Source: Rebecca billardiae RCC1528
Lineage: Eukaryota; Protista; Haptophyta
Direction of reading: 5' to 3'
NCBI GenBank assembly: GCA_965240325.2
Contig: OZ251255.1
Span: 248,001-312,000 of the forward strand
Length of the DNA: 64,000 nucleotides
Below the pieces are notes generated by a model that was not told the DNA's origin, ran no database searches, and saw only the letters and a program-made list of their open reading frames with translations. Both the position numbers and the translations under genes were made by a program. Numbering within the stretch: position 1 is the stretch's first letter; each line of letters opens with the position of its first letter. Positions 1-64,000 of the stretch are shown in pieces.

Positions 1-249
1 TCGCCAACCTGCTCTTCAACTGATGATCGATGATGACGATGGCTATGATGCAGGTCTGACAGCTCGCCGGAACGACTCGATCTGCCTAATAACCGTGCGT
101 ATGCCAGTAGTAGTATGGCACCGCCGCCGCCAGATATCGGATCGGATCATCGGACAATACGCCTGTTTTATTATTTGCGCGCGTGCTGTTTAGCCATGGC
201 CAGTGCCGCCAGCCCACGGTCAGACCGACTGATGATGACTATATGTGTA

Positions 250-2219
250 AACTTTTCTGAGGATAGCGCACCAGCAAAATGAAAAATCCCTTGACCGCCA
301 TCCGGATTTTACGGAGGCCGCGTTTGGACGCAGAAACGCGCGATGGCGAGGCCCGCCCTCGCACCACCGCTCTCGCGAGATCGCGACCGTGCGACCTGCG
401 GCGTTGCGCTCGACGCGCTCTTTCTGCTCGGAGGCCGCGAGGACTCCCAGGTGCGCCAGCTCGCGAGCGCGCACCTTCCTCCTCGCCGCGCTCGCCGAGC
501 ACGAGCCGATCTGCAGCAGATGTGCAAGGAGCCGCATGTGGCCTTCCTCGCGCGCGCGGCACGGCTGCACACGAAAATCGTTAGAGGGCACTTCTCCGCG
601 CATTCTACATTTTGGGGAAAGAACGCCTGAACTGCACAAAAAGTGCCCTCTAACGCTTCCGCTCCTCGCCGTTGCGTGCACGCGCAAAGGAGCACTGCAA
701 AGGGTGCGACTGGGAGCATTCCTTCTCCCGGGCGGCCACCACGGCCTCGGAGGTGGTGAGGAACGCGTCGGCGACCACGGCGTGGACCACCTCCGTCGCG
801 CCGGACACTCCGGTCGCCCCTCGCCGGACTCCATCCTCGCTGCGCGCTGACCGTTTGCCGAGCGGGCTGCCCCGCCGCCTGCCCGGCGTGTGCCCGCGTG
901 GTGACACAAGATGGTCGAAGGCGTGGCAGCGCGGTGGTGCGTGCGATCGGGGGACCCCACCTGAGCTACGACACGGGCGCGCGCGCTCATCCGTGCTCAT
1001 CACGGTGGTGCACGCGCGCGTCGCGCGCTGACGCTCGTCGGCTGTCGCGCGCTGACGGCTGGGCTGCTTTGGGGTGTCGGCGGCGGCCACAGCTCGCTGG
1101 TACGGGCGCGATGGTGGCTGCGAGTGGTACGCGGCGTTGCACCAGGTCCGTGTGCGTCACGCACGACGCTCGGCCGGCTCGCCCTCGGACCATTGGCTGA
1201 GCCCTACTCGCCGCGCGCACTGCGCGCGGCAGCCGCTCCGCAGCTGCTCCGGGCACGAAGCGCGCCCCGCGCGCTGCACGTGGGCGCGACGAGGTGGTGC
1301 AGCGAGCATGCGCGAGAGTGTGCGCGTGATGGGCACCACAATGACGATACTTGCCATGCACATCTGCCTCTCGCCACGCCTTCGTCACGATAGCTGCGAC
1401 TGCTGCCCGGAGGTGCGCTCGAGCGCTCGCGCGCGTTTGAATCTGGGCTCGGCGGCGATCGCGTGGACGAGGGGCAGCGCGGTGCACGGTGGCGGAGCGC
1501 GTGCGGAGCGCAGCCTACACCTCCTACACGCTCCATCCAGACACATCGCGCATGCTCGCGCGGCCTCCTCGGTCCATCACGTGCGCGTGCGCGCGCGAGC
1601 AGGTGTGCATTCGCCGGGCGCGTTCACGGCGCGCCGCGTTGGCGCGCGCGCACCGATACCCGTGCGCAGCTCGACGAGCGAGCGCGGTGTGTTTCGATGC
1701 GTATGGGGAGGCTCGAATTTACGCGCGCGCACGCGCCGGCCCTCGCCGCCCCTTCGCTCGCCCACGCCTCATCTGCGCGCTCGGCGTTTGCAGGCAGCTG
1801 CGCATTCTTTCCGACACGTGCGCAAACGAGCAGATGGCGCTGGGCGAGGTCGATTGGTGCGTCAGATATTCGGCAACGACCAGGCCCGCTTGTGTGCCGC
1901 CGCTCGTGCTACTCTCGACGACCACCTCTGGCTCGGTCGCGCGCACGAGGCTGCTCGCGGCCGAATCGTGCCGTGTACCGTCAAGCTGTACCGTGCGCAG
2001 CGAGGCGCACTCAGACGTCGGCATGGGCTCGCATGCGAGGGCCCGGCAGTGCGACGCGTCGATGGAGCATGCTCCGGATACGCTTCGGCGCACTTCCCGA
2101 CGCGCACGAGCCGCTCGAAGGCGCGGAAGGGCGCCCAAACGGGGCAACCGCCATTTTGCGCCACTTCGGCCCGGATGGCGGTCAAGGGAAATTGCTGGTG
2201 CGCTATCCTCAGAAAAGTT
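250..2219. mobile_element. Non-autonomous TIR DNA element (~1.97 kb), probable TA target duplication
   Basis: Left end AACTTTTCTGAGGATAGCGCACCAGCAA...TCCCTTGACCGCCATCCGG (250-305) is inverted at 2171-2219 with one short indel. TA lies on both sides (248-249, 2220-2221). No recognisable transposase inside. Confidence 0.8.
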
Positions 2220-2221
2220 TA

Positions 2222-2354
<133 letters not shown>

Positions 2355-2605
2355 TACGTGTACTCAACTGTAGGGGGGCCAAAGTGGCACTGTAGCGTTA
2401 CTGACGGCCACGAGCGCGGGTCCTAGCGAGTGTTTAGAGCTGATTTCGGGCTGGATCATTTGCCCTCTGGAGGGGTCTGGGCCGGCCATGTAAAAAAATC
2501 AGGTGCACATACCCTGAATATAGGGCGTAACGGCTAGCATATTTACTTATTAGAATGAGCCTGAACTTATTGGAAACGGCATATAACGGTCGTCCTATAT
2601 GTGAC

Positions 2606-3327
2606 TGTTGAGCTGACGCAGCCTGGGGCGCGCATCTCAGCAGATGGCGTCGCCGCTGGGACGTCAGGGCCGGCGCCGCACCAGGCGGGCCGGCGGCATC
2701 AGCTACGCAGTGGCTGGCTCTGGCGGCGCGCGCGCGCGGCGCGCGCGGCGGCAGGAGCGCGAGCGCAGCAGCGCTGGCGCGGAGCGACGTGGACGCGGAG
2801 CGCGGACGCGGCAGCGCGGACGCGGAGCGACACGGACGCGGCGCGTGCGCGGGCGGTACGGCCCGGCGCAGCGCGGCACGGATGGCACGCCGGCGGCACA
2901 GGCGGGCGCCATCGTGGAAGAGTCCAAGGAACAACGGACTCGATCACTTCATTCATGGACGCCCGGATTCTCAGTTTTGAGAATCGAGAATCCGGGATCA
3001 TGGGTCCGTGCGCAGCTTACCCAGGTCCGATGACATTACCGAGTACCTGGGGGAAAGATGAGCTTACGGCGGTGCGTCGGTAACGCCTGCGATTGGCGGA
3101 CGCACGGAAGCGGGGCTCAGGAAGGTTACAAGATTCCCGAGCCGGGCCGCAAAACGCCGTGTCACCCTGCGCAACCGAAAGTTGGTTGCGGCAGGAGGAT
3201 TAGCTTCGCTCGTCAGAGGAGCGAGGGTCGAGATTGCCTTCGTGGGCGTCACCGACGACGCGCCCGAGGACGTGCCGGTGAGCTCTTAGCAGGGCTCGAG
3301 ACGCTCGGAGCTCGCGTTTACCCAATA
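2606..3327 (+). repeat. Copia-A 5' LTR (TGTTG...CAATA)
   Basis: Direct repeat of 9287-10008, apparently identical (the ORF-track peptides match). Confidence 0.96.
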
Positions 3328-5948
3328 TGCATGCAGCGATCGGGAGGGATCGTACGCGCGGCGCTTTCTCATCGATCGCGCCGATGGGCACGAGCGGCCG
3401 GATGCACGGCTCGGTCGACGTGGGGATGCTCAACGACAAGGGCAATCAGCAGCGCTGGCTCGCGCAATCGGCGAGCAGGCTGGCGGCGCTTCCGGCGGGG
3501 CAAGGTGCTACGATGTCCGCACTGAACGGCATCATCGTGACGCACGGCCCGAACGCGGAGCACCGCATCAACACGCTCGAGGAGTACAACTCGACGTGGG
3601 CAACTTTCAACCCATCCGCGGCGAAGATGATCAAGGTCAGTGCCGAGCGGATGGACCTGGCGCGTGAGAACTACGCGCTGCAGCAGCGGCTGCTCGACCA
3701 TCGCCACGAGCACGAGCGCCGCGAGCACGCCGAGCGCCGGGCCGCGGCGGAACGCGCGGCGGCGGCGGCGGCGGGGGCGAGGCAGGCGCCAAGCTACGCG
3801 CAGGCTGCCTCGGCGGGCGCGGGGAGTGGTTTAGCCACTCCGGGTGGCCCGACGGCGACCGGACCGGGTTCAGGTCCGGCGGCGGGCGGCGGATCCGGAA
3901 TTTCTCCGGGTCCGGCGGCCGGCACACCCAGTCCGGGTGTGGGCACAGGCGGCGCTGCAGATGCGCCGGCTGGGACTGACGGCGCGACGCCTGCGGGCGG
4001 CGCCGGCGTCGGCGCGGCGCCTACGGGCGGCGCCGGCGGGATCGGTGGCGCGGCGCCCGCGGGCGGCGCTGCCGTGACGCTCGATCCGCGCGCGCGCGAG
4101 CTCTACCGCCGCGAGCGCGAGACCGAGGAACAGATGTATGAGCGGCAGGCGAGCGAGCACGCCATGCTGGACATAAAGCTCCGACAGAGCGTGTTGGAGG
4201 CAGCGCCGGACGGCGACGAGGCGGACCCCGCCAAGTACGCCGGGGCGCAGTACGAGAAAGGGACGGCTTTCTTACGCACCGAGCTGCGGTCGTGGGTGAC
4301 GGAGGCTGCGTGGCAGCACATCAACCGCCTCATGGAGACGCAGCCGGAGGTGCAGGAGGAGCGCGCGCGCCGGGGCGCACTTACGCCGGGGCGCGAGTTT
4401 CTGTACCTGTGGAAGACGATCCTGCGCATGCGCAAGCCCGACGACATGCGGAAGTACATGTCGGTGCGGGCACGCTGGCACCGGACGGTCCTGCCGGATT
4501 GCGGCAAGGACGGCGTCGGCGCCCTCGAGCTCTTCCAGGTGCTACAGCACAACCACGTGCTGCTGCAGGAGCTGAGTGACGCAGCGCCAGCGGCGGAGAT
4601 GCTTGCGCGGCTCATCGAGTTCATTCCGTCGGTGGGCGCGGGCATCGAGATGCGGACGCGGTACGAGTCGAAGGACTACAGGACCGTGACGAACTTCGAC
4701 GTGCAGGAGCTCGTGCACGAGCTCAACGGCAAGTTCGAGGACTGGGACTTCTCCAAGGGCAAGCGGGTTGACCGCGGCGGCCCTGGGCGCCCAGGGGCGG
4801 GTGGCCGCACGCCAGGAGGCGGCGGCGCTACCCGCGCGCACCCAATCGACGGGCTCCGCCTGGCGCAGGCGGCGGCGGCGTCGGCGGGTGGCGGCGGCGG
4901 CGACACGACGTCGCCGGCTGGCCGTGGTGGCGGCGGCGGAGGTCGTGGCGGTGGCGGCGGCGGCACTGGCCGCGGCGCCGGCCGCGGAGGCCAGGACGAC
5001 TCCGACGACGCGCACGGGCCGCGCTGCTACAAGTGCGGCGCCGTGGGGCATATCAAGCGTTACTGCCCGCAGGTGACACAGGCTGATCGCGACTCGAACG
5101 CTGGCGATGACGCGGCGTCGACGCGGTCGGATCGCAGCCGTGGCTCACATCGGAGCGGCGGTGGCGGTGGCGGCGGCGGTGGCGGGGGCAGCACCCGCGC
5201 CGTGGTCGGTAATGGCAACGGCGGCGGCACGGTCCGCACGCAGGTCGCGTTCGCTCCCGAGCAGGGGGACGAGCCCGACGGCGCCGTTGGTGGCGACGGT
5301 GACGCTGACGCCGGAGACGGCGGCGGCGGCGGCGCCGGACTCGGCTTGGCGCCTATTGGCGCGGCTATCGGTGGCAGGGCGCAGCGCGACGAGGACATCG
5401 AGATCGTCGCGGCGCGGGCGGCCGAGGCACGCGTGGCGCCGCCGGAGGACAACACGCGGGCGTTGGTGTTTGACACTGGCGCACGGAAGAACATCGCCAT
5501 GGCCGAGGATTTGACGAATCTTACCCCGGTGGACGGCGCATGTCAGATCGAGTGGGGGAACGGTGCGCGGGAGCGGGTCACTCACCGCGGGACCCTGGTG
5601 GTCAAGCTTGCGGCGGACGACGACAGCGACAAGGTCCTCACGCTCGAGATCGAGGCGTGGGCGTCGCGGCGCGTCACGGCGCCGCTGCTGTCGGTCGAGC
5701 ACTGCGCGGACGCAGGCATCGAGTTCCACTACTCGCAGCGCGGCAACACTGCGGACTTTACGGCGCTGGGAGGCGGCGTCGTGCAGCTGCCGCGCGATTC
5801 CACGCTGCGCGCCGAGATTGTACGGCGCCAGGTGGGGCCGGACGTCGGCGATGCGCCGGCGGAGCAGCGCGCACGGCGCAGGGCGCCAGTGCGGCGCGTG
5901 GGCGCGGGGCGGGGGCGCGTTGGCGCTGCGCCGCCCCCAAACGCCTAA
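3327..5948 (+). CDS. gag: Copia-A ORF1: Gag plus aspartic protease
   Basis: Zinc knuckle CYKCGAVGHIKRYC (~5025-5066); protease LVFDTGA (~5463-5483) followed by the IEWGNG...VTHRGTL pattern and PLLSV; true start could be a downstream ATG. Confidence 0.92.
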   Translation: MHAAIGRDRTRGAFSSIAPMGTSGRMHGSVDVGMLNDKGNQQRWLAQSASRLAALPAGQGATMSALNGIIVTHGPNAEHRINTLEEYNSTWATFNPSAAKMIKVSAERMDLARENYALQQRLLDHRHEHERREHAERRAAAERAAAAAAGARQAPSYAQAASAGAGSGLATPGGPTATGPGSGPAAGGGSGISPGPAAGTPSPGVGTGGAADAPAGTDGATPAGGAGVGAAPTGGAGGIGGAAPAGGAAVTLDPRARELYRRERETEEQMYERQASEHAMLDIKLRQSVLEAAPDGDEADPAKYAGAQYEKGTAFLRTELRSWVTEAAWQHINRLMETQPEVQEERARRGALTPGREFLYLWKTILRMRKPDDMRKYMSVRARWHRTVLPDCGKDGVGALELFQVLQHNHVLLQELSDAAPAAEMLARLIEFIPSVGAGIEMRTRYESKDYRTVTNFDVQELVHELNGKFEDWDFSKGKRVDRGGPGRPGAGGRTPGGGGATRAHPIDGLRLAQAAAASAGGGGGDTTSPAGRGGGGGGRGGGGGGTGRGAGRGGQDDSDDAHGPRCYKCGAVGHIKRYCPQVTQADRDSNAGDDAASTRSDRSRGSHRSGGGGGGGGGGGSTRAVVGNGNGGGTVRTQVAFAPEQGDEPDGAVGGDGDADAGDGGGGGAGLGLAPIGAAIGGRAQRDEDIEIVAARAAEARVAPPEDNTRALVFDTGARKNIAMAEDLTNLTPVDGACQIEWGNGARERVTHRGTLVVKLAADDDSDKVLTLEIEAWASRRVTAPLLSVEHCADAGIEFHYSQRGNTADFTALGGGVVQLPRDSTLRAEIVRRQVGPDVGDAPAEQRARRRAPVRRVGAGRGRVGAAPPPNA

Positions 5949-8900
5949 GCCCGGAACCCGCGCAGGTGCGAGCCACAAACACAACCACTACGGTATCTGA
6001 TACCACTACTACTACGGAGGCGGCGCGAGGCGCTGATCCGGCGTGGTTACGCACTTGGTCGGTTCGAACGGGCACCAATGACCAACGTCTACTCGAGCGC
6101 ACGCGACGCGTGGCCGAGGGGATGGAGGGGGCGAACGCGCGGCGTGAGCCGCTTGACGAGCAGTCGGCGGCGGGCATGACGCGGCGGTCGTTCGCGGACG
6201 CGATGCCGACGGCGCACTACCCTGGGCAGGTGACGCACGTCGACATCTTCTCTATGGCGCGCATCGACTTACCAGTTGGGGCCGATGGCGCACGTGGAGG
6301 GTATCCTCATGGGATCATATTCATCGATGGGCATTCACGTCGATGGCAAGTGTACGCGCTACGCAGCTTGGATGACGCCGAGGTTGGTCGGGCATTCCGC
6401 TGGTACGCGCAGTTGCTTGGAACAGGGGCCATGCACATGTCGCATTGGGTCCTGGCGTCGGGGTGTACTATGGCGCGACGTCATATTCACACCGACGGTG
6501 GCTCGACGTTACTGAGTACGTACGTCGAGGGTGAGCTGGCGAAGCTTGGGTTCTCGTCGACGGTCACGTCGGCGCCCGACTCGCCGAGCTCGAATGGCGT
6601 GGCGGAACGCGCTATCCGCACGCTGAAGTCGAGACTGCGCGCCACGGTCGTTGCGCGTGGAGTCTCGAGGGTCGATTGGCACTACGCGGCGTGGCACGCA
6701 TGCGCGTCGCGCAATCGACTGGCGTCACGTGGTATCGTTCGTGACGATGGAGACATTGAGTGGCTCACGCCGGATGAGCTGTTCTTTGGCAAACGTCCGA
6801 CGTGGAAGCATCACGTGGCGTTTGGCGCGCGCTGCCGCGTGCTGATGCTGGGCGCACGGCGCAATGCATTGGGGCAGCTGAAGCAGCGCGCACTACCCGG
6901 ACGTGTCTATCTCTGGGGTGGGCACGGCGTGCAGTGGCGCGGTACATGGCGCTACGTGCTTGGGTACGTATGTCGTTTAGACGACGGACGTCTCGTTCAC
7001 TCACGTGACGTACGCATCGACGAGACCGACCTGGTCGAGGGGGGGCACTCGTCGCTTGGCGCACCTGACGGTGGCGCGTACGTGGGTGATGGTGACGGCG
7101 CCGCGGTAAGCGGCGGACATCGTCCAGTCGGCGGTGACGCCGACGGTGAGGACGAGGACGGCGATGGCGGCGAGACGCCAGCCGACGCCGGGAATGACGA
7201 CGCGACAGAGTTCGACGTCGGGTACGACGACGACGCAGATGCGTCAACGTCGGGGCGCGGGCGCAGCAGCGTGGACGCGGGACAACGCGGGTGCAGCAGC
7301 GCGGGCGCACAGCCGTCGACGCCGACGCCGCAGGGCGGGCGTGGCGGGGCAGGCGCGTCGATGACGCAGCCGGGTCGGCAGGATCAGATACCGCCGACGG
7401 AATCACGGCGCGGGGCCGCAGCAGATGCTGGCGGGCCGCCGCGCGGCGCAGACGGTGACGACGGCGTGATCGAGGACGCGCCGCCGCCCGGCCTGGATAT
7501 GGGACACGATCCGCTTCGCAGGGATCGGACGTCGCGCCGACGGCCGCAGCTGCTTACTGCCGTCGTCAGCGCCGCGTCGGTGTTCCAGAAGATCAACGTG
7601 AAGGTGCCGACGAACTATCGCGAGGCGATGCGGTCGGCGGAGGCGCCCCAGTGGCAGGGCGCCATGCTCGAGCACTTGGAAGGTCACAAGTTGCTCGGCA
7701 CCTCGGAGGAGGTGGTGGTTCCGGAGGGCACGCGGGTGTTGCCGAGCCAGTGGGTCTTTGACGTGAAGTCGAACCCGGAGGGCGAGGTGACGCGCTTCAA
7801 GGCGCGGTCGGTGCTACTGGGGAACCTACAGCGGCCGGGGATCGACTTTCAGGAGGTCTTTGCTCCGACGATCCGGCCGGAACAAGTGCGACTACTCGTG
7901 GCGATCGCCGCTCAGCAGGCGGGCGCGAGAGTCGACTTGGGTGCAGCGTCGGTTGCGGCGCTGGGCATACTGTCGAAGGGCGACGTCAAGGACGCGTACC
8001 TCAACTCGGAGTTGAAGCCGGATGAGCGGCCTCTCTTCTCATTCCCGCCGGGCTACGTGCCGAGCACGCAGGCGCCGCCGGGGCACAAAGTCGTGGGCCG
8101 GAGCCTGAAGGCGTATCCGGGCCTACGCCAGTCTGGGCGCGCGTGGCATCGCACGCACCGCACCCAGCTGCTCGCGCGCGGCTTCTCGGAGTGTCCGAGT
8201 GCGCCGTGCATCTACGTCAAGGAGTCGGCGCCGGGCGAGTTCATCATCGCGGGCGGCTTTGTCGACGACTTGCTGTTTCTCAACCTGACGCGCGACGCGC
8301 GCGCGGTGGAGAAGCTGGCGGCTGACCTGAAGGAGCATTACGAGATCAAGCTGAGTGAGCGGCTCGATAAGTTCCTGGGCGCCGTGTTTGAAGTTCATGA
8401 CGACGGCATCCTGATGCACCTGGGGCCGTACGTCGAGAGCGTGCTTCAGCGGTTCGGTTTGAACGCGAGCACGCCGGCGCGCACGCCGGAGCCGGCGGCG
8501 CGGACGCAGCTGAGCGACGACGATGAGGCGTTGCTGCAGCGCGCGGAGATTGAGAACTACCAGGCGATGGTGGGATGTCTCATGTTTGCGATGGTCACGG
8601 CGCGGCCGGACATCGCGCACGCGGTGAACATGCTGACGCGACGCATGTCATGTCCGCGGGCGGTGGATCTGGTAAGTGCGAAGCGCGTGCTGCGCTACTT
8701 ACGTGGATGCCCGCGATTGGGAATCTTGTTCAAGTTTGCGACAGATTCCGAGCACCCCGACCTACTTGCTTTCGCTGACTCCGATTGGGCAAGCAATCCG
8801 GTGGAGACCAAGGGCAGGTCAACGGGTGGATACATTGTGTTCTACAATGGGGCGCCGGTGTCGTGGCACAGCGGGCTGCAAGGTACAGTCTCGCTGAGCT

Positions 8901-9250
8901 CGACGGAGGCGGAGTACGTCGCGCTGAGCGATTGCTGCCGCGAGGTGAGCTACTTGCGGAGCATACTCGAGTCCATGCGGCAGCCGCCGCGGGCCGCGAC
9001 GGAGGTGCGAGAGGACAACAAGGGGGCTATCGACCTCGTGGAGAATCCTGTGCACCACAAGCGCTCGAAGCACATCGAGATCAAGCATCACTATGTGCGT
9101 GACGCGCAGGAGGGTGGCAAGGTGAAGGTGGTCAAGGTACACACCTCACTCAACCACTCTGACATCATGACGAAGGCGACGGACGGTGCGACGTTCAAGC
9201 GGCACGTCGACGCCATCATGGTGGACCGACACCCGACGCGCGCGCGGTAA
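5936..9250 (+). CDS. pol: Copia-A ORF2 (-1 frame): integrase, reverse transcriptase, RNase H
   Basis: IN THVD / HTDGG / NGVAER; RT SQWVFDVK...RFKAR, GIDFQEVFAP, DVKDAYLN, YPGLRQSGRAW, FVDD; RNase H ADSDWA, SSTEAEY, EDNKGA, KHIEIKHH. Start placed at the slippery site by inference. Confidence 0.93.
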   Translation, partial: PKRLSPEPAQVRATNTTTTVSDTTTTTEAARGADPAWLRTWSVRTGTNDQRLLERTRRVAEGMEGANARREPLDEQSAAGMTRRSFADAMPTAHYPGQVTHVDIFSMARIDLPVGADGARGGYPHGIIFIDGHSRRWQVYALRSLDDAEVGRAFRWYAQLLGTGAMHMSHWVLASGCTMARRHIHTDGGSTLLSTYVEGELAKLGFSSTVTSAPDSPSSNGVAERAIRTLKSRLRATVVARGVSRVDWHYAAWHACASRNRLASRGIVRDDGDIEWLTPDELFFGKRPTWKHHVAFGARCRVLMLGARRNALGQLKQRALPGRVYLWGGHGVQWRGTWRYVLGYVCRLDDGRLVHSRDVRIDETDLVEGGHSSLGAPDGGAYVGDGDGAAVSGGHRPVGGDADGEDEDGDGGETPADAGNDDATEFDVGYDDDADASTSGRGRSSVDAGQRGCSSAGAQPSTPTPQGGRGGAGASMTQPGRQDQIPPTESRRGAAADAGGPPRGADGDDGVIEDAPPPGLDMGHDPLRRDRTSRRRPQLLTAVVSAASVFQKINVKVPTNYREAMRSAEAPQWQGAMLEHLEGHKLLGTSEEVVVPEGTRVLPSQWVFDVKSNPEGEVTRFKARSVLLGNLQRPGIDFQEVFAPTIRPEQVRLLVAIAAQQAGARVDLGAASVAALGILSKGDVKDAYLNSELKPDERPLFSFPPGYVPSTQAPPGHKVVGRSLKAYPGLRQSGRAWHRTHRTQLLARGFSECPSAPCIYVKESAPGEFIIAGGFVDDLLFLNLTRDARAVEKLAADLKEHYEIKLSERLDKFLGAVFEVHDDGILMHLGPYVESVLQRFGLNASTPARTPEPAARTQLSDDDEALLQRAEIENYQAMVGCLMFAMVTARPDIAHAVNMLTRRMSCPRAVDLVSAKRVLRYLRGCPRLGILFKFATDSEHPDLLAFADSDWASNPVETKGRSTGGYIVFYNGAPVSWHSGLQGTVSLSSTEAEYVALSDCCREVSYLRSILESMRQPPRAATEVREDNKGAIDLVENPVHHKRSKHIEIKHHYVRDAQEGGKVKVVKVHTSLNHSDIMTKATDGATFKRHVDAIMVDRHPTRAR

Positions 9251-9286
9251 GCGGCGCAGCTCGCGGCTATGGCTGTCGAGGGGGGG

Positions 9287-10008
9287 TGTTGAGCTGACGC
9301 AGCCTGGGGCGCGCATCTCAGCAGATGGCGTCGCCGCTGGGACGTCAGGGCCGGCGCCGCACCAGGCGGGCCGGCGGCATCAGCTACGCAGTGGCTGGCT
9401 CTGGCGGCGCGCGCGCGCGGCGCGCGCGGCGGCAGGAGCGCGAGCGCAGCAGCGCTGGCGCGGAGCGACGTGGACGCGGAGCGCGGACGCGGCAGCGCGG
9501 ACGCGGAGCGACACGGACGCGGCGCGTGCGCGGGCGGTACGGCCCGGCGCAGCGCGGCACGGATGGCACGCCGGCGGCACAGGCGGGCGCCATCGTGGAA
9601 GAGTCCAAGGAACAACGGACTCGATCACTTCATTCATGGACGCCCGGATTCTCAGTTTTGAGAATCGAGAATCCGGGATCATGGGTCCGTGCGCAGCTTA
9701 CCCAGGTCCGATGACATTACCGAGTACCTGGGGGAAAGATGAGCTTACGGCGGTGCGTCGGTAACGCCTGCGATTGGCGGACGCACGGAAGCGGGGCTCA
9801 GGAAGGTTACAAGATTCCCGAGCCGGGCCGCAAAACGCCGTGTCACCCTGCGCAACCGAAAGTTGGTTGCGGCAGGAGGATTAGCTTCGCTCGTCAGAGG
9901 AGCGAGGGTCGAGATTGCCTTCGTGGGCGTCACCGACGACGCGCCCGAGGACGTGCCGGTGAGCTCTTAGCAGGGCTCGAGACGCTCGGAGCTCGCGTTT
10001 ACCCAATA
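9287..10008 (+). repeat. Copia-A 3' LTR
   Basis: Follows the polypurine tract; ends CCCAATA then TSD GTGAC. Confidence 0.96.
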
Positions 10009-13000
10009 GTGACATATAGACCATGTCGACCTCACTTTGTTAGAGCATCTCAGCGAGATCGTTCTGAGTCCCCAGCAGGCAGCAGGTCCCAACATGCGAT
10101 ATAGGCTGTGTACTGGCAGGCTGTCAAATATGTAGTTTCCTAGAAGCCACTGGTCGTTACATACCCACTGTGTATATAGGCGCCATGCTGATGAATACAG
10201 CCTCATCTGATCTCGAGCTGCGAGATACGTTTTCAGACTGTGTATACGGCCACGCGTACGGCGTATTGCAGACATATTAGACCCAAAGCACCGGCCCCAC
10301 GTCCTCAGCCCGGGAGTGCTCTCGGTCATAGTCAAGGTTTAAAGTCACTCGAGCCAACCGTCACCGCTCCCTGGCCGAGACCTACGAGGCAGGTCAAATC
10401 TGTCGTCGTCGCAGTGCGGCACAGTGCCGAGCATGCGATTCGGCAGCAAACGTCTGCTCCAGGCGGTGGCTGGCGTGTCTGCACCAAACCAGGCTGGATG
10501 GGATTGGTCCACATAGGTACGCACTACCCTGTTCCGCGCTAGTTCCGGGCTTAGGGGCGGATATTCGGCCTACAGAGGCTGATCCGGCGCTGTTCGGCGC
10601 TCCTGGCTGGCTGCGCGGAGCCCAACGTCAAGCGCCGGCGTGTGCAAGGTGTCAAGATTGAGACGGTCTCTGACGCTCCCGCCGGTCTTGGGCGCACCAG
10701 GGTGCATGAGGGCCCATCTGCATCTGCTTCTGCAGGCATGAGCGTCACAGGGGCGCGCTTGCAGGCACGGTCGAGTGCACGTCGGACCTGTCGAATGAGC
10801 CAACCGCTGCCTGCGAGCACGTCCGCGACGTCCTGAGAGGCGAATGGGAGGCGCCCAGACGCCATCAGAGGGCACATGTGACCCATACCCAACGTACTGA
10901 CCATCGCAAGTGCCACGGCAGGTGCAAACACGGGCCCTACAAGCGGAACATGACAGTTGCGAGCTCCGCGGAGGTGCTGTGCGCGAGCTCGCGCCGGTCT
11001 GCTGACGGCGATTCCGGCGCAGTAGGGCAGGTTAGGCGAGCTGGGCATTCACAGACATATATGGACGATTGGTCCGAGCATCGATCTCATTGGTCCGAGT
11101 TGATCGTGCGCCACACCGTGCGGTAGCGTAGCGGGCGTACGCAGCGCACCAATTCAAGCCGGCCGACGCGCGCCGCGCACGGCGCGAGGTGGCCAAGAAG
11201 CGGGTGGTGAGCCGCTGGTGGCGCAAAGGCACGGGTCAGTAGCGCCCACCAGCGTCACGCGCGCGCGCACCCGAGACCATCTCGGCGTCTCAGAGGTCGC
11301 GAGCGCGCGGCGGTCCACTGCCTCCGGCCGCTCGTCTGGAGCGGAACCGAGCTCTGAGCGCCCGAAGGCGTCGGAGCTCGATTTTCGAGCGAGGTCCGAG
11401 AAAAAGGCTCCGCGCCACCCTAAAAGGCCGAGGGCGGAGCGAAAATGCGACGCGACTTTGCTTTTCATTTTTAAATGGGCGGTTTGGCCCCCCTAACTCA
11501 AGTACCCGGTGCCGCTGTGCCACCCGGCGCGGGCGCCGGGCCCGCGGCGGGGCGGCCGGGGCCGCGCGGGGCTACCGCCCGGCCCGGTGCGCGGCCCGGA
11601 CACGGACCGTACACTCGGTGAGTCGGCAGAGGGCACTGGCCCCGGGTCGCGGGCCCCGGACTGACCGGCATGTGTCCAACCCGCGGATTCCCAGTGCAGG
11701 GGGAACGACCTGGTAAGCCGAGGCGAGCAGACTGTCGGGCCGACTGGCACGGTACGACCGTCGGCGCCGCGGCTCAGGAGTGATGATAACTCATTTAAAT
11801 CTGCGTCGGACAGTAGAGTGCGCGCTGCTGCCGGACTATATATATATATATATATATATGCCGTCGTATATATGCGCCGCCGTCGCGGTCGTCATATAAT
11901 TCCGCCAGCCGCCGCAGGTCCCGGTGGCCGCGGGGCGTCCGGCGCAGCCAGTGCGCGCGCTGCGCGGCGGTCTGCGCGGCGCGCGGTCCGCCCCCGCCCG
12001 GGCCGGCCCGCCGCCGCCGGACCCGGTATACTCTCTGAGTCCGCACTTCCGCGCGCCGCGACTGCGGGGGCCGGCCGGTTACCCGTGCCGCGGGACCGGA
12101 CGACATCTCGGATATAGCAGCTAGCGCACTTATAGCTACTATATATATATATAACTACTTATACCGCCGTCCGCCGATCATCAGCATCAGATCTGAGGCG
12201 CGCGCGCGTCAGCAGACGCGACCGGCGGAAGCAGACTCGTTATTGCAGCCGCCGCCGAGTCGCCGAGTGCGTCGGCAGCAGGCCCGGCCCCGCGCGCGCG
12301 GCCCGTCGGACGAGTCCGGGCCGCCGGAGTCCGGGCGGACCGTCTGCCGGCGCGGCGTCGCGGCAGCCGAGAGTCCGCCCGGGGGCCGGCGGTCCGTCAC
12401 GATCCGGTCTTATTCGTGCGTCGTGTATAATTATTATTCGCGATTAGTCCGATCGACTCCTGACGCATGCGGCTCCCATGCGCCACGGTACTCGGTATGA
12501 GTGCTGTGCGCGCTCTGGCGGCGCGGGGCGGGTCCCGCCGGGCCGCGGTCCCCGTCGTCAACTCACGTCTGGCACGGCGCCGCGCTCGGCCCGTCAGTAC
12601 TCGGGCCTGGCCCGCCAGCGCGCCTTGGGGCTGGGCGGTCTGGTCGTTGGTGGACAGGTGCTGATCAGTGGGGGCGGGCGGAATGTCTGAAACAATAGCC
12701 GACTGGCGTCGTCGTCGGCGTCGTCGTCGTCGGGCGGGCCGGCGAGGGAGGGCTGCGAACGGCGACCGCGCGTGCTCACGCGCACGGTCGAGCGGTCGCC
12801 GCGGGCCCCTCGGCGCCGCCGTCTGCCCGTCGAGCCAGCCAGCCGTCGGGGCGGGCGCCGGTGCCACGCGGGCACGCGCGAGCCGAGCGGGCGCTGCCGG
12901 GGGAGCGGCGGTGGCGGGTGCCGGCTGCATACTGCGGCCGCCGCGCCCGCGCCGGCACGCGTCCCTCGGTGGCGCGGGCGCGGGCGCGGCGCTGGCGCGC

Positions 13001-13058
13001 GCCGAGCGCCGGCGCGCCGCAGCGCGCGGCGCGGCGCGGCGCGGCGCGGCGCGGCGGC

Positions 13059-15903
13059 CTAGGTCGTCGGGCGGCGCGCGCCGACCTTGAGCAGCGGGAA
13101 GCCCGGCCGCCACGCGTGTCCGCTCGCGCCCGCGGCGCCGCCGTGCGGCGAGCCGTTGCCCGCGTGTAGACCCGCCGGTGCGTGCCAGCTGCCGCCTCCG
13201 ACCGGCGCGTGGCCCACCAGCACGGTGGAGGGCACGGGCTCCCCGATGCCCGCCGCGTCGGTGAATGCGCGCGGCACCGGCGGCCACGTCTCCACCTGCG
13301 GGTGGCGGCGGGCGGGGGCGCGGAGGAGGCGCGTGAGTGCCGGCTGACACCGTCCGCTGCGCACACGCGCGCACGCACACGCACACGTGCACGCGCACAC
13401 GCACACGCACACGCACACGCACGCACACGCACACGCACGCGCACACGGCCGCCACGCCGGAGTGTTGCACGCCAGTCCACTGCTCGTCACGCCACACGGC
13501 ACGCGGCGGGGCGCGCAGCCAGCACGCGCACGCACGCACGCACGCGCGCGCGCGCGCACCTTGTCGACCAGCGAGTTGCGCGCGGCGAGCAGCGGCCGCA
13601 TCGGCGCGGGCACAGAGAGAGTGCCAAGCTCGGCGTCCGACTCGAGCGTGTTGCCCTCGACGTGCGGGCTGCGCGCGCGGGGGCGGGGGCGAAGGGCGGC
13701 GGCGGGGCGTGTCAGGCGGCGCGCGGGGCACGCTCGCAGCAGGCGGCGGCCGGAGGCGCACACACGCACACGCGCGATCTCGCGCGATCTCGCGCGATCT
13801 CGCGAAATCTCCCTCGCGCGGCGACGCACCGGCATCCCTCGGCGATGCAGAGCGAGCGGCCCTCGCCCTGGCCGATGCGGTTGCCGATGAGCTGCGGCGC
13901 CGCGCCCGAGCAGATCGCGATCCCCGCGATCCGGTTCCCCACGATCAGGTTCGCCTCGATCGTGCCCTCACCACACTCGCACACGAGCACGCCCGAGTCT
14001 CGGCCCTGCGCGATCGTGTTGCGCGCGACCAGCGGCTGGCCGGACTGCAGGATGGCGACGCCTGCGCGGGTGGATGGGGAGTGGCGGGCGGGGCGCACGC
14101 GTCCGGGTGCGTCAGCCGCGAGCAGCCAGCCGGCCAGCCAGCCAGCCAGCCGGCCACGGGCGGACCACGCACGCGGCGTGCGCGGCGCGCACGGCGCGCG
14201 CGGCGCTCTGCTGTGCGCGCGCGCGCGCGCGCGAGACGCACCGGCGCGCGTGTTGCCGCAGATCCGGTTGCTCTCGATCCGGCCCTTCCCCGACTCGGAG
14301 ACGAGCACGCCCGAGTCCTCGCCGTCGCGGATCATGTTCGCCGCGACGAGCGGCGAGCCGCCTCGCAGGATGGCGACGCCCGCGCGCTTGTTGGCGTAGA
14401 TCGTGTTGTCCGTGAGACTTCCGGACGACTCGTCGCAGAAAAGAACGCCGACGCCGCGCGAGTCGTGGATGGTGTTGTGCGTGATCGTGGCCTTGGTGCG
14501 CGGCCCCTTCACCACCACCGCGTGCCCCGCGCTGCTCGTGATGTTGCACTCGTCGATCAGCACGTTCGTCCCGCCGCTCGCCAGCACCGTCGCCAGGATG
14601 GGCGAGTCTGCCGTGGCGGCCTCCTGCGCGAGGCAGAGGTTCGTGAGGCGGCACGAGGCGGTGAGCCAGAACGTGGCGGCGGAGCAGTCGCCGCGCACGA
14701 GCACCGGCGTGATCGCCTCCGCGCCCACGATCTCCAGCGGCTTGTCCACCGTCAGGTTCTCGTGGTACTCGCCCGGGTCGATCACGATCCGGTCGAGCGG
14801 CGACGCGGCCGCGATCGCCTCCGCGATCGTCGAGAAGACGCGCAGGCCGGAGGCGTCGAGCACGCCGGTGAGCGCGGCGCCGTCGGCGCAGCCGACCTCG
14901 CCGCCGCTCACGCCGCTCCCCTCCGCGCGCTTCCCGCGCGACGCCGAGCCGCCCACGCCGCTCCCGCCGCCGCCCGCCCACGTGCCGCCCGAGCCGTCCG
15001 ACGCGCCCGACGCGCAGTCCGAGTGCTGCTGCCGCTGCGCGTGCTGCGCTTGCGCGTCCGCCATCTCGACGTCCTCGTCGACGTCGGGGTGCGCGGGGCC
15101 TCCGGGGCGCACCGTGACGGGCGTGACGCCGCCGAGGCTGCCGATCCCGTACCCCGCGCGCCCGCCGTACCCGCCCTCCGCCGCGCCCGCCTGCGCCTCC
15201 CGGAGCACGTCGGCAACAGTCTGCGGCGAGACGCGCAGCGTGCAGTGCGCCATCCCGAGCCTCTGCCGCAGCTGGTTCTTCATGCAGCGGGAGACGAACC
15301 AGCGCCACGTGGCCTTGGAGCGGACCATCGTGTCCATCCGCCAGCGCGCGCCGAGCAGCGTCCTGCGACGCGGGACGCGCGCGCGCGGTGTGCGTGCGTG
15401 CAGCGGCGCGCGCGCGCGTGAGCGCGCGAGGCGCGGCAGTTGCTGGGGCGCGCGCGCCGCTCGCGCGCGCGGGGTGGGCTGCTGGGCATGGCGGCCGGGA
15501 TGGGCTGCTGGGCGTGGCGAGCGCGTGCGTGCGCGCGCGCGCACACGCGCGCACACGCGCACCGCGCGCGCGCGCACCGCTGCTTGAACGCCAGCTTCCA
15601 GTGCGACACCTCGGTGAGCGCAGGCAGCCGCTTCGACGCGAGGAAGAGCTCCTTCCAGATCTGCTCGTTCTGCATGAGGGCGTAGAGCGCCTTGGAGCAG
15701 CACGCGAGGGCGCAGCACTCGCGGTGCCCGAGCAGCCGCGCGAACGCGCAGTTCTGCCAAAAGTCCACGCCCAGGATGTCGAGCGTGCCGTTCATGATGT
15801 CGGGCGGCGGGACCGCGCCGACGCCGCGCGCGCGCGCGGCGGCGGCGTTGGCGGCGGCCGTCGCCTCCTCAGGGTGCGAGTGCGCCCTGCGTCGGTAGTG
15901 CAT
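13059..15903 (-). CDS. F-box-like plus parallel beta-helix (NosD/pectin-lyase fold) protein, FBXO10/11-like; multi-exon
   Basis: F-box-like LACCSKALYALMQNEQIWKELF; FSTIAEAIAAA...IVIDPGEYHENLTVDKPLEIVG; repeated GVAIL..G.PLV..N.I..G turns; 5' end uncertain. Confidence 0.85.
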
Positions 15904-16645
15904 CTCGCGCAGCTGCGCCGTGCGGGCGCGGTGTGCGTGCGCGGTGTCTCTGGCTCGCGGTGCGGTGGGCGAGTGGATCGCCAGCACGGCCCGCGTCTGC
16001 TGCTTCCTCCAGTGGCTACTGTGTGAGCCCAGCTGCTAGCGAGCGCCCGCGCCGTTTAGCACAACTTCCGCACCCAGGCGCGGAGGGTGTCATTGGGACA
16101 GGCGGGGTTTTTGGAGCGTTTGCGGCGATTGGAATCTCCCGCCCTTAATCAGCGCTCGGGGGACCAAGGTGTGCCCAATCAGCGCCGCGCGATTGTAGGG
16201 GCCTGGACTCTGTAAGTACCCAAAAAGGCCCGCTGCTCCATCAGCGCTGGCCAATCAGGCGGCTGATGAAGGAGCGCCCCACGCGCATGGCGGATGGCTC
16301 GCTCCCAAACGCGCTGATCTATTATAATACAATCGGAACCCGCGCACCCTGATACCCGAAGCCGATCGATCGAGGTCGAACCGCATAAGCCCTCGTCGTA
16401 AATCGATGCACCCGCCTGTGATCGAGCGCGAACGGGGCGAGATCGTTCATTTAGCAGACCAGCCAATCTGGAGACGCGGCTTGTCATCAGGTGCACCCGC
16501 CATATGAAGCGCAAGGTACGGCGCTTACGCGGCGCCGAGACCCGCGTGAATACATGCATGCCTGTTCGCTCGGAATCTTGTGCTCAAGATTCCTTCTCGA
16601 GATCTTCTAGTTCCACTTAGGGTCGCGGGTACCCCCTCCACGGCG

Positions 16646-16735
16646 TCTAGACTCATTCTATGATTTAACGACACAGGTAGGACGGCGCAGGTCTCCTGAT
16701 TCGTCGTCGGCAGTGCCCGATCGTCGACTCGTCGC
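16646..16735 (-). repeat. Dispersed repeat shared with the interior of the hAT element at 61367-61642
   Basis: Reverse complement GTCGACGATCGGGCACTGCCG...GTCCTACCTGTGTCGTTAAATCATAGAATGAGTCTAGA recurs at ~61367-61399 and ~61586-61642. Confidence 0.85.
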
Positions 16736-17679
16736 CTGCAACCGCGGCTTCCAGGCATATTCGCGCGTTTTTAAGGCGGAATCTGGATGTGTTCATCATG
16801 TTTTACTTGCCTGCCGCTGATGTTGACGACGAACTGCCGCAGAACCTGCCGGAAGCCGGAATTTCGTGCCATGGCGCCGTGCACACCGTCGTCACAGCCT
16901 CCAATGCTTCTTGGAGTCAGGGTACCGCACGTGCAGTGGGCTGCGGCTCCAGCGTGGGTCCAACACTTTCCCGCGGTGCAGCGGCACTCGCCACTTGGCC
17001 GCTGCGTGCGGCGTGCTGCACTGCACGGGCCGTGAAGCGTGCACTCCCGCGTGACTCCCGACTCAGATCAGCCAATCCGGGATGACTGTTTGCGAGGCAT
17101 CGGCCAGGGTCGGCGGCAGCGGCGCCCGGAGGCGGCACTGCGCGTGGCGCGCGCGACGGCGGCGCGCCTGAGGTGCCGCTGCACGGGGCCACCGTGTTCC
17201 TCTCCGCCCCCAGCGAGTGGGCTGCGAGTGCGCATCCGGCCACGCCATGTACGTCGTCAGGTTGGCGACCGTCACGCCGGGGCCCGGGCTGGATGGCCCA
17301 CTGCGGTTCGGCGATGCAGCGTCCGACTTGCCTGCGGAGCGCCGGTGCGGGAATGCCGCAGGCAGCCGTGCTGCACAGTGAACACACGCGCCTCAGGCGG
17401 GTGGGTAAGGGGTGGGGGACAGTCGGGGGGCGCGGCGCCGATCCCGTGTAACGCCTCGGACGGCACATCCGCGGTGTCCGATCTGAGCGGCTGCATTACA
17501 CGATATCAGGCATCATCACTGCTGGTCGGCATGGATATGAGGCACCAACCGAGTAAGCTGCGGAAGCCGCTGTAGTACGTACTACGACTGTACTCTGATC
17601 TGTCAGTGTCTGCTCTGTCCGGACAACCGCCACTCTGACTCGTAGTAACTACTGAGCTGTGAGCAGCCGATGCCGCCGG

Positions 17680-18127
17680 CTATGCCGCCCCGTGGCCGCC
17701 ACTCGCCGCCACCGCCATCGCCGCCGCGCCCGCGCTCGGCGCCGGCAGCGCGCCAAGCTGTCCAAGAAAGGCGTGCGCGCACGGCAGCATCAGTGCGAGT
17801 GCGCACGCGCCGAGTGCCGCCACGCACGCCGGCCACCCCGCAGCACGCGCCCACGCGGCCCATGCGCTCAGGCCGAGCGCGCGCTCCGCCGTGCCACGCC
17901 GCGCCGCGAGTGCCGCCTCCGCCGCCTCCGCCTCCGCCTCCGCCGCGCGCGCCTCCTGCGCAAGGCAGGCGCGCACACGGCGGGGGCAAGTCACACACTC
18001 GACTGGATGAGTGACGCGCGCGCGCGTATGGCGGGCGGTTCGCACGCACGCGTCGTGAGTTGGACGGGCCTCAGCTGCGCGCTGCCCCGCGCGCGCAGCA
18101 GCAGCAGCAAGCAGCAGCAGCAGCAGC

Positions 18128-18163
<36 letters not shown>

Positions 18164-20567
18164 GCAGCAGCAGCAGCAGCAGCAGCAGCAAGCAGCAGCA
18201 GCAGCAGCGGCAGCAAGCAGCGCGCACCGCCTCGAGCTCCGCGCAGAGCTGCGCGGCGCTGCTCGCCCACAGCGCCGCCACCGCCTCCGCGCGCGGCTCG
18301 GCCTGCGGGTCCGCCACCACAAAGCACCGGACGAGTCCGGCGTAGGAGAGGACCCCCAGGTAGAGGCCGCAGTGGCCGATGCCGTAGTACTCCGCGCTAC
18401 AGACGGGCACCGTCGCCGCCGCGGCGGCTGGGTCCGCACCGGGCGCCTCCACGCGCCGGCTGCCTCCGGCGGCGCGAGGCCGGGGCGCTCCGCCCTGCTC
18501 CGCGCGCGCGCCCTCACCGCCGCCACCGCCGCAGCCATCCGCCGCGCGCGCCCAACCGCCGCGTTGCTGCGAGCGCGGCGCGCGCGCCGTCGGGCTGAGC
18601 GCGAGCTCGAGCACGGCGGTGGGCCCGGCGACGTTGGTCATCACGAGGCTGGGCTTGGTGGCGAGCTGCACGTACGTCCGCACCAGCGCCGCCTGCCCCT
18701 GCCTGCCTCGGCGCAGCAGCCATGGCACGAGTGCGCGGCCAAATGCAAAGCTGAGCGCGGGCGCGCACGAGCGCTTGAGCCAGCCGGTCTGGAAGCGCAT
18801 GGCCTCGACGAGCGCGCACGCGCCGCCGCCACCGCCGCGCGCCGCCGCCGCGGCGGTCGGCGCGGGGCCGCGCTTCGCGCCGCCCCCGTCGAGCGCGCGC
18901 CGCTCGCGCGCGCTGCCGCCGCTACCGTCGCCGCCACCGGCGGCGGCAGCGCCCGGCGGCGGCAGCGGCGGCGGCGCCGCGCCCAGCGGCAGGCGGACGT
19001 TCAGCGTGGCGATGCGATTGCCCTCCGGCACGCCGCCGTCACGCGGCATGGCCAGTGACATGGCGACGCGCACGCCGCGCGGCGGGAAATAACGAGCAGC
19101 GTCAAATTCATCAAGAATACAAGAATCCGCCGCAGAATCGTGTAGTGGCCCGGCGGATGGCTCCGTCGCGCACGCGCGCGCCAGCCGGTCGTCTCCCCAG
19201 CGGCGCAGCGCGCGCGCCGTCACGGCGAGCAGCACGTCATTCACAGTCGCGCGGCCACGCACGCCCCGCGGCTCGGCGGGCAGCCAGAGCCAAGCTCGCA
19301 GCGCGCGCGCGGCCGCGCGCGGCGCGCTGCCGCGCCCGGCGGCGGTGGCGGCGGCGGGCGTGGCGCCACGCCGCGCGGCGTGCGCGCGCGCGCGCGCGGC
19401 GTGCGCGCGCTCGAACGCGCAGCGCGCGCCGCGCACCGCCTGCAGCGGCAGCGCCGCGCTGCTCGCGACGCGCTTCGCCGCGCACGGCCGCGCCGGCTCC
19501 GGCAGCCCCAGGGCCGAGGGCGGGTCAGCCGGCAGCGCCGGGCCGAGCAGCGCGAGACCGAGGCCGTGGCCAAGCGCCCACGAGCGCGTCCACGCGCGCG
19601 CGCCGAGCAGCGGCGGCGCGGGCGGCGGCGGCGCGGGCGGCGGCGCGGGCCGCGCCTCCGCGCCACCGCCCTCCGCGCCGCGCGCGGGCCGCGCCGCCAG
19701 CAGCCTGCGGAGCAGCTCAGCAATGGCCGCCGCATCGCCGAGTGTGTGATCGATTGCAAACACTAGCGCAGAGCCTAGGTTAGGGTTAGGGTTAGGGTGG
19801 TTAGGGTTGGGGTTGGAGCCAGCGGGAGTGCACGCATCCGCGGCGGCGCTCGGGCGCGGCCCCACGCCCGCCGACCGCCCGTCCCCCTCCTCCGCCGCCA
19901 CAGCAGTCGCCGCGCCAGCGCCGCAATAGCCGCCGCCGCCGCCGCCGCTCGGCGCGCCCTCGCCCGCGTCTGGCCGTGCGCGCGGGATTAGACGCAGCCG
20001 CCAGAGGGGGCGGCGCTGCTCGAAGGGCTCGGCGCCGAGCTGCGAGACGTACGCGCGCACCTCGGCCACGCTCCACGCCTCCTCCTCTTCCGCGTCCTCC
20101 ACTGCGGCGGCCGCCGCCGCCGCCTCCGCCGCCGCCTCCGCCTCTGCCGCCGCCTCCGCCTCTGCCGCCGCCTCCGCCTCTGCCGCCGCCCCCGCCTCTG
20201 CCGCCGCCTCCGCCTCGCGGCTCGGCCCGAGGGCCGGCCGCACCGCGCGGCACACGTGGTGGCGGAGGTCGACGTCGTCGGGCGCGAGCGGGTGCAGGTA
20301 CACGCGCAGGTCCTCGCGCGCCCCGTCCGCCGGCCCGACGCGCGCGCACAGCCGCGGGATCTCCGGCAGCCGCGCGCGCACGAGCTCGCGCACCGAGCTG
20401 AGCGACACGGGCGCGGGCGTGCGCAGCACAGCGACGACGACGATTGGGTGCACGGCGGGGGGCGCGAGCTCGGCGCGGCCGATCGTGGCGAACAGCTCGC
20501 TCTGGCACGAGAGCCGGCGGGGCCGCGCGCTCCGCGGCCCGGCATCAGCCGCGCCGTCGGGCGCCAT
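17680..20567 (-). CDS. Wax ester synthase/diacylglycerol acyltransferase (WS/DGAT)-like; multi-exon
   Basis: PLWRLRLI, active-site-like DHTLGDA, ATVNDVLLAV, GNRIATL, MTNVAGP, LSYAG. GTGCGC donor near 18227; last exon ~17958-17680 carries a hydrophobic helix. Confidence 0.82.
18096..18220. repeat. (CAG)n/(CTG)n tract, probably intronic
   Basis: Interrupted CAG run just downstream of a GTGCGC donor on the - strand. Confidence 0.9.
19778..19816. repeat. Interstitial (TTAGGG)n telomere-like repeat
   Basis: GGTTAGGGTTAGGGTTAGGGTGGTTAGGGTTGGGG. Confidence 0.9.
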
Positions 20568-20809
20568 GCCGATTGCGGGGCGAGGGTCGTCGCCGCCCGG
20601 CCGCCCGCGGTGGCCGCGAAATCACGACCAACAAGAAGAATCAGAAAACGACCGTGGGCGCTCTCGGTGTGCCACTCGCCGTTTCACGGCCACGACGAGT
20701 TTCGCAGCGCAATTCGCACTGCACTGCTCCTAATAATGCTAGCAGGCAAGCAGCGCGGTGCGCGCCAGAGAGCCGCGCGCCCGACGGTGTGACACCCGTC
20801 GGCGGCCAC

Positions 20810-21721
20810 CTACGTGAGCAGGTAGCCGCTCATCAGCAGCAGGAAGCCGATGAACAGCCCGCCGAAGATCAGGTTCGACTTTTGCCCCTCGGTCATCGAG
20901 TTCCCGCCAAAGCCGTAATTCTGGTTGTCGGCAAAGCCTGCGAAAATGCGAGCCAGCGCGCCGACAGGGGCGGCGCGGTAGCGGGGTGCGCTCAGCCGAT
21001 CGGCGGGGCACACAGCGTGCTCGTCGACGGCCAGCGCCGCGTGCAGCCCCCTCGACACACCACGCGCACACGCACACGCACACGCCAACGGCCCCCGCGC
21101 ACCCGCGCGCGCGCGCGCCGCCGCGCCCGAGTGCCGCGCCGCGCCGCGCGCCGCCGTCGCACCTGCGATGGTGAGCATCTGAGACTCGAAGAAGGGCTTG
21201 GGGGACTGGCACTGCGGGCAGCGCCAGTTGTCGGGCAGCGACTGGAAGTCCGTGCCCGGCTTGGCGACTGGTGGGGTGGGCGGCGTCGCACGCGCGCGTC
21301 AGTCAGCGGCGGCGTGGGGCGGCGCGTGCCGCGCGGCGGCGGCGGCGGCCGCGGCGGCGGCCGCGGCGGCGGCAGCGGCCGCGGCGCGCGTGCGCGCACG
21401 GAGGCCGTCGCCCTTCTCCGGGTCGTAGACGTAGCTGCACGTGCGGCACTCGTACCGGCCGGTGTCCTTCTGCATGAACACCTCCGCGTCGCGTAGCCGC
21501 TGGATCTCGCGCTGCTTCTCCGTCAGGCCGTCGTCAGGCTCCTCGGCGGTGACGGCGCCGTCGGCGGCCGGCGGCGTCTCGCCCGAATCGGAGCAGACGG
21601 GCCGCGGCGGCGCGCGCACGCGGCCGAGCGCGGTGGCGCGGAGCGGCGCGGCGCGCGGGGCGTGGAGCCCCGCGGCGCACGCCGCGGAGGCGAGCGCGAG
21701 CAGCACGAGCACGCGGAGCAT
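20810..21721 (-). CDS. RBD1: Plastid membrane-anchored rubredoxin (PSII assembly), 3 exons
   Basis: Signal plus transit peptide MLRVLVLLALASAACA; YECRTCSYVYDP...PGTDFQSLPDNWRCPQC; GFADNQNYGFGGNSMTEGQKSNLIFGGL transmembrane tail typical of RBD1/RubA. Confidence 0.93.
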
Positions 21722-21991
21722 CGGCAGCGGCGGCGGCAGCGCGTGCGGGGCGGCCACTGCTCGCCGGGCGCAATAATGAGCGAGCGCGCTCTCGAGACTT
21801 CGCAAAGAGCCAGGGCGTCCGGCCCCGCCTCTTGATCATCTGATTCGTTGAGAGAGCGGCCGGCTTTGAGTCCGGTGCTCGTGTGTGCTTGACGAGCCGG
21901 GACGGGCGGCCGGAGCAGTCAGCAGCCACGCAGGCCGGTCGCGCTCGTCGGCGGCGGTACCCGCGGCGGCCGGTCTCACGCGGCAGCCGGC

Positions 21992-22945
21992 ATGCTGCGC
22001 GGCCTGCTCACCAAGTCGCGCACGGCGCTGCAGTCCGGCGCGAAGCCGCTCGTCGGCCACTGGCACATGTCCGGCTCCCCGCTCCTCGCCGAGACCGTTA
22101 CGTCCGCCGCCGAGTACGACGTGCTCGTCGTGGACTGCCAGCACGGCGCGATCGACGTGGGCGGCGCGGCGGCGGTGATGGCGTCGGTGCGCAACGCGGC
22201 GCCGTGGGTGCGGCTGCGCGACACGGCGCCATCGCACATCCACCACGTCCTCGACGCCGGCGCCGTCGGCATCATCGCGCCGCTCATCAACTCGGTCGAG
22301 GACGCGGAGGCGTTCGTTCGCGAGAGCAACTACCCGCCGGCCGGCACGCGCTCGTTCGGGCCGTTCCGCGCGGGGCTGCTCGAGCCGGGGTACTTCGACG
22401 CGGCGAACGGCGGCATCATGCGCTGGGCGATGATCGAGACCGCCGCCGCCTTCGAGGCCAAGGCGGAGATCGCCGCCGTGCCGGGCATTGACGGGCTCTT
22501 TGTCGGGCCGAATGATCTGGCGCTCGCGCTCGGCTTCACGCCGCCCACGTCCAACCCGACGGACGCGGTCGTGCTCGCCGGTGCGCTTGCGCCGCGCTGC
22601 GCAGCCTCGCGCGGGCGCTACGCGCGCGAGACGCGAGAGACGCGCACGCGCACGCGCGCACACGCTCACCCGCCGCGCCGCGCCGCGCCGCGCCATGCGC
22701 CCAACCCTACCCCCCGGCGCCCACCAGCGATCCAGAGCACGCGCGACGCGGCGCACGCGGCGGGCAAGTACGCGGGGATCTTCTGCGGCGACGGCTCCTT
22801 CGCCGGCTCCTTCGCCGCCAAGCGCTTCGACCTCGTCATCGCCGGCACCGACCTCGGTCTGCTGCAGGCGGCCGCGTGCAAGGAGCTTGCGGCCGCGCGC
22901 GGCGGCGGCGACGGCGGCGGCGGTGGCGCGCGCTCCGGGTACTGA
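21992..22945 (+). CDS. HpcH/HpaI-family class II pyruvate aldolase, intron 22581-22727
   Basis: VVDCQHG, VLDAGAVGIIAP, YPPAGTRSFG, AMIET, GIDGLFVGPNDL. Confidence 0.92.
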   Translation: MLRGLLTKSRTALQSGAKPLVGHWHMSGSPLLAETVTSAAEYDVLVVDCQHGAIDVGGAAAVMASVRNAAPWVRLRDTAPSHIHHVLDAGAVGIIAPLINSVEDAEAFVRESNYPPAGTRSFGPFRAGLLEPGYFDAANGGIMRWAMIETAAAFEAKAEIAAVPGIDGLFVGPNDLALALGFTPPTSNPTDAVVLAGALAPRCAASRGRYARETRETRTRTRAHAHPPRRAAPRHAPNPTPRRPPAIQSTRDAAHAAGKYAGIFCGDGSFAGSFAAKRFDLVIAGTDLGLLQAAACKELAAARGGGDGGGGGARSGY

Positions 22946-24843
22946 GCGGGTACTGAGCTCGCGCGGCGGCGCTGAGTGCCGCGGCCCTGGCCTGCGGGAT
23001 GGGGGCGGCCAGCTGAACCGCACGACAGCCGGTCCGGCTGTCAGGCCTCGGCCAGTCTCGGGCGCGCTTGACAGCCGGTGCGGCGGGCCGCGCCGTCCGG
23101 GCGCGCCCTCACCCTCTCACTCTGAGCTCGGTGTCCGATGCACTCGGCGGCTCCGGCGGCGGGACGTCCGTGGTGTGCTGCCCTCAGGCGCCGTCACTCG
23201 CCGACACCGGAGTCGGCGTCCCAGCAGTCGACTGCGAAGCCGAGTCGCGGCGCGGAACGGGAGTCGGCGCTGCAGTGTGACGCCAACGGTCACTCGGACG
23301 ACGCGACGAATCGCGGCCGTGATCCGCGCCGTGATATTAGGCAGCGCAGTGATCATCCGCGGCCGCGAGTATTCCGTCGCGGTATGACGTACGTATATAT
23401 ATGATGTATAACTCTGCATGCTCGCGATGATCGAATAATAACTACGGGCGGACACGGGCTCGTCCGGGCCTGCCGGCCGGCCGCCGCGTCAGGCATCTGA
23501 GTCGGTGAGTACTGAGTGTCGACTGTCGTCGCGCGGACCGGCGCGCGCGGACTCTCACTAGTCTCAGACCGTCTGGCCACGCGGGCCCGGCTGCCTGACG
23601 CACGCGGACCGCGGGACTACGCCTACGGCCGCCGGCGGACCGTTGTCGCGGGCGCGGCGCCGCACCATGCATGGCACGCGCCACTTAACTAGTGGCAGGC
23701 GCCAGACTAAGTCGCGGAGCACTGACGACGATCATATATACAGCGCAGCAGCATCCAGTATGAGTAGTAGTGGCACTGCACTGCACGGTGTCCCGGTTGG
23801 CGGTATAGTCGGTGACAGCAGGCGGTTGACGAATGACGATGCCACCCGCACATTGCCGTTAACTCACCGCGCGTGGCTGAGTGGCCCGGGTCCGCGCCGG
23901 ACACTCACCGACTCGGCCGCGACTCGATCCACTCGATCTCGTCCGCGCCCGCGGGTTGCCATGAAGTCTGAGTGAACCCGAGTAATAACTACGACGCGTA
24001 CTGCTCCGATCGCGCCGCGTAGTCGTCGTCTAATGAGTAGACTGAAGTCACACTCATCTTAATGATGAGTCACACTGAACCGCGTAGCGGCGGCTTATGA
24101 CCGTGCATGACACGGATGACACTACTGTGGCACGGTGACTACTGGCCTCCGCTTATAGACGGGGGAGTCTCACTCAGTAAGTGGCGGCTCATCCGTCCCG
24201 GCGGCCTCCTGCCGGGCCCGACCAGACGGACCACTGCTCGGTTGCACCACTCACTGGCGGGCCTGATGGCAGCCGGGCGGCGGGGTGACCCGGCGGGATA
24301 GCCGACCGCGTCACCGCCGGCGGGGCGCCGGGCCGCCCCGCATTCTCGCGGCCGGCGACTACGCGCCGGCCGCCGGATCGCGAGTGACGCGCGGGCGTAT
24401 ATCACTGTGAGACTGATGCTGCTCGTACTACGCGGTACCGTGCTGCTACTCGGCGGCTACCGCCGTCGGCAGCGCGACCGGAGCACTGTGCCTACGATGC
24501 TGTCGTCTACCGCCGCGATTCATCATGCGCATAGCCACTGCAGGCGGAGTCACTGCAGCGCTGCGCAGAGTGCATGCGTGCTGCTGACTGATGTGGTGCT
24601 GATGACGGATGGACTGACTCTGAAGATGTCGTCGTCGTCGCGTGTCACACTGCTGACGAGTGCTGACGTCATAAGCCAGACGAGAGTTGCTGATGGGACC
24701 AGTATAGGGTCCGGGCCGCCGGCGGCGGCCTGCTCCGGAGCTGCTGCGCGATCGAAGCGCAGCCTGGCGTCACAGCCACGCCGCCGCCACCGCGGGCGAC
24801 GACGCAGCCGCGGACGGCCAGCTCGGGGCCGCGCTGGGCGGTG

Positions 24844-27800
24844 TCATTCGGCCGCGGACTGCAGGAAGTCGCTGGGGTTGGCGGCGCGCACGGCGATGGG
24901 CTGCGGCCGGCCGCCCCGCCCCACGGCGCTCCAGCCCGCGAGCCCGGCGCCGTCGATCGCCGCCTCACTCAGCGCGCCCAGGCCCTCTCCCAGCCCGGCC
25001 CCCGAGAGCAGCAGCAGCCGCATCCGCTCCTCGATGGCGCCCTCGAGCGCGCGCGGCTCAAGCGCGGACGCCCACGCGGGCAGCGAGGGCGGCGGGCTAC
25101 CGCTCCCCCCACCGCCCTCGGCGGTCTCGCTCGCCCACGCGGCGGCGGCGGCGCCGCCCGCGGCCGCGGTGGCACCGGCGGCCATGCTGCTGCTCAGGCT
25201 GCCGGAGACGGAGAGCCAGGCCGCGAGCGCGCGCTCGCCGACGCCGCCGACGCCGGCGGCGGGCTGCGCGGCGGCGGCGGCGGCGGCGGCGTCACCGTCG
25301 GAGCGCACTGCCGCCGCCGCCGCCGCAGCGTCCGCCGCCATCGCCTCGGCGGCGGCGGCGGCCGAGGCGGCGCACGCCTCCGTTGCGCGCGCGCGCGCCC
25401 GCTGCGCCTCAGCGAGCTCAGCACTCGCGCCGCTCACACCCAGGTGCCGCTCATAGGCCGCCCAGAGGGCGAGGGACCCCGGGCGCACGTCGAGCGCGCG
25501 GCGGAAGAGGCGACTTGCCTCCGCCTGCCCGCCGTGCCGCCGCTCGAACTCGGCCCAGGTCGCGAGCACCACCGCCTGGGCAGCACAGCGGCGGCGGCGG
25601 CAGCGCAGCGACGGCGGCAGCAGCACACGGCGTGGGCACACACGCACACACACACACATACACACGCACACACACACACACACACGCACACACACACACA
25701 CACACGCACACGCACACGCACACACGCACACACACGCACACGCACACACACGCACACACACACGCACACACACACACACACACACGCACACACGCACACA
25801 CACACGCAACAGCGCAGGAGTGGCAGCAGTGCACACGCGCGCGCGGTGAGAGAGGGGGCACGGTGAGCAGCGCGCTGGCATGGCCCTGCCAACGCTGACG
25901 CGCGCGCGCGCGCGCGCGCGCGCCGCGCGCCGAGCCGAACGGGCGCAGACACGCGGCGCGAGAAGGCGCGCAGACACGCGGCGCGAGAAGGCGCGCAGAC
26001 ACGCGGCGCAACGCGCAACAGACACGGCGCCTGCGCGCGCACCGAGTGCGGCGTGGCCTCAGCGGCGCGGCGGAAGTGCGCTCGCGCGGAGGGCACGTCT
26101 CCGGCGGCCTCCTCGATCAGGGCCCACGCGTGCCACACCCACGTCAGCTGCAAGCGCGGCGGCACACGCGCGGCGGCGGCGGGCGGGCGGGCGGGCGGGC
26201 GCGGGCGCGGCGCGGGCCGTGAGCGCGCGCGCTCGGCCGTCGGCGCCACCGCGGGCGGCGTGGGCGCAGAGTAACGGCCGTAACGTCTTTTGCCCCCACG
26301 GCGCGCACCTGCTCCGAGTCCTCCGGCGCGGTCCACACCGCCTGCTGCAGGCTGCGCCGCGCCGCGTCGAGCTGCCCGCCTGCCGCGAGCACAAGGCCTC
26401 GCTTCTGGTGGCACGGCACGTGGCGGGGCGCGGCGCGGCAGCCGCGATTGAGAATTGCGAGCGCGGCAGTGCGGCCGGCGGCGCGCTCGGTGGCGAGGGC
26501 GGCGTGCGCGGCGGCGAGGGTGGCGTCGTGCCGCCGGCGCGCGGACGCGAGCATCGACGCAGCCGCCGCCGCGCGGCCGGCCGCCACCGCCGTCCCCGCC
26601 GCCGCCGCCTCCGCCGCCGCCGCCTCTGCCGCCGCCACCTCCGCCGCCGCCGCCGCCGCCTCCACCGCGCCGCCCCACGCTGCCTCCGCTCGCCCCTCGC
26701 TGTCGCGAAGCAGCGCGCTGGCGTACGCGGTGTAGAGCGGGCCGTCGTCGGGGCGGAGGGCGATCGCGCGTTCCCACAGCCTGCGGGCGGGAGCGCGCGG
26801 CGGCCGCGGGGCCGGCGGGCTCAGCGCGCGAGCGCGGTGTGGCGCGGCGCGCGGGCGCGTGGCGCGGCGCACGGCGCGGCGCGCGTGGCGCGCCGACGCA
26901 CCGGACGGCGTCGGTCATCTGGCCCTGGCGCGCGCGCACGCCGGCCCACGCGCCGAGCACCTGCGTGTTCTGCCCGTTCAGCCGCGCCGCCGCGCGCAGC
27001 GCCGCGCTCGCCGCCTCGAGCCGCCCGAGCCGCGCGAGCGCGACGCCGCGCGCCTGGTGGCAAAAGACGTTACGGCCGTTACTCAGCGCGAGCGCGCGGT
27101 CGAGGTACGAGATCGCGATCTCGAGCGAGCGCGTGCTGTTGAGCGAGGAGCTCGCCTGGCGCACGTGGTACATCGCGAGCGCGTGCCTGCGCAGCCGCAC
27201 GCGCGCACGGCCGGCGCGTGAGTCGCGGCGCGCGGCGGCGCGGCGGCAGCACAGGGCCGGCGCGCGCGCGGGCGGCAGCCGCGGGCAGCGCCGCAGCCCA
27301 GGGGGCGCGCGCGCGCGGGGTCGCACGCACCAGGTGACCTCGTTCGCCGGCTGCACCGACACGCCTCGCTCGTAGCACCGCAGCGCCGGCCCGAACCGCC
27401 CGCGCGCCTCCTCCAGCTGCCCGAGTGCCACCAGCGACGGCGCGTGCCGCGGCCGCGCGCCGAGCGCCGCACGGAAGCAGGCCGCGGCCGCGCCGAGCTC
27501 GCGGCGGTGCTTGCGGAGGAGGACGCCGAGGGCCTGCAGCAGGTACGGGTTCGAGCCGCGCGGCGGGCCGCCCACCAGCGCGCCGTACTTCGCGAGGCGC
27601 ACGCTGTACCCGTACCCGCCCGAGCCGCCATCGCTGACGGCCGCGCCGCCGGCCGCGCCGGCGGCGGAAGCGGCGGCGGCGGCCGAGGCGGCGGCGGCCG
27701 CGGCGGCGCCAGTCGCGTCAGCGGCGGCGGCGGCGGCGTCGGCGGGCGCGGGCGCGCACGCGGGCGCGGCGGGCGCGGCGCCGCCCGCCTCCGCGTCCGC

Positions 27801-28589
27801 GCCGTCCTCGCCGTACCACAGCCCCGCGCGCAGCAGCGCCTCCGCCAAGTCCACTCGCTCCGCGGGTGGCACAGGCCGTGGGCTGGACGGCACGCCCACT
27901 GCGGCACCAGTCGCGGTGGCGGCGGTGGCGGCGGAGGGCCAGACGAGCTTGCCCTGCGCGAAGGTGAGCCCGCCCGGCCCGCCGCCGCGCGCGAGCGCGT
28001 CCCGCGAGAGCGCGAGCCACGCGCGCCCGTCGGCGGGGTCCAACGCCGCCGCGCGAGCCAGCAGCGCGCGCGCGCCGTCGTGGTCGCCCGCACGGCCGAG
28101 CTCGCGCGCGCGCCACGTCCACAGGTCGATGTTGAGCTTGAGGACGCGCGGCGGGCGCGGGTCGTAGTCGGTGCGGAAGGCGTCGTCGTTCGCCGTGAGC
28201 GACTCGCGCACCTTGCGCGACAGCTCGCGCACCGACACGGATGCGCGCGGCGGCGCGGCGCCGCGCGCCGCCGCGGCGGGCGGCGCGGCGCGCGGCCGCG
28301 GCGCGCCGGCGGCGGGCTCGGTCTGGGCGGCAGGCTTGCCCGGGGCGAAGGAGGCGAAGGCGCGCTGCGTCGAGGCGCGCCAGTCGCGCCGCCGCGCCAC
28401 CGTCGCCGCCGCGCGCTCGAGCGCGTCCGAGCCGGCCGGCGCGGACGCGCCGCTCGCGGATGCCGGCGCGGCCGCCGCGCGCGCCGCGCGCGCCGGCCGC
28501 GGGTTGCGCGGCGAGGCGACGCCGACGCACGGCGAGATGACCGCGGCGACGAGCGCGATCGCAACCGCCGCGGCCGCGGCGCGAGGCAT
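24844..28589 (-). CDS. Plastid HAT/TPR-repeat RNA maturation factor, HCF107/Mbb1-like; multi-exon
   Basis: Signal peptide; LKLNIDLWTWRAR...DPADGRAWLAL resembles the HCF107 first repeats; NPYLLQALG, WHAWALIEE, TWAEFERR HAT repeats. Confidence 0.8.
25638..25805. repeat. Intronic (CA/CACG)n microsatellite
   Basis: Direct inspection. Confidence 0.9.
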
Positions 28590-29068
28590 GCCCGTCCTCC
28601 GCGCGCGGGGTCCGCGCGGGGGCGCGAGGGGCGGTGTGATTGGCGGTGCGCCGCGCGCGCAGCTGATGCGCATCGCAAGTTCTGGAGAGGCCGGAGCGAT
28701 GGCGGGCCAGCTGCTCACCGGCCATCTCGCGGGTAAAAGGGCATCTTGATTGCCGATTTCTGCCGGTCTCAAATGTTTTCGGCCCGGGTGGCCGTAGCTC
28801 GGACTTGGCGCATGCTCGCAATCATCACGTCCACCCAGCTTCAGAACGGTGCCGAGCCGGACGCGAGAATCTTCATCTTGCATTCCCCGGCGCGAGAAAC
28901 CACCCGAAACCAGTCTGAAAAGCGGTCGCGGCTCCCAGGCCGGGTGACGCGAGTGACGCCACCGGTGCCTGCGCAGGTCCGGGTGCGGAAGCGGCAGCAG
29001 CTTTCCGCATCCAAAGCGCTCCAGACGGCGCCGCCCACCCGCGCCTCTGCTCGGCCCGCGCGCAACGC

Positions 29069-30473
29069 ATGCAGCGCACGCGCGACGCCCGCGAGGGCGC
29101 GAGCACGACGGGGCAGCGGCGCGAGCGCGCACGCACGCTCGTGCTCACGCTCCGCAACGCCGCACGCGGCGTGCTCGGCCCCGGCCGCGCTTCCGCCGAT
29201 GGCGCCAGCAGCGCGCCCGAGGGCGCGCCGCCGCCGCCGCCGCCGTCGCCGCCGCCGCCGCCGCCGCTGCCCATGCTGACGCCGAGCACGGCCGCGGCGG
29301 AGGCGGCGGGCGAGGCGGATGCGTGGTTTGGGCTGCACGCCAAGTCCACCCCGCTCCTCGCCACGCCGGCGTCGGAGTCCGGCTGCGCCGGACCGTACCT
29401 GCTGCCAGACGGATACTTTGTCATGAGCCGCTTGCAAGAGCTTCTAAATGCGGGTACGATGCTGCTGCCGCTGGGCGTGGCGCTGGCGTACACGAGCGAG
29501 TGCGCGCCGTGGGCACCGCTCGACGCGCACTCGGGCGCGTACGTCGTCGCCGCGGCCATCGCCGCGCACTTTCCGTTTTCCGGTGCGCGCAAGAATCAGA
29601 GCGCGCGCCGCGCGCCGGGCGCGCGCGCTGGGGTGCCCCGCGCCGGGCGCGCGCGCTGGGGTGCCGTGCGCCGGGGACGGAGCGGGCGCGGTGGCGGCGG
29701 CGGCGGTGGGCGGTTGGTGCGTGCGACGCCAGCTGCGGTGCTGGGTGGGCCGCCGGGCCGCGCACGCGCGCGCGCGGCTGACCCGCGCCTGACGCTCCTC
29801 CCGCTCCGCGCCCCGCCGCCACGCCCCGCGCGCCGCGCGCCGCGCACCGCCGCTCCCCGCGCGCGCCGCGCCGCGCGCCGACAGCCCTGTACCACGCTTC
29901 GTGCGCGGTGTGGCGCCCGCCGGGCACGCACCCGGTGCTGGGGAACGGCTGGTGCAAGGGCGACCTGGTCGCTATCCACCTGGCGGCGGCGCTGATGGCG
30001 CTCGGCACGACGGGTGCGCGCGCGCGCGCCTGCCTGCCCCCCTGCCGCTGCGCAGCCGTGTTCGCCCGACTCAGCGGCACTCGCCCGCTGCGCACGCCGC
30101 AGGCTCGCTTCGGTACTTTTTTGCATGCATGGCCTTCGCCCTCTGGAGCTCGTACCGGACGCTGCGGTGGGCGGCCGGCCGCACGGAGCGCCGGCTGGGG
30201 CGGGTGGCGTGCGCGTGCGCGTACATCCTGCCGATCGCGCTGCGCGACGGCGCCGCGTGCGCGCTCGCTGTGGGCGGGTTCGGCGCGACCGCCATTCTGT
30301 TCGCGTGGAACGCTCGGCTGAACGGCTGGGGCCACGCGCTGTCGCACCTCACGCTGGTGCCGCTCGCGGTGGGCGTGCTGCGCGGCGCCGCGGCGGTGCA
30401 GGCGCCGGGGGCGGAGATGGCGGCGGCGGCGCTGCGGCCGCTGCAAGCGGCGCTCGTGTGCCGAAGCGCGTGA
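29069..30473 (+). CDS. CREST-superfamily (hemolysin III/PAQR/ceramidase-like) multi-pass membrane protein, 3 exons
   Basis: ELLNAGT, S..(intron)..LYH, KGDLVAIH and GHALSH match the SxxxH, D and HxxxH zinc motifs; start may be 29273. Confidence 0.72.
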
Positions 30474-30659
30474 GCGCCCGCGGCGCGGCGACGAGGACGA
30501 TCGTCAGCAATGCATGCACCACGCGCCAATGTACGTACTCTGCTGCGACGCTAAAACCCGCCGCCAAAAAAGGCATCAGTAAATGCTCGTACAGTACGGT
30601 AAAATAAACTCATCAATAAATCTGCGCCGGAACGTCATAGAACGACGACCGCGCGCGCG

Positions 30660-31469
30660 ATGCCGGCGACGCGGCGATCGCTCAGCCTCGCGGCTGCGCT
30701 GCTGCTCGCCGCGCCAGCATGCCACGGCGGCATTCCCGCCCCGCGCGTCGCACGCGCGCGCCCAGCGCTCTCCCCACGCTCCGCCGTGCGCATGGCTGGC
30801 GCTGATGCCCCGCCACCGCCGCCGCCGCCGCAAGAGGAGGACGGACCCAAGCGCGCGCGCGCGGACGAGGACGACGGCGACGGCAGCGCGCGCACTGAGC
30901 AGGACGCGAGCGTGGAGGACGGCGTGCTCGGCCGCTTCATGCGCCCGCGCGTGGACGACGGCGGCCTGCCCATCGCCGACTCGCTCGTCGCCATCTCCGC
31001 GCCCGTCCTCCTCGCCACCGTCATTCTGGCCGGCGGCCTGCCGCGGCCATCATGGCTGGTGCCCGCCGCGTTCGTGCCGGACGTGCGCGCGCTGCCGTTC
31101 GTGCTGCCCGCCGTGGGGCACGGCATCACACTCGCGACGTGCTGGGTGCTCGGCGCCTTCGCCGCCGCCGCGTACACCAAGGAGGCCTACGGCGCCGGCG
31201 GCTCCACGCTGCAGACGCTCGCATACACGGCGCGCGCCGGCGCGTTCGCCACCGGCCTACTCATCTTACTCACGCAGGCGCAGCTGTACGCGGAGGTGGG
31301 GCCGGCGGCGATCGGCGCGTGGGCGGAGCCGGGGTTCCCCGCGACCGCCGCCGACTTCATCATCGTGCGCCGCACCGACGAGCTCGCCCTCGACGTCGCG
31401 GTCGAGGCGGCCGCCATGACCTGCTGGCGCCTGTACCGAGCGTCTCTGTACGGCCGGTTCGGCGACTGA
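30660..31469 (+). CDS. Uncharacterised plastid-targeted membrane protein
   Basis: Signal peptide plus transit peptide (..SAVRMA), about 4 hydrophobic helices, strong GC3 bias. Confidence 0.78.
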   Translation: MPATRRSLSLAAALLLAAPACHGGIPAPRVARARPALSPRSAVRMAGADAPPPPPPPQEEDGPKRARADEDDGDGSARTEQDASVEDGVLGRFMRPRVDDGGLPIADSLVAISAPVLLATVILAGGLPRPSWLVPAAFVPDVRALPFVLPAVGHGITLATCWVLGAFAAAAYTKEAYGAGGSTLQTLAYTARAGAFATGLLILLTQAQLYAEVGPAAIGAWAEPGFPATAADFIIVRRTDELALDVAVEAAAMTCWRLYRASLYGRFGD

Positions 31470-32352
31470 GCTAGGAGTGGACGTGACACTGTAAGCCGAG
31501 ATCCGGAGTATAGTATATATACGCGGTCTGCTGCGCCGCGCGACACCGTACCTGGTGACCCGACCGTATACCGACCGGACGATGAGCGCGACGGCCATTA
31601 TAATATATTATATTCAGGCATGCCCTGTCATTGAGCTGAGTGTCATTGACGATTGTCGTAGTCACTCTGATCACGCGGCCCTCCTGCTAGTCGGCTGAAT
31701 TCAGAACTGCACGGAGTGCCCGCAGGCTCGTCGGCGGGCGCGAGCCGAAGTATATATCGTCAGACTGTATCAGTCGTCCATCCGGTACAGTTCGCGGCCG
31801 GCCGTGCCGATGAGTGGTCGTCCAGCGACCCGCCGAGGGTCCTGCCTCCTGGCGGCTGGCCGCCGCGGGATCGGGCTCATCGCGGGCGGCCGGCGAGCTT
31901 TGCCGCTGCTACCGGACTGACTCGCTCGGTCGGATCCGCGCCTGCGCTACCGAGTTCGTTCGGCTGTGCCGCCATTCATATGCGATGGCTGCCGCGCGCT
32001 GACTGCTGATGATATATATATAACTAATAGCAGCTAGTCTCAAGTCGCGTCACGGTCCGCGGTGCCGCCCCGGCAGCGCGCGCGGTAGATTAACGGGCGC
32101 CGCGCGGACGCCGCCCCCGCGGGCCGAGTAGCTGCGCTTGGCGTGCCCGGCCGCCAGCGCGCGGCCGCGGGCGCCGCGACTGGCGAGCAGTGCTGGGTCG
32201 TCGTGCAGCGCTGGCGAGCGTCGCAGCAGAGTAACGTCTTAATGCAGAGTAGTCGTAGGCTGATGATGTATCTTATGCCACTGCGCCTGGCAGAGCGCTG
32301 ATGCCACCCGTGGGCGAGCGGCCCGACGAGCCACGCAGTGGCACGGGGGACA

Positions 32353-34086
32353 TCACCCCGCCGGCGCCGCAGCTCCGGGCCGCGCAGCGCCCGATGCCGG
32401 CGGCAGCGCCAGCTGCTGCGGCGCCGCCATGTCGTGCGCGCACACCATGTGGAAGAAGCGAAGGGTCGAGTCGGCGCGACTCATCCTCTGCGCGTGCCGC
32501 GTGCGGTGCCTGGCCTTGCTGCCACGCTTCGTCGACACGGCCACCCCGGGCGTGGCGCGGGCCTCCTGCGAGGCGTTGCTGCCGCCCGCTGTGCCCGGAC
32601 CGGTCGGGGGCACGCGCACGATGGTGGCGATGCCGTGCTGCAGCCTGCGCCGCCGCGCCGCCGCCGCGCCGCGCGCCGCGCCGGGCGGCGCGCCGCCGGC
32701 GACCGCACCGCCGGTGCCGCCGAGTCCAGGGGCGGGCGGTGTGCGCGCGCGCGGGGGCGCGGCGGTGCGCACGATGTAGGGCAGCGCGCGCGCGTGGTTC
32801 ACCGCGCTTGCGTCCTGGAAGCCGTCGTCGTCGCTGTCGCCATGCACGCCCGAGCCCGCCCCGCCCGGCCTCGGCGCCGCCGCCGCGGGCGCATTTCCGT
32901 AACGGACTTTGAAACCGTCGCCGTGCGCGCACCAGGAGGGGCGCGAGGCGGCCCACGCGCAGCACGCGCACGGGCGCAGCGCGTGCGGCCAGTACCCCTC
33001 GCCAAAGTACGGCCGGCACACGTCGCGCACCAGCAGCCGCGTCAGCAGCTCGCTCTGAGCGCCGGGCTCGGCCGGGAGCGCCCAGCGCGCGACCGCGGCG
33101 GGCTCGGCGCGCGCGCGCTCGGGCGCGAGCACGTGCACGACCTCGTCGTGCCACGCGGTGGAGAAGGACTCGCAGCGGTGGGTGACGTACAGCGTGCGGT
33201 ACCCGCGCGCCAGCGCCCAGCGCCGCACCAGCGGCCACTCGGCCTCCAGCCCGCGCATGCCTCCGCTCTGATTGGCCGCCGCAAAGAGAGCTTCGTGAGA
33301 ACGAACTTCGAACGGCGCCTCCGCGCGGTACCAGAGTCCGGAGCCGACGGCGCGGTACATCCAGAAGAGGCCGGACTCGGCGTAGTGGTACGTGAACGTC
33401 TTCGTCACCTCCACCCACTCCCACGCGCGCGACGGCCGCGACGGCCGCCGCGCGCGCGCGGCGGGCGCGGCGGCGGGCGCGGCGCGAGCGGCGGTGGCGG
33501 GCGCGGCGGCCGCCGCCGCCGCGCCGCCGCCGCCGGCGGCAGGGCCGAGCGCGGTGCCGCCGGGCGTGTCGGCGGGCGGGTAGAGCGCGGGCGTGGGCGG
33601 CGGCACGGGCGCCGTCGTGCCCTTGTGCGCGCGCTTCCCCTCGCAGCCGGCCACCTCCGTGCGCTGAATCCACAGCGTGTACAGCGGCTGCATGTTCTTA
33701 TTGAAATGCTTAAAGACGGAGCCGTAGCCGTGCTTGGGCTGCGCGTCCCACTTGCACCGGCGGAGCGCGGGCGGGAGCAGCCGCTCGTACACCAGCTGCA
33801 CGCAGCACCGCAGCTTCCTCGCGAAGTCCGCGTCGCGCCGCGCGGCGTCCGCCTCGTCGCGCGCGCCGCCGTACACCTGAGTCACGTACGCGCGCAGAGC
33901 GGGCGTGCCGGGCGCGAGGGCGGCGGTGAGGTTGTCGAGGGAGCACGGCTGCAGCCAGCGGAGGTACGCCGCCGACGGCCCCTTCGCCGCGGCGCTGCCC
34001 AGGGCGGCGGCGCCGAGCACGAGCGCGAGCGGCGGCGGCGCGCGGCCGCCGCGCGGCATCGGGCCGGCCGGTGGCTTCGCTCCCAT
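32353..34086 (-). CDS. Uncharacterised secreted protein
   Basis: Hydrophobic N-terminus; globular stretches (WEWVEVTKTF...WMYRAVGSGLWYR, CCAWAASRPSWC) with coding-like codon use; may contain introns. Confidence 0.65.
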   Translation of the reverse strand: MGAKPPAGPMPRGGRAPPPLALVLGAAALGSAAAKGPSAAYLRWLQPCSLDNLTAALAPGTPALRAYVTQVYGGARDEADAARRDADFARKLRCCVQLVYERLLPPALRRCKWDAQPKHGYGSVFKHFNKNMQPLYTLWIQRTEVAGCEGKRAHKGTTAPVPPPTPALYPPADTPGGTALGPAAGGGGAAAAAAAPATAARAAPAAAPAARARRPSRPSRAWEWVEVTKTFTYHYAESGLFWMYRAVGSGLWYRAEAPFEVRSHEALFAAANQSGGMRGLEAEWPLVRRWALARGYRTLYVTHRCESFSTAWHDEVVHVLAPERARAEPAAVARWALPAEPGAQSELLTRLLVRDVCRPYFGEGYWPHALRPCACCAWAASRPSWCAHGDGFKVRYGNAPAAAAPRPGGAGSGVHGDSDDDGFQDASAVNHARALPYIVRTAAPPRARTPPAPGLGGTGGAVAGGAPPGAARGAAAARRRRLQHGIATIVRVPPTGPGTAGGSNASQEARATPGVAVSTKRGSKARHRTRHAQRMSRADSTLRFFHMVCAHDMAAPQQLALPPASGAARPGAAAPAG

Positions 34087-34602
34087 CAGCAGCCCGCTGA
34101 CAGCAGTAGTGATGAACGATGGCTGCTGATGGAGCCCGATGGCTGCTGATGATTGATGAACACTATGACGATGATGGGGTATCGTCAGGCAAAAGTAGCT
34201 TTTCTGGTCCCATCAATACCTCGCGGTCATCAAACTTGTTCAGCATCGCGCGTCAGTTGATCGCTTGATGACGACTCCGAAGGCTCATCGGCCTGACCGC
34301 TGTCCGCTGGTAACAATGTCAGGTTCGGCGGCCACGGAGCCGCGCGCCCGCGCCGGGCCGCGCGCCGCGTGGTGCCGCCGGCGCATGAGGTACTAACGGA
34401 CGCGTTCTGACGCTGCAACGGCAACTGCAGAGTGCAGCGCCATCCCGCGCCTCCTGCGCCCTCCGAGCGCGTTATGAAAGCAGCACGGGCCACGGCGGCG
34501 GCGCGCGCCGCGCCACGCTCGCAGCAGCAGCGCGCAGCGGGGGCAGTGGCGCCGCAGCCGGCGGCAGCTGCACGCACCCACCGTGCCCCCGCCGTGCCGC
34601 GC

Positions 34603-37600
34603 TCAGAGCAGCTTGACGTCCTGCCCGGAGGTCACGTACTTCCGGAACGCGGCCATCACCGGACTATCCGTGCCCGCCTTGTCCGGGTGAAAAAAGTTGA
34701 GATCCGCCACCGCCTGCCGCGTGCTCGGCGCCGCCATGTTCTGCAGCAGGCCGAGCGCGAGCTCCTTGGTGAGCTCGCGAGAGGGGTGGAAGCAGGTGAA
34801 CGGGTCGCCCACGCGCCGCTGGAAGCGGAAGCCGCGGAGCAGCGGCTGGAAGCGCACGACGAAGTGCTCGGAGGGCGAGTCGAACGCCTCAGAGGCCTGC
34901 GGGGGCGCGCGGGGCCGCGGCGGCGCGGGGGCGCGCGGGGGCGCGGCGGCGCGGGGCGCGCGGGGGCGCGGCGGCGCGCGGGGCGGGGCGGCCGGTCTGA
35001 GCGCCGCATGGCGCGGCGCGGCGCGCAGCGGCGCACGCCCCGCGCGCGGAAGGCCGGCCGGCCGGCCGGCTGCGCGCCACCGCGCCGCGCTGCGCGCCGC
35101 GCCTCCGCACCTCGAGCAGCATGGCGTTGAGCTGCGCTGCAAACTCGTCCGCGCCGTTCATGTCGTTGAACTTGGTGCCGGAAGCCATCGCCACCTTCTG
35201 TTTCCACGCCGTCACCTGCAGAGCACGGCACAGCGTGCGCGCGCGGGCGTGTGCGCGCGGGCGGAGGGGGCGGCGGCGGCGGCGGCGGCAGCGGCAGCGG
35301 GCAGCGGGCAGCGGGCAGCAGCAGCGGCAGCGGGCAGCGGGCAGCGGGCAGCGGGCAGCGGGCAGCGGGCAGCGGGCAGCGGGCAGCGGGCAGCGGGCAG
35401 CGGGCAGCGGGCAGCGGGCAGCGGGCAGCGGGCAGCGGGCAGCGGGCAGCGGGCAGCGGGCAGCGGGCAGCGGGCAGCGGGCAGCGGGCAGCAGCAGCGG
35501 CAGCGGCAGCGGGCAGCGGGCAGCGGGCAGCGGGCAGCGGCAGCGGGCAGCGGGCAGCGGGCAGCGGGCAGCGGCAGCGGGCAGCGGGCAGCGGGCAGCG
35601 GGCAGCGGCAGCGGGCAGCGGGCAGCGGGCAGCGGCAGCGGGCAGCGGGCAGCGGCAGCGGGCACGCACGTGTCAGCGCGCGCTCGCGCTCACACCGACG
35701 CCGCCCGAGCCGGCAGCAACGCCCTCACCCCCGCCGCGCCCCGGGCCCACCTCTCCCCTTCGCCCCCTTCGCCCCCCACGCACCTGCGTGCGGCACCACA
35801 TCGACTCCGCCTGCACGTCCTCCAGGGTGTGGGGCTCGTCACTTAGGGCGAGCAGGTTGACGTACGTGTGGGGCAGCTGCGCTTTTAAAAAGGTCAGCAG
35901 CTTCCAGAGCTGAGCCTTGAGCAGCTTGATGTCGCGCGGCGTCCACCACTGGTCGCCCCAGCTGGCGAGAAGGGTGAGCACCTTCCACTGCCCCAGGCTG
36001 GCCGGGTACGCCTCGTGGATCCACTTGGAGATGTCCTCCGCCTGAGCGGAGGGTTAGGGTAGGGTAGGATTAGGGTTAGGGTTAGGGCGGGAGGGCGCGA
36101 GGGCGCGAGGGCGGGAGGGCGGGAGGGCGCGAGGGCGGGAGGGCGGGAGGGGGCGGGTGAGCGGCTGCCACGCCCCGGCCCCGTGGTGTGGCCCGCGGCG
36201 CCCTCCCGCCGTGGGCGCGCGCACGCACGCACGCGCCCTGCCCGGCGCGCGCGTGCGCGTGCAAGCGCCAGCATGCGCGTGCACTCGCACCCCGGCCCAG
36301 GCTCGGGTTGAGGGCTCGGGCGAGGGAGCGCACACACCTGCGCGTAGAGCGTGTTGGGCCGCTCCAGCTTCTCGACGCCCTGGTTGGGCGACGTGTCCGG
36401 CAGCGACGCGCCGTCCGCCGCCGCGTTCAGCCCGCACTCGCGCTGCCGCCCAACGCAAGGGTCGAAGCGCGGCGTGTGCCCAGATGCCGGCCCAAGCAGT
36501 TTCGGGTTGTACCGCCGCATCAGCGTGCCTGCGCGCCCCGCGCCGCGCGTGCGCGGCGCGCCGCGGAGGGCGGTGAGCGCGCGCGCCGCAGCACGCGGCG
36601 GGTGCGGCCGCCGGCGGCAGGGCGACTCGCCCGGGGCAGGGCAGCGCGCGCGCCTAGGCGGGGTGGCGCGCGCCGGGACAAAGCGACGCGCGCGGACGCG
36701 CCGCCCGACCGGCGCGTCCGCGCGCCCGCCACGACCACCTACCCGCCACGGCGCGCAGCCTGCCGCGCCGCGTGCCGCGCCGCGTGCCGCACCACCCGCC
36801 GCGCCACCCGCCGCGCCCCGCAGCCCGCTTCGCCGCGCAACCGGCCGCGCGTCGCCAGCTGGCGCGCGCACCAAAGGTGTCCATGCGCGGAAGCCCCATG
36901 CCAAGCTCGCCGCCGCCACACGCCCACGCGCCGCCGCGGTAGTCGATGATCACCTGCGCGGCGCGCACGCGGCGGCTCGGCGCGTGTCGGCGCGGGCGGC
37001 GGCCCCGCCGCCGTCCACACCACCCACGCGGCCGCCGTGCCAACCCCTGCGCTTCGCGCGGCGCGGCGCACTTGCGCCACACAAGCCGGCGCGCGCACGC
37101 GCTCGCGCGCCGTGCCGGCCCCGCCGCCGCTCCCTCCGCCGCGCGTGTCCCCGGCGCATGCGCCCGCGCAGCACTCCCCGCATGCACCCGCATCACACCC
37201 GCACGCCCCGCATGTCCCGCCGTTCCCCGCCGTTCCCCTGTCCCCGCCGTTCCCCGCACTCCCCGCACTCCCCGCATTTACCCGCATTTACCCGCATTTC
37301 CGCGCGCACCTTGGAGAGCTCCCACAGGTGGCCAAACTGCGCGGCGTTGAGGCCGGTCATCCACGAGTCGCCCATGCACATGATCGCGGCGACCTGCGAC
37401 GCGTTGATCCCGGCCCACGGCTTGCGCCGCTGCAGCAGCGTCGCGGTGGACGAGCGGTTGCCGCCGTGCTTCGAGGTCCGGGCGAATTTTCCGGAGCCGG
37501 CGGCGGCGGCGGCGCCGGCCACGCCCGGCCCGGCGCCGTGCGCGCCTCCGCCGGGCGCGCCGGGGAAGGCGCCCATGGGGAAGCCGGGCGGCAGGCCCTG

Positions 37601-37675
37601 CCCACCGGCCAGCCGCGCGCGCGCCGCCTGCTGCCACCGCGCCGACATCATCGCCTGCTGGTTCCAAGCCCCCAG

Positions 37676-37710
<35 letters not shown>

Positions 37711-37999
37711 GATGCTTCATGCGCTGCAGCTGCTTCATCTGCTGCTTGAGGCGCTGCTGCGCGCTCAGCTGCGCCGACGTGCCGGGGAACCCCGCCTGTA
37801 GCTGCCGCCGCTCGGCCGCGGACGGCGCGGGCGCCCGCTCCGCGCGCGGCGCGGCGCCGCGCCCGGCGGCGGGGCGCTCCGGCGCGCCGTCGTCGGCATG
37901 CGGCGCGCGCGTCCGCGCGTCCACGCCGCTTGCGGCGGCGAGCACGGCGAGGGCGAGGAGCGCCCCACCGAGCACGCGCAGCCGCGTCGCCGGACCCAT
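34603..37999 (-). CDS. Phospholipase B1-like SGNH/GDSL lipase; multi-exon
   Basis: Signal peptide; [54 protein letters not shown]...LALGLLQNM in PLB1 order. Confidence 0.82.
35288..35663. repeat. Intronic (GCAGCGG)n heptamer array
   Basis: Roughly 50 near-perfect units. Confidence 0.95.
36051..36087. repeat. Intronic telomere-like (TTAGGG)n repeat
   Basis: GGGTTAGGGTAGGGTAGGATTAGGGTTAGGGTTAGGG next to the - strand CAG acceptor at 36042-36044. Confidence 0.88.
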
Positions 38000-38316
38000 C
38001 GGGCTCTGTGCCCCGCGGCGCTTGCGCGCGCGCGCGCCCACCTGCCCGCGCTGGATGCTTGCTTGTGAGCGCCGCTGCTGCGTGCGGCGCCCGCGCAGGA
38101 GCAGCCAAGATCTGGAGATACGGTTTTTCCGCGGCGCCACGGCCGGACACTGGGGGCATCGGCAGCCGGACGCTCCGTCTCGAGTCTCGAGCCTCGACGC
38201 GCCCGGAGTCATTATGCCCCGCCCGCGCCCGGACTCCCCATTCGCCCGCGGTGGGCCCATCGCCGAGTGCTCGTCGGGGGTGCCCCGAGGAGCAGCCCTC
38301 GCCGCCACAGTCCGAG

Positions 38317-40789
38317 ATGGCGCTCGCCCTGCGGCGCACGGCGGCGCACCCGTCGGCCGCGCTCCTCGCGCGCCGATGCCTCTCGTTCTCCCCGGCCGAC
38401 CTGGACCAGTACAGGGGGAAGGTCGCCGCCGACCTCTCGGGCATGTCCGCCGAGCAGCGCGCGTCGCTCGACGCGGCCGCCAAGCTCGTCGAGTACGACC
38501 CGGCGGTCTCGAGCTATTCGGCGGTGACGTACCCGAAGCCGGTGGCGGCGAACGCGGCGGCGAACGTGAAGCAGGCGTACACCGACTGCATGGTCGCCGA
38601 GGCCGCGTGGGTCGACGAGAAGCTCTCCGCCGCCAAGGCGCACCTCGATTCGCTCGTCGCATCCAAGGCTGGCGCGGTGCGCGCGCGCCGCGCCGCCGCC
38701 GCCGCGCGCGCGAGCGAGCGAGCGAGCGAGCGAGCGGGGCGAGGCGGGCCGGGTGGGGAGGTGAGGGTTGGATTGCACGCTGCGGGGCGGGGCGGGCCGA
38801 TGGGGGCGGGCCGGCGGCACGGCAGCTCCGCTGACGACAGCTGTGGCGCAGTTCCAACCCGCCGCCCGCGCGGCACGCGCCGCCCTCGCTCCGGCGGGGG
38901 CGGCGCGCTGCGGCGCGGGCGGCGGTGCGCGGACGCGAGCTCTGCCGATGCGTGCCGGGCGGCGCTCCGCCCGGGAATCTTCTCTCCGAGGGGCGCCTGG
39001 GCCCGCCGCCACCGCCGCCACCGCCGCCACGGGGGTGGGCTCGGAGCCCGCGGCCGGCCGCCGTGTCGGCAGCTGCTGCGACGATGCGCGGTCGCTCGCG
39101 CCGCGCCGCGCCGCGGCGGCGGGCTGGCGCCGCGCACGCCGCCGCCGCTGCGGCACGGGCCGCCGGGCAGGCGGCGTGGCGGCGCGTGGCGCAGTGCCAC
39201 CCGCCCGTCCGCCCGTGGGGACGCCCTCCGCGTGCCGTTGCGTCGGGGAGGGCGGGGGCCAAGACAGGCGGTTCAGATCAGGGGGTCAGTCAGCCGTGGG
39301 GCCGCGCGCGTGGTGGGTGCGCGGGGCGGGGGCGGCGCAGCACCCGTGCCGCGGGGCGGGGGTGGCGCAGCACCCGTGCACAGCGCAGGAGCCTGGCGGT
39401 GGGGCGGGAGGCCTCGCGGGCGGAGGCTGCGCGGCGCAGCCGCGCAGCGCGCCGCGCACGGCGCCGCGCCCGCGCACGACGCGCTGACGCGCTCAGCCCG
39501 CTCGCCGCGCGCGCCGCCCTCTGGCGCCGCCTCTGGTGCCGCGCGCTCCGCCGCGCCGCGCGCTCCGCCGCGCGCCGCTCCGCTCGGCGCGCAGGGCGCG
39601 TCTGAGGTGGACAAGCGGCTGCTCTCGTTCAAGGACGCGGAGTGCGCGCAGGTGCGTGCGTACATCTCGCAGCTCACCCACGACGCCGGCCTCGCCGCCG
39701 CCGCCGACGCCTCGCGCTGGAAGGCGCCCGTTACTGTGGCGGTTACGGGCGCCGCCGGCGCGATCGGGTACCAACTCCTCTTCAAGATCGCGTCCGGTGC
39801 GATGCTCGGGCCGGACCAGCCCGTCGTGCTGCACCTGCTCGACCTGCCCGACGCGTCAGACAAGGTGCGCCGCCGCGCGAGGAGCCGCGGGGCGACCACA
39901 CCCGGCACGGCCGCTGCGGCGCACGGCCCGCGCGGCGCGGCGGCGCGCGGCGACGCAGCTGCCGCCGGCAGCTGTCAGCTGCGTGGTGCGCGTCAGGCGG
40001 GACGGCGGTGTCCTCGTGCGCTCCCGCGCGCGCCGTGCGCCTCGCGTCGCTCGCTGTGCCCCCGACCCTCACCCGCCCCCCCCACCCGCCCCGTCACCCG
40101 CGTCGGCGGCCGCGCTGCCCCCGTGGCGCTGCGCGGCTGCGGCGGCGCGCTCTGATTGGGCGGCGGCTCTGCGTGCCGCGCTCTGATTGGGCGGCAGGTG
40201 ACTGGCGTGATGATGGAGCTGCAGGACTGCTCCTTCCCGCTGCTCGCGGGCGCGCACGGCTTCTCCGACCCGAGCGCCGGCCTCGCCGGCGTCGACTACG
40301 CCATGCTCGTCGGCGCCAGCCCCCGCACCAAGGGCATGGAGCGCAAGGATTTAATTGCCAAGAATGCCGAGATCTTTTCCGCGCAGGGCAAGGCGCTCAA
40401 CTCGGGCTCGCCGGGGGCCAAGGTGGTGGTCGTGGGCAACCCGGCGAACACGAACTGCCTGATCGGCATGATGAACGCGCCGGACATGCCCGCGGAGAAC
40501 TGGACGGCGCTCACCCGCCTCGACCAGGTGTGTGTGCGTGCGCGTGTGTGTGCGTGTGTGTGCGTGTGTGCGCGTGTGCGCGCGTGTGCGCGCGTGTGTG
40601 CGCGTGCGTGCGCGTGTGCGCGCGTGTGCGCGCGTGTGTGCGCGTGTGCGCGCGTGTGTGCGCGTGCGTGCGCGCGCGTGCGTGTGTGTGCGTGTGTGTG
40701 CGTGTGTGTGCGTGCGTGCGCGCGTGTGCGCGCGTGTGCGTAGGCGCGCGTGCGCGCGTGCGTGTGTGTGTGTGTGTGTGCGTGCGTGT

Positions 40790-40824
<35 letters not shown>

Positions 40825-41852
40825 CGTGTGCGTGCGTGCGCGTGCGTGTGCGGCCGCGCGCGCGCCGCCGGCGTGCGCGCGCCTCTCCTTGCATCGCGTG
40901 TGCCGCGCGCGCCGCCAGCGCGCTCTGTGCGCGCTGTGGCCCGGCTGCGTGCGCGCCGTGTGAGTCGCGCGCTCGGCACACTCACACGTCACCCCGCCCG
41001 ATCGCTCGGCTGCGGTGCGGTGCGCGCGGCCGCGGCGCGCGCGCAGACGCGTGCCGAGGCGATGCTGGCTGCCAAGGCGGGCTGCACGGTGAACGACGTC
41101 TCGCGCGTGATCATCTGGGGCAACCACTCGGCCACGCAGTTCCCGGACATCGCGCACGCCACGGTCAAGGGGCGGTGGGCCAAGGAGGTCGTCCCGGACG
41201 ACTGGTACAAAAAGACGTTTATTCCGGGCGTGGCCGAGCGCGGCGCCGAGATCATCAAGGCGCGCGGCGCGTCGTCGGCCGCGTCCGCGGCGATGGCGGC
41301 GCTGTTCCACATGCGCGACTGGGCGTGCGGGAGCAACGGCAAGTGGCACTCGATGGGCGTCGTGGCCGACGGCAGCTACGGCATCGGCACCGACCTCATC
41401 TACAGCGTGCCCGTCGTCACCTACCCGGGTGCGTGCGCATTGCAGCGCGGCGCGGGCGGCGCGGCGCGGGCGCCCGCGCGCGCCGCGCGGCGCGGCGGGT
41501 GACTGCGGTTGCCGGCTGCGGCGAGCGCGCGCATGCGGGTGCGCGCTGCCGTGCTCCTGGCCGTGTGCACACGCTCACACGACACGCGCCGCGCCCGCCG
41601 CCCACACCCGCTGCCGCTCGCTCTTCCCTTTTCTTCCTTCGTATTCCCTTTTTCTTTTTTCTGTTCTTTGTATTCCCTTTTTCCCGACACTTCTTTTGAC
41701 TCTTCCCTCGCTGCGCCGCAGGCGTGTACAAGCGCGTGGGCGGCGTCAGCATCGACCCGTTCGCCGCGCAGATGATGGAGGCGACGCGCAAGGAGCTCAT
41801 CCAGGAGCGCGAGGCGGTGGCGCACCTGCTGGGCAAGCGCGCCGTCGGCTAA
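38317..41852 (+). CDS. MDH: NAD-malate dehydrogenase (cytosolic-type fold) with mitochondrial-like presequence and N-terminal extension; 5 exons
   Basis: [70 protein letters not shown]; exon 1 is 38317-38676 and exon 2 starts at 39595 in phase. Confidence 0.95.
40528..40850. repeat. Intronic (GT/GCGT)n microsatellite
   Basis: Begins at the GT donor. Confidence 0.9.
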
Positions 41853-42430
41853 GCAACCAGACCCGCCGCAGCCCCCGCCGCAACGCTCGCCTGGCCCAAG
41901 GCCGAGCGCGCGCGCGGCGGGGCGCCGCGCCGGGCCGCGCGCGGCGCCGCGCCGCACCGAGCCCGGCCCGTCGTCGGGCCATGCCGCGTGCGGTGCGCGC
42001 GCCGCGCAGGCGACGGCGGCGTCCCACGTGGCCGCCTCCGCCGCCCATCGCAGCACCTGACCGTCACACGCCAGACCGTTACAGATCGTTACCGATCGTC
42101 GGCCCCCGAGATGAGGCCCCGATGACCAACCAAGCCTTGGGTGGCCGCGGGGGCGCCCACGCCGCCACGGCCACCCGCCGTCTCCACTGCTCGGCACGCG
42201 CACGCCCCGCTCGGGTGGGCGGTGCCTGACGTGGCCCACGCCGTGCGCGCAGCCCTCACGCCGGCGGCCGCGTCTGACGAGTGCGCCGGCTCTGGACCGC
42301 CGCCGCCGTCGTCAGCCGCGGCAGCCATGAATGAATCCGCTGCGCCAACTCCTGACTTGCCCGGCGGAGTCTCGACGAGCAGTCGTCGCGTCAGTTGCGC
42401 GGCGCGTCACGACTGTCACTGATGATGACG

Positions 42431-42481
42431 ATATATATATATATATATGTATATATGTGTGTATATCAGATATATACATAC

Positions 42482-42562
<81 letters not shown>
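42431..42562. repeat. Degenerate (TA)n/(TACA)n microsatellite
   Basis: Direct inspection. Confidence 0.92.
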
Positions 42563-42566
<4 letters not shown>

Positions 42567-42698
42567 CGACGTGGCAGCATCCGACAAGCGTCAGGCTCAG
42601 AGTGCAACAGACACTACATAGAATGCGTCCGCGCCTTCCGTCCAGGTCAGACAGTGCGCCACCCGCAGCCCTGCCCCCCTACGGGAGCGGGTATATAT

Positions 42699-43764
<1,066 letters not shown>

Positions 43765-44047
43765 GCGACTATACGACGACTGATCAGGCCGTCATCATCG
43801 TCGCACATTGATGATCGTCATATCATACGATAGTCGCTGCGCTGCTCGAAGTCAACTGGTGCCTGCCCAGCGGCCGCGCCCATCACCCCGCGCCGCGCCC
43901 GCGGCGGCCCTGCCACGGCGCGGGCCAGCGCGCGGGCGCCGGTCGCGCCTCCGCGGGCGGGTGCGCGCCCCGCCAAGCCTGCCGACGAGCCATCGTCCAC
44001 CTATACCCCACCACCCAGAACTGGCATCCGTCCGGACCGCGCGCAGC

Positions 44048-44830
44048 CTATGCCTTCGCCATCCACGGCTGCGGCTCCGGGTACGCGCCGTCGCCCCACT
44101 TGTCGAGCTCAATCTCGCGGCCGAGATTTGCGTACGCGTCCGCGGAGAGCCCGGCCTGCACGTGGCCGCGCCAGCGCGCCCACTCGGCCTCGGAGCCCGC
44201 GGCGGCAGCGAGCGCGTGCGCGAACACGCGCGCGCGCGGCATGCCCCCGTGGTGCTTCTCCAGCGTGCGCATCGCAAACTCGATAAAAAAAGAAAGATGC
44301 GCGTCGCCGCCGGCCGCGGGCAGCATGTGGCTGCGGATGGCGAGGGGCATGTTGTGCCCCGCCTTGACAAGCTCGGCCACCTTGGGCATCATCACCTCCT
44401 CCTCCTTCGCCAGGTGCGCCTCGTTCGCCTCGCGGTACGCCGGCCACGCGTCGCGCAGCGTCTTCGCCGAGCGGCGCTTGAGCGCTCGTCCCACCGCCGC
44501 CTCCTTCTCGTGGAGCGCGCGGTGCTGCAGCCGCAGCCCCTTCTCCTTGGCGACGTCGGCGAACTGCTCGTCGAGGAAGGCGAACATCCCCTTCGCGCGC
44601 CCGCGCACGCCGTCCTCCATCGCCGCGTGCAGCCCCTGGAAGCGGAGGAACTCCTCCCACCGCGGGCCGAACGCAGCGAGCGCCGCGCCGTCGTCCTCGA
44701 GCGCGATCGCGTCGTCGAGATCGCGCATCGCGCCGCGGATGACCTCGTGCGAGTTGCGCATCAGCGCGAAGACCTGCGGCCGCGGCTTCTCCGCCGACGG
44801 GGCCTCCTCCGTCGTGCACACGCCGCCCAT
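44048..44830 (-). CDS. Hemerythrin (HHE) domain protein
   Basis: MRNSHEVIR, HAAMED, QHRALH, HLAKEEEVMMP; N-terminus MGGVC. Confidence 0.85.
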   Translation of the reverse strand: MGGVCTTEEAPSAEKPRPQVFALMRNSHEVIRGAMRDLDDAIALEDDGAALAAFGPRWEEFLRFQGLHAAMEDGVRGRAKGMFAFLDEQFADVAKEKGLRLQHRALHEKEAAVGRALKRRSAKTLRDAWPAYREANEAHLAKEEEVMMPKVAELVKAGHNMPLAIRSHMLPAAGGDAHLSFFIEFAMRTLEKHHGGMPRARVFAHALAAAAGSEAEWARWRGHVQAGLSADAYANLGREIELDKWGDGAYPEPQPWMAKA

Positions 44831-45121
44831 GCTGCCCCAGCGTGCGTTTGCGCGCTGCCCGTGCTCGCTGTGGCGGCCACGCCGCTCAGCTTTGGTCGCG
44901 GGACGAGATTCTATAGCTGAACTGCTGCAGTATTCGTGGATATTCCGCCGAATTCGTCGGCGCTGCATGCATCTTGGACCGACCGGGGACAGATGGCGCA
45001 CCGCGCAGCCCGCTGGACCTGGTCGATGGTCGTGACGCTGACGACAGCGGCATTCTTGGCCGCAGCGCAGCCCGGTACTGCCAACGTCAGGAGAGCAGCG
45101 GCGAGCGCACTTGCCGTGCAC

Positions 45122-46570
45122 TCAGCGCGGCCCACAGCGCAGGGGCGGCAGCTGCACCACGCGCTGCGTCGCCGAATACACCACTGGCAGTGCGCCATGG
45201 ACGGCATGGTCGCCCACGCCGATGCCGAGCGCGCCTGACGAGATGCCGCACGCGTGCACGCCGCCGTCCGCCGTGACGTAGAGGGCGTGGCGAGCGCCGA
45301 GAGAGCAGTCGACCACGCGCGCATGCGCGAGGCCCTTCACCCGCTCGGGCAGTGTGCGATCCATTCGGTCCCCCAGCCCCAGCTGGCCGTACTCGTTGCT
45401 CCCAAACGTGTGCACGCTGCCGTCCGCGCACACCACCGCGCTGGAGAGACAGCCCGCGCGGGCGCGCACAGCACGCATGCCGCCCAGTGCTTTGATACGC
45501 GTGGGCACATATCGATGCGCCTCGTCACCGTGTCCAAGCGCGCCCCGAGCACCGTCTCCGAAGGAGTGCACGCCACCCGCTGCGTCCACCACCAGGCTGT
45601 GCCAAGCGCCCGCGCCCACGCGCACGGCGCGCACGCCCGCGAGCGCCTCGATGCGCAGCGGCGTGCGCTGCTCCTGCTGACCACCATGCCCCAACGGGCC
45701 GTAGATGCCATCCCCGCACGAGTACACGGCGCCGCAGGCCGATAGCAGCAGCGTGTGCCGGGCGCCCGTGGCCAGGCCACCCACGCGCACGCCGTCCAGC
45801 GCCTCGATGCGCGTCGGCTCCAGCCGGTCCTCCCTGTCACCGTGGCCGAGCTGCCCATGGAAGTTGCGACCCCAGCTGTACGCCGTGCCGGCGGCTGTGA
45901 GCGCGAGGCTGTGGCAAACGCCAGCGCCTATGCCGACGACGAGCTCCGCGCCCAGCGCCGCCACCTGCACGAACGCCCCTCGCGCAGCCTTGTCGCCCAC
46001 GCCCAGCTGGCCGTACTCGTTGTTGCCGCATGCGTACACGGCGCCCGCCTCGCTCAGCACCAGCAGGTGGCAGCTGCCGGCAGCCACCGCGCGCACATGC
46101 ACAGCCATTACTAAGCCCACGCGTGTCGGCACGAGCACGTGTGCCTCCCTGTTGACCTCGGGATGGCCCAATGGCGCGCCGCACGTGTGCAGGCCGCCGG
46201 TGTTGTCGACAAAGGCGGAAAAGCTCATCTGCGACGATTGGCAAGCAGCGGTGGCGTGCGCGTGCGCGTGCGCGAGCTCGAGCACGCGCTCGCCACCAAG
46301 CAGCTCCTCCGCCCACGTGCGCGTGCCCGCCGGCAGGGTCGCCGGCAGCGCGGCCTCGTGCCCGCGCGCGCGCGCGCGCTCGCGCAGCGCGTGTTCGAGC
46401 GGAGCGCCGCGGAAGAGGCGCGCGGCGGCGTTGGCGGCGGCGAGATCGCGCGTGCCATCGAGGCGGGTGAGAATGCACGCGACGAGCTCAGGCGGCAGGT
46501 CGGTCAGCCGCACGGCCGCCGCCGCCGAGCGCGTCTTGCCACGTGCGCGCGTCGTCGGTGTAGTCGTCAT
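45122..46570 (-). CDS. F-box plus RCC1-repeat protein
   Basis: LTDLPPELVACIL; repeated AG..HSL...G.VYS.G....GQLG blades; intronless. Confidence 0.92.
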   Translation of the reverse strand: MTTTPTTRARGKTRSAAAAVRLTDLPPELVACILTRLDGTRDLAAANAAARLFRGAPLEHALRERARARGHEAALPATLPAGTRTWAEELLGGERVLELAHAHAHATAACQSSQMSFSAFVDNTGGLHTCGAPLGHPEVNREAHVLVPTRVGLVMAVHVRAVAAGSCHLLVLSEAGAVYACGNNEYGQLGVGDKAARGAFVQVAALGAELVVGIGAGVCHSLALTAAGTAYSWGRNFHGQLGHGDREDRLEPTRIEALDGVRVGGLATGARHTLLLSACGAVYSCGDGIYGPLGHGGQQEQRTPLRIEALAGVRAVRVGAGAWHSLVVDAAGGVHSFGDGARGALGHGDEAHRYVPTRIKALGGMRAVRARAGCLSSAVVCADGSVHTFGSNEYGQLGLGDRMDRTLPERVKGLAHARVVDCSLGARHALYVTADGGVHACGISSGALGIGVGDHAVHGALPVVYSATQRVVQLPPLRCGPR

Positions 46571-46788
46571 GCTGTGCGCGCGCCGCGGTCGCTCGAGGGC
46601 GAGGCGGTTGGCCGCTCGAAAACAAAGATGGCGCGTTGTCGGTCCGGACATTGCCGGTCCGGACCTTGGCTGATTGTAGCAGCAGTGCTGACGCGATGAT
46701 GCATGTCTGCATGAGCGGCCCAGCTCGATCTGGCGATTCGTCCACCGCCGCCCCCTGCCCCCTGCGGAACTTGCCTGCAGCCGCGCCC

Positions 46789-49514
46789 TCAGCACCCCTC
46801 CTCGGCGCACGCGCCCAGCGCGTCCTCGTCGTCGCGCATGCCCAACACCCGCAGAAGGTTGGGCCGACTGCACGGGTGCTCGGCCGGCAGAGAGCCCGCG
46901 CCCGCCTGGCCGTGCCGGGGCGTGCGCGGTGGCGCGGGGGCGGCCGCGGGGTGTGTCAGCCAGGAGGGCGCGGGGCGGGTCGAGCGTGCTGGTAGGCAAC
47001 GCGGCAGCGGCGCGGACGTCGCGGTGGCACCGCGCGCACGCGCCGCGGCTGGGCCGTGGCGGCGCGCGCGCGGCCGGCCGGTGCGGCGGCGGACGCGCGG
47101 CGCGGCGCGGCGGCGCGGCGGGCGGCGGCGCGGCGCAGCGGGCGGCGCGGCGGGCGGCGGCGCGGCGGGCGCGTGCGCGCACCTGCAGCTTTGCGACGAG
47201 CACGCTCGAGTCCATCGCCGTCGCCATCACGACGTTGAGCAGCGGGCGCACCACCACCTCCGCCTGCGCGCGGCTCAGCCTGGCGGCCGGCGGCGCCGAG
47301 GCGCGCGGCCGGCGGCCGGCGGCGGCGAGGCGCGCGCGCGGACGCGGGCGCGGTTTGTGGTGCAGCAGTGAGGCGGGCGCGGGCGCGGGCGCGCGCGCGC
47401 GGGGTTCCGCTCGGCGGCATGCCGCGGCGTGGGCGGCGTGCGGCGCGGCCGGGACGCACCGCGCCGCGCCGCCCTCGGCGCCGCGCGCGCCGCCACCCGC
47501 CGGCGTGCGCGCGCAGAACAGCTCGATCAACAGCTCGAGATCTCGCGCAATCTCGGCGTGGTCGGCCGCGCAGAAGCGCAGCTCGGAGACGGACTCAAAC
47601 AGCACGCCCTCGATGGCGCGCACGGCGTGCGTGAGGAGCGCGGAGAGCGCCGCGGCGCACGGCGCCGGCTGCGAGCCCAGCGCCGCGCCGATCTCGCCGA
47701 TCATCTGCACACGCGCCGCGCGACGCGCGCGGCGTCGGCGTCGGCGGTGGCGGCGGCGGCGGCGGCACGGCGCGCGAGCGGTGGCGGCGCGCGGCGGGGC
47801 CGTGTAAGCGCTGCGCGCGCGAAGCGTGCCGGCCGCGGCGCGGCGGCGCGGCGCGCGGCGCGGTGGCGCGCTCGGCGCGGCAGGCGCACGCACCCTCGCC
47901 AGCTCCGGCGCCGCCGCCGCCTCGAGCCCGACGCGCTCCACCGCGCCGCCGCCGCCCGCCGCCGCCGCGCCGCCCGGCGGCTGCCGCTGCTGCCGCTGCG
48001 ACTGCGAGGCCGCAGGTTGGTACAGCTGCGCGCACAGCGGGCCGAAAAGGTCGTGGCTCACGAGCTTGGCGCCGAGCAGCTCGAGGCACGCGGCGCGCGC
48101 GCGCGCGAGCGGCGGCGCGCCGTCCGTCACGCCGCCGCTCGCCGCCGCGCCCGCGCCCGCGGCCGCGTGCTCCGGCCCCGCGGCCGCGCGGTGCAACGGA
48201 AGTGCGCCGCCGAGCGCGGCCGAAAGCGCTTCGCGTTGGCTTCTGACGAACTCGACTGAGGCGAGGCGCACGCAGAGGCTCTCGACGCTGAGCTCGGCGA
48301 GGGCGTGCGCGGGCGCGTGCGAGCACGCGGCCACGATCGCGCCGCGCGCGCGCCGCGCACGCGCCTCCGCGCCGCCCGGCGGCGCGCCGGGCGCGCCGGG
48401 CGCGGCGGCGGCGCGCTCGGCGGCGGACGGCGGCGGCGAGTCATCGTCAGCCAAGCCGGCGGCGCGTGCGTCGGCGAGCAGGGCGGCGCGCACCACCGCG
48501 GGCGTGCGGAGCGCGTCGAGCGCCGCGCCCGCGCCGAGCGGCGGCCGCGCGGCCGCCTCGCCGTACTCCGCGAGCACGCCCTCGAACGCGCACGCCAGCG
48601 CCGAAAACGCGTACCCCTGCGCGCCCTCGGGCAAGCTGAGCGCGCGCACGATGCGCGCCGTCTGCATGAGGCCGCCGACGAGGTCGGCGGCGGACGCGGC
48701 GTGCGCCGCGCGCGGGGAGAGCGGGGACCAGCGCTCGGCCATGAGCGCGCGGCGCGCGGCGCCGCTCACGCGCGCGCGCTGCGCGCCCGCCCACTGCAGC
48801 ACCAGCGGCGCCAGCGTCTCGTCAATCCGGAGCGACACTTTCGGCATGCGCGCGAACGCAGCGTGCGCCGACGGCGGCGGCGCGTGCGCGGACGGCGGCG
48901 CCGCCGGCGCGGACGGCGGCGGGTGCTGGCTGCCGCCGTCGTCCGAGCGCGGCTCCGCGCCAGCTGCGCCGGCTGTCGCCCCCGCGCCCACAGCCGCCGC
49001 CGCCGCCGCCGCCGCCGCCGCGGCGCTCGCGCCCGCCGCCGAGTTGGCACGCGAGCGCGCGCCGCCGCCGGCGCGCGCGCCCGCGAGCGCTCCCGCGCCC
49101 AGCCGTAAGCGACCATGGCCATCGGCGGTTGGGGCGGCGAGGAGGGCGCCTTGGTCGGCCGCGGCGCCGCCGTCCGCGCCGGCGGCGGTGACCGTGCCCG
49201 CCGCCATCGCGCGCAGCTTCGCCTCCAGCGCGCGCAGCTCGAGCACCGCCGAGCCCAGCTGTTTCGTCAGTGCCGCAGTGGGCAGCGTCGTCGCAACAGC
49301 GTGCGCGGCGTGCGCGGCGTGTGTGCGCGCGCACAGCGCGCGCACGTCGCCGCACGCCGGCTCGAGCACGGGCACGAAGTGGGCGTCCTCGAGCTCGAGG
49401 TCGGCGAGGAGCAGCGTGGCGAACCGGCGCAGCGCCTCCACCGAGAGCGGCGGCGGCGGCGCGCCGCCCGCGCCGCCCGCCGCGCCGCCGCGCGCGGGCG
49501 GCCTGGGCGGCGGC

Positions 49515-49549
<35 letters not shown>

Positions 49550-51613
49550 CGACGCGCGCCGCTTGGCCGCGAGCGAAGCTGCGGTCGGCGGCGAGGGCGG
49601 CGGCGGCTTGGCGGGCGAGCCGCCCGGCTCGGCCGCGCCGCTGCTCTGCCGCGCCACCGCGCCCGCCTCGGCCGCCGCCGCCCTCGCCGCCTCCGCGTCC
49701 CGCGCCGCCGCCTCCGCCTCCGCCGCCTCCGCCGCGGCGCGCGCGCGCAGCCGCGCCGATTGCGCAGACCAGGCGCTCACGAGAGCGCCGCGCGTCGCCG
49801 CGACGAAGCGCTCGGCCACGCCCTCCTCCGCCGGCGCGGGCGCGCCCGCCGGCGCGCCCTCCTCCGCCCACGCGCCCGCCGCAGCCGCCGCCGCGGCCAC
49901 CTGCGCCGCCGCCTCCGCCGCCGCCGCCGGCGCCCACCGGCCGCCGCCGCCCAGCCGCGGCTCCGGCGTCGACGGAGCTTCCGGCGAGCGCGCGGGCACG
50001 GGCGTGCGCGGCGGCGAGGGGGCGAGGGCGGCGGAGGCGGACTTGGGCCTCCGGAGCTCGGACGCGCGCGCGCCCTCCTCCTCGCCCTCCTCGCCCTCCT
50101 CGTCCGAGATGTCGTCGTCGTCGCCGTCGGCGTCGGCGTCGGCGGCCGCGCCGGCGCCGCCGGCCGCGCCGCGCCCGCCGCGCCCGCCGCCGCCGCCGCG
50201 CGCGCCGTCGGCGTCGGCCGCCTCGGCCTCGGCGCGTTGGCGCTCCTCGCGCGCGGCGGCGGCGTGCCGCGCGTCCGCGCCGAGCACGTGCGCGATCGCG
50301 TCCGCCAGCGTCGCCGCCTCCGTCGGCGCCACGTGCGCCCTGTAATTCTCGAGGCAGCAGCAGACAGCGCCCGCGGCCGCGAGCGTCGCGGCGCGCGCGT
50401 ACTGCGCAATCTCGACACGGGGAGATCGCGCGGCTGGGACGGGCCAGCGCGGCGCGGCGGCGGCGGCGGCGCGGGCGGAACGCGCATCGTCGCCCGCCCG
50501 GCCGGCCGGCGGCAGCCCGGCCGGCAGCTCGTCAGACGCCGCGGCGATGGACACGAGAGACCGCAGGAGCGCGCCGCCGCCGCCCGGGACGGCGCACCAG
50601 CGCACGGCGCCCGCGGCGAGCGCGCGCAGGAGCGCGGCCTCCGGCAGCGGGTCCGGGAGGGAGAGTCCGGCGCGCACGTGCGAGAGCAGCGCGGTCACCG
50701 GCCCGAGCAGCGCCTCGGGGAGCAGCGCCTCCACGCCCGCCGCCACCGTCACCAAATCGCCGCCGCCGCCGCCGCCGCCGCCAGGGCCGCCGCCGCCGCC
50801 GCCGCCGCCGTTGGGCAGCGCGGCGGCGGTGGTGACGAGCTCGCGCGGCTGGCGCAGCGCGCACGCGCAGAGCAGCCGCTCGTACACCGCGAGCGCGAGC
50901 GGCAGCGGGTACCGCAGCCGCCACGGCTCGCCGTTACTCACATGGGTAAGCGGCCCTATCGCCGCGTCGTGCAACTGACGCACGGCGGCGCAGTACAGCG
51001 CTTCGTCAAAGAGCGGCTGCGAGGGCGCGAGCGTGCGCAGCACGGCCATGTACCGGCGGCGGAGGAGCCAGCGCGCCTCCGCCGACGCCGACGGCGAGAG
51101 CCCGAGCCCGCCGACGCCGCCGCCCGCCGCCGACGCGCCGCTCGCCGAGCGGGCGCGCGGCGACGGCGTCGCGAGGCCGCCGGGTAGACTCGGCTCGGCG
51201 GCGGCGGCGGCGGCGGCGCGCGGCCGGGCGCGGCGCGCGAGCTCGTCGTGCTGCTGCAGCGCGAAGAGCAGCCCGCTCGTGAACACCGTCGTCTGCCGGT
51301 TCGCCCACAGCGCGAAATCAGCATGGCTGCCAAAGTCGGCCGGGCGGCGCGCGAGCAGCAGCGCGAGCCGATACGACAGCGCATGCTGCGGGCGGCCGCG
51401 GCCGGAGGGCGACTCGGCGGGCGCCTGCAGCGCGGCGACGAGCGCCAGGTGCGCGTCCGCGCCGATCCGCATGCACCGCGCGATCTGCGGCACGAGCCGG
51501 CGCTCGGCCGCCGTCAGCCGGTCCTGCGGCACGCAGCACAGGAACGTTTCGTACGCCGCAACGTGCAGCTGCGCGGGCGAGAGGCCGCAGCCATCGCGGA
51601 CGGGCGTGCTCAT
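46789..51613 (-). CDS. Munc13-homology (DUF810/PATROL1-like) tethering protein; multi-exon
   Basis: AAYETF, WANRQ...SGLL, YPLPLALAVYERLL, ERWSP...AASAADL, LCVRL, KLVSHDL, C-terminal PNLLRVLGMRDD, matching the order of motifs in plant PATROL1. Confidence 0.75.
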
Positions 51614-52169
51614 GGGCGGGCGGTGCGGGCGGGGGTGCGTGCCCCGCGGGGGGAGGACCGCCGAGGGAGGCTGCGCCGACGGGCGGAGGCGGGCCCCTGC
51701 GGAGCAAGCACTGCTCCGCGGCGCCTTCGTCGCTTGCGGCTGCTGCTGCGCAAGTTCTTGCAGTCGATTGCGCGATGCGCAGTCCGGTCGTCGGCGCCGC
51801 GCGCGCCCGGACGCACGTTCCAGCTCCTGCAGGCGTGCGGTGAGTCAAGGGTGTCGCCTCCCTTGGTGTCGCCGCAGTCCAGGTCCTCGGACCAGCTGCG
51901 CGCGGTCGGGCGGCTGCTGACCACTACAGTTTACTACGCTCACCGCTCAGGCAGGCGAGCTTGACGCCCGTAAGCGGAAAGCGGCCGTCACTCGGCGGCG
52001 ACGTCTGAGCCGGCCTCAGCCTCACTCCTCAGCAGGCTCGTCCGGCCGACGGTACGACAGTCGACACTCGACGACGACAGAGTCAGACCGCGCCGGCCTG
52101 CCGGACAGCGCGAGCGCCGCCGGCGGGCGCTGCACGCGCACGCAGCCGCCGGCACGCGGGCCAAGCGCC

Positions 52170-52805
52170 TCACGGGTCCATCGGGTACCCCTTCGCCACG
52201 AGCCGCTCGCGCGCCGGCGCGAGCTCCGCCTTCATCGCCTCGACGAATTTGGCGAGGTGCGGAAAGTCGGCTTTTTTGGGCGGCTCGGCGCCGCCCTCGG
52301 CGGCGGCCATGGTGTCGAGGTGGTCGAAGCGCGAGACGAGGGACGGGTAGACGAAGAAGTCGGCGTACGTGAGCCCCGGCCCCGCGATGCGCCCCGAGCC
52401 GTGCGCCGCCAGCCCGCGCTCGAGCACGCCAAACCATTTCTTGAGACGCTCGCCATTTTCCTTGAGCGGGCCGCCGGCTTTATTCCACTCGCCCAGGATG
52501 TCCTGCATGTTGAGCGCGGCCATCATGGCGTGGGCCTCCTCGGTGGGCGTCGATCCGCCCAGCCCGACCGCCTTGCCCACGTACTGCATGATCGCCGGCG
52601 TCTGCGAGACCGTCGTGCCGTCGGGCGCGCGCACCATCGGCACCGCAAAGAACGGCGTCGCGTCCGCGGGCGCCTCGTCCGGGAGCTTGACCTCGAAGGG
52701 CACGCCCTTGTACTCGAGCATGTAGAGCAGCCCGCACGGCCGGCCGACGAACTGGCGGCACGCCGAGTGGTAGTACAACGTCAGCCCGTCCATCGGCGTG
52801 GGCAT
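52170..52805 (-). CDS. Glutathione S-transferase
   Basis: LYY...GR...LLYMLEY, FAVPMV, SQTPAIMQYVG, LTYADF. Confidence 0.9.
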   Translation of the reverse strand: MPTPMDGLTLYYHSACRQFVGRPCGLLYMLEYKGVPFEVKLPDEAPADATPFFAVPMVRAPDGTTVSQTPAIMQYVGKAVGLGGSTPTEEAHAMMAALNMQDILGEWNKAGGPLKENGERLKKWFGVLERGLAAHGSGRIAGPGLTYADFFVYPSLVSRFDHLDTMAAAEGGAEPPKKADFPHLAKFVEAMKAELAPARERLVAKGYPMDP

Positions 52806-53069
52806 CTTGACACGCTCGCGCGAGGGCGGATTGCGGCAAGGGACGGCAAGGCTTGGAGTCCGCGCCCGACGACGGCGGCGACGGCGCCGAACCGAGGCCT
52901 TTCGCGGTCGCGTCCGCCGACTTCAGTCGCCGATGAAAACTCAAAACTCAATCTGCTACGACCTTCACCTAGTTTTGTACTGCACGCTAACAGTCTTTAT
53001 TATTGTAGATAGCGATCTGTCATGTCGTGAACGACGGTTCTGACACTGAGACTCGTCAGTCGAGTCTCG

Positions 53070-54341
53070 TCAACGCGTGAGCGGAGACGACGTGCGCTGC
53101 CGAGGCAAGCAGCTCGGCAAGATGCGCGCGAACGTCTCGCACCCGCTGCCGCAAGTCGGCCCGCACGCTGCTTGCAGCGTGTCGGCAGCATGCGGATGCG
53201 TGCCGCCGGCGGGTCCTGCCCCGCTCGGGGGCGGCGGCGTGCACGCCAGGCGCGCCGAAGAGACGCCGCTCCCCACGCCCGAATCGCCATCATCACGCTC
53301 GATGATGGGCGCCACCACCAGGAACCCGTCGCACATCTCCGACGCCTGTCCCTTCTTGGGGCGTGTGCGCATGCTCTGCTCATACAGCGGGATGGGGGTG
53401 CGCCACCCCGTCGTGTTGTACACGCACGTCAGACGCACCGCGTCGCCGCGGCGCACGAGGAACGGCGCGCCGAGCACGTGCAGCGTGTTTGGGCGCACGG
53501 CCGAGATGCGCTCGACCCGCCCGTCCGTGTGCAGCGCGTCCGTGCTCGCCCCGTACCCCACCACGTGGAAGTGATGGTTCACGGAAACTACCGCGAGGGC
53601 GCTCGCGCGCAGCCGGTCGAGCACGCACGCCACGCACTCCGCACGGCACACCGGCCGGATCTGGTACCGCTCGCGCCCGGGCGGGAGCGTGCGCGCCACG
53701 CTCGGCGGGAGCGCGCGGTCGTTGATGTGCGCCTGCGACACCAGCCGGAACGCGTCGCCGTCCGTGTTGGGCTCAAGCAGGAGCTTGAGGCCGGACCTGT
53801 CCACCGTGTCGAAGCCCGAGGCGGGCCGCCCTCGGTAGTGCACCTCGAGCAGCACGTACGGGTCGAGCGCCTGCGCGTACCCCGGGGGGAAGCGCGTCGC
53901 GATCCCGTCGTGCCAGGTGAGCGGGCAATGGACCTCCTTGCGCGGATCGCCCGCGCACGGGAAGGACCGACCAAAATGGCCAAACGCGGCCACGCTCGGG
54001 CTGCAGCGGCGCAGGAGGATGTGGTGGATGAACGCGAGGTTGCCGCGCGTCCACACCCAGCCCACACGACGCATGGCGGGCGTGTGCGGGTGCACGTCCG
54101 CCTGGGGGAGCCTGATGACGGTGCACATGTACACATCCTCCGAGGGCCCCCCGCGCACTCGGACGGGCTTGGACGGCGTGAGCTCGATCCATCCCGCGAC
54201 CAGAAGCGGCGGCTGCTGCGCCGACGCGTTGACGGGCGCCCCGCCGTGGGGCTTGGCCGCAGCGCCGTGATCGGCAGTGCACGCCGCCCAGACGAGAGCC
54301 ATCATGCGCGCAGCCCGACGGCGCCCGCGCAGCGAAGACAT
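53070..54341 (-). CDS. Copper type II ascorbate-dependent monooxygenase (PHM/DBH/MOXD1-like)
   Basis: DVYMCT, IHHILL, LLEVHY, DRSGLKL, HHFH, GDAVRLTCVYNT, SEMC cover the CuH and CuM ligands; start 54341 or 54305. Confidence 0.88.
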   Translation of the reverse strand: MSSLRGRRRAARMMALVWAACTADHGAAAKPHGGAPVNASAQQPPLLVAGWIELTPSKPVRVRGGPSEDVYMCTVIRLPQADVHPHTPAMRRVGWVWTRGNLAFIHHILLRRCSPSVAAFGHFGRSFPCAGDPRKEVHCPLTWHDGIATRFPPGYAQALDPYVLLEVHYRGRPASGFDTVDRSGLKLLLEPNTDGDAFRLVSQAHINDRALPPSVARTLPPGRERYQIRPVCRAECVACVLDRLRASALAVVSVNHHFHVVGYGASTDALHTDGRVERISAVRPNTLHVLGAPFLVRRGDAVRLTCVYNTTGWRTPIPLYEQSMRTRPKKGQASEMCDGFLVVAPIIERDDGDSGVGSGVSSARLACTPPPPSGAGPAGGTHPHAADTLQAACGPTCGSGCETFARILPSCLPRQRTSSPLTR

Positions 54342-54463
54342 CGTGCGCCGTGTGCGCTTCAAGAGTTCAAGCTCGCTCTGCGGCGCAGGGATGCTGGATT
54401 CAATATGAATCTCAATCGCCTTTCAATGTTTCATTGAATTCATTGAATTCACTGAATTCAATG

Positions 54464-54789
54464 TGTCAAAGGGTGAAGAGAGCGACGGGGCCGTGAGGCC
54501 CGAGGCGTGACGCTGAGGCTCGTCGATGCGAAGGACGAGGAGCTAGGAGTTCGACTCGAGGTGCGGTGAAGCGACACGAAAACTGAACTGCCCTGGCGAG
54601 GAAGGAATCCCGAGCCGTCTAAGACTGTGCTGGAGGCACTGATAGCCATCAACGGGTAAGTCGGGAAAGTGGCCATGATGGGCGCGTGTATGATCCCGAC
54701 TCGATAATGAATGTCGGTGTAGTGTGACGGTTGGTGATCCGGGTGTGTACGCACGGGAGAGCGAGTCCGGGTAACGTTGGATCTTGACA
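54464..54789 (-). repeat. Copia-B 3' LTR
   Basis: Apparently identical to 60892-61217. Confidence 0.96.
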
Positions 54790-55055
54790 CCCCCACCCAA
54801 TCGCAGCGGTGGTCGTACGAAACCTGGTCGACCCGAAGGGACTGGGTGTAGACGTGCGACCATCGTGTGATTGTAGATGATGCGATGTTGCCGTATGGGA
54901 TGCATGCGTCGGAGCGGTTGTCCGAGTAGACGATGTAGAAGTCGGGCGAGTCGGTGCCGGCAGCGTCTCCGTTCAGAAGAGACAACGTGAGGTCAATGTG
55001 CGTCCGACGAGCGGCGACCGATGTAGCACTGGGACTTCGTGTATGCGGCGAGGCC

Positions 55056-58000
55056 TTACATGCCCAGGATCTGAGCACGAAGTTTGAGGAAGGCGGCCGG
55101 GCCGAGCGGCTTGGTCATGATGTCGGCCGGGTTCTCGGTGCCGGGGATCAAGAAGAGCTTGAAGGTGCCGGCGCGGGCGTGCTGACGGTTCCAGTGGTAC
55201 TGGACGTCGATGTGCTTGGTGCGGTTGTGGTACTTCTCGTTGTCCGTGAGGTCCACCACCGCCTTGTTGTCCTCGAAGAGCTTGGTCGGCGCGAGCTGCG
55301 GGTAGCCGAGGTCGGTGAGCAGCTTGCGCATGAAGATGATCTCCTTGCCGGCGGAGGTGACGGCCATGTACTCAGCTTCGGTCGAGCTCAGAGCCGTCGT
55401 GCGCTGCTTCTCGCGGCGGCCGCTCACCGTCGAGCCGCAGAGGTGCATCACGTAGCCGGTGACAGACTTGCGCTCGTCGTGGAGGTCGTTGGCGTAGTCG
55501 GCGTCCACGTACGCGACGAGCATGACGTCCGAGCCCGAGCGGAAGAAGAGGCCGTGGTTCGGCGTGCCGGCGAGGTAGCGGATGACGCGCTTGGCAGCCT
55601 CGAGGTGCTTCTTGCCCGGCTTGGACATGAAGTGGGTGAGCGTGCCGACGGCGTAGGCGATGTCCGGGCGAAACTGCGTGATGTGGATGAGCGAGCCGAC
55701 CACGGAGCGGAAGAACGTCGTCGTCTCCGCGTCGAGCGCGTCTGACTCGGAGCACGGGCCGAGCTTGAGGCCCTCGGTCATCGGCGTGTCGGACGTGTTG
55801 CAGTTCATGAAGCCCGTCTTCTCGAGGAGCTCGAGGATGTTCTTGGTGACGGTCACCATGATGCCGTCCTTGGAGCGCGTGAGCGTGGCCGACAGGTAGC
55901 CGTCGATGTCGGCCGTGATGGTCATCTTGTACGAGGATGTGATCTTCGAGATGAAGTGGTCGCAGGCGGTCGGGTCGTCGCTGTCGTCGAGGATGAGCAT
56001 GTCGTCCACGTAGATGCACACGGCGATGATGCCCGACTGCGTGTTGAGGACATAGAGGCACGGGTCGGCCTGGCTCTGCGCGAACCCGTACTCCTTCATC
56101 CAGTCGTCGATCATGAGACGCCAGTTGCGGCCGGACTGCTTGAGACCGTAGAGGCTCTTGAGGAGGCGCAGCACGACGTCGCCCTTCGTCTTCGGCTTGT
56201 ACCCGAGCGGCAGCTCGAGGTAGATCTCGTAGTCGATCGGCGCGTTGAGGTACGCCGTCGTGAAGTCGCCGTGGAAGAGGCGGCGCTGCTTGGCCGCGGC
56301 GATGGCGATGATCATCTTGAGGGTCTCGTAGCGGACGACCGAGGAGAAGGTCTCGTCGTAGTCGATGCCCTCGATCTGCGTGAAGCCCTTGCCCACGACG
56401 CGGGCCTTGAACCGCTTGATGTTGCCCTTCTTGTCGCGCTTGATGTTGAACACGGGCGCCGCCTTCAGCGTGCGCATCCCCGGCTTGCGCGGCACCTCCA
56501 CCCACGTGTCGTTGGCCAGGATGGAGGCGTACTCGGCGTCGAGAGCGGCGGCGAACTGCGTCGCATGCGGGCCGTTGAGTGCTTGCACCGCCGTCGGCGT
56601 GTCCGAGAGTCCGATGGCGAGCAGGAGCGCGTAGATGCGCGGCAGCTTGGAGTAAGTCGGCGACGCGACCGAGTTGACGTGTGCGCGCGCGCGCGTGCGA
56701 GATGAGGGCGGGTCGTCGTCGTTGAGCGCGTTGTCGACATCGAGGGAGTCCTCGGCGCCGGCGGCGTCGTCGTCAGCGTCTCCGACGTAGGCGTGCGGTG
56801 CGTCCCCCACCCGCTCAGCGTGTCCGAATGCGCCAGCGCCATCGCGGCGCCGGACGGCGCCGTGGGAACTTCCCCCATTACCCACATCGGCAGCATGGAG
56901 GTCGAGCGGCGGCGACGTCGGCGGCAGCTGCGGCGCGGCGGCGAGCGGGTCGCGCACGATGTGAGCGGCGTCGGGGTGGTCGACGTAGAGCGTGTCCTCG
57001 TCGAAGCGCACGTGGTGCGAGATGATGAACATGTCCGGGACGATCTGGCCGTCGCCGGGCACGCGTACGATGATCGCCTTCGTGTAGCGCGTGCGGTTCT
57101 TGGGCGGGACGTTCACCATGTGGCCGTCGTCGCCGTGGCCGACGTAGACGCCCATGACGGCGCGCGGGTCGAGCTTCTTGAAGTGCGTGTTCGGCGGCAC
57201 GACGTAGGCGACGCAGCCGAAGACACGCAGCTGAGCGAGATCTGGCGGGAAGCCACGCAGCAGCTCGAACGGCGTCTTGTCGAACGTCACCGGCGTGGCG
57301 ATGCGGCGGATGATGTACGCGGCGTGGCGCAGCGCGTCCTTGGCGTAGGCGTCGATGCGCAGCTTGGAGTGGAACAGGATCGAGCGCGCCGCGTTGAAGA
57401 GCGTCTGGATGAAGCGCTCGGCGATCGGGTTGTGCTGCGGCGTGTCGGGCGGCGTGACCTGGTTGGGGGCGATGCCGTGCGCGCGGCAGATGCCCTCCCA
57501 GTCGGTCGAGTTGAGCTCGGGGGCGCCGTCGACGCGGAAGCGGCTGACGGTGCGGCCGTAGACCGACATGTCGTCGATGAAGCGTCGCATCGCCTCCGGT
57601 GCGTCCGAGCGGCGGTCGAGGAAGTAGATGAAGCCGGCCCGGGTGTAGTCGTCGACAAACACGATCACGTAGAACTTGGCAAAATCGTCCGGGTTCACGA
57701 TGAACTTGCCGTCGACGTAGCCGGCGACGTCGACATGGACGAGCACGAACGCCTTCTCCGAGCGGGGCGACGTGGACGTGAACGAGTTGCGCTTCATCTT
57801 GGCGAGCGCGCACGAGCAGTCCGACTTGAGGTTGCGCGCGCCGAGGTGCTTGGATGCGGCGAGCGTGCGGTTGACGGCAGCTGCGTGAGCGTGGCCGAGC
57901 CGGAGGTGAGCGACGCGCGAGAGCTCGTCGGTGTCCTTGAACTCGACGCAGCACTCGTCGCAGAACGTGTCGTCGTCCGGCGCGAGGTCGGCGGTCTGCG

Positions 58001-60812
58001 AGGCCTGGTCCATGGTCACGATGACGAGAGCGCCGTCGGACGTGGGCGGCTGCGCCGGCGGCGGCGGCAGCGAGGACTGGAGCGGGGCGGGCGGCACGTG
58101 GAGGCCGGACGCGGCGATGGTGGGCGACGGCGAGTCGTCGTCCGGGATGAAGACGGCGCATGCGAGATCGCGGCCGTGCAGAGGAACGAGCTTGTCGCCG
58201 TACAGCAGGTACCGGCCGCCCTGCGCGTGGATCGGGGTGGCGCCGGACATGAAGGTGGTCGGCGCCGCGAGCGAGATGAACGAGATGCCGAGGCGGGTCA
58301 GCCAAGTGTCGCTCATGTAGAAGCCCGGGACGTCTGGAGAGAGCGGGACGTCCATGAGCGGCAGCGTGATGAGGTCGCCGTCGATCGAGCGCATGCCGAG
58401 GGCGAACGAGGCCGAGGTGTTGATCTTGATCCGCGTGCCGTTCGCCGCGCGCGCCTCCGAGAACTGGCGGAAGGACTTGGCGGCAAACCGAGAGAACGCG
58501 GTCGAGGCGATGGTGGTGTCCGCGCCGGTGTCGATCATGATCGAGATGCTCGCCTGGGCGATGTCGCCTGTGAACGGCGTGCCGATGGCGAAGGAGATCG
58601 TCGAGTGCACGTTCTCAATCTCCTCCGGATCGGCGAGCAACGGCTGCTGGATGCAGGTCGGGTTGATCGGGTCAAACGAGCGGGAGACGCCGCAGATGAT
58701 GGGCGGGCCGGTGCGGGCGCAGCAGGTGACCGCGGTGAGGATCGAGATGATGGCGAGGACGGCGAGTGCGACGAGGAAGAGGAAGGCACCGTGCGAGGAC
58801 TTGAAGAGCGCGCGGAGCCGACCCTCGTGCTTGAACCGCGGCGGCGGCGGCTCGTACCGGACGATCAGGTCATCGATGTAGGCGCCGGCGTCACCGAAAG
58901 ACCGTGCGCGATGGATCTCGGCCTCGGCCGCGGCGGCTGCGGCGAGGAACTCGTACGGGCTGAGCGTGAGCGGCTCTCCGGCGAGCTGGCCGAGGTGGCC
59001 GAGCGGGTAGGTGTAGTTGCCCGCGGTGGAGACGTCGTCCAGGCTGGGGCAGTCGTCGGACGTGTCCGAGGCCGCGTCCGAAGCCGAGGTCGTGGACGAG
59101 GGAGTGCACGGGACAAGGTCCGGCAGCTCATCGTCCGTCTCCGAGGCCGAGTCGGAGGCGGAGTCGTCGCGGTCGTCCGGGGGGTTGGCGAGACGGAACG
59201 GCTTGAGGTGGAACGGCTCGTAGGAGGCGGGCTTGCGGATGGACTGGCGCAACGCCATGATGAGCACATTCTGGCCGCGCTCGAGCTCGGCCGCCGTCGC
59301 GAGCTGGATCGGGGAGCCGGCCTCAGACGCCGGCGGCGACGGCGAGTCGACCTGCGTCGGCGGCGACGGCGGGCCGAAGGGCGGCGGCGGCGAGCTGGCC
59401 TGCGTCGGCGGGTCGAACAGTGGCGGCGGCGGCGAGTAGAGCGCCGGCTGCTGGTCGTTGAGCGACAGCGCCGGCTGCTGCGAGTCGGCAAGCGGCGGCA
59501 GCGGCGGCGTGTTGGTGAGCGCCGGCTGCGAGTTGGAGTGCGCCCGCGACAGCTGCGGGTCGGCGGGCGGCGGCGAGTTGGCGGGCGCCGGCGGCGGCGG
59601 CGGCGCGCCGGCGGGCTGCCGCGACGACGGCGTGAGGACGAGCGTCGGCAGCGAGTTGAAGCGCGCCCGCGACAGCGGCGAGTCGGCGGGCGGCTGCGAG
59701 TTGGCGGGCGGCGGCGGCGGCGCGTCGGCGTCGGTCGCCGCCGGCTGCGAGTTGGGGCCTGACGCCGAGCCCGAGATGGAGATGGCGTTGAGCGTCGGCG
59801 TGCCGTCCTGGATGAGCCGCACGCGCGTCGTGGTCGCCGACGGCTTCGCCCGCTGCGGCGTCGGCTGCGGCTGCGACTGCGAGGGCGCGGAGGGCACGCG
59901 CTGGAGCTTGTTGGACTTGTGAGTCGGGCGGCGCGCGCCGCCGGAGCGAGCGTCGGCTGCGGGCGTCGCGCCCGAGGAGCGCGAGGTGGACGTCTGGGGG
60001 CGGTTCGGGCAGTCGCGGTTCCAGTGCATGCCGCCGCAGTACTTGCACGGGGTAGGAGGCATGGATGCGCCGGGCTGGCCCTTGGAGGTGAGCGCGTTGA
60101 CGGCCTGGCGGTTGGGGTTCGTGCCGTTGGCGGCGGCGGCGACGCGGTCGAGATCGTGCACGCGCTCGATGAGATCCTCCACCGAGATGGGCTGGTCGTT
60201 CATCGTCGCGATCACCGAGCTGACGAAGGACGGGTTGCGGCCGTAGAGGTTCACGAGGATCACGACGAGCGTGAAGATGTCGTCCTTGATCTCGACGCCG
60301 CGCAGCTCCGTGGCGTTGGACATCACACGAGCAGCAAAGGTGTGGAAGCTCTCGCTCGGCGACAGCTTGATCGAGAGCAGGGCGTACAGCTTGGCGACGA
60401 GCGAGGAGGGGCGGGAGCTGTTGCAGCGCACGTTGAGCGCGTTGACGAGATGAGACAGCTCGAGCCCGAGACCCGAGTGCTGCAACTGCGCGATGATCGG
60501 GTCGAGGATGCGAGGAGCGACCGCCTTGAGAAGCAACTGCACGATGAAAGCCTGCGTGCGCAGCTGCTTGGCCTGGATGGTGGCGGCGGCGGTGGACGGG
60601 GGGCAGACGATGGGCTTGTCCGCGCCGGTATCGTCCTTGCCCGGCTCGAGGGGCGAGGACGGGTTGGAGAACGCGAGCGCGACGTCCATGTCCGGCTTCG
60701 ACGTGACCATGACCACAAGAACGGAGATGGCCGTGCGGAGGTCCTGCGGCTTGAGGACGAGAGCTCGCGGCGGGAGCTGGTCACGCATGTCGCCACCCGG
60801 CGGCTCCGCCAT
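55056..60812 (-). CDS. gag-pol: Copia-B single gag-pol polyprotein (1918 aa)
   Basis: CKYCGGMHWNRDC, IDTGAD, HLRLGH..DCSC, VHVD/RVDGA/AERF, RFKARVVGKG, LYGLKQSGRNW, IYVDD, DADYA, KHIDVQYH. Confidence 0.96.
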   Translation of the reverse strand: MAEPPGGDMRDQLPPRALVLKPQDLRTAISVLVVMVTSKPDMDVALAFSNPSSPLEPGKDDTGADKPIVCPPSTAAATIQAKQLRTQAFIVQLLLKAVAPRILDPIIAQLQHSGLGLELSHLVNALNVRCNSSRPSSLVAKLYALLSIKLSPSESFHTFAARVMSNATELRGVEIKDDIFTLVVILVNLYGRNPSFVSSVIATMNDQPISVEDLIERVHDLDRVAAAANGTNPNRQAVNALTSKGQPGASMPPTPCKYCGGMHWNRDCPNRPQTSTSRSSGATPAADARSGGARRPTHKSNKLQRVPSAPSQSQPQPTPQRAKPSATTTRVRLIQDGTPTLNAISISGSASGPNSQPAATDADAPPPPPANSQPPADSPLSRARFNSLPTLVLTPSSRQPAGAPPPPPAPANSPPPADPQLSRAHSNSQPALTNTPPLPPLADSQQPALSLNDQQPALYSPPPPLFDPPTQASSPPPPFGPPSPPTQVDSPSPPASEAGSPIQLATAAELERGQNVLIMALRQSIRKPASYEPFHLKPFRLANPPDDRDDSASDSASETDDELPDLVPCTPSSTTSASDAASDTSDDCPSLDDVSTAGNYTYPLGHLGQLAGEPLTLSPYEFLAAAAAAEAEIHRARSFGDAGAYIDDLIVRYEPPPPRFKHEGRLRALFKSSHGAFLFLVALAVLAIISILTAVTCCARTGPPIICGVSRSFDPINPTCIQQPLLADPEEIENVHSTISFAIGTPFTGDIAQASISIMIDTGADTTIASTAFSRFAAKSFRQFSEARAANGTRIKINTSASFALGMRSIDGDLITLPLMDVPLSPDVPGFYMSDTWLTRLGISFISLAAPTTFMSGATPIHAQGGRYLLYGDKLVPLHGRDLACAVFIPDDDSPSPTIAASGLHVPPAPLQSSLPPPPAQPPTSDGALVIVTMDQASQTADLAPDDDTFCDECCVEFKDTDELSRVAHLRLGHAHAAAVNRTLAASKHLGARNLKSDCSCALAKMKRNSFTSTSPRSEKAFVLVHVDVAGYVDGKFIVNPDDFAKFYVIVFVDDYTRAGFIYFLDRRSDAPEAMRRFIDDMSVYGRTVSRFRVDGAPELNSTDWEGICRAHGIAPNQVTPPDTPQHNPIAERFIQTLFNAARSILFHSKLRIDAYAKDALRHAAYIIRRIATPVTFDKTPFELLRGFPPDLAQLRVFGCVAYVVPPNTHFKKLDPRAVMGVYVGHGDDGHMVNVPPKNRTRYTKAIIVRVPGDGQIVPDMFIISHHVRFDEDTLYVDHPDAAHIVRDPLAAAPQLPPTSPPLDLHAADVGNGGSSHGAVRRRDGAGAFGHAERVGDAPHAYVGDADDDAAGAEDSLDVDNALNDDDPPSSRTRARAHVNSVASPTYSKLPRIYALLLAIGLSDTPTAVQALNGPHATQFAAALDAEYASILANDTWVEVPRKPGMRTLKAAPVFNIKRDKKGNIKRFKARVVGKGFTQIEGIDYDETFSSVVRYETLKMIIAIAAAKQRRLFHGDFTTAYLNAPIDYEIYLELPLGYKPKTKGDVVLRLLKSLYGLKQSGRNWRLMIDDWMKEYGFAQSQADPCLYVLNTQSGIIAVCIYVDDMLILDDSDDPTACDHFISKITSSYKMTITADIDGYLSATLTRSKDGIMVTVTKNILELLEKTGFMNCNTSDTPMTEGLKLGPCSESDALDAETTTFFRSVVGSLIHITQFRPDIAYAVGTLTHFMSKPGKKHLEAAKRVIRYLAGTPNHGLFFRSGSDVMLVAYVDADYANDLHDERKSVTGYVMHLCGSTVSGRREKQRTTALSSTEAEYMAVTSAGKEIIFMRKLLTDLGYPQLAPTKLFEDNKAVVDLTDNEKYHNRTKHIDVQYHWNRQHARAGTFKLFLIPGTENPADIMTKPLGPAAFLKLRAQILGM

Positions 60813-60867
60813 GTCAAAGGGTGAAGAGAGCGACGGGGCCGTGAGGCCCGAGGCGTGACGCTGAGGC

Positions 60868-60891
60868 GTTCGACACCCCGCGGCTCCACCA
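60868..60891 (-). promoter_or_regulatory. Primer-binding site complementary to the 3' 24 nt of a tRNA-Ala
   Basis: + strand GTTCGACACCCCGCGGCTCCACCA reads as T-loop, T-stem, acceptor strand with U70 and A73, then CCA. Confidence 0.85.
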
Positions 60892-61217
60892 TGTCAAAGG
60901 GTGAAGAGAGCGACGGGGCCGTGAGGCCCGAGGCGTGACGCTGAGGCTCGTCGATGCGAAGGACGAGGAGCTAGGAGTTCGACTCGAGGTGCGGTGAAGC
61001 GACACGAAAACTGAACTGCCCTGGCGAGGAAGGAATCCCGAGCCGTCTAAGACTGTGCTGGAGGCACTGATAGCCATCAACGGGTAAGTCGGGAAAGTGG
61101 CCATGATGGGCGCGTGTATGATCCCGACTCGATAATGAATGTCGGTGTAGTGTGACGGTTGGTGATCCGGGTGTGTACGCACGGGAGAGCGAGTCCGGGT
61201 AACGTTGGATCTTGACA
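60892..61217 (-). repeat. Copia-B 5' LTR
   Basis: Direct repeat of 54464-54789. Confidence 0.96.
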
Positions 61218-62509
61218 CAATGAATTCAATGAATCCGAATTCAACGTTTTTCCGACTCTCCCAAATGGCGCCTAAATGCAGTGGATCGCGCTCCAGCAGC
61301 TCAAGGCCGCGCTCAAGCAATCCGATCGCGGTGCAGGCTATGCTCTGCCACCAACGCCGACTTCGTGTCGACGATCGGGCACTGCCGCCGACGAATCAGT
61401 AGGTGGGTCCCTCCCAACTGGGGCGATATTCTGGCGCACTCAGAATGGCGTCCTAGATTTCGTCTCTCACCCAGAATCGACGCTATAAATGCGTCCCATC
61501 GGGGCGGAGCAAAAGTTTCGACCTCAAAACCTACTCCGCGTGCCATCGCGCGGCCGAGCGCGCGCGCGCCGCGCCACTAGTCACTAATCAGGAGACCCGC
61601 GTCGTCCTACCTGTGTCGTTAAATCATAGAATGAGTCTAGAGGCGCTGAATGTGACCCTACAGCGTGTCAGACTTCCTCCGAGTCGGCGGCGGCGCTGGC
61701 TCAGACACCCTGCTCGAGGTCCTGCACCCGTGCAGCAGGGTCTCCGTGCAGGACCTCGCTCGGCGCACGCGTGCGCGCAGCCGAGTGAGCCGTGACGCTG
61801 CCGTGGCCTTGTCGGCGGCCTTTGCCAAGAGCCGAGAATTCTCGCGGTCCGTTGGCGAGGCGGAGGTCCCTAAAGAGCGCCGATGGCCGAGTGCGGCGCT
61901 TGATGTACTTGGCGGCATCATCCACAGCAGTCCTCAGCCACTAGCCAGTCCGCAGCTCACTGGACGCCGATGCACCGGTGACGCCCGCTAGGTCGCGCCG
62001 TCGCGGTGCTGTGGAACTTAGCCGATCCGACGAACTCCAGCACACAGTCCGATTCTGAGTTCTGACGAGTCTGCGTGAATCTGCTGCTTGCTTATTGATG
62101 ATGCCGTGTATGGGGGCGGAATGGGTGCATGTTGTGCGCACTGCTACAGTCCATGAGTCATGACTCGCCGTCGGTGGCCCCGCGGTCACAGCCCCGCACG
62201 CCGCGCTCGGCGCGCACGCGGCAGCGCTGCACACACAGTATTACTAGTCACTGCTACTACTGGTCAGGAAATCATTGAATCCTGCCGCGATTCAGTGTCA
62301 ATGAATTCAATGATTCATTGAATTTTATTTTTCATTGATTCAATGTTCGGCATCCCTGCTGCGGCGGGCAAGACTTGCTGTGGCTAAAATCCCCTTTTTA
62401 CCCCGGGCGAGAAAATCCAATCTACTCTACTTAATCGTGTCGTAAAGTGGATCCGCGCGGCAGGTGCGTGAGCAATAAGAAAATGCCCACAATTCGGACT
62501 TTCCCTATG

Positions 62510-62600
62510 AAAAGTCAGCGGATCGACGCTTTTTACTCCGAAAGTCAGCGGATCGAGGGGTTTTACTCCGAAAGTCAGCGGATCGCCGGCTTTTACCCCG
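62510..62600. repeat. 30-bp tandem repeat x3
   Basis: AAAGTCAGCGGATCGnnnnnTTTTACTCCG units. Confidence 0.9.
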
Positions 62601-64000
62601 CGTACCCGTGGTTGGGACAGTCTTCGCACATATTTGCTGCGACAGTAGATAGTGCCAATCCACGTGTGAGGTATGCGTTTGTCCTTTCCTGCTTGAGTTG
62701 CCGCTATTTGGGCCCCGCGCGGCCATGAGTATTGATCAATATAAACAGCGGGGGCCTGGCGGCCTTGTCCCGGTGGGGCTGGTCGAACACAGCGCGTCTA
62801 GGACGCGACGGAGAAGCTTCCCATGGCCGGCAGACCCGACGACGATGGGACGAGTTGGCCAGTAGTTCAGCGCTGTAGAACGGTATCATCCGGTGGCGCG
62901 CCACCGTCGCGCGTGCGATTAAGCGCGGCACTTCTGCACGGTTCTGCAAGGCCCACCGAGGCGCACGGCGAGGCGCGCGTCGATGCAGTCGTCGCTGCGC
63001 ACGGCCGCTCGGGCACGACGGCACGGCAACGGCACGCACCGCGGATGGCCCACCGGTCTGCAGGCGCGGGGCGACTGCAGGCGCGGGGCGAGCGGCGCAG
63101 GCCGGCACGGGCCGCAGGGCACAACCGACTCGGCCAGCGTAGACTCCTGCAGCCGTCGCTGAGCACGGCCCGTCGGGCACGACGTGGTACAACGGCTCGC
63201 GACGGTGTGCATGTTGTGTTGTGCAGCTCGCGCCGGCGGGCACGCACCTCCGCGATGGCGCCGCGAGCCGCGGGCGGCGCGGGTGACGGACGAGCCAGGG
63301 CGAGTAGTAGTCGGGCAAGTCGGCGAGCGGGTGGCTTATGGTAGGCTTGTGGTACGAGCTTCTCCATGAGCCCGTTCGTGCACGTCATCTGATGCGGTTG
63401 CGGCTGCTTGATCGCCGCCACGTGCCGCTGGATCTCCGCCAGATTGGCGCAGTTCCTCGCGACGCCGACGATGGCATCTGGCGCTGGGTTCGGCGGAGGC
63501 CCGCGGACAGCTGATCCTCGTCGCGCGCATGTGTGCGAGCGCGAGTGCTGGCAGCGTCGTCGAGCCACGCCGGCTGAGCGCTATCTGCGTGTCGCGCGCG
63601 GCCTTATTCGCCTCCTGCAGCAGCGCGCGCTCGTCCGTCATACTCAATCGTGTGTGCCGAGCGCACGCGGCGCGGCGGCGCACGCACTCGTGCGTCGCGG
63701 TTCCTCGACTTGCTTGGGGAGCGGATGGTCGTAGAAAAGCGTCAACAAATAGGTGAGAATCGCAACGACATCCCTATGGCGCGCGCTCAAAAAGGTAACG
63801 ACATGCGTTCTCGAATCCCGCGGCGCGCGTAATCAAAAAACGTTTGAGGCCCCATTCTTCGTATTCCTACTCAGGTATTACTTGGGACAGCAGTACGTCA
63901 CACACAATTAAGGTGGCACCTCTGGAAAACAGACGGCGGGAGGCAAGCTGATGGCGAAGAAACAGCCCCGGCGTCGCGTTCGCTCGAGGCTCGGAGGCCC

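Follow-up and report, generated by a model that had tools for sequence, protein, structure and literature searches.

The window, a 64-kb (64,000-nt) stretch of the genome of the haptophyte Rebecca billardiae RCC1528, contains a complete LTR retrotransposon, all features of which lie on the forward strand. The 5′ LTR (positions 2606 to 3327; TG...TA termini) is exactly identical to the 3′ LTR (9287 to 10008); both are 722 bp long (100% identity), and the element is flanked by a 5-bp target-site duplication, GTGAC (2601 to 2605 and 10009 to 10013). Identical LTRs and an intact duplication had been reported in the original prediction, and both were confirmed. The internal region is divided between two reading frames. 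ORF1 (3327 to 5948; 873 codons if translation begins at its first ATG, although the actual start is uncertain) was assigned as coding from its GC3 profile and encodes Gag, NC, and protease (PR). The −1 frame, which has 1104 codons plus a stop when read from 5936 to 9250, encodes a linker, integrase (IN), reverse transcriptase (RT), and RNase H (RH). The integrase catalytic core (6233 to 6613) carries its D, D, and E residues in THVDIF, HTDGG, and NGVAERA, at columns (D103, D187, and E224) that are invariant in the clade described below. The reverse transcriptase (7712 to 8488; FVDD at 8258 to 8269) is of the copia type, matching Pfam PF07727 (RVT_2) with an E value of 2.7e-33, which exceeds the curated cutoff. 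At 9158 to 9175 lies SDIMTK, an instance of the ADxxTK-type motif that closes copia RNase H (PMC5445492). The domain order is Gag-PR-IN-RT-RH, with integrase ahead of reverse transcriptase, as in Ty1/copia elements. We concluded that the element is an intact, recently inserted Ty1/copia (Pseudoviridae) LTR retrotransposon. The family has ~39 copies in the genome. No tRNA genes were found within the 64-kb window. The host alga is GC-rich.

The sole Pfam match in ORF1 was the CCHC zinc knuckle of Gag/NC (5025 to 5066; PF00098; E value, 1.2e-4), with no protease domain, and a profile search with the protease alignment against PDB sequences returned nothing relevant. Since both searches were blank on the protease, structure prediction combined with Foldseek was needed. 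The AlphaFold2 model of the protease domain (5421 to 5828; DTGA at 5472 to 5483 and PLLSV at 5682 to 5696) had a pLDDT of 74, and its best Foldseek matches were the XMRV, FIV, M-PMV, RSV, and HIV proteases, together with Ddi1. Among relatives of the element, a weak protease match (PF22936) was found in 4 of 9, and 13 of 15 lineages carry a protease motif in ORF1. The original assignment of protease to ORF1 was therefore supported by DTGA and by a predicted fold nearest to the retroviral proteases. We conclude that the predicted protease, with its modeled retropepsin-like fold and DTGA motif, is encoded by the gag frame, upstream of a single putative −1 shift.

The 3′ end of ORF1 reads GCG CCG CCC CCA AAC GCC TAA. 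A slippery heptamer, C_CCA_AAC, had been proposed to lie in phase near the ORF1 stop, and the sequence is as described: the heptamer occupies positions 5936 to 5942 in the ORF1 phase and is followed by a 6-nt spacer (5943 to 5948) that contains the TAA (5946 to 5948). ORF1, with its 871 in-phase positions, has no other canonical heptamer in any phase. The open stretch of the −1 frame runs from 5474 to 9250 across the heptamer and encodes IN-RT-RH; read from 5936, it begins PKRLSPEPAQV and stays open until 9250, matching the product that had been predicted for a −1 slip (PKRLSPEP..., continuing into IN-RT-RH). GC3 and GC2 periodicity place the passage of the coding frame from ORF1 to −1 between about 5880 and 6060. 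In a comparison with six subfamily copies, most upstream differences were synonymous when read in the ORF1 frame, and most downstream differences were synonymous when read in the −1 frame. Within the overlap (5540 to 5935), differences were few, and counts of synonymous and nonsynonymous changes were uninformative because the subfamilies differ by only ~1%.

Sister copies and an independent assembly were checked for a continuous ORF or a 1-nt indel. All 30 genomic copies examined have the same two-frame cassette, with the heptamer and stop unchanged; they differ in length only through a 30-nt in-frame deletion that lies downstream in one subfamily. An open frame of 1248 to 1258 codons is retained in the ORF2 region of most of the 39 copies. 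If the split were an assembly artifact, a homopolymer undercall (a true C6 recorded as C5) would have to be present in every copy of an element that really has one ORF, and a single added C would indeed join both frames. However, a Logan contig, assembled independently from the k-mers of a public run, covers 5330 to 6005 with the same sequence and no indel. Moreover, the −1 arrangement recurs, at sites that lack long homopolymers, in a second family of the same genome (family B) and in about a dozen metagenome assemblies made from different samples. We regard such an artifact as vanishingly unlikely.

We compared 15 lineages of one starred clade, which comprises family B and metagenome relatives at 35 to 57% identity. 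IN-RT-RH is in the −1 frame in all 15, and an in-phase XXXAAAZ heptamer lies 0 to 27 nt upstream of the ORF1 stop in 14. The variants are GGGAAAC, GGGAAAG, GGGAAAT, AAAAAAC, and CCCAAAC, with flanks that are otherwise unconserved. Canonical heptamers occur 19 times, 15 of them in 165 in-phase near-stop positions, against 4 in the remaining 7721 (Fisher P value of 1.2e-22, which overstates independence because the lineages are related). The stretch in which a shift would be productive is just 37 to 52 nt in L032, L040, and L054, and the heptamer falls inside it. The two-ORF lineages form the starred clade, which adjoins copia elements of the same genome, whose other copia families are single ORFs. 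No canonical heptamer was found in L042, which instead has a strong 13-bp hairpin around the stop. L035 resembles a +1 arrangement; because L047, a close relative, combines the same A_AAA_AAC and hairpin with a clean −1 arrangement, L035 is best read as a copy that appears to carry an extra frame break. The CCC-type heptamer is the odd one out within the clade.

A heptamer that is conserved in phase in 14 of 15 lineages while differing in sequence is not explicable by splicing or decay, and we consider the comparative sequence evidence decisive support for a putative −1 slip signal. It also bears out the original suggestion of a copia lineage with a −1 shift after protease. A short intron might instead delete the ORF1 stop and shift the frame, such that Pol would be made from spliced mRNA. 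GT dinucleotides at 5898 and 5919 could be paired with an AG at 5965 (giving introns of 68 or 47 nt, each 2 mod 3), and splicing is known to set the Gag/Pol balance in copia-type elements (PMC5580714). However, these candidate introns are very short, with weak donor sites, and a spliced RNA required for Pol would, once reverse-transcribed, yield intronless copies, whereas the segment is present in 30 of 30. Splicing would also leave the conserved heptamer ahead of the stop unexplained, and we judge it extremely unlikely.

The split might also be a fixed defect, with the family being nonautonomous or ORF2 being translated by internal or non-AUG initiation or by reinitiation, and with the heptamer incidental. 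The −1 frame in the window does have an ATG, at 5540, and the genome contains a nonautonomous derivative family, so mobilization in trans occurs. Nevertheless, 8 of 15 lineages have no −1-frame ATG ahead of the conserved integrase N-terminal motif, GC3 marks the 5540-to-5880 overlap as coding in the ORF1 frame and not in the −1 frame, and the arrangement and intact ORFs have been kept across the clade at the divergence given above. We therefore consider a defect very unlikely. Decay had already been thought improbable in the original prediction, and the uniform cassette in 30 of 30 copies and the clade-wide arrangement agree with that view. Lastly, transcriptional slippage in the C5A3 run could add a base to some transcripts without any slip by the ribosome. 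The window site sits within CCCCCAAAC, and four lineages (L035, L046, L047, and L049) have A6 runs. In most lineages, however, the heptamer is GGGAAAC, with runs of just 3 + 3, which are too short for efficient polymerase slippage. The conserved traits, namely codon phase and the X_XXY_YYZ pattern, are ribosomal features, and the probability that we attach to transcriptional slippage is extremely small. A −1 slip by the ribosome is the reading that we favor.

The integrase N terminus of the element is unusual. In place of HHCC, it has a conserved motif, WLRTWSVRTG (6044 to 6073), in which the zinc ligands are absent. The homologous stretch across the clade is W-x3-W-x2-R-x-G ... LDE-SAA-M-R-SF, which lacks the HHCC pattern; His/His/Cys/Cys zinc ligands were absent in every clade member. 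A single-ORF copia element from the same genome gave a weak, subthreshold match to gag_pre-integrs (E value, 0.007). We concluded that the missing HHCC is a peculiarity of the lineage and no ground for excluding it from Ty1/copia.

Folding of the RNA downstream of the heptamer gave a mixed result. A candidate stimulatory long-range stem-loop of 125 nt (5949 to 6073; −57.5 kcal/mol) has a closing stem, GCCCGGAACC / GGUUCGAACGGGC, that begins 6 nt past the heptamer and closes at 6073, and the 3′ arm of this stem falls in the codons that specify the conserved R-x-G motif of integrase. The stem-loop was supported against shuffles alone (z score, −2.6) and is retained in the subfamily that carries the 30-nt deletion. 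A fold of 5936 to 6060, which excluded the 3′ arm, looked unstructured and was replaced by the fold of 5949 to 6073. Against same-element controls, however, the downstream RNA of this family was not more structured over 60 nt (−9.8 versus a mean of −22.6 kcal/mol) and was not exceptional over 130 nt (−52.8 versus −58.1 kcal/mol). Hence, we claim no stimulator for this family. Among the relatives, 8 of 13 lineages have a stem starting 5 to 8 nt past the heptamer that exceeds same-element controls in strength, and there are three compensatory pairs in the stem between L031 and L032. An Rfam E-value scan of 5800 to 6200 found no match.

What the sequences show is the anatomy of the element, the conservation of the signal, and its phylogenetic distribution; the slip, its efficiency, and its stimulator are inferred. 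The polyprotein is very probably split after protease, with IN-RT-RH made via a −1 ribosomal slip at C_CCA_AAC. The majority of ribosomes would translate Gag-NC-protease and terminate at the TAA. A minority would move back one base at the heptamer, the peptidyl-tRNA passing from CCA to CCC and the aminoacyl-tRNA from AAC to AAA, and would go on through integrase, reverse transcriptase, and RNase H to give a fusion of ~1970 residues. The stem starting 6 nt past the heptamer may act as the stimulator. As in Rous sarcoma virus, Gag-PR would thereby be made in large excess over IN-RT-RH. We lean, by a little, toward a broader proposal, in which these elements would constitute an undescribed monophyletic copia clade of marine protists (haptophyte-like hosts) with two shared innovations: an independent, alpharetrovirus-like Gag-PR / IN-RT-RH −1 shift at the protease/integrase junction and an integrase N-terminal domain from which each of the four zinc ligands has been lost. 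Some members of the clade would build the 3′ arm of the frameshift-stimulating stem from the codons of the conserved R-x-G motif, and protein and RNA constraints would thereby be coupled.

In alpharetroviruses (Rous sarcoma virus / avian leukosis virus), the gag frame includes protease, and a single −1 shift on an X_XXY_YYZ site near the end of that frame leads to the remaining pol enzymes, a plan that yields much Gag-PR and little of the long fusion. The element described here likewise has a predicted protease in the gag frame and a putative X_XXY_YYZ −1 site near its end. It differs in being of the copia type without env, in having IN-RT-RH rather than RT-RH-IN downstream, and in its heptamer, which is XXXAAAZ rather than the alpharetroviral A_AAU_UUA. 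Since its kinship to alpharetroviruses is no closer than that among LTR retroelements in general, the resemblance is convergent. Retroviral −1 shifts have been reviewed (PMC5009743).

Several retrotransposon groups offer further comparisons. Ty1, Ty2, and Ty4 of Saccharomyces belong to the same superfamily, have the domain order PR-IN-RT-RH, and consist of two overlapping ORFs joined by programmed frameshifting (PMC5009743). However, the Ty1 shift is +1 on CUU_AGG_C, uses a hungry-codon mechanism, and precedes protease (Gag / PR-IN-RT-RH), whereas the shift proposed here is −1, on a tandem-slippage heptamer, and follows protease. The CoDi groups of diatoms are also marine-protist copia elements with two ORFs, which in some of them are separated by a stop or a frameshift; in these groups, PR, IN, RT, and RH are all in ORF2, the break precedes protease, and no slippery site after protease has been described (PMC2806351). 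According to the summary of Gao et al. (2003) in PMC5009743, −1 frameshifting occurs in Ty3/gypsy and BEL elements (gypsy, 17.6, and others); these belong to other superfamilies and shift at the gag/pol boundary, ahead of protease. Single-ORF copia elements share the superfamily and the same need for Gag over Pol but rely on RNA processing, stop-codon suppression, or proteolysis, namely splicing (copia, EVD, and BARE1), readthrough (Tca2), or protein degradation (Ty5) (PMC5580714), in contrast to the putative −1 frameshifting of the clade described here. We found no description of a post-protease −1 shift in a copia clade in the literature searched, in which Gao et al. (2003) was covered through secondary summaries. 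What appears to be new is predicted −1 frameshifting after protease in a copia clade; the plan itself is known from Rous sarcoma virus.

Unless annotation takes the shift into account, elements of this clade would be mistaken for broken copies or for pairs of genes. Because the element is young, with identical LTRs and ~39 copies, it is a practical candidate for experiments. Within the clade, the heptamers (CCC, GGG, or AAA, then AAA, then C, G, or U), spacers, and stems vary in what amounts to a natural allelic series, which could be used for testing frameshift rules in a little-studied eukaryotic group. Retroelements need far more Gag than Pol, and post-protease −1 slippage, if true, would be an added solution to this need in the copia superfamily. 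Protease would then be made in Gag amounts, in a clean convergence with the alpharetroviruses.

The window, with a G+C content of 71.5%, contains a complete LTR retrotransposon at 2606-10008. As the original prediction had stated, the LTRs (722 bp each) are identical and the target site duplication is intact, with the 5-bp sequence GTGAC on both sides. We searched the two reading frames of the element separately. ORF1 (3327-5948) encodes a CCHC knuckle (5025-5066; Pfam PF00098) and, near its end, a protease signature, DTGA ... PLLSV. The open ORF2 frame extends from 5474 to 9250, at -1 relative to ORF1. It encodes an integrase core whose D, D, and E residues are invariant, an RVT_2 match (Pfam; E 2.7e-33), and SDIMTK, the copia RNase H end motif (as given in PMC5445492). 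The domain order, Gag-PR/IN-RT-RH, is copia type. The first ATG of ORF1 and the end of the 5' LTR overlap by one base (3327-3360), and no obvious primer-binding site follows this LTR in the same interval (LTR termini, TG...TA); the true Gag start is probably further downstream. Elsewhere in the window, the closest named relative of a malate dehydrogenase gene (38317-39723) comes from the haptophyte Diacronema lutheri (Pavlovales), at 61% identity across one quarter of the query, a hint that the element's host is probably a haptophyte.

A programmed -1 frameshift had been proposed between protease and integrase. The 3' end of ORF1 reads CCG CCC CCA AAC GCC TAA, and we confirmed that C_CCA_AAC (5936-5942) is in the X_XXY_YYZ phase, with the stop one codon further. 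This is the sole canonical heptamer, in any phase, across the whole of ORF1, and a -1 slip there does read PKRLSPEP... into the IN-RT-RH frame. Up to ~5880, high third-position G+C is seen in the ORF1 frame, and from ~6060 it is seen in the -1 frame; second-position G+C is low in the same frame pattern. Because of this codon-position pattern, we assigned the 400 nt of overlap that precede the heptamer to ORF1 coding sequence and placed the switch at the stop. A comparison of the window copy with six copies of a slightly diverged subfamily agrees with this: most differences are synonymous when the upstream part is read in the ORF1 frame and the downstream part in the -1 frame (for example, 19 synonymous and 8 nonsynonymous versus 4 and 23); within the overlap, there are too few differences to inform this comparison.

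The two frames would fuse with one extra C in the C5 run. A homopolymer assembly error as the origin of the split is contradicted by a Logan contig assembled from a public run, which covers 5330-6005, differs by four substitutions, and is free of indels, and by the -1 arrangement in a second two-ORF family of the same genome (family B) and in other relatives. The window family has ~39 copies in the genome. Heptamer, spacer, and stop are identical across all 30 copies that were aligned, and the sole nearby length variant, diagnostic of a subfamily, is a 30-nt deletion (5981-6010) that preserves the frame. Most copies retain an ORF2 open frame of 1248 to 1258 codons. A continuous ORF, which would speak against a programmed shift, was seen neither in the 30 copies nor in the Logan contig. 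We conclude that the split is neither a sequence error nor private decay.

At the level of sequence, we regard the evidence from relatives as decisive. With the -1 frame product as query, protein searches identified relatives at 35 to 57% identity, all of ~950 to 1250 residues, i.e., ORF2 only. The window family, the relatives' contigs (G+C of the metagenome relatives, 54 to 62%), and family B together make up 15 lineages. Family B (L036, at G000:C5:14500-24499 and six other places) is a two-ORF copia family with 7 copies, 45% identity in integrase, and the cassette G_GGA_AAC GAG TAG. All 15 lineages encode IN-RT-RH in the -1 frame with respect to an upstream ORF, and in 14 an in-phase XXXAAAZ heptamer lies 0 to 27 nt ahead of the upstream stop: GGGAAAC in L036, L034, L045, L040, L044, L048, and L053; GGGAAAG in L031 and L032; GGGAAAT in L054; AAAAAAC in L046, L047, and L049; and CCCAAAC in the window. 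Canonical heptamers number 19 across 7886 in-phase positions: 15 occur among the 165 positions no more than 30 nt from the stop, and 4 among the remaining 7721 (odds ratio, 193; Fisher P = 1.2e-22, which overstates independence, the lineages being related). The sites vary in sequence and in distance to the stop, without conservation of the flanking sequence. In L032, L040, and L054, a shift would be productive only within a stretch of 37 to 52 nt, and the heptamer is inside it. L042 has the -1 arrangement but lacks a canonical heptamer; its ORF1 stop codon sits within a GC hairpin of 13 bp (L042:2600-2700). L035 has an additional frame break, and its near relative L047, with the same A_AAA_AAC and GC hairpin, has a clean -1 arrangement.

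Independent initiation of ORF2 fails as an explanation in 8 of the 15 lineages, which have no -1 frame ATG ahead of the conserved integrase N-terminal motif W-x3-W-x2-R-x-G; the motif is therefore reachable there only from ORF1. Splicing of a GT at 5898 or 5919 to the AG at 5965 might, with low probability, join the frames, and these pairs are of the right length class; splicing leaves both the conserved, phased heptamer and the absence of intron-less copies unexplained. A frame change by transcriptional slippage is unlikely at the GGGAAAC sites. The phase of C_CCA_AAC, the frame switch, and the conserved heptamer in relatives instead support a programmed -1 shift, and we consider it highly probable that 5936-5942 is a functional frameshift site.

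The original prediction also proposed folding the downstream RNA to look for a stimulatory hairpin or pseudoknot. Folded over the full downstream range, the window sequence forms a long stem-loop that begins at 5949, 6 nt past the heptamer, and closes at 6073 (-57.5 kcal/mol; z, -2.6 versus dinucleotide shuffles), and it is retained in the subfamily with the 30-nt deletion. However, against a stricter control, 300 other positions of the same element, the fold is unremarkable over both 60 nt (-9.8 versus a mean of -22.6) and 130 nt (-52.8 versus -58.1) after the heptamer, and we therefore claim no stimulator for the window family. Over 60 nt past the heptamer, 8 of 13 lineages fold far better than same-element controls (0 to 20 of 300 as good), with stems beginning 5 to 8 nt downstream. 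Family B has a very stable structure after the cassette (-69.5 kcal/mol over 110 nt; z, -4.0). The layout of heptamer, N6-7, and GCCCG is common to the window, L031, L032, L034, L045, and family B; in the window, L031, L032, and family B, a CGGGC/GGGC partner lies within the conserved integrase R-x-G codons. Three compensatory pairs separate the L031 and L032 stem-loops. Rfam gave no match across 5800-6200.

The protease of the window copy was not recognized by Pfam; PF22936 (copia Pol beta-barrel) matched 4 of 9 relatives weakly. We modeled 5421-5828 with AlphaFold2 from eight homologues (pLDDT, 74); the predicted fold has XMRV protease as its top Foldseek match (E 8e-4; probability, 1.00), followed by FIV, M-PMV, HIV, and RSV proteases; Ddi1 was also among the best. 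The upstream ORF carries a protease motif in 13 of the 15 lineages. The exceptions are L054, whose contig is truncated, and L031, with none in 216 residues. L031 (1-651) keeps G_GGA_AAG, the stop, and the stem, with coiled-coil-like sequence in place of a protease motif in the last 216 residues of the upstream ORF; this element may lack a protease or be rearranged. The glycine of the active-site triplet is replaced in L036 (G000:C5), L042, L045, L040, and L049 (DSAA, DTQA, DTRA, or DSQA versus DT/SGA), and the window family has the canonical DTGA. Such replacement is unusual for active retropepsins.

In a quick IQ-TREE phylogeny of RT-RH, rooted at the midpoint only, the two-ORF lineages fall in a starred group (SH-aLRT of 97 for 15 rows, and of 99 for 18 rows, among them P0039, P0041, and P0042, in which the same cassette was subsequently confirmed). 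The nearest outgroups are two single-ORF copia families of the same genome. One of these, L051, is 2138 residues long; its matches to CCHC, Pol_BBD, and RVT_2 exceed the threshold, and that to gag_pre-integrs is weak. With this midpoint root, the simplest reading is that the two-ORF split would have arisen once, from a single-ORF ancestor. The integrase N-terminal domain (6044-6200 and the alignment of clade members, A1) has the copia-like scaffold LW..R.G....LL ... R..F; every clade member has 0 of the 4 HHCC zinc ligands there, with the D,D,E core intact. A ~4.3-kb non-autonomous derivative is present at about 25 places, including L055 (G000:C18:366900-375100) and L056 (G000:C27:405500-413700). 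It has LTR-like ends 77 to 86% similar to the window element LTR, tandem repeats of fragments of 6945-7475 (integrase C-terminus and linker), and a 319-codon ORF. The derivative is 99% identical between L055 and L056. It is probably mobilized in trans by the window family.

Known copia strategies include a +1 frameshift (Ty1/2/4), stop readthrough (Tca2), a single ORF with splicing (copia, EVD, BARE1), and Pol degradation (Ty5) (PMC5580714, PMC5009743). In gypsy and BEL elements, -1 shifts are common at the gag/pol boundary (PMC5009743), whereas the proposed shift in the window element follows protease. In diatoms, two-ORF copia elements encode PR within ORF2 (PMC2806351), in contrast to its position in ORF1 here. 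A full-text literature search, with the primary survey (Gao et al. 2003) covered through secondary summaries, returned no description of a -1 shift after protease in copia. With PR in ORF1 and IN-RT-RH in the -1 frame, the closest functional analogue of the window element is the alpharetrovirus gag-pro/pol plan, in agreement with the proposal that this copia lineage would use a Rous sarcoma virus-like expression plan.
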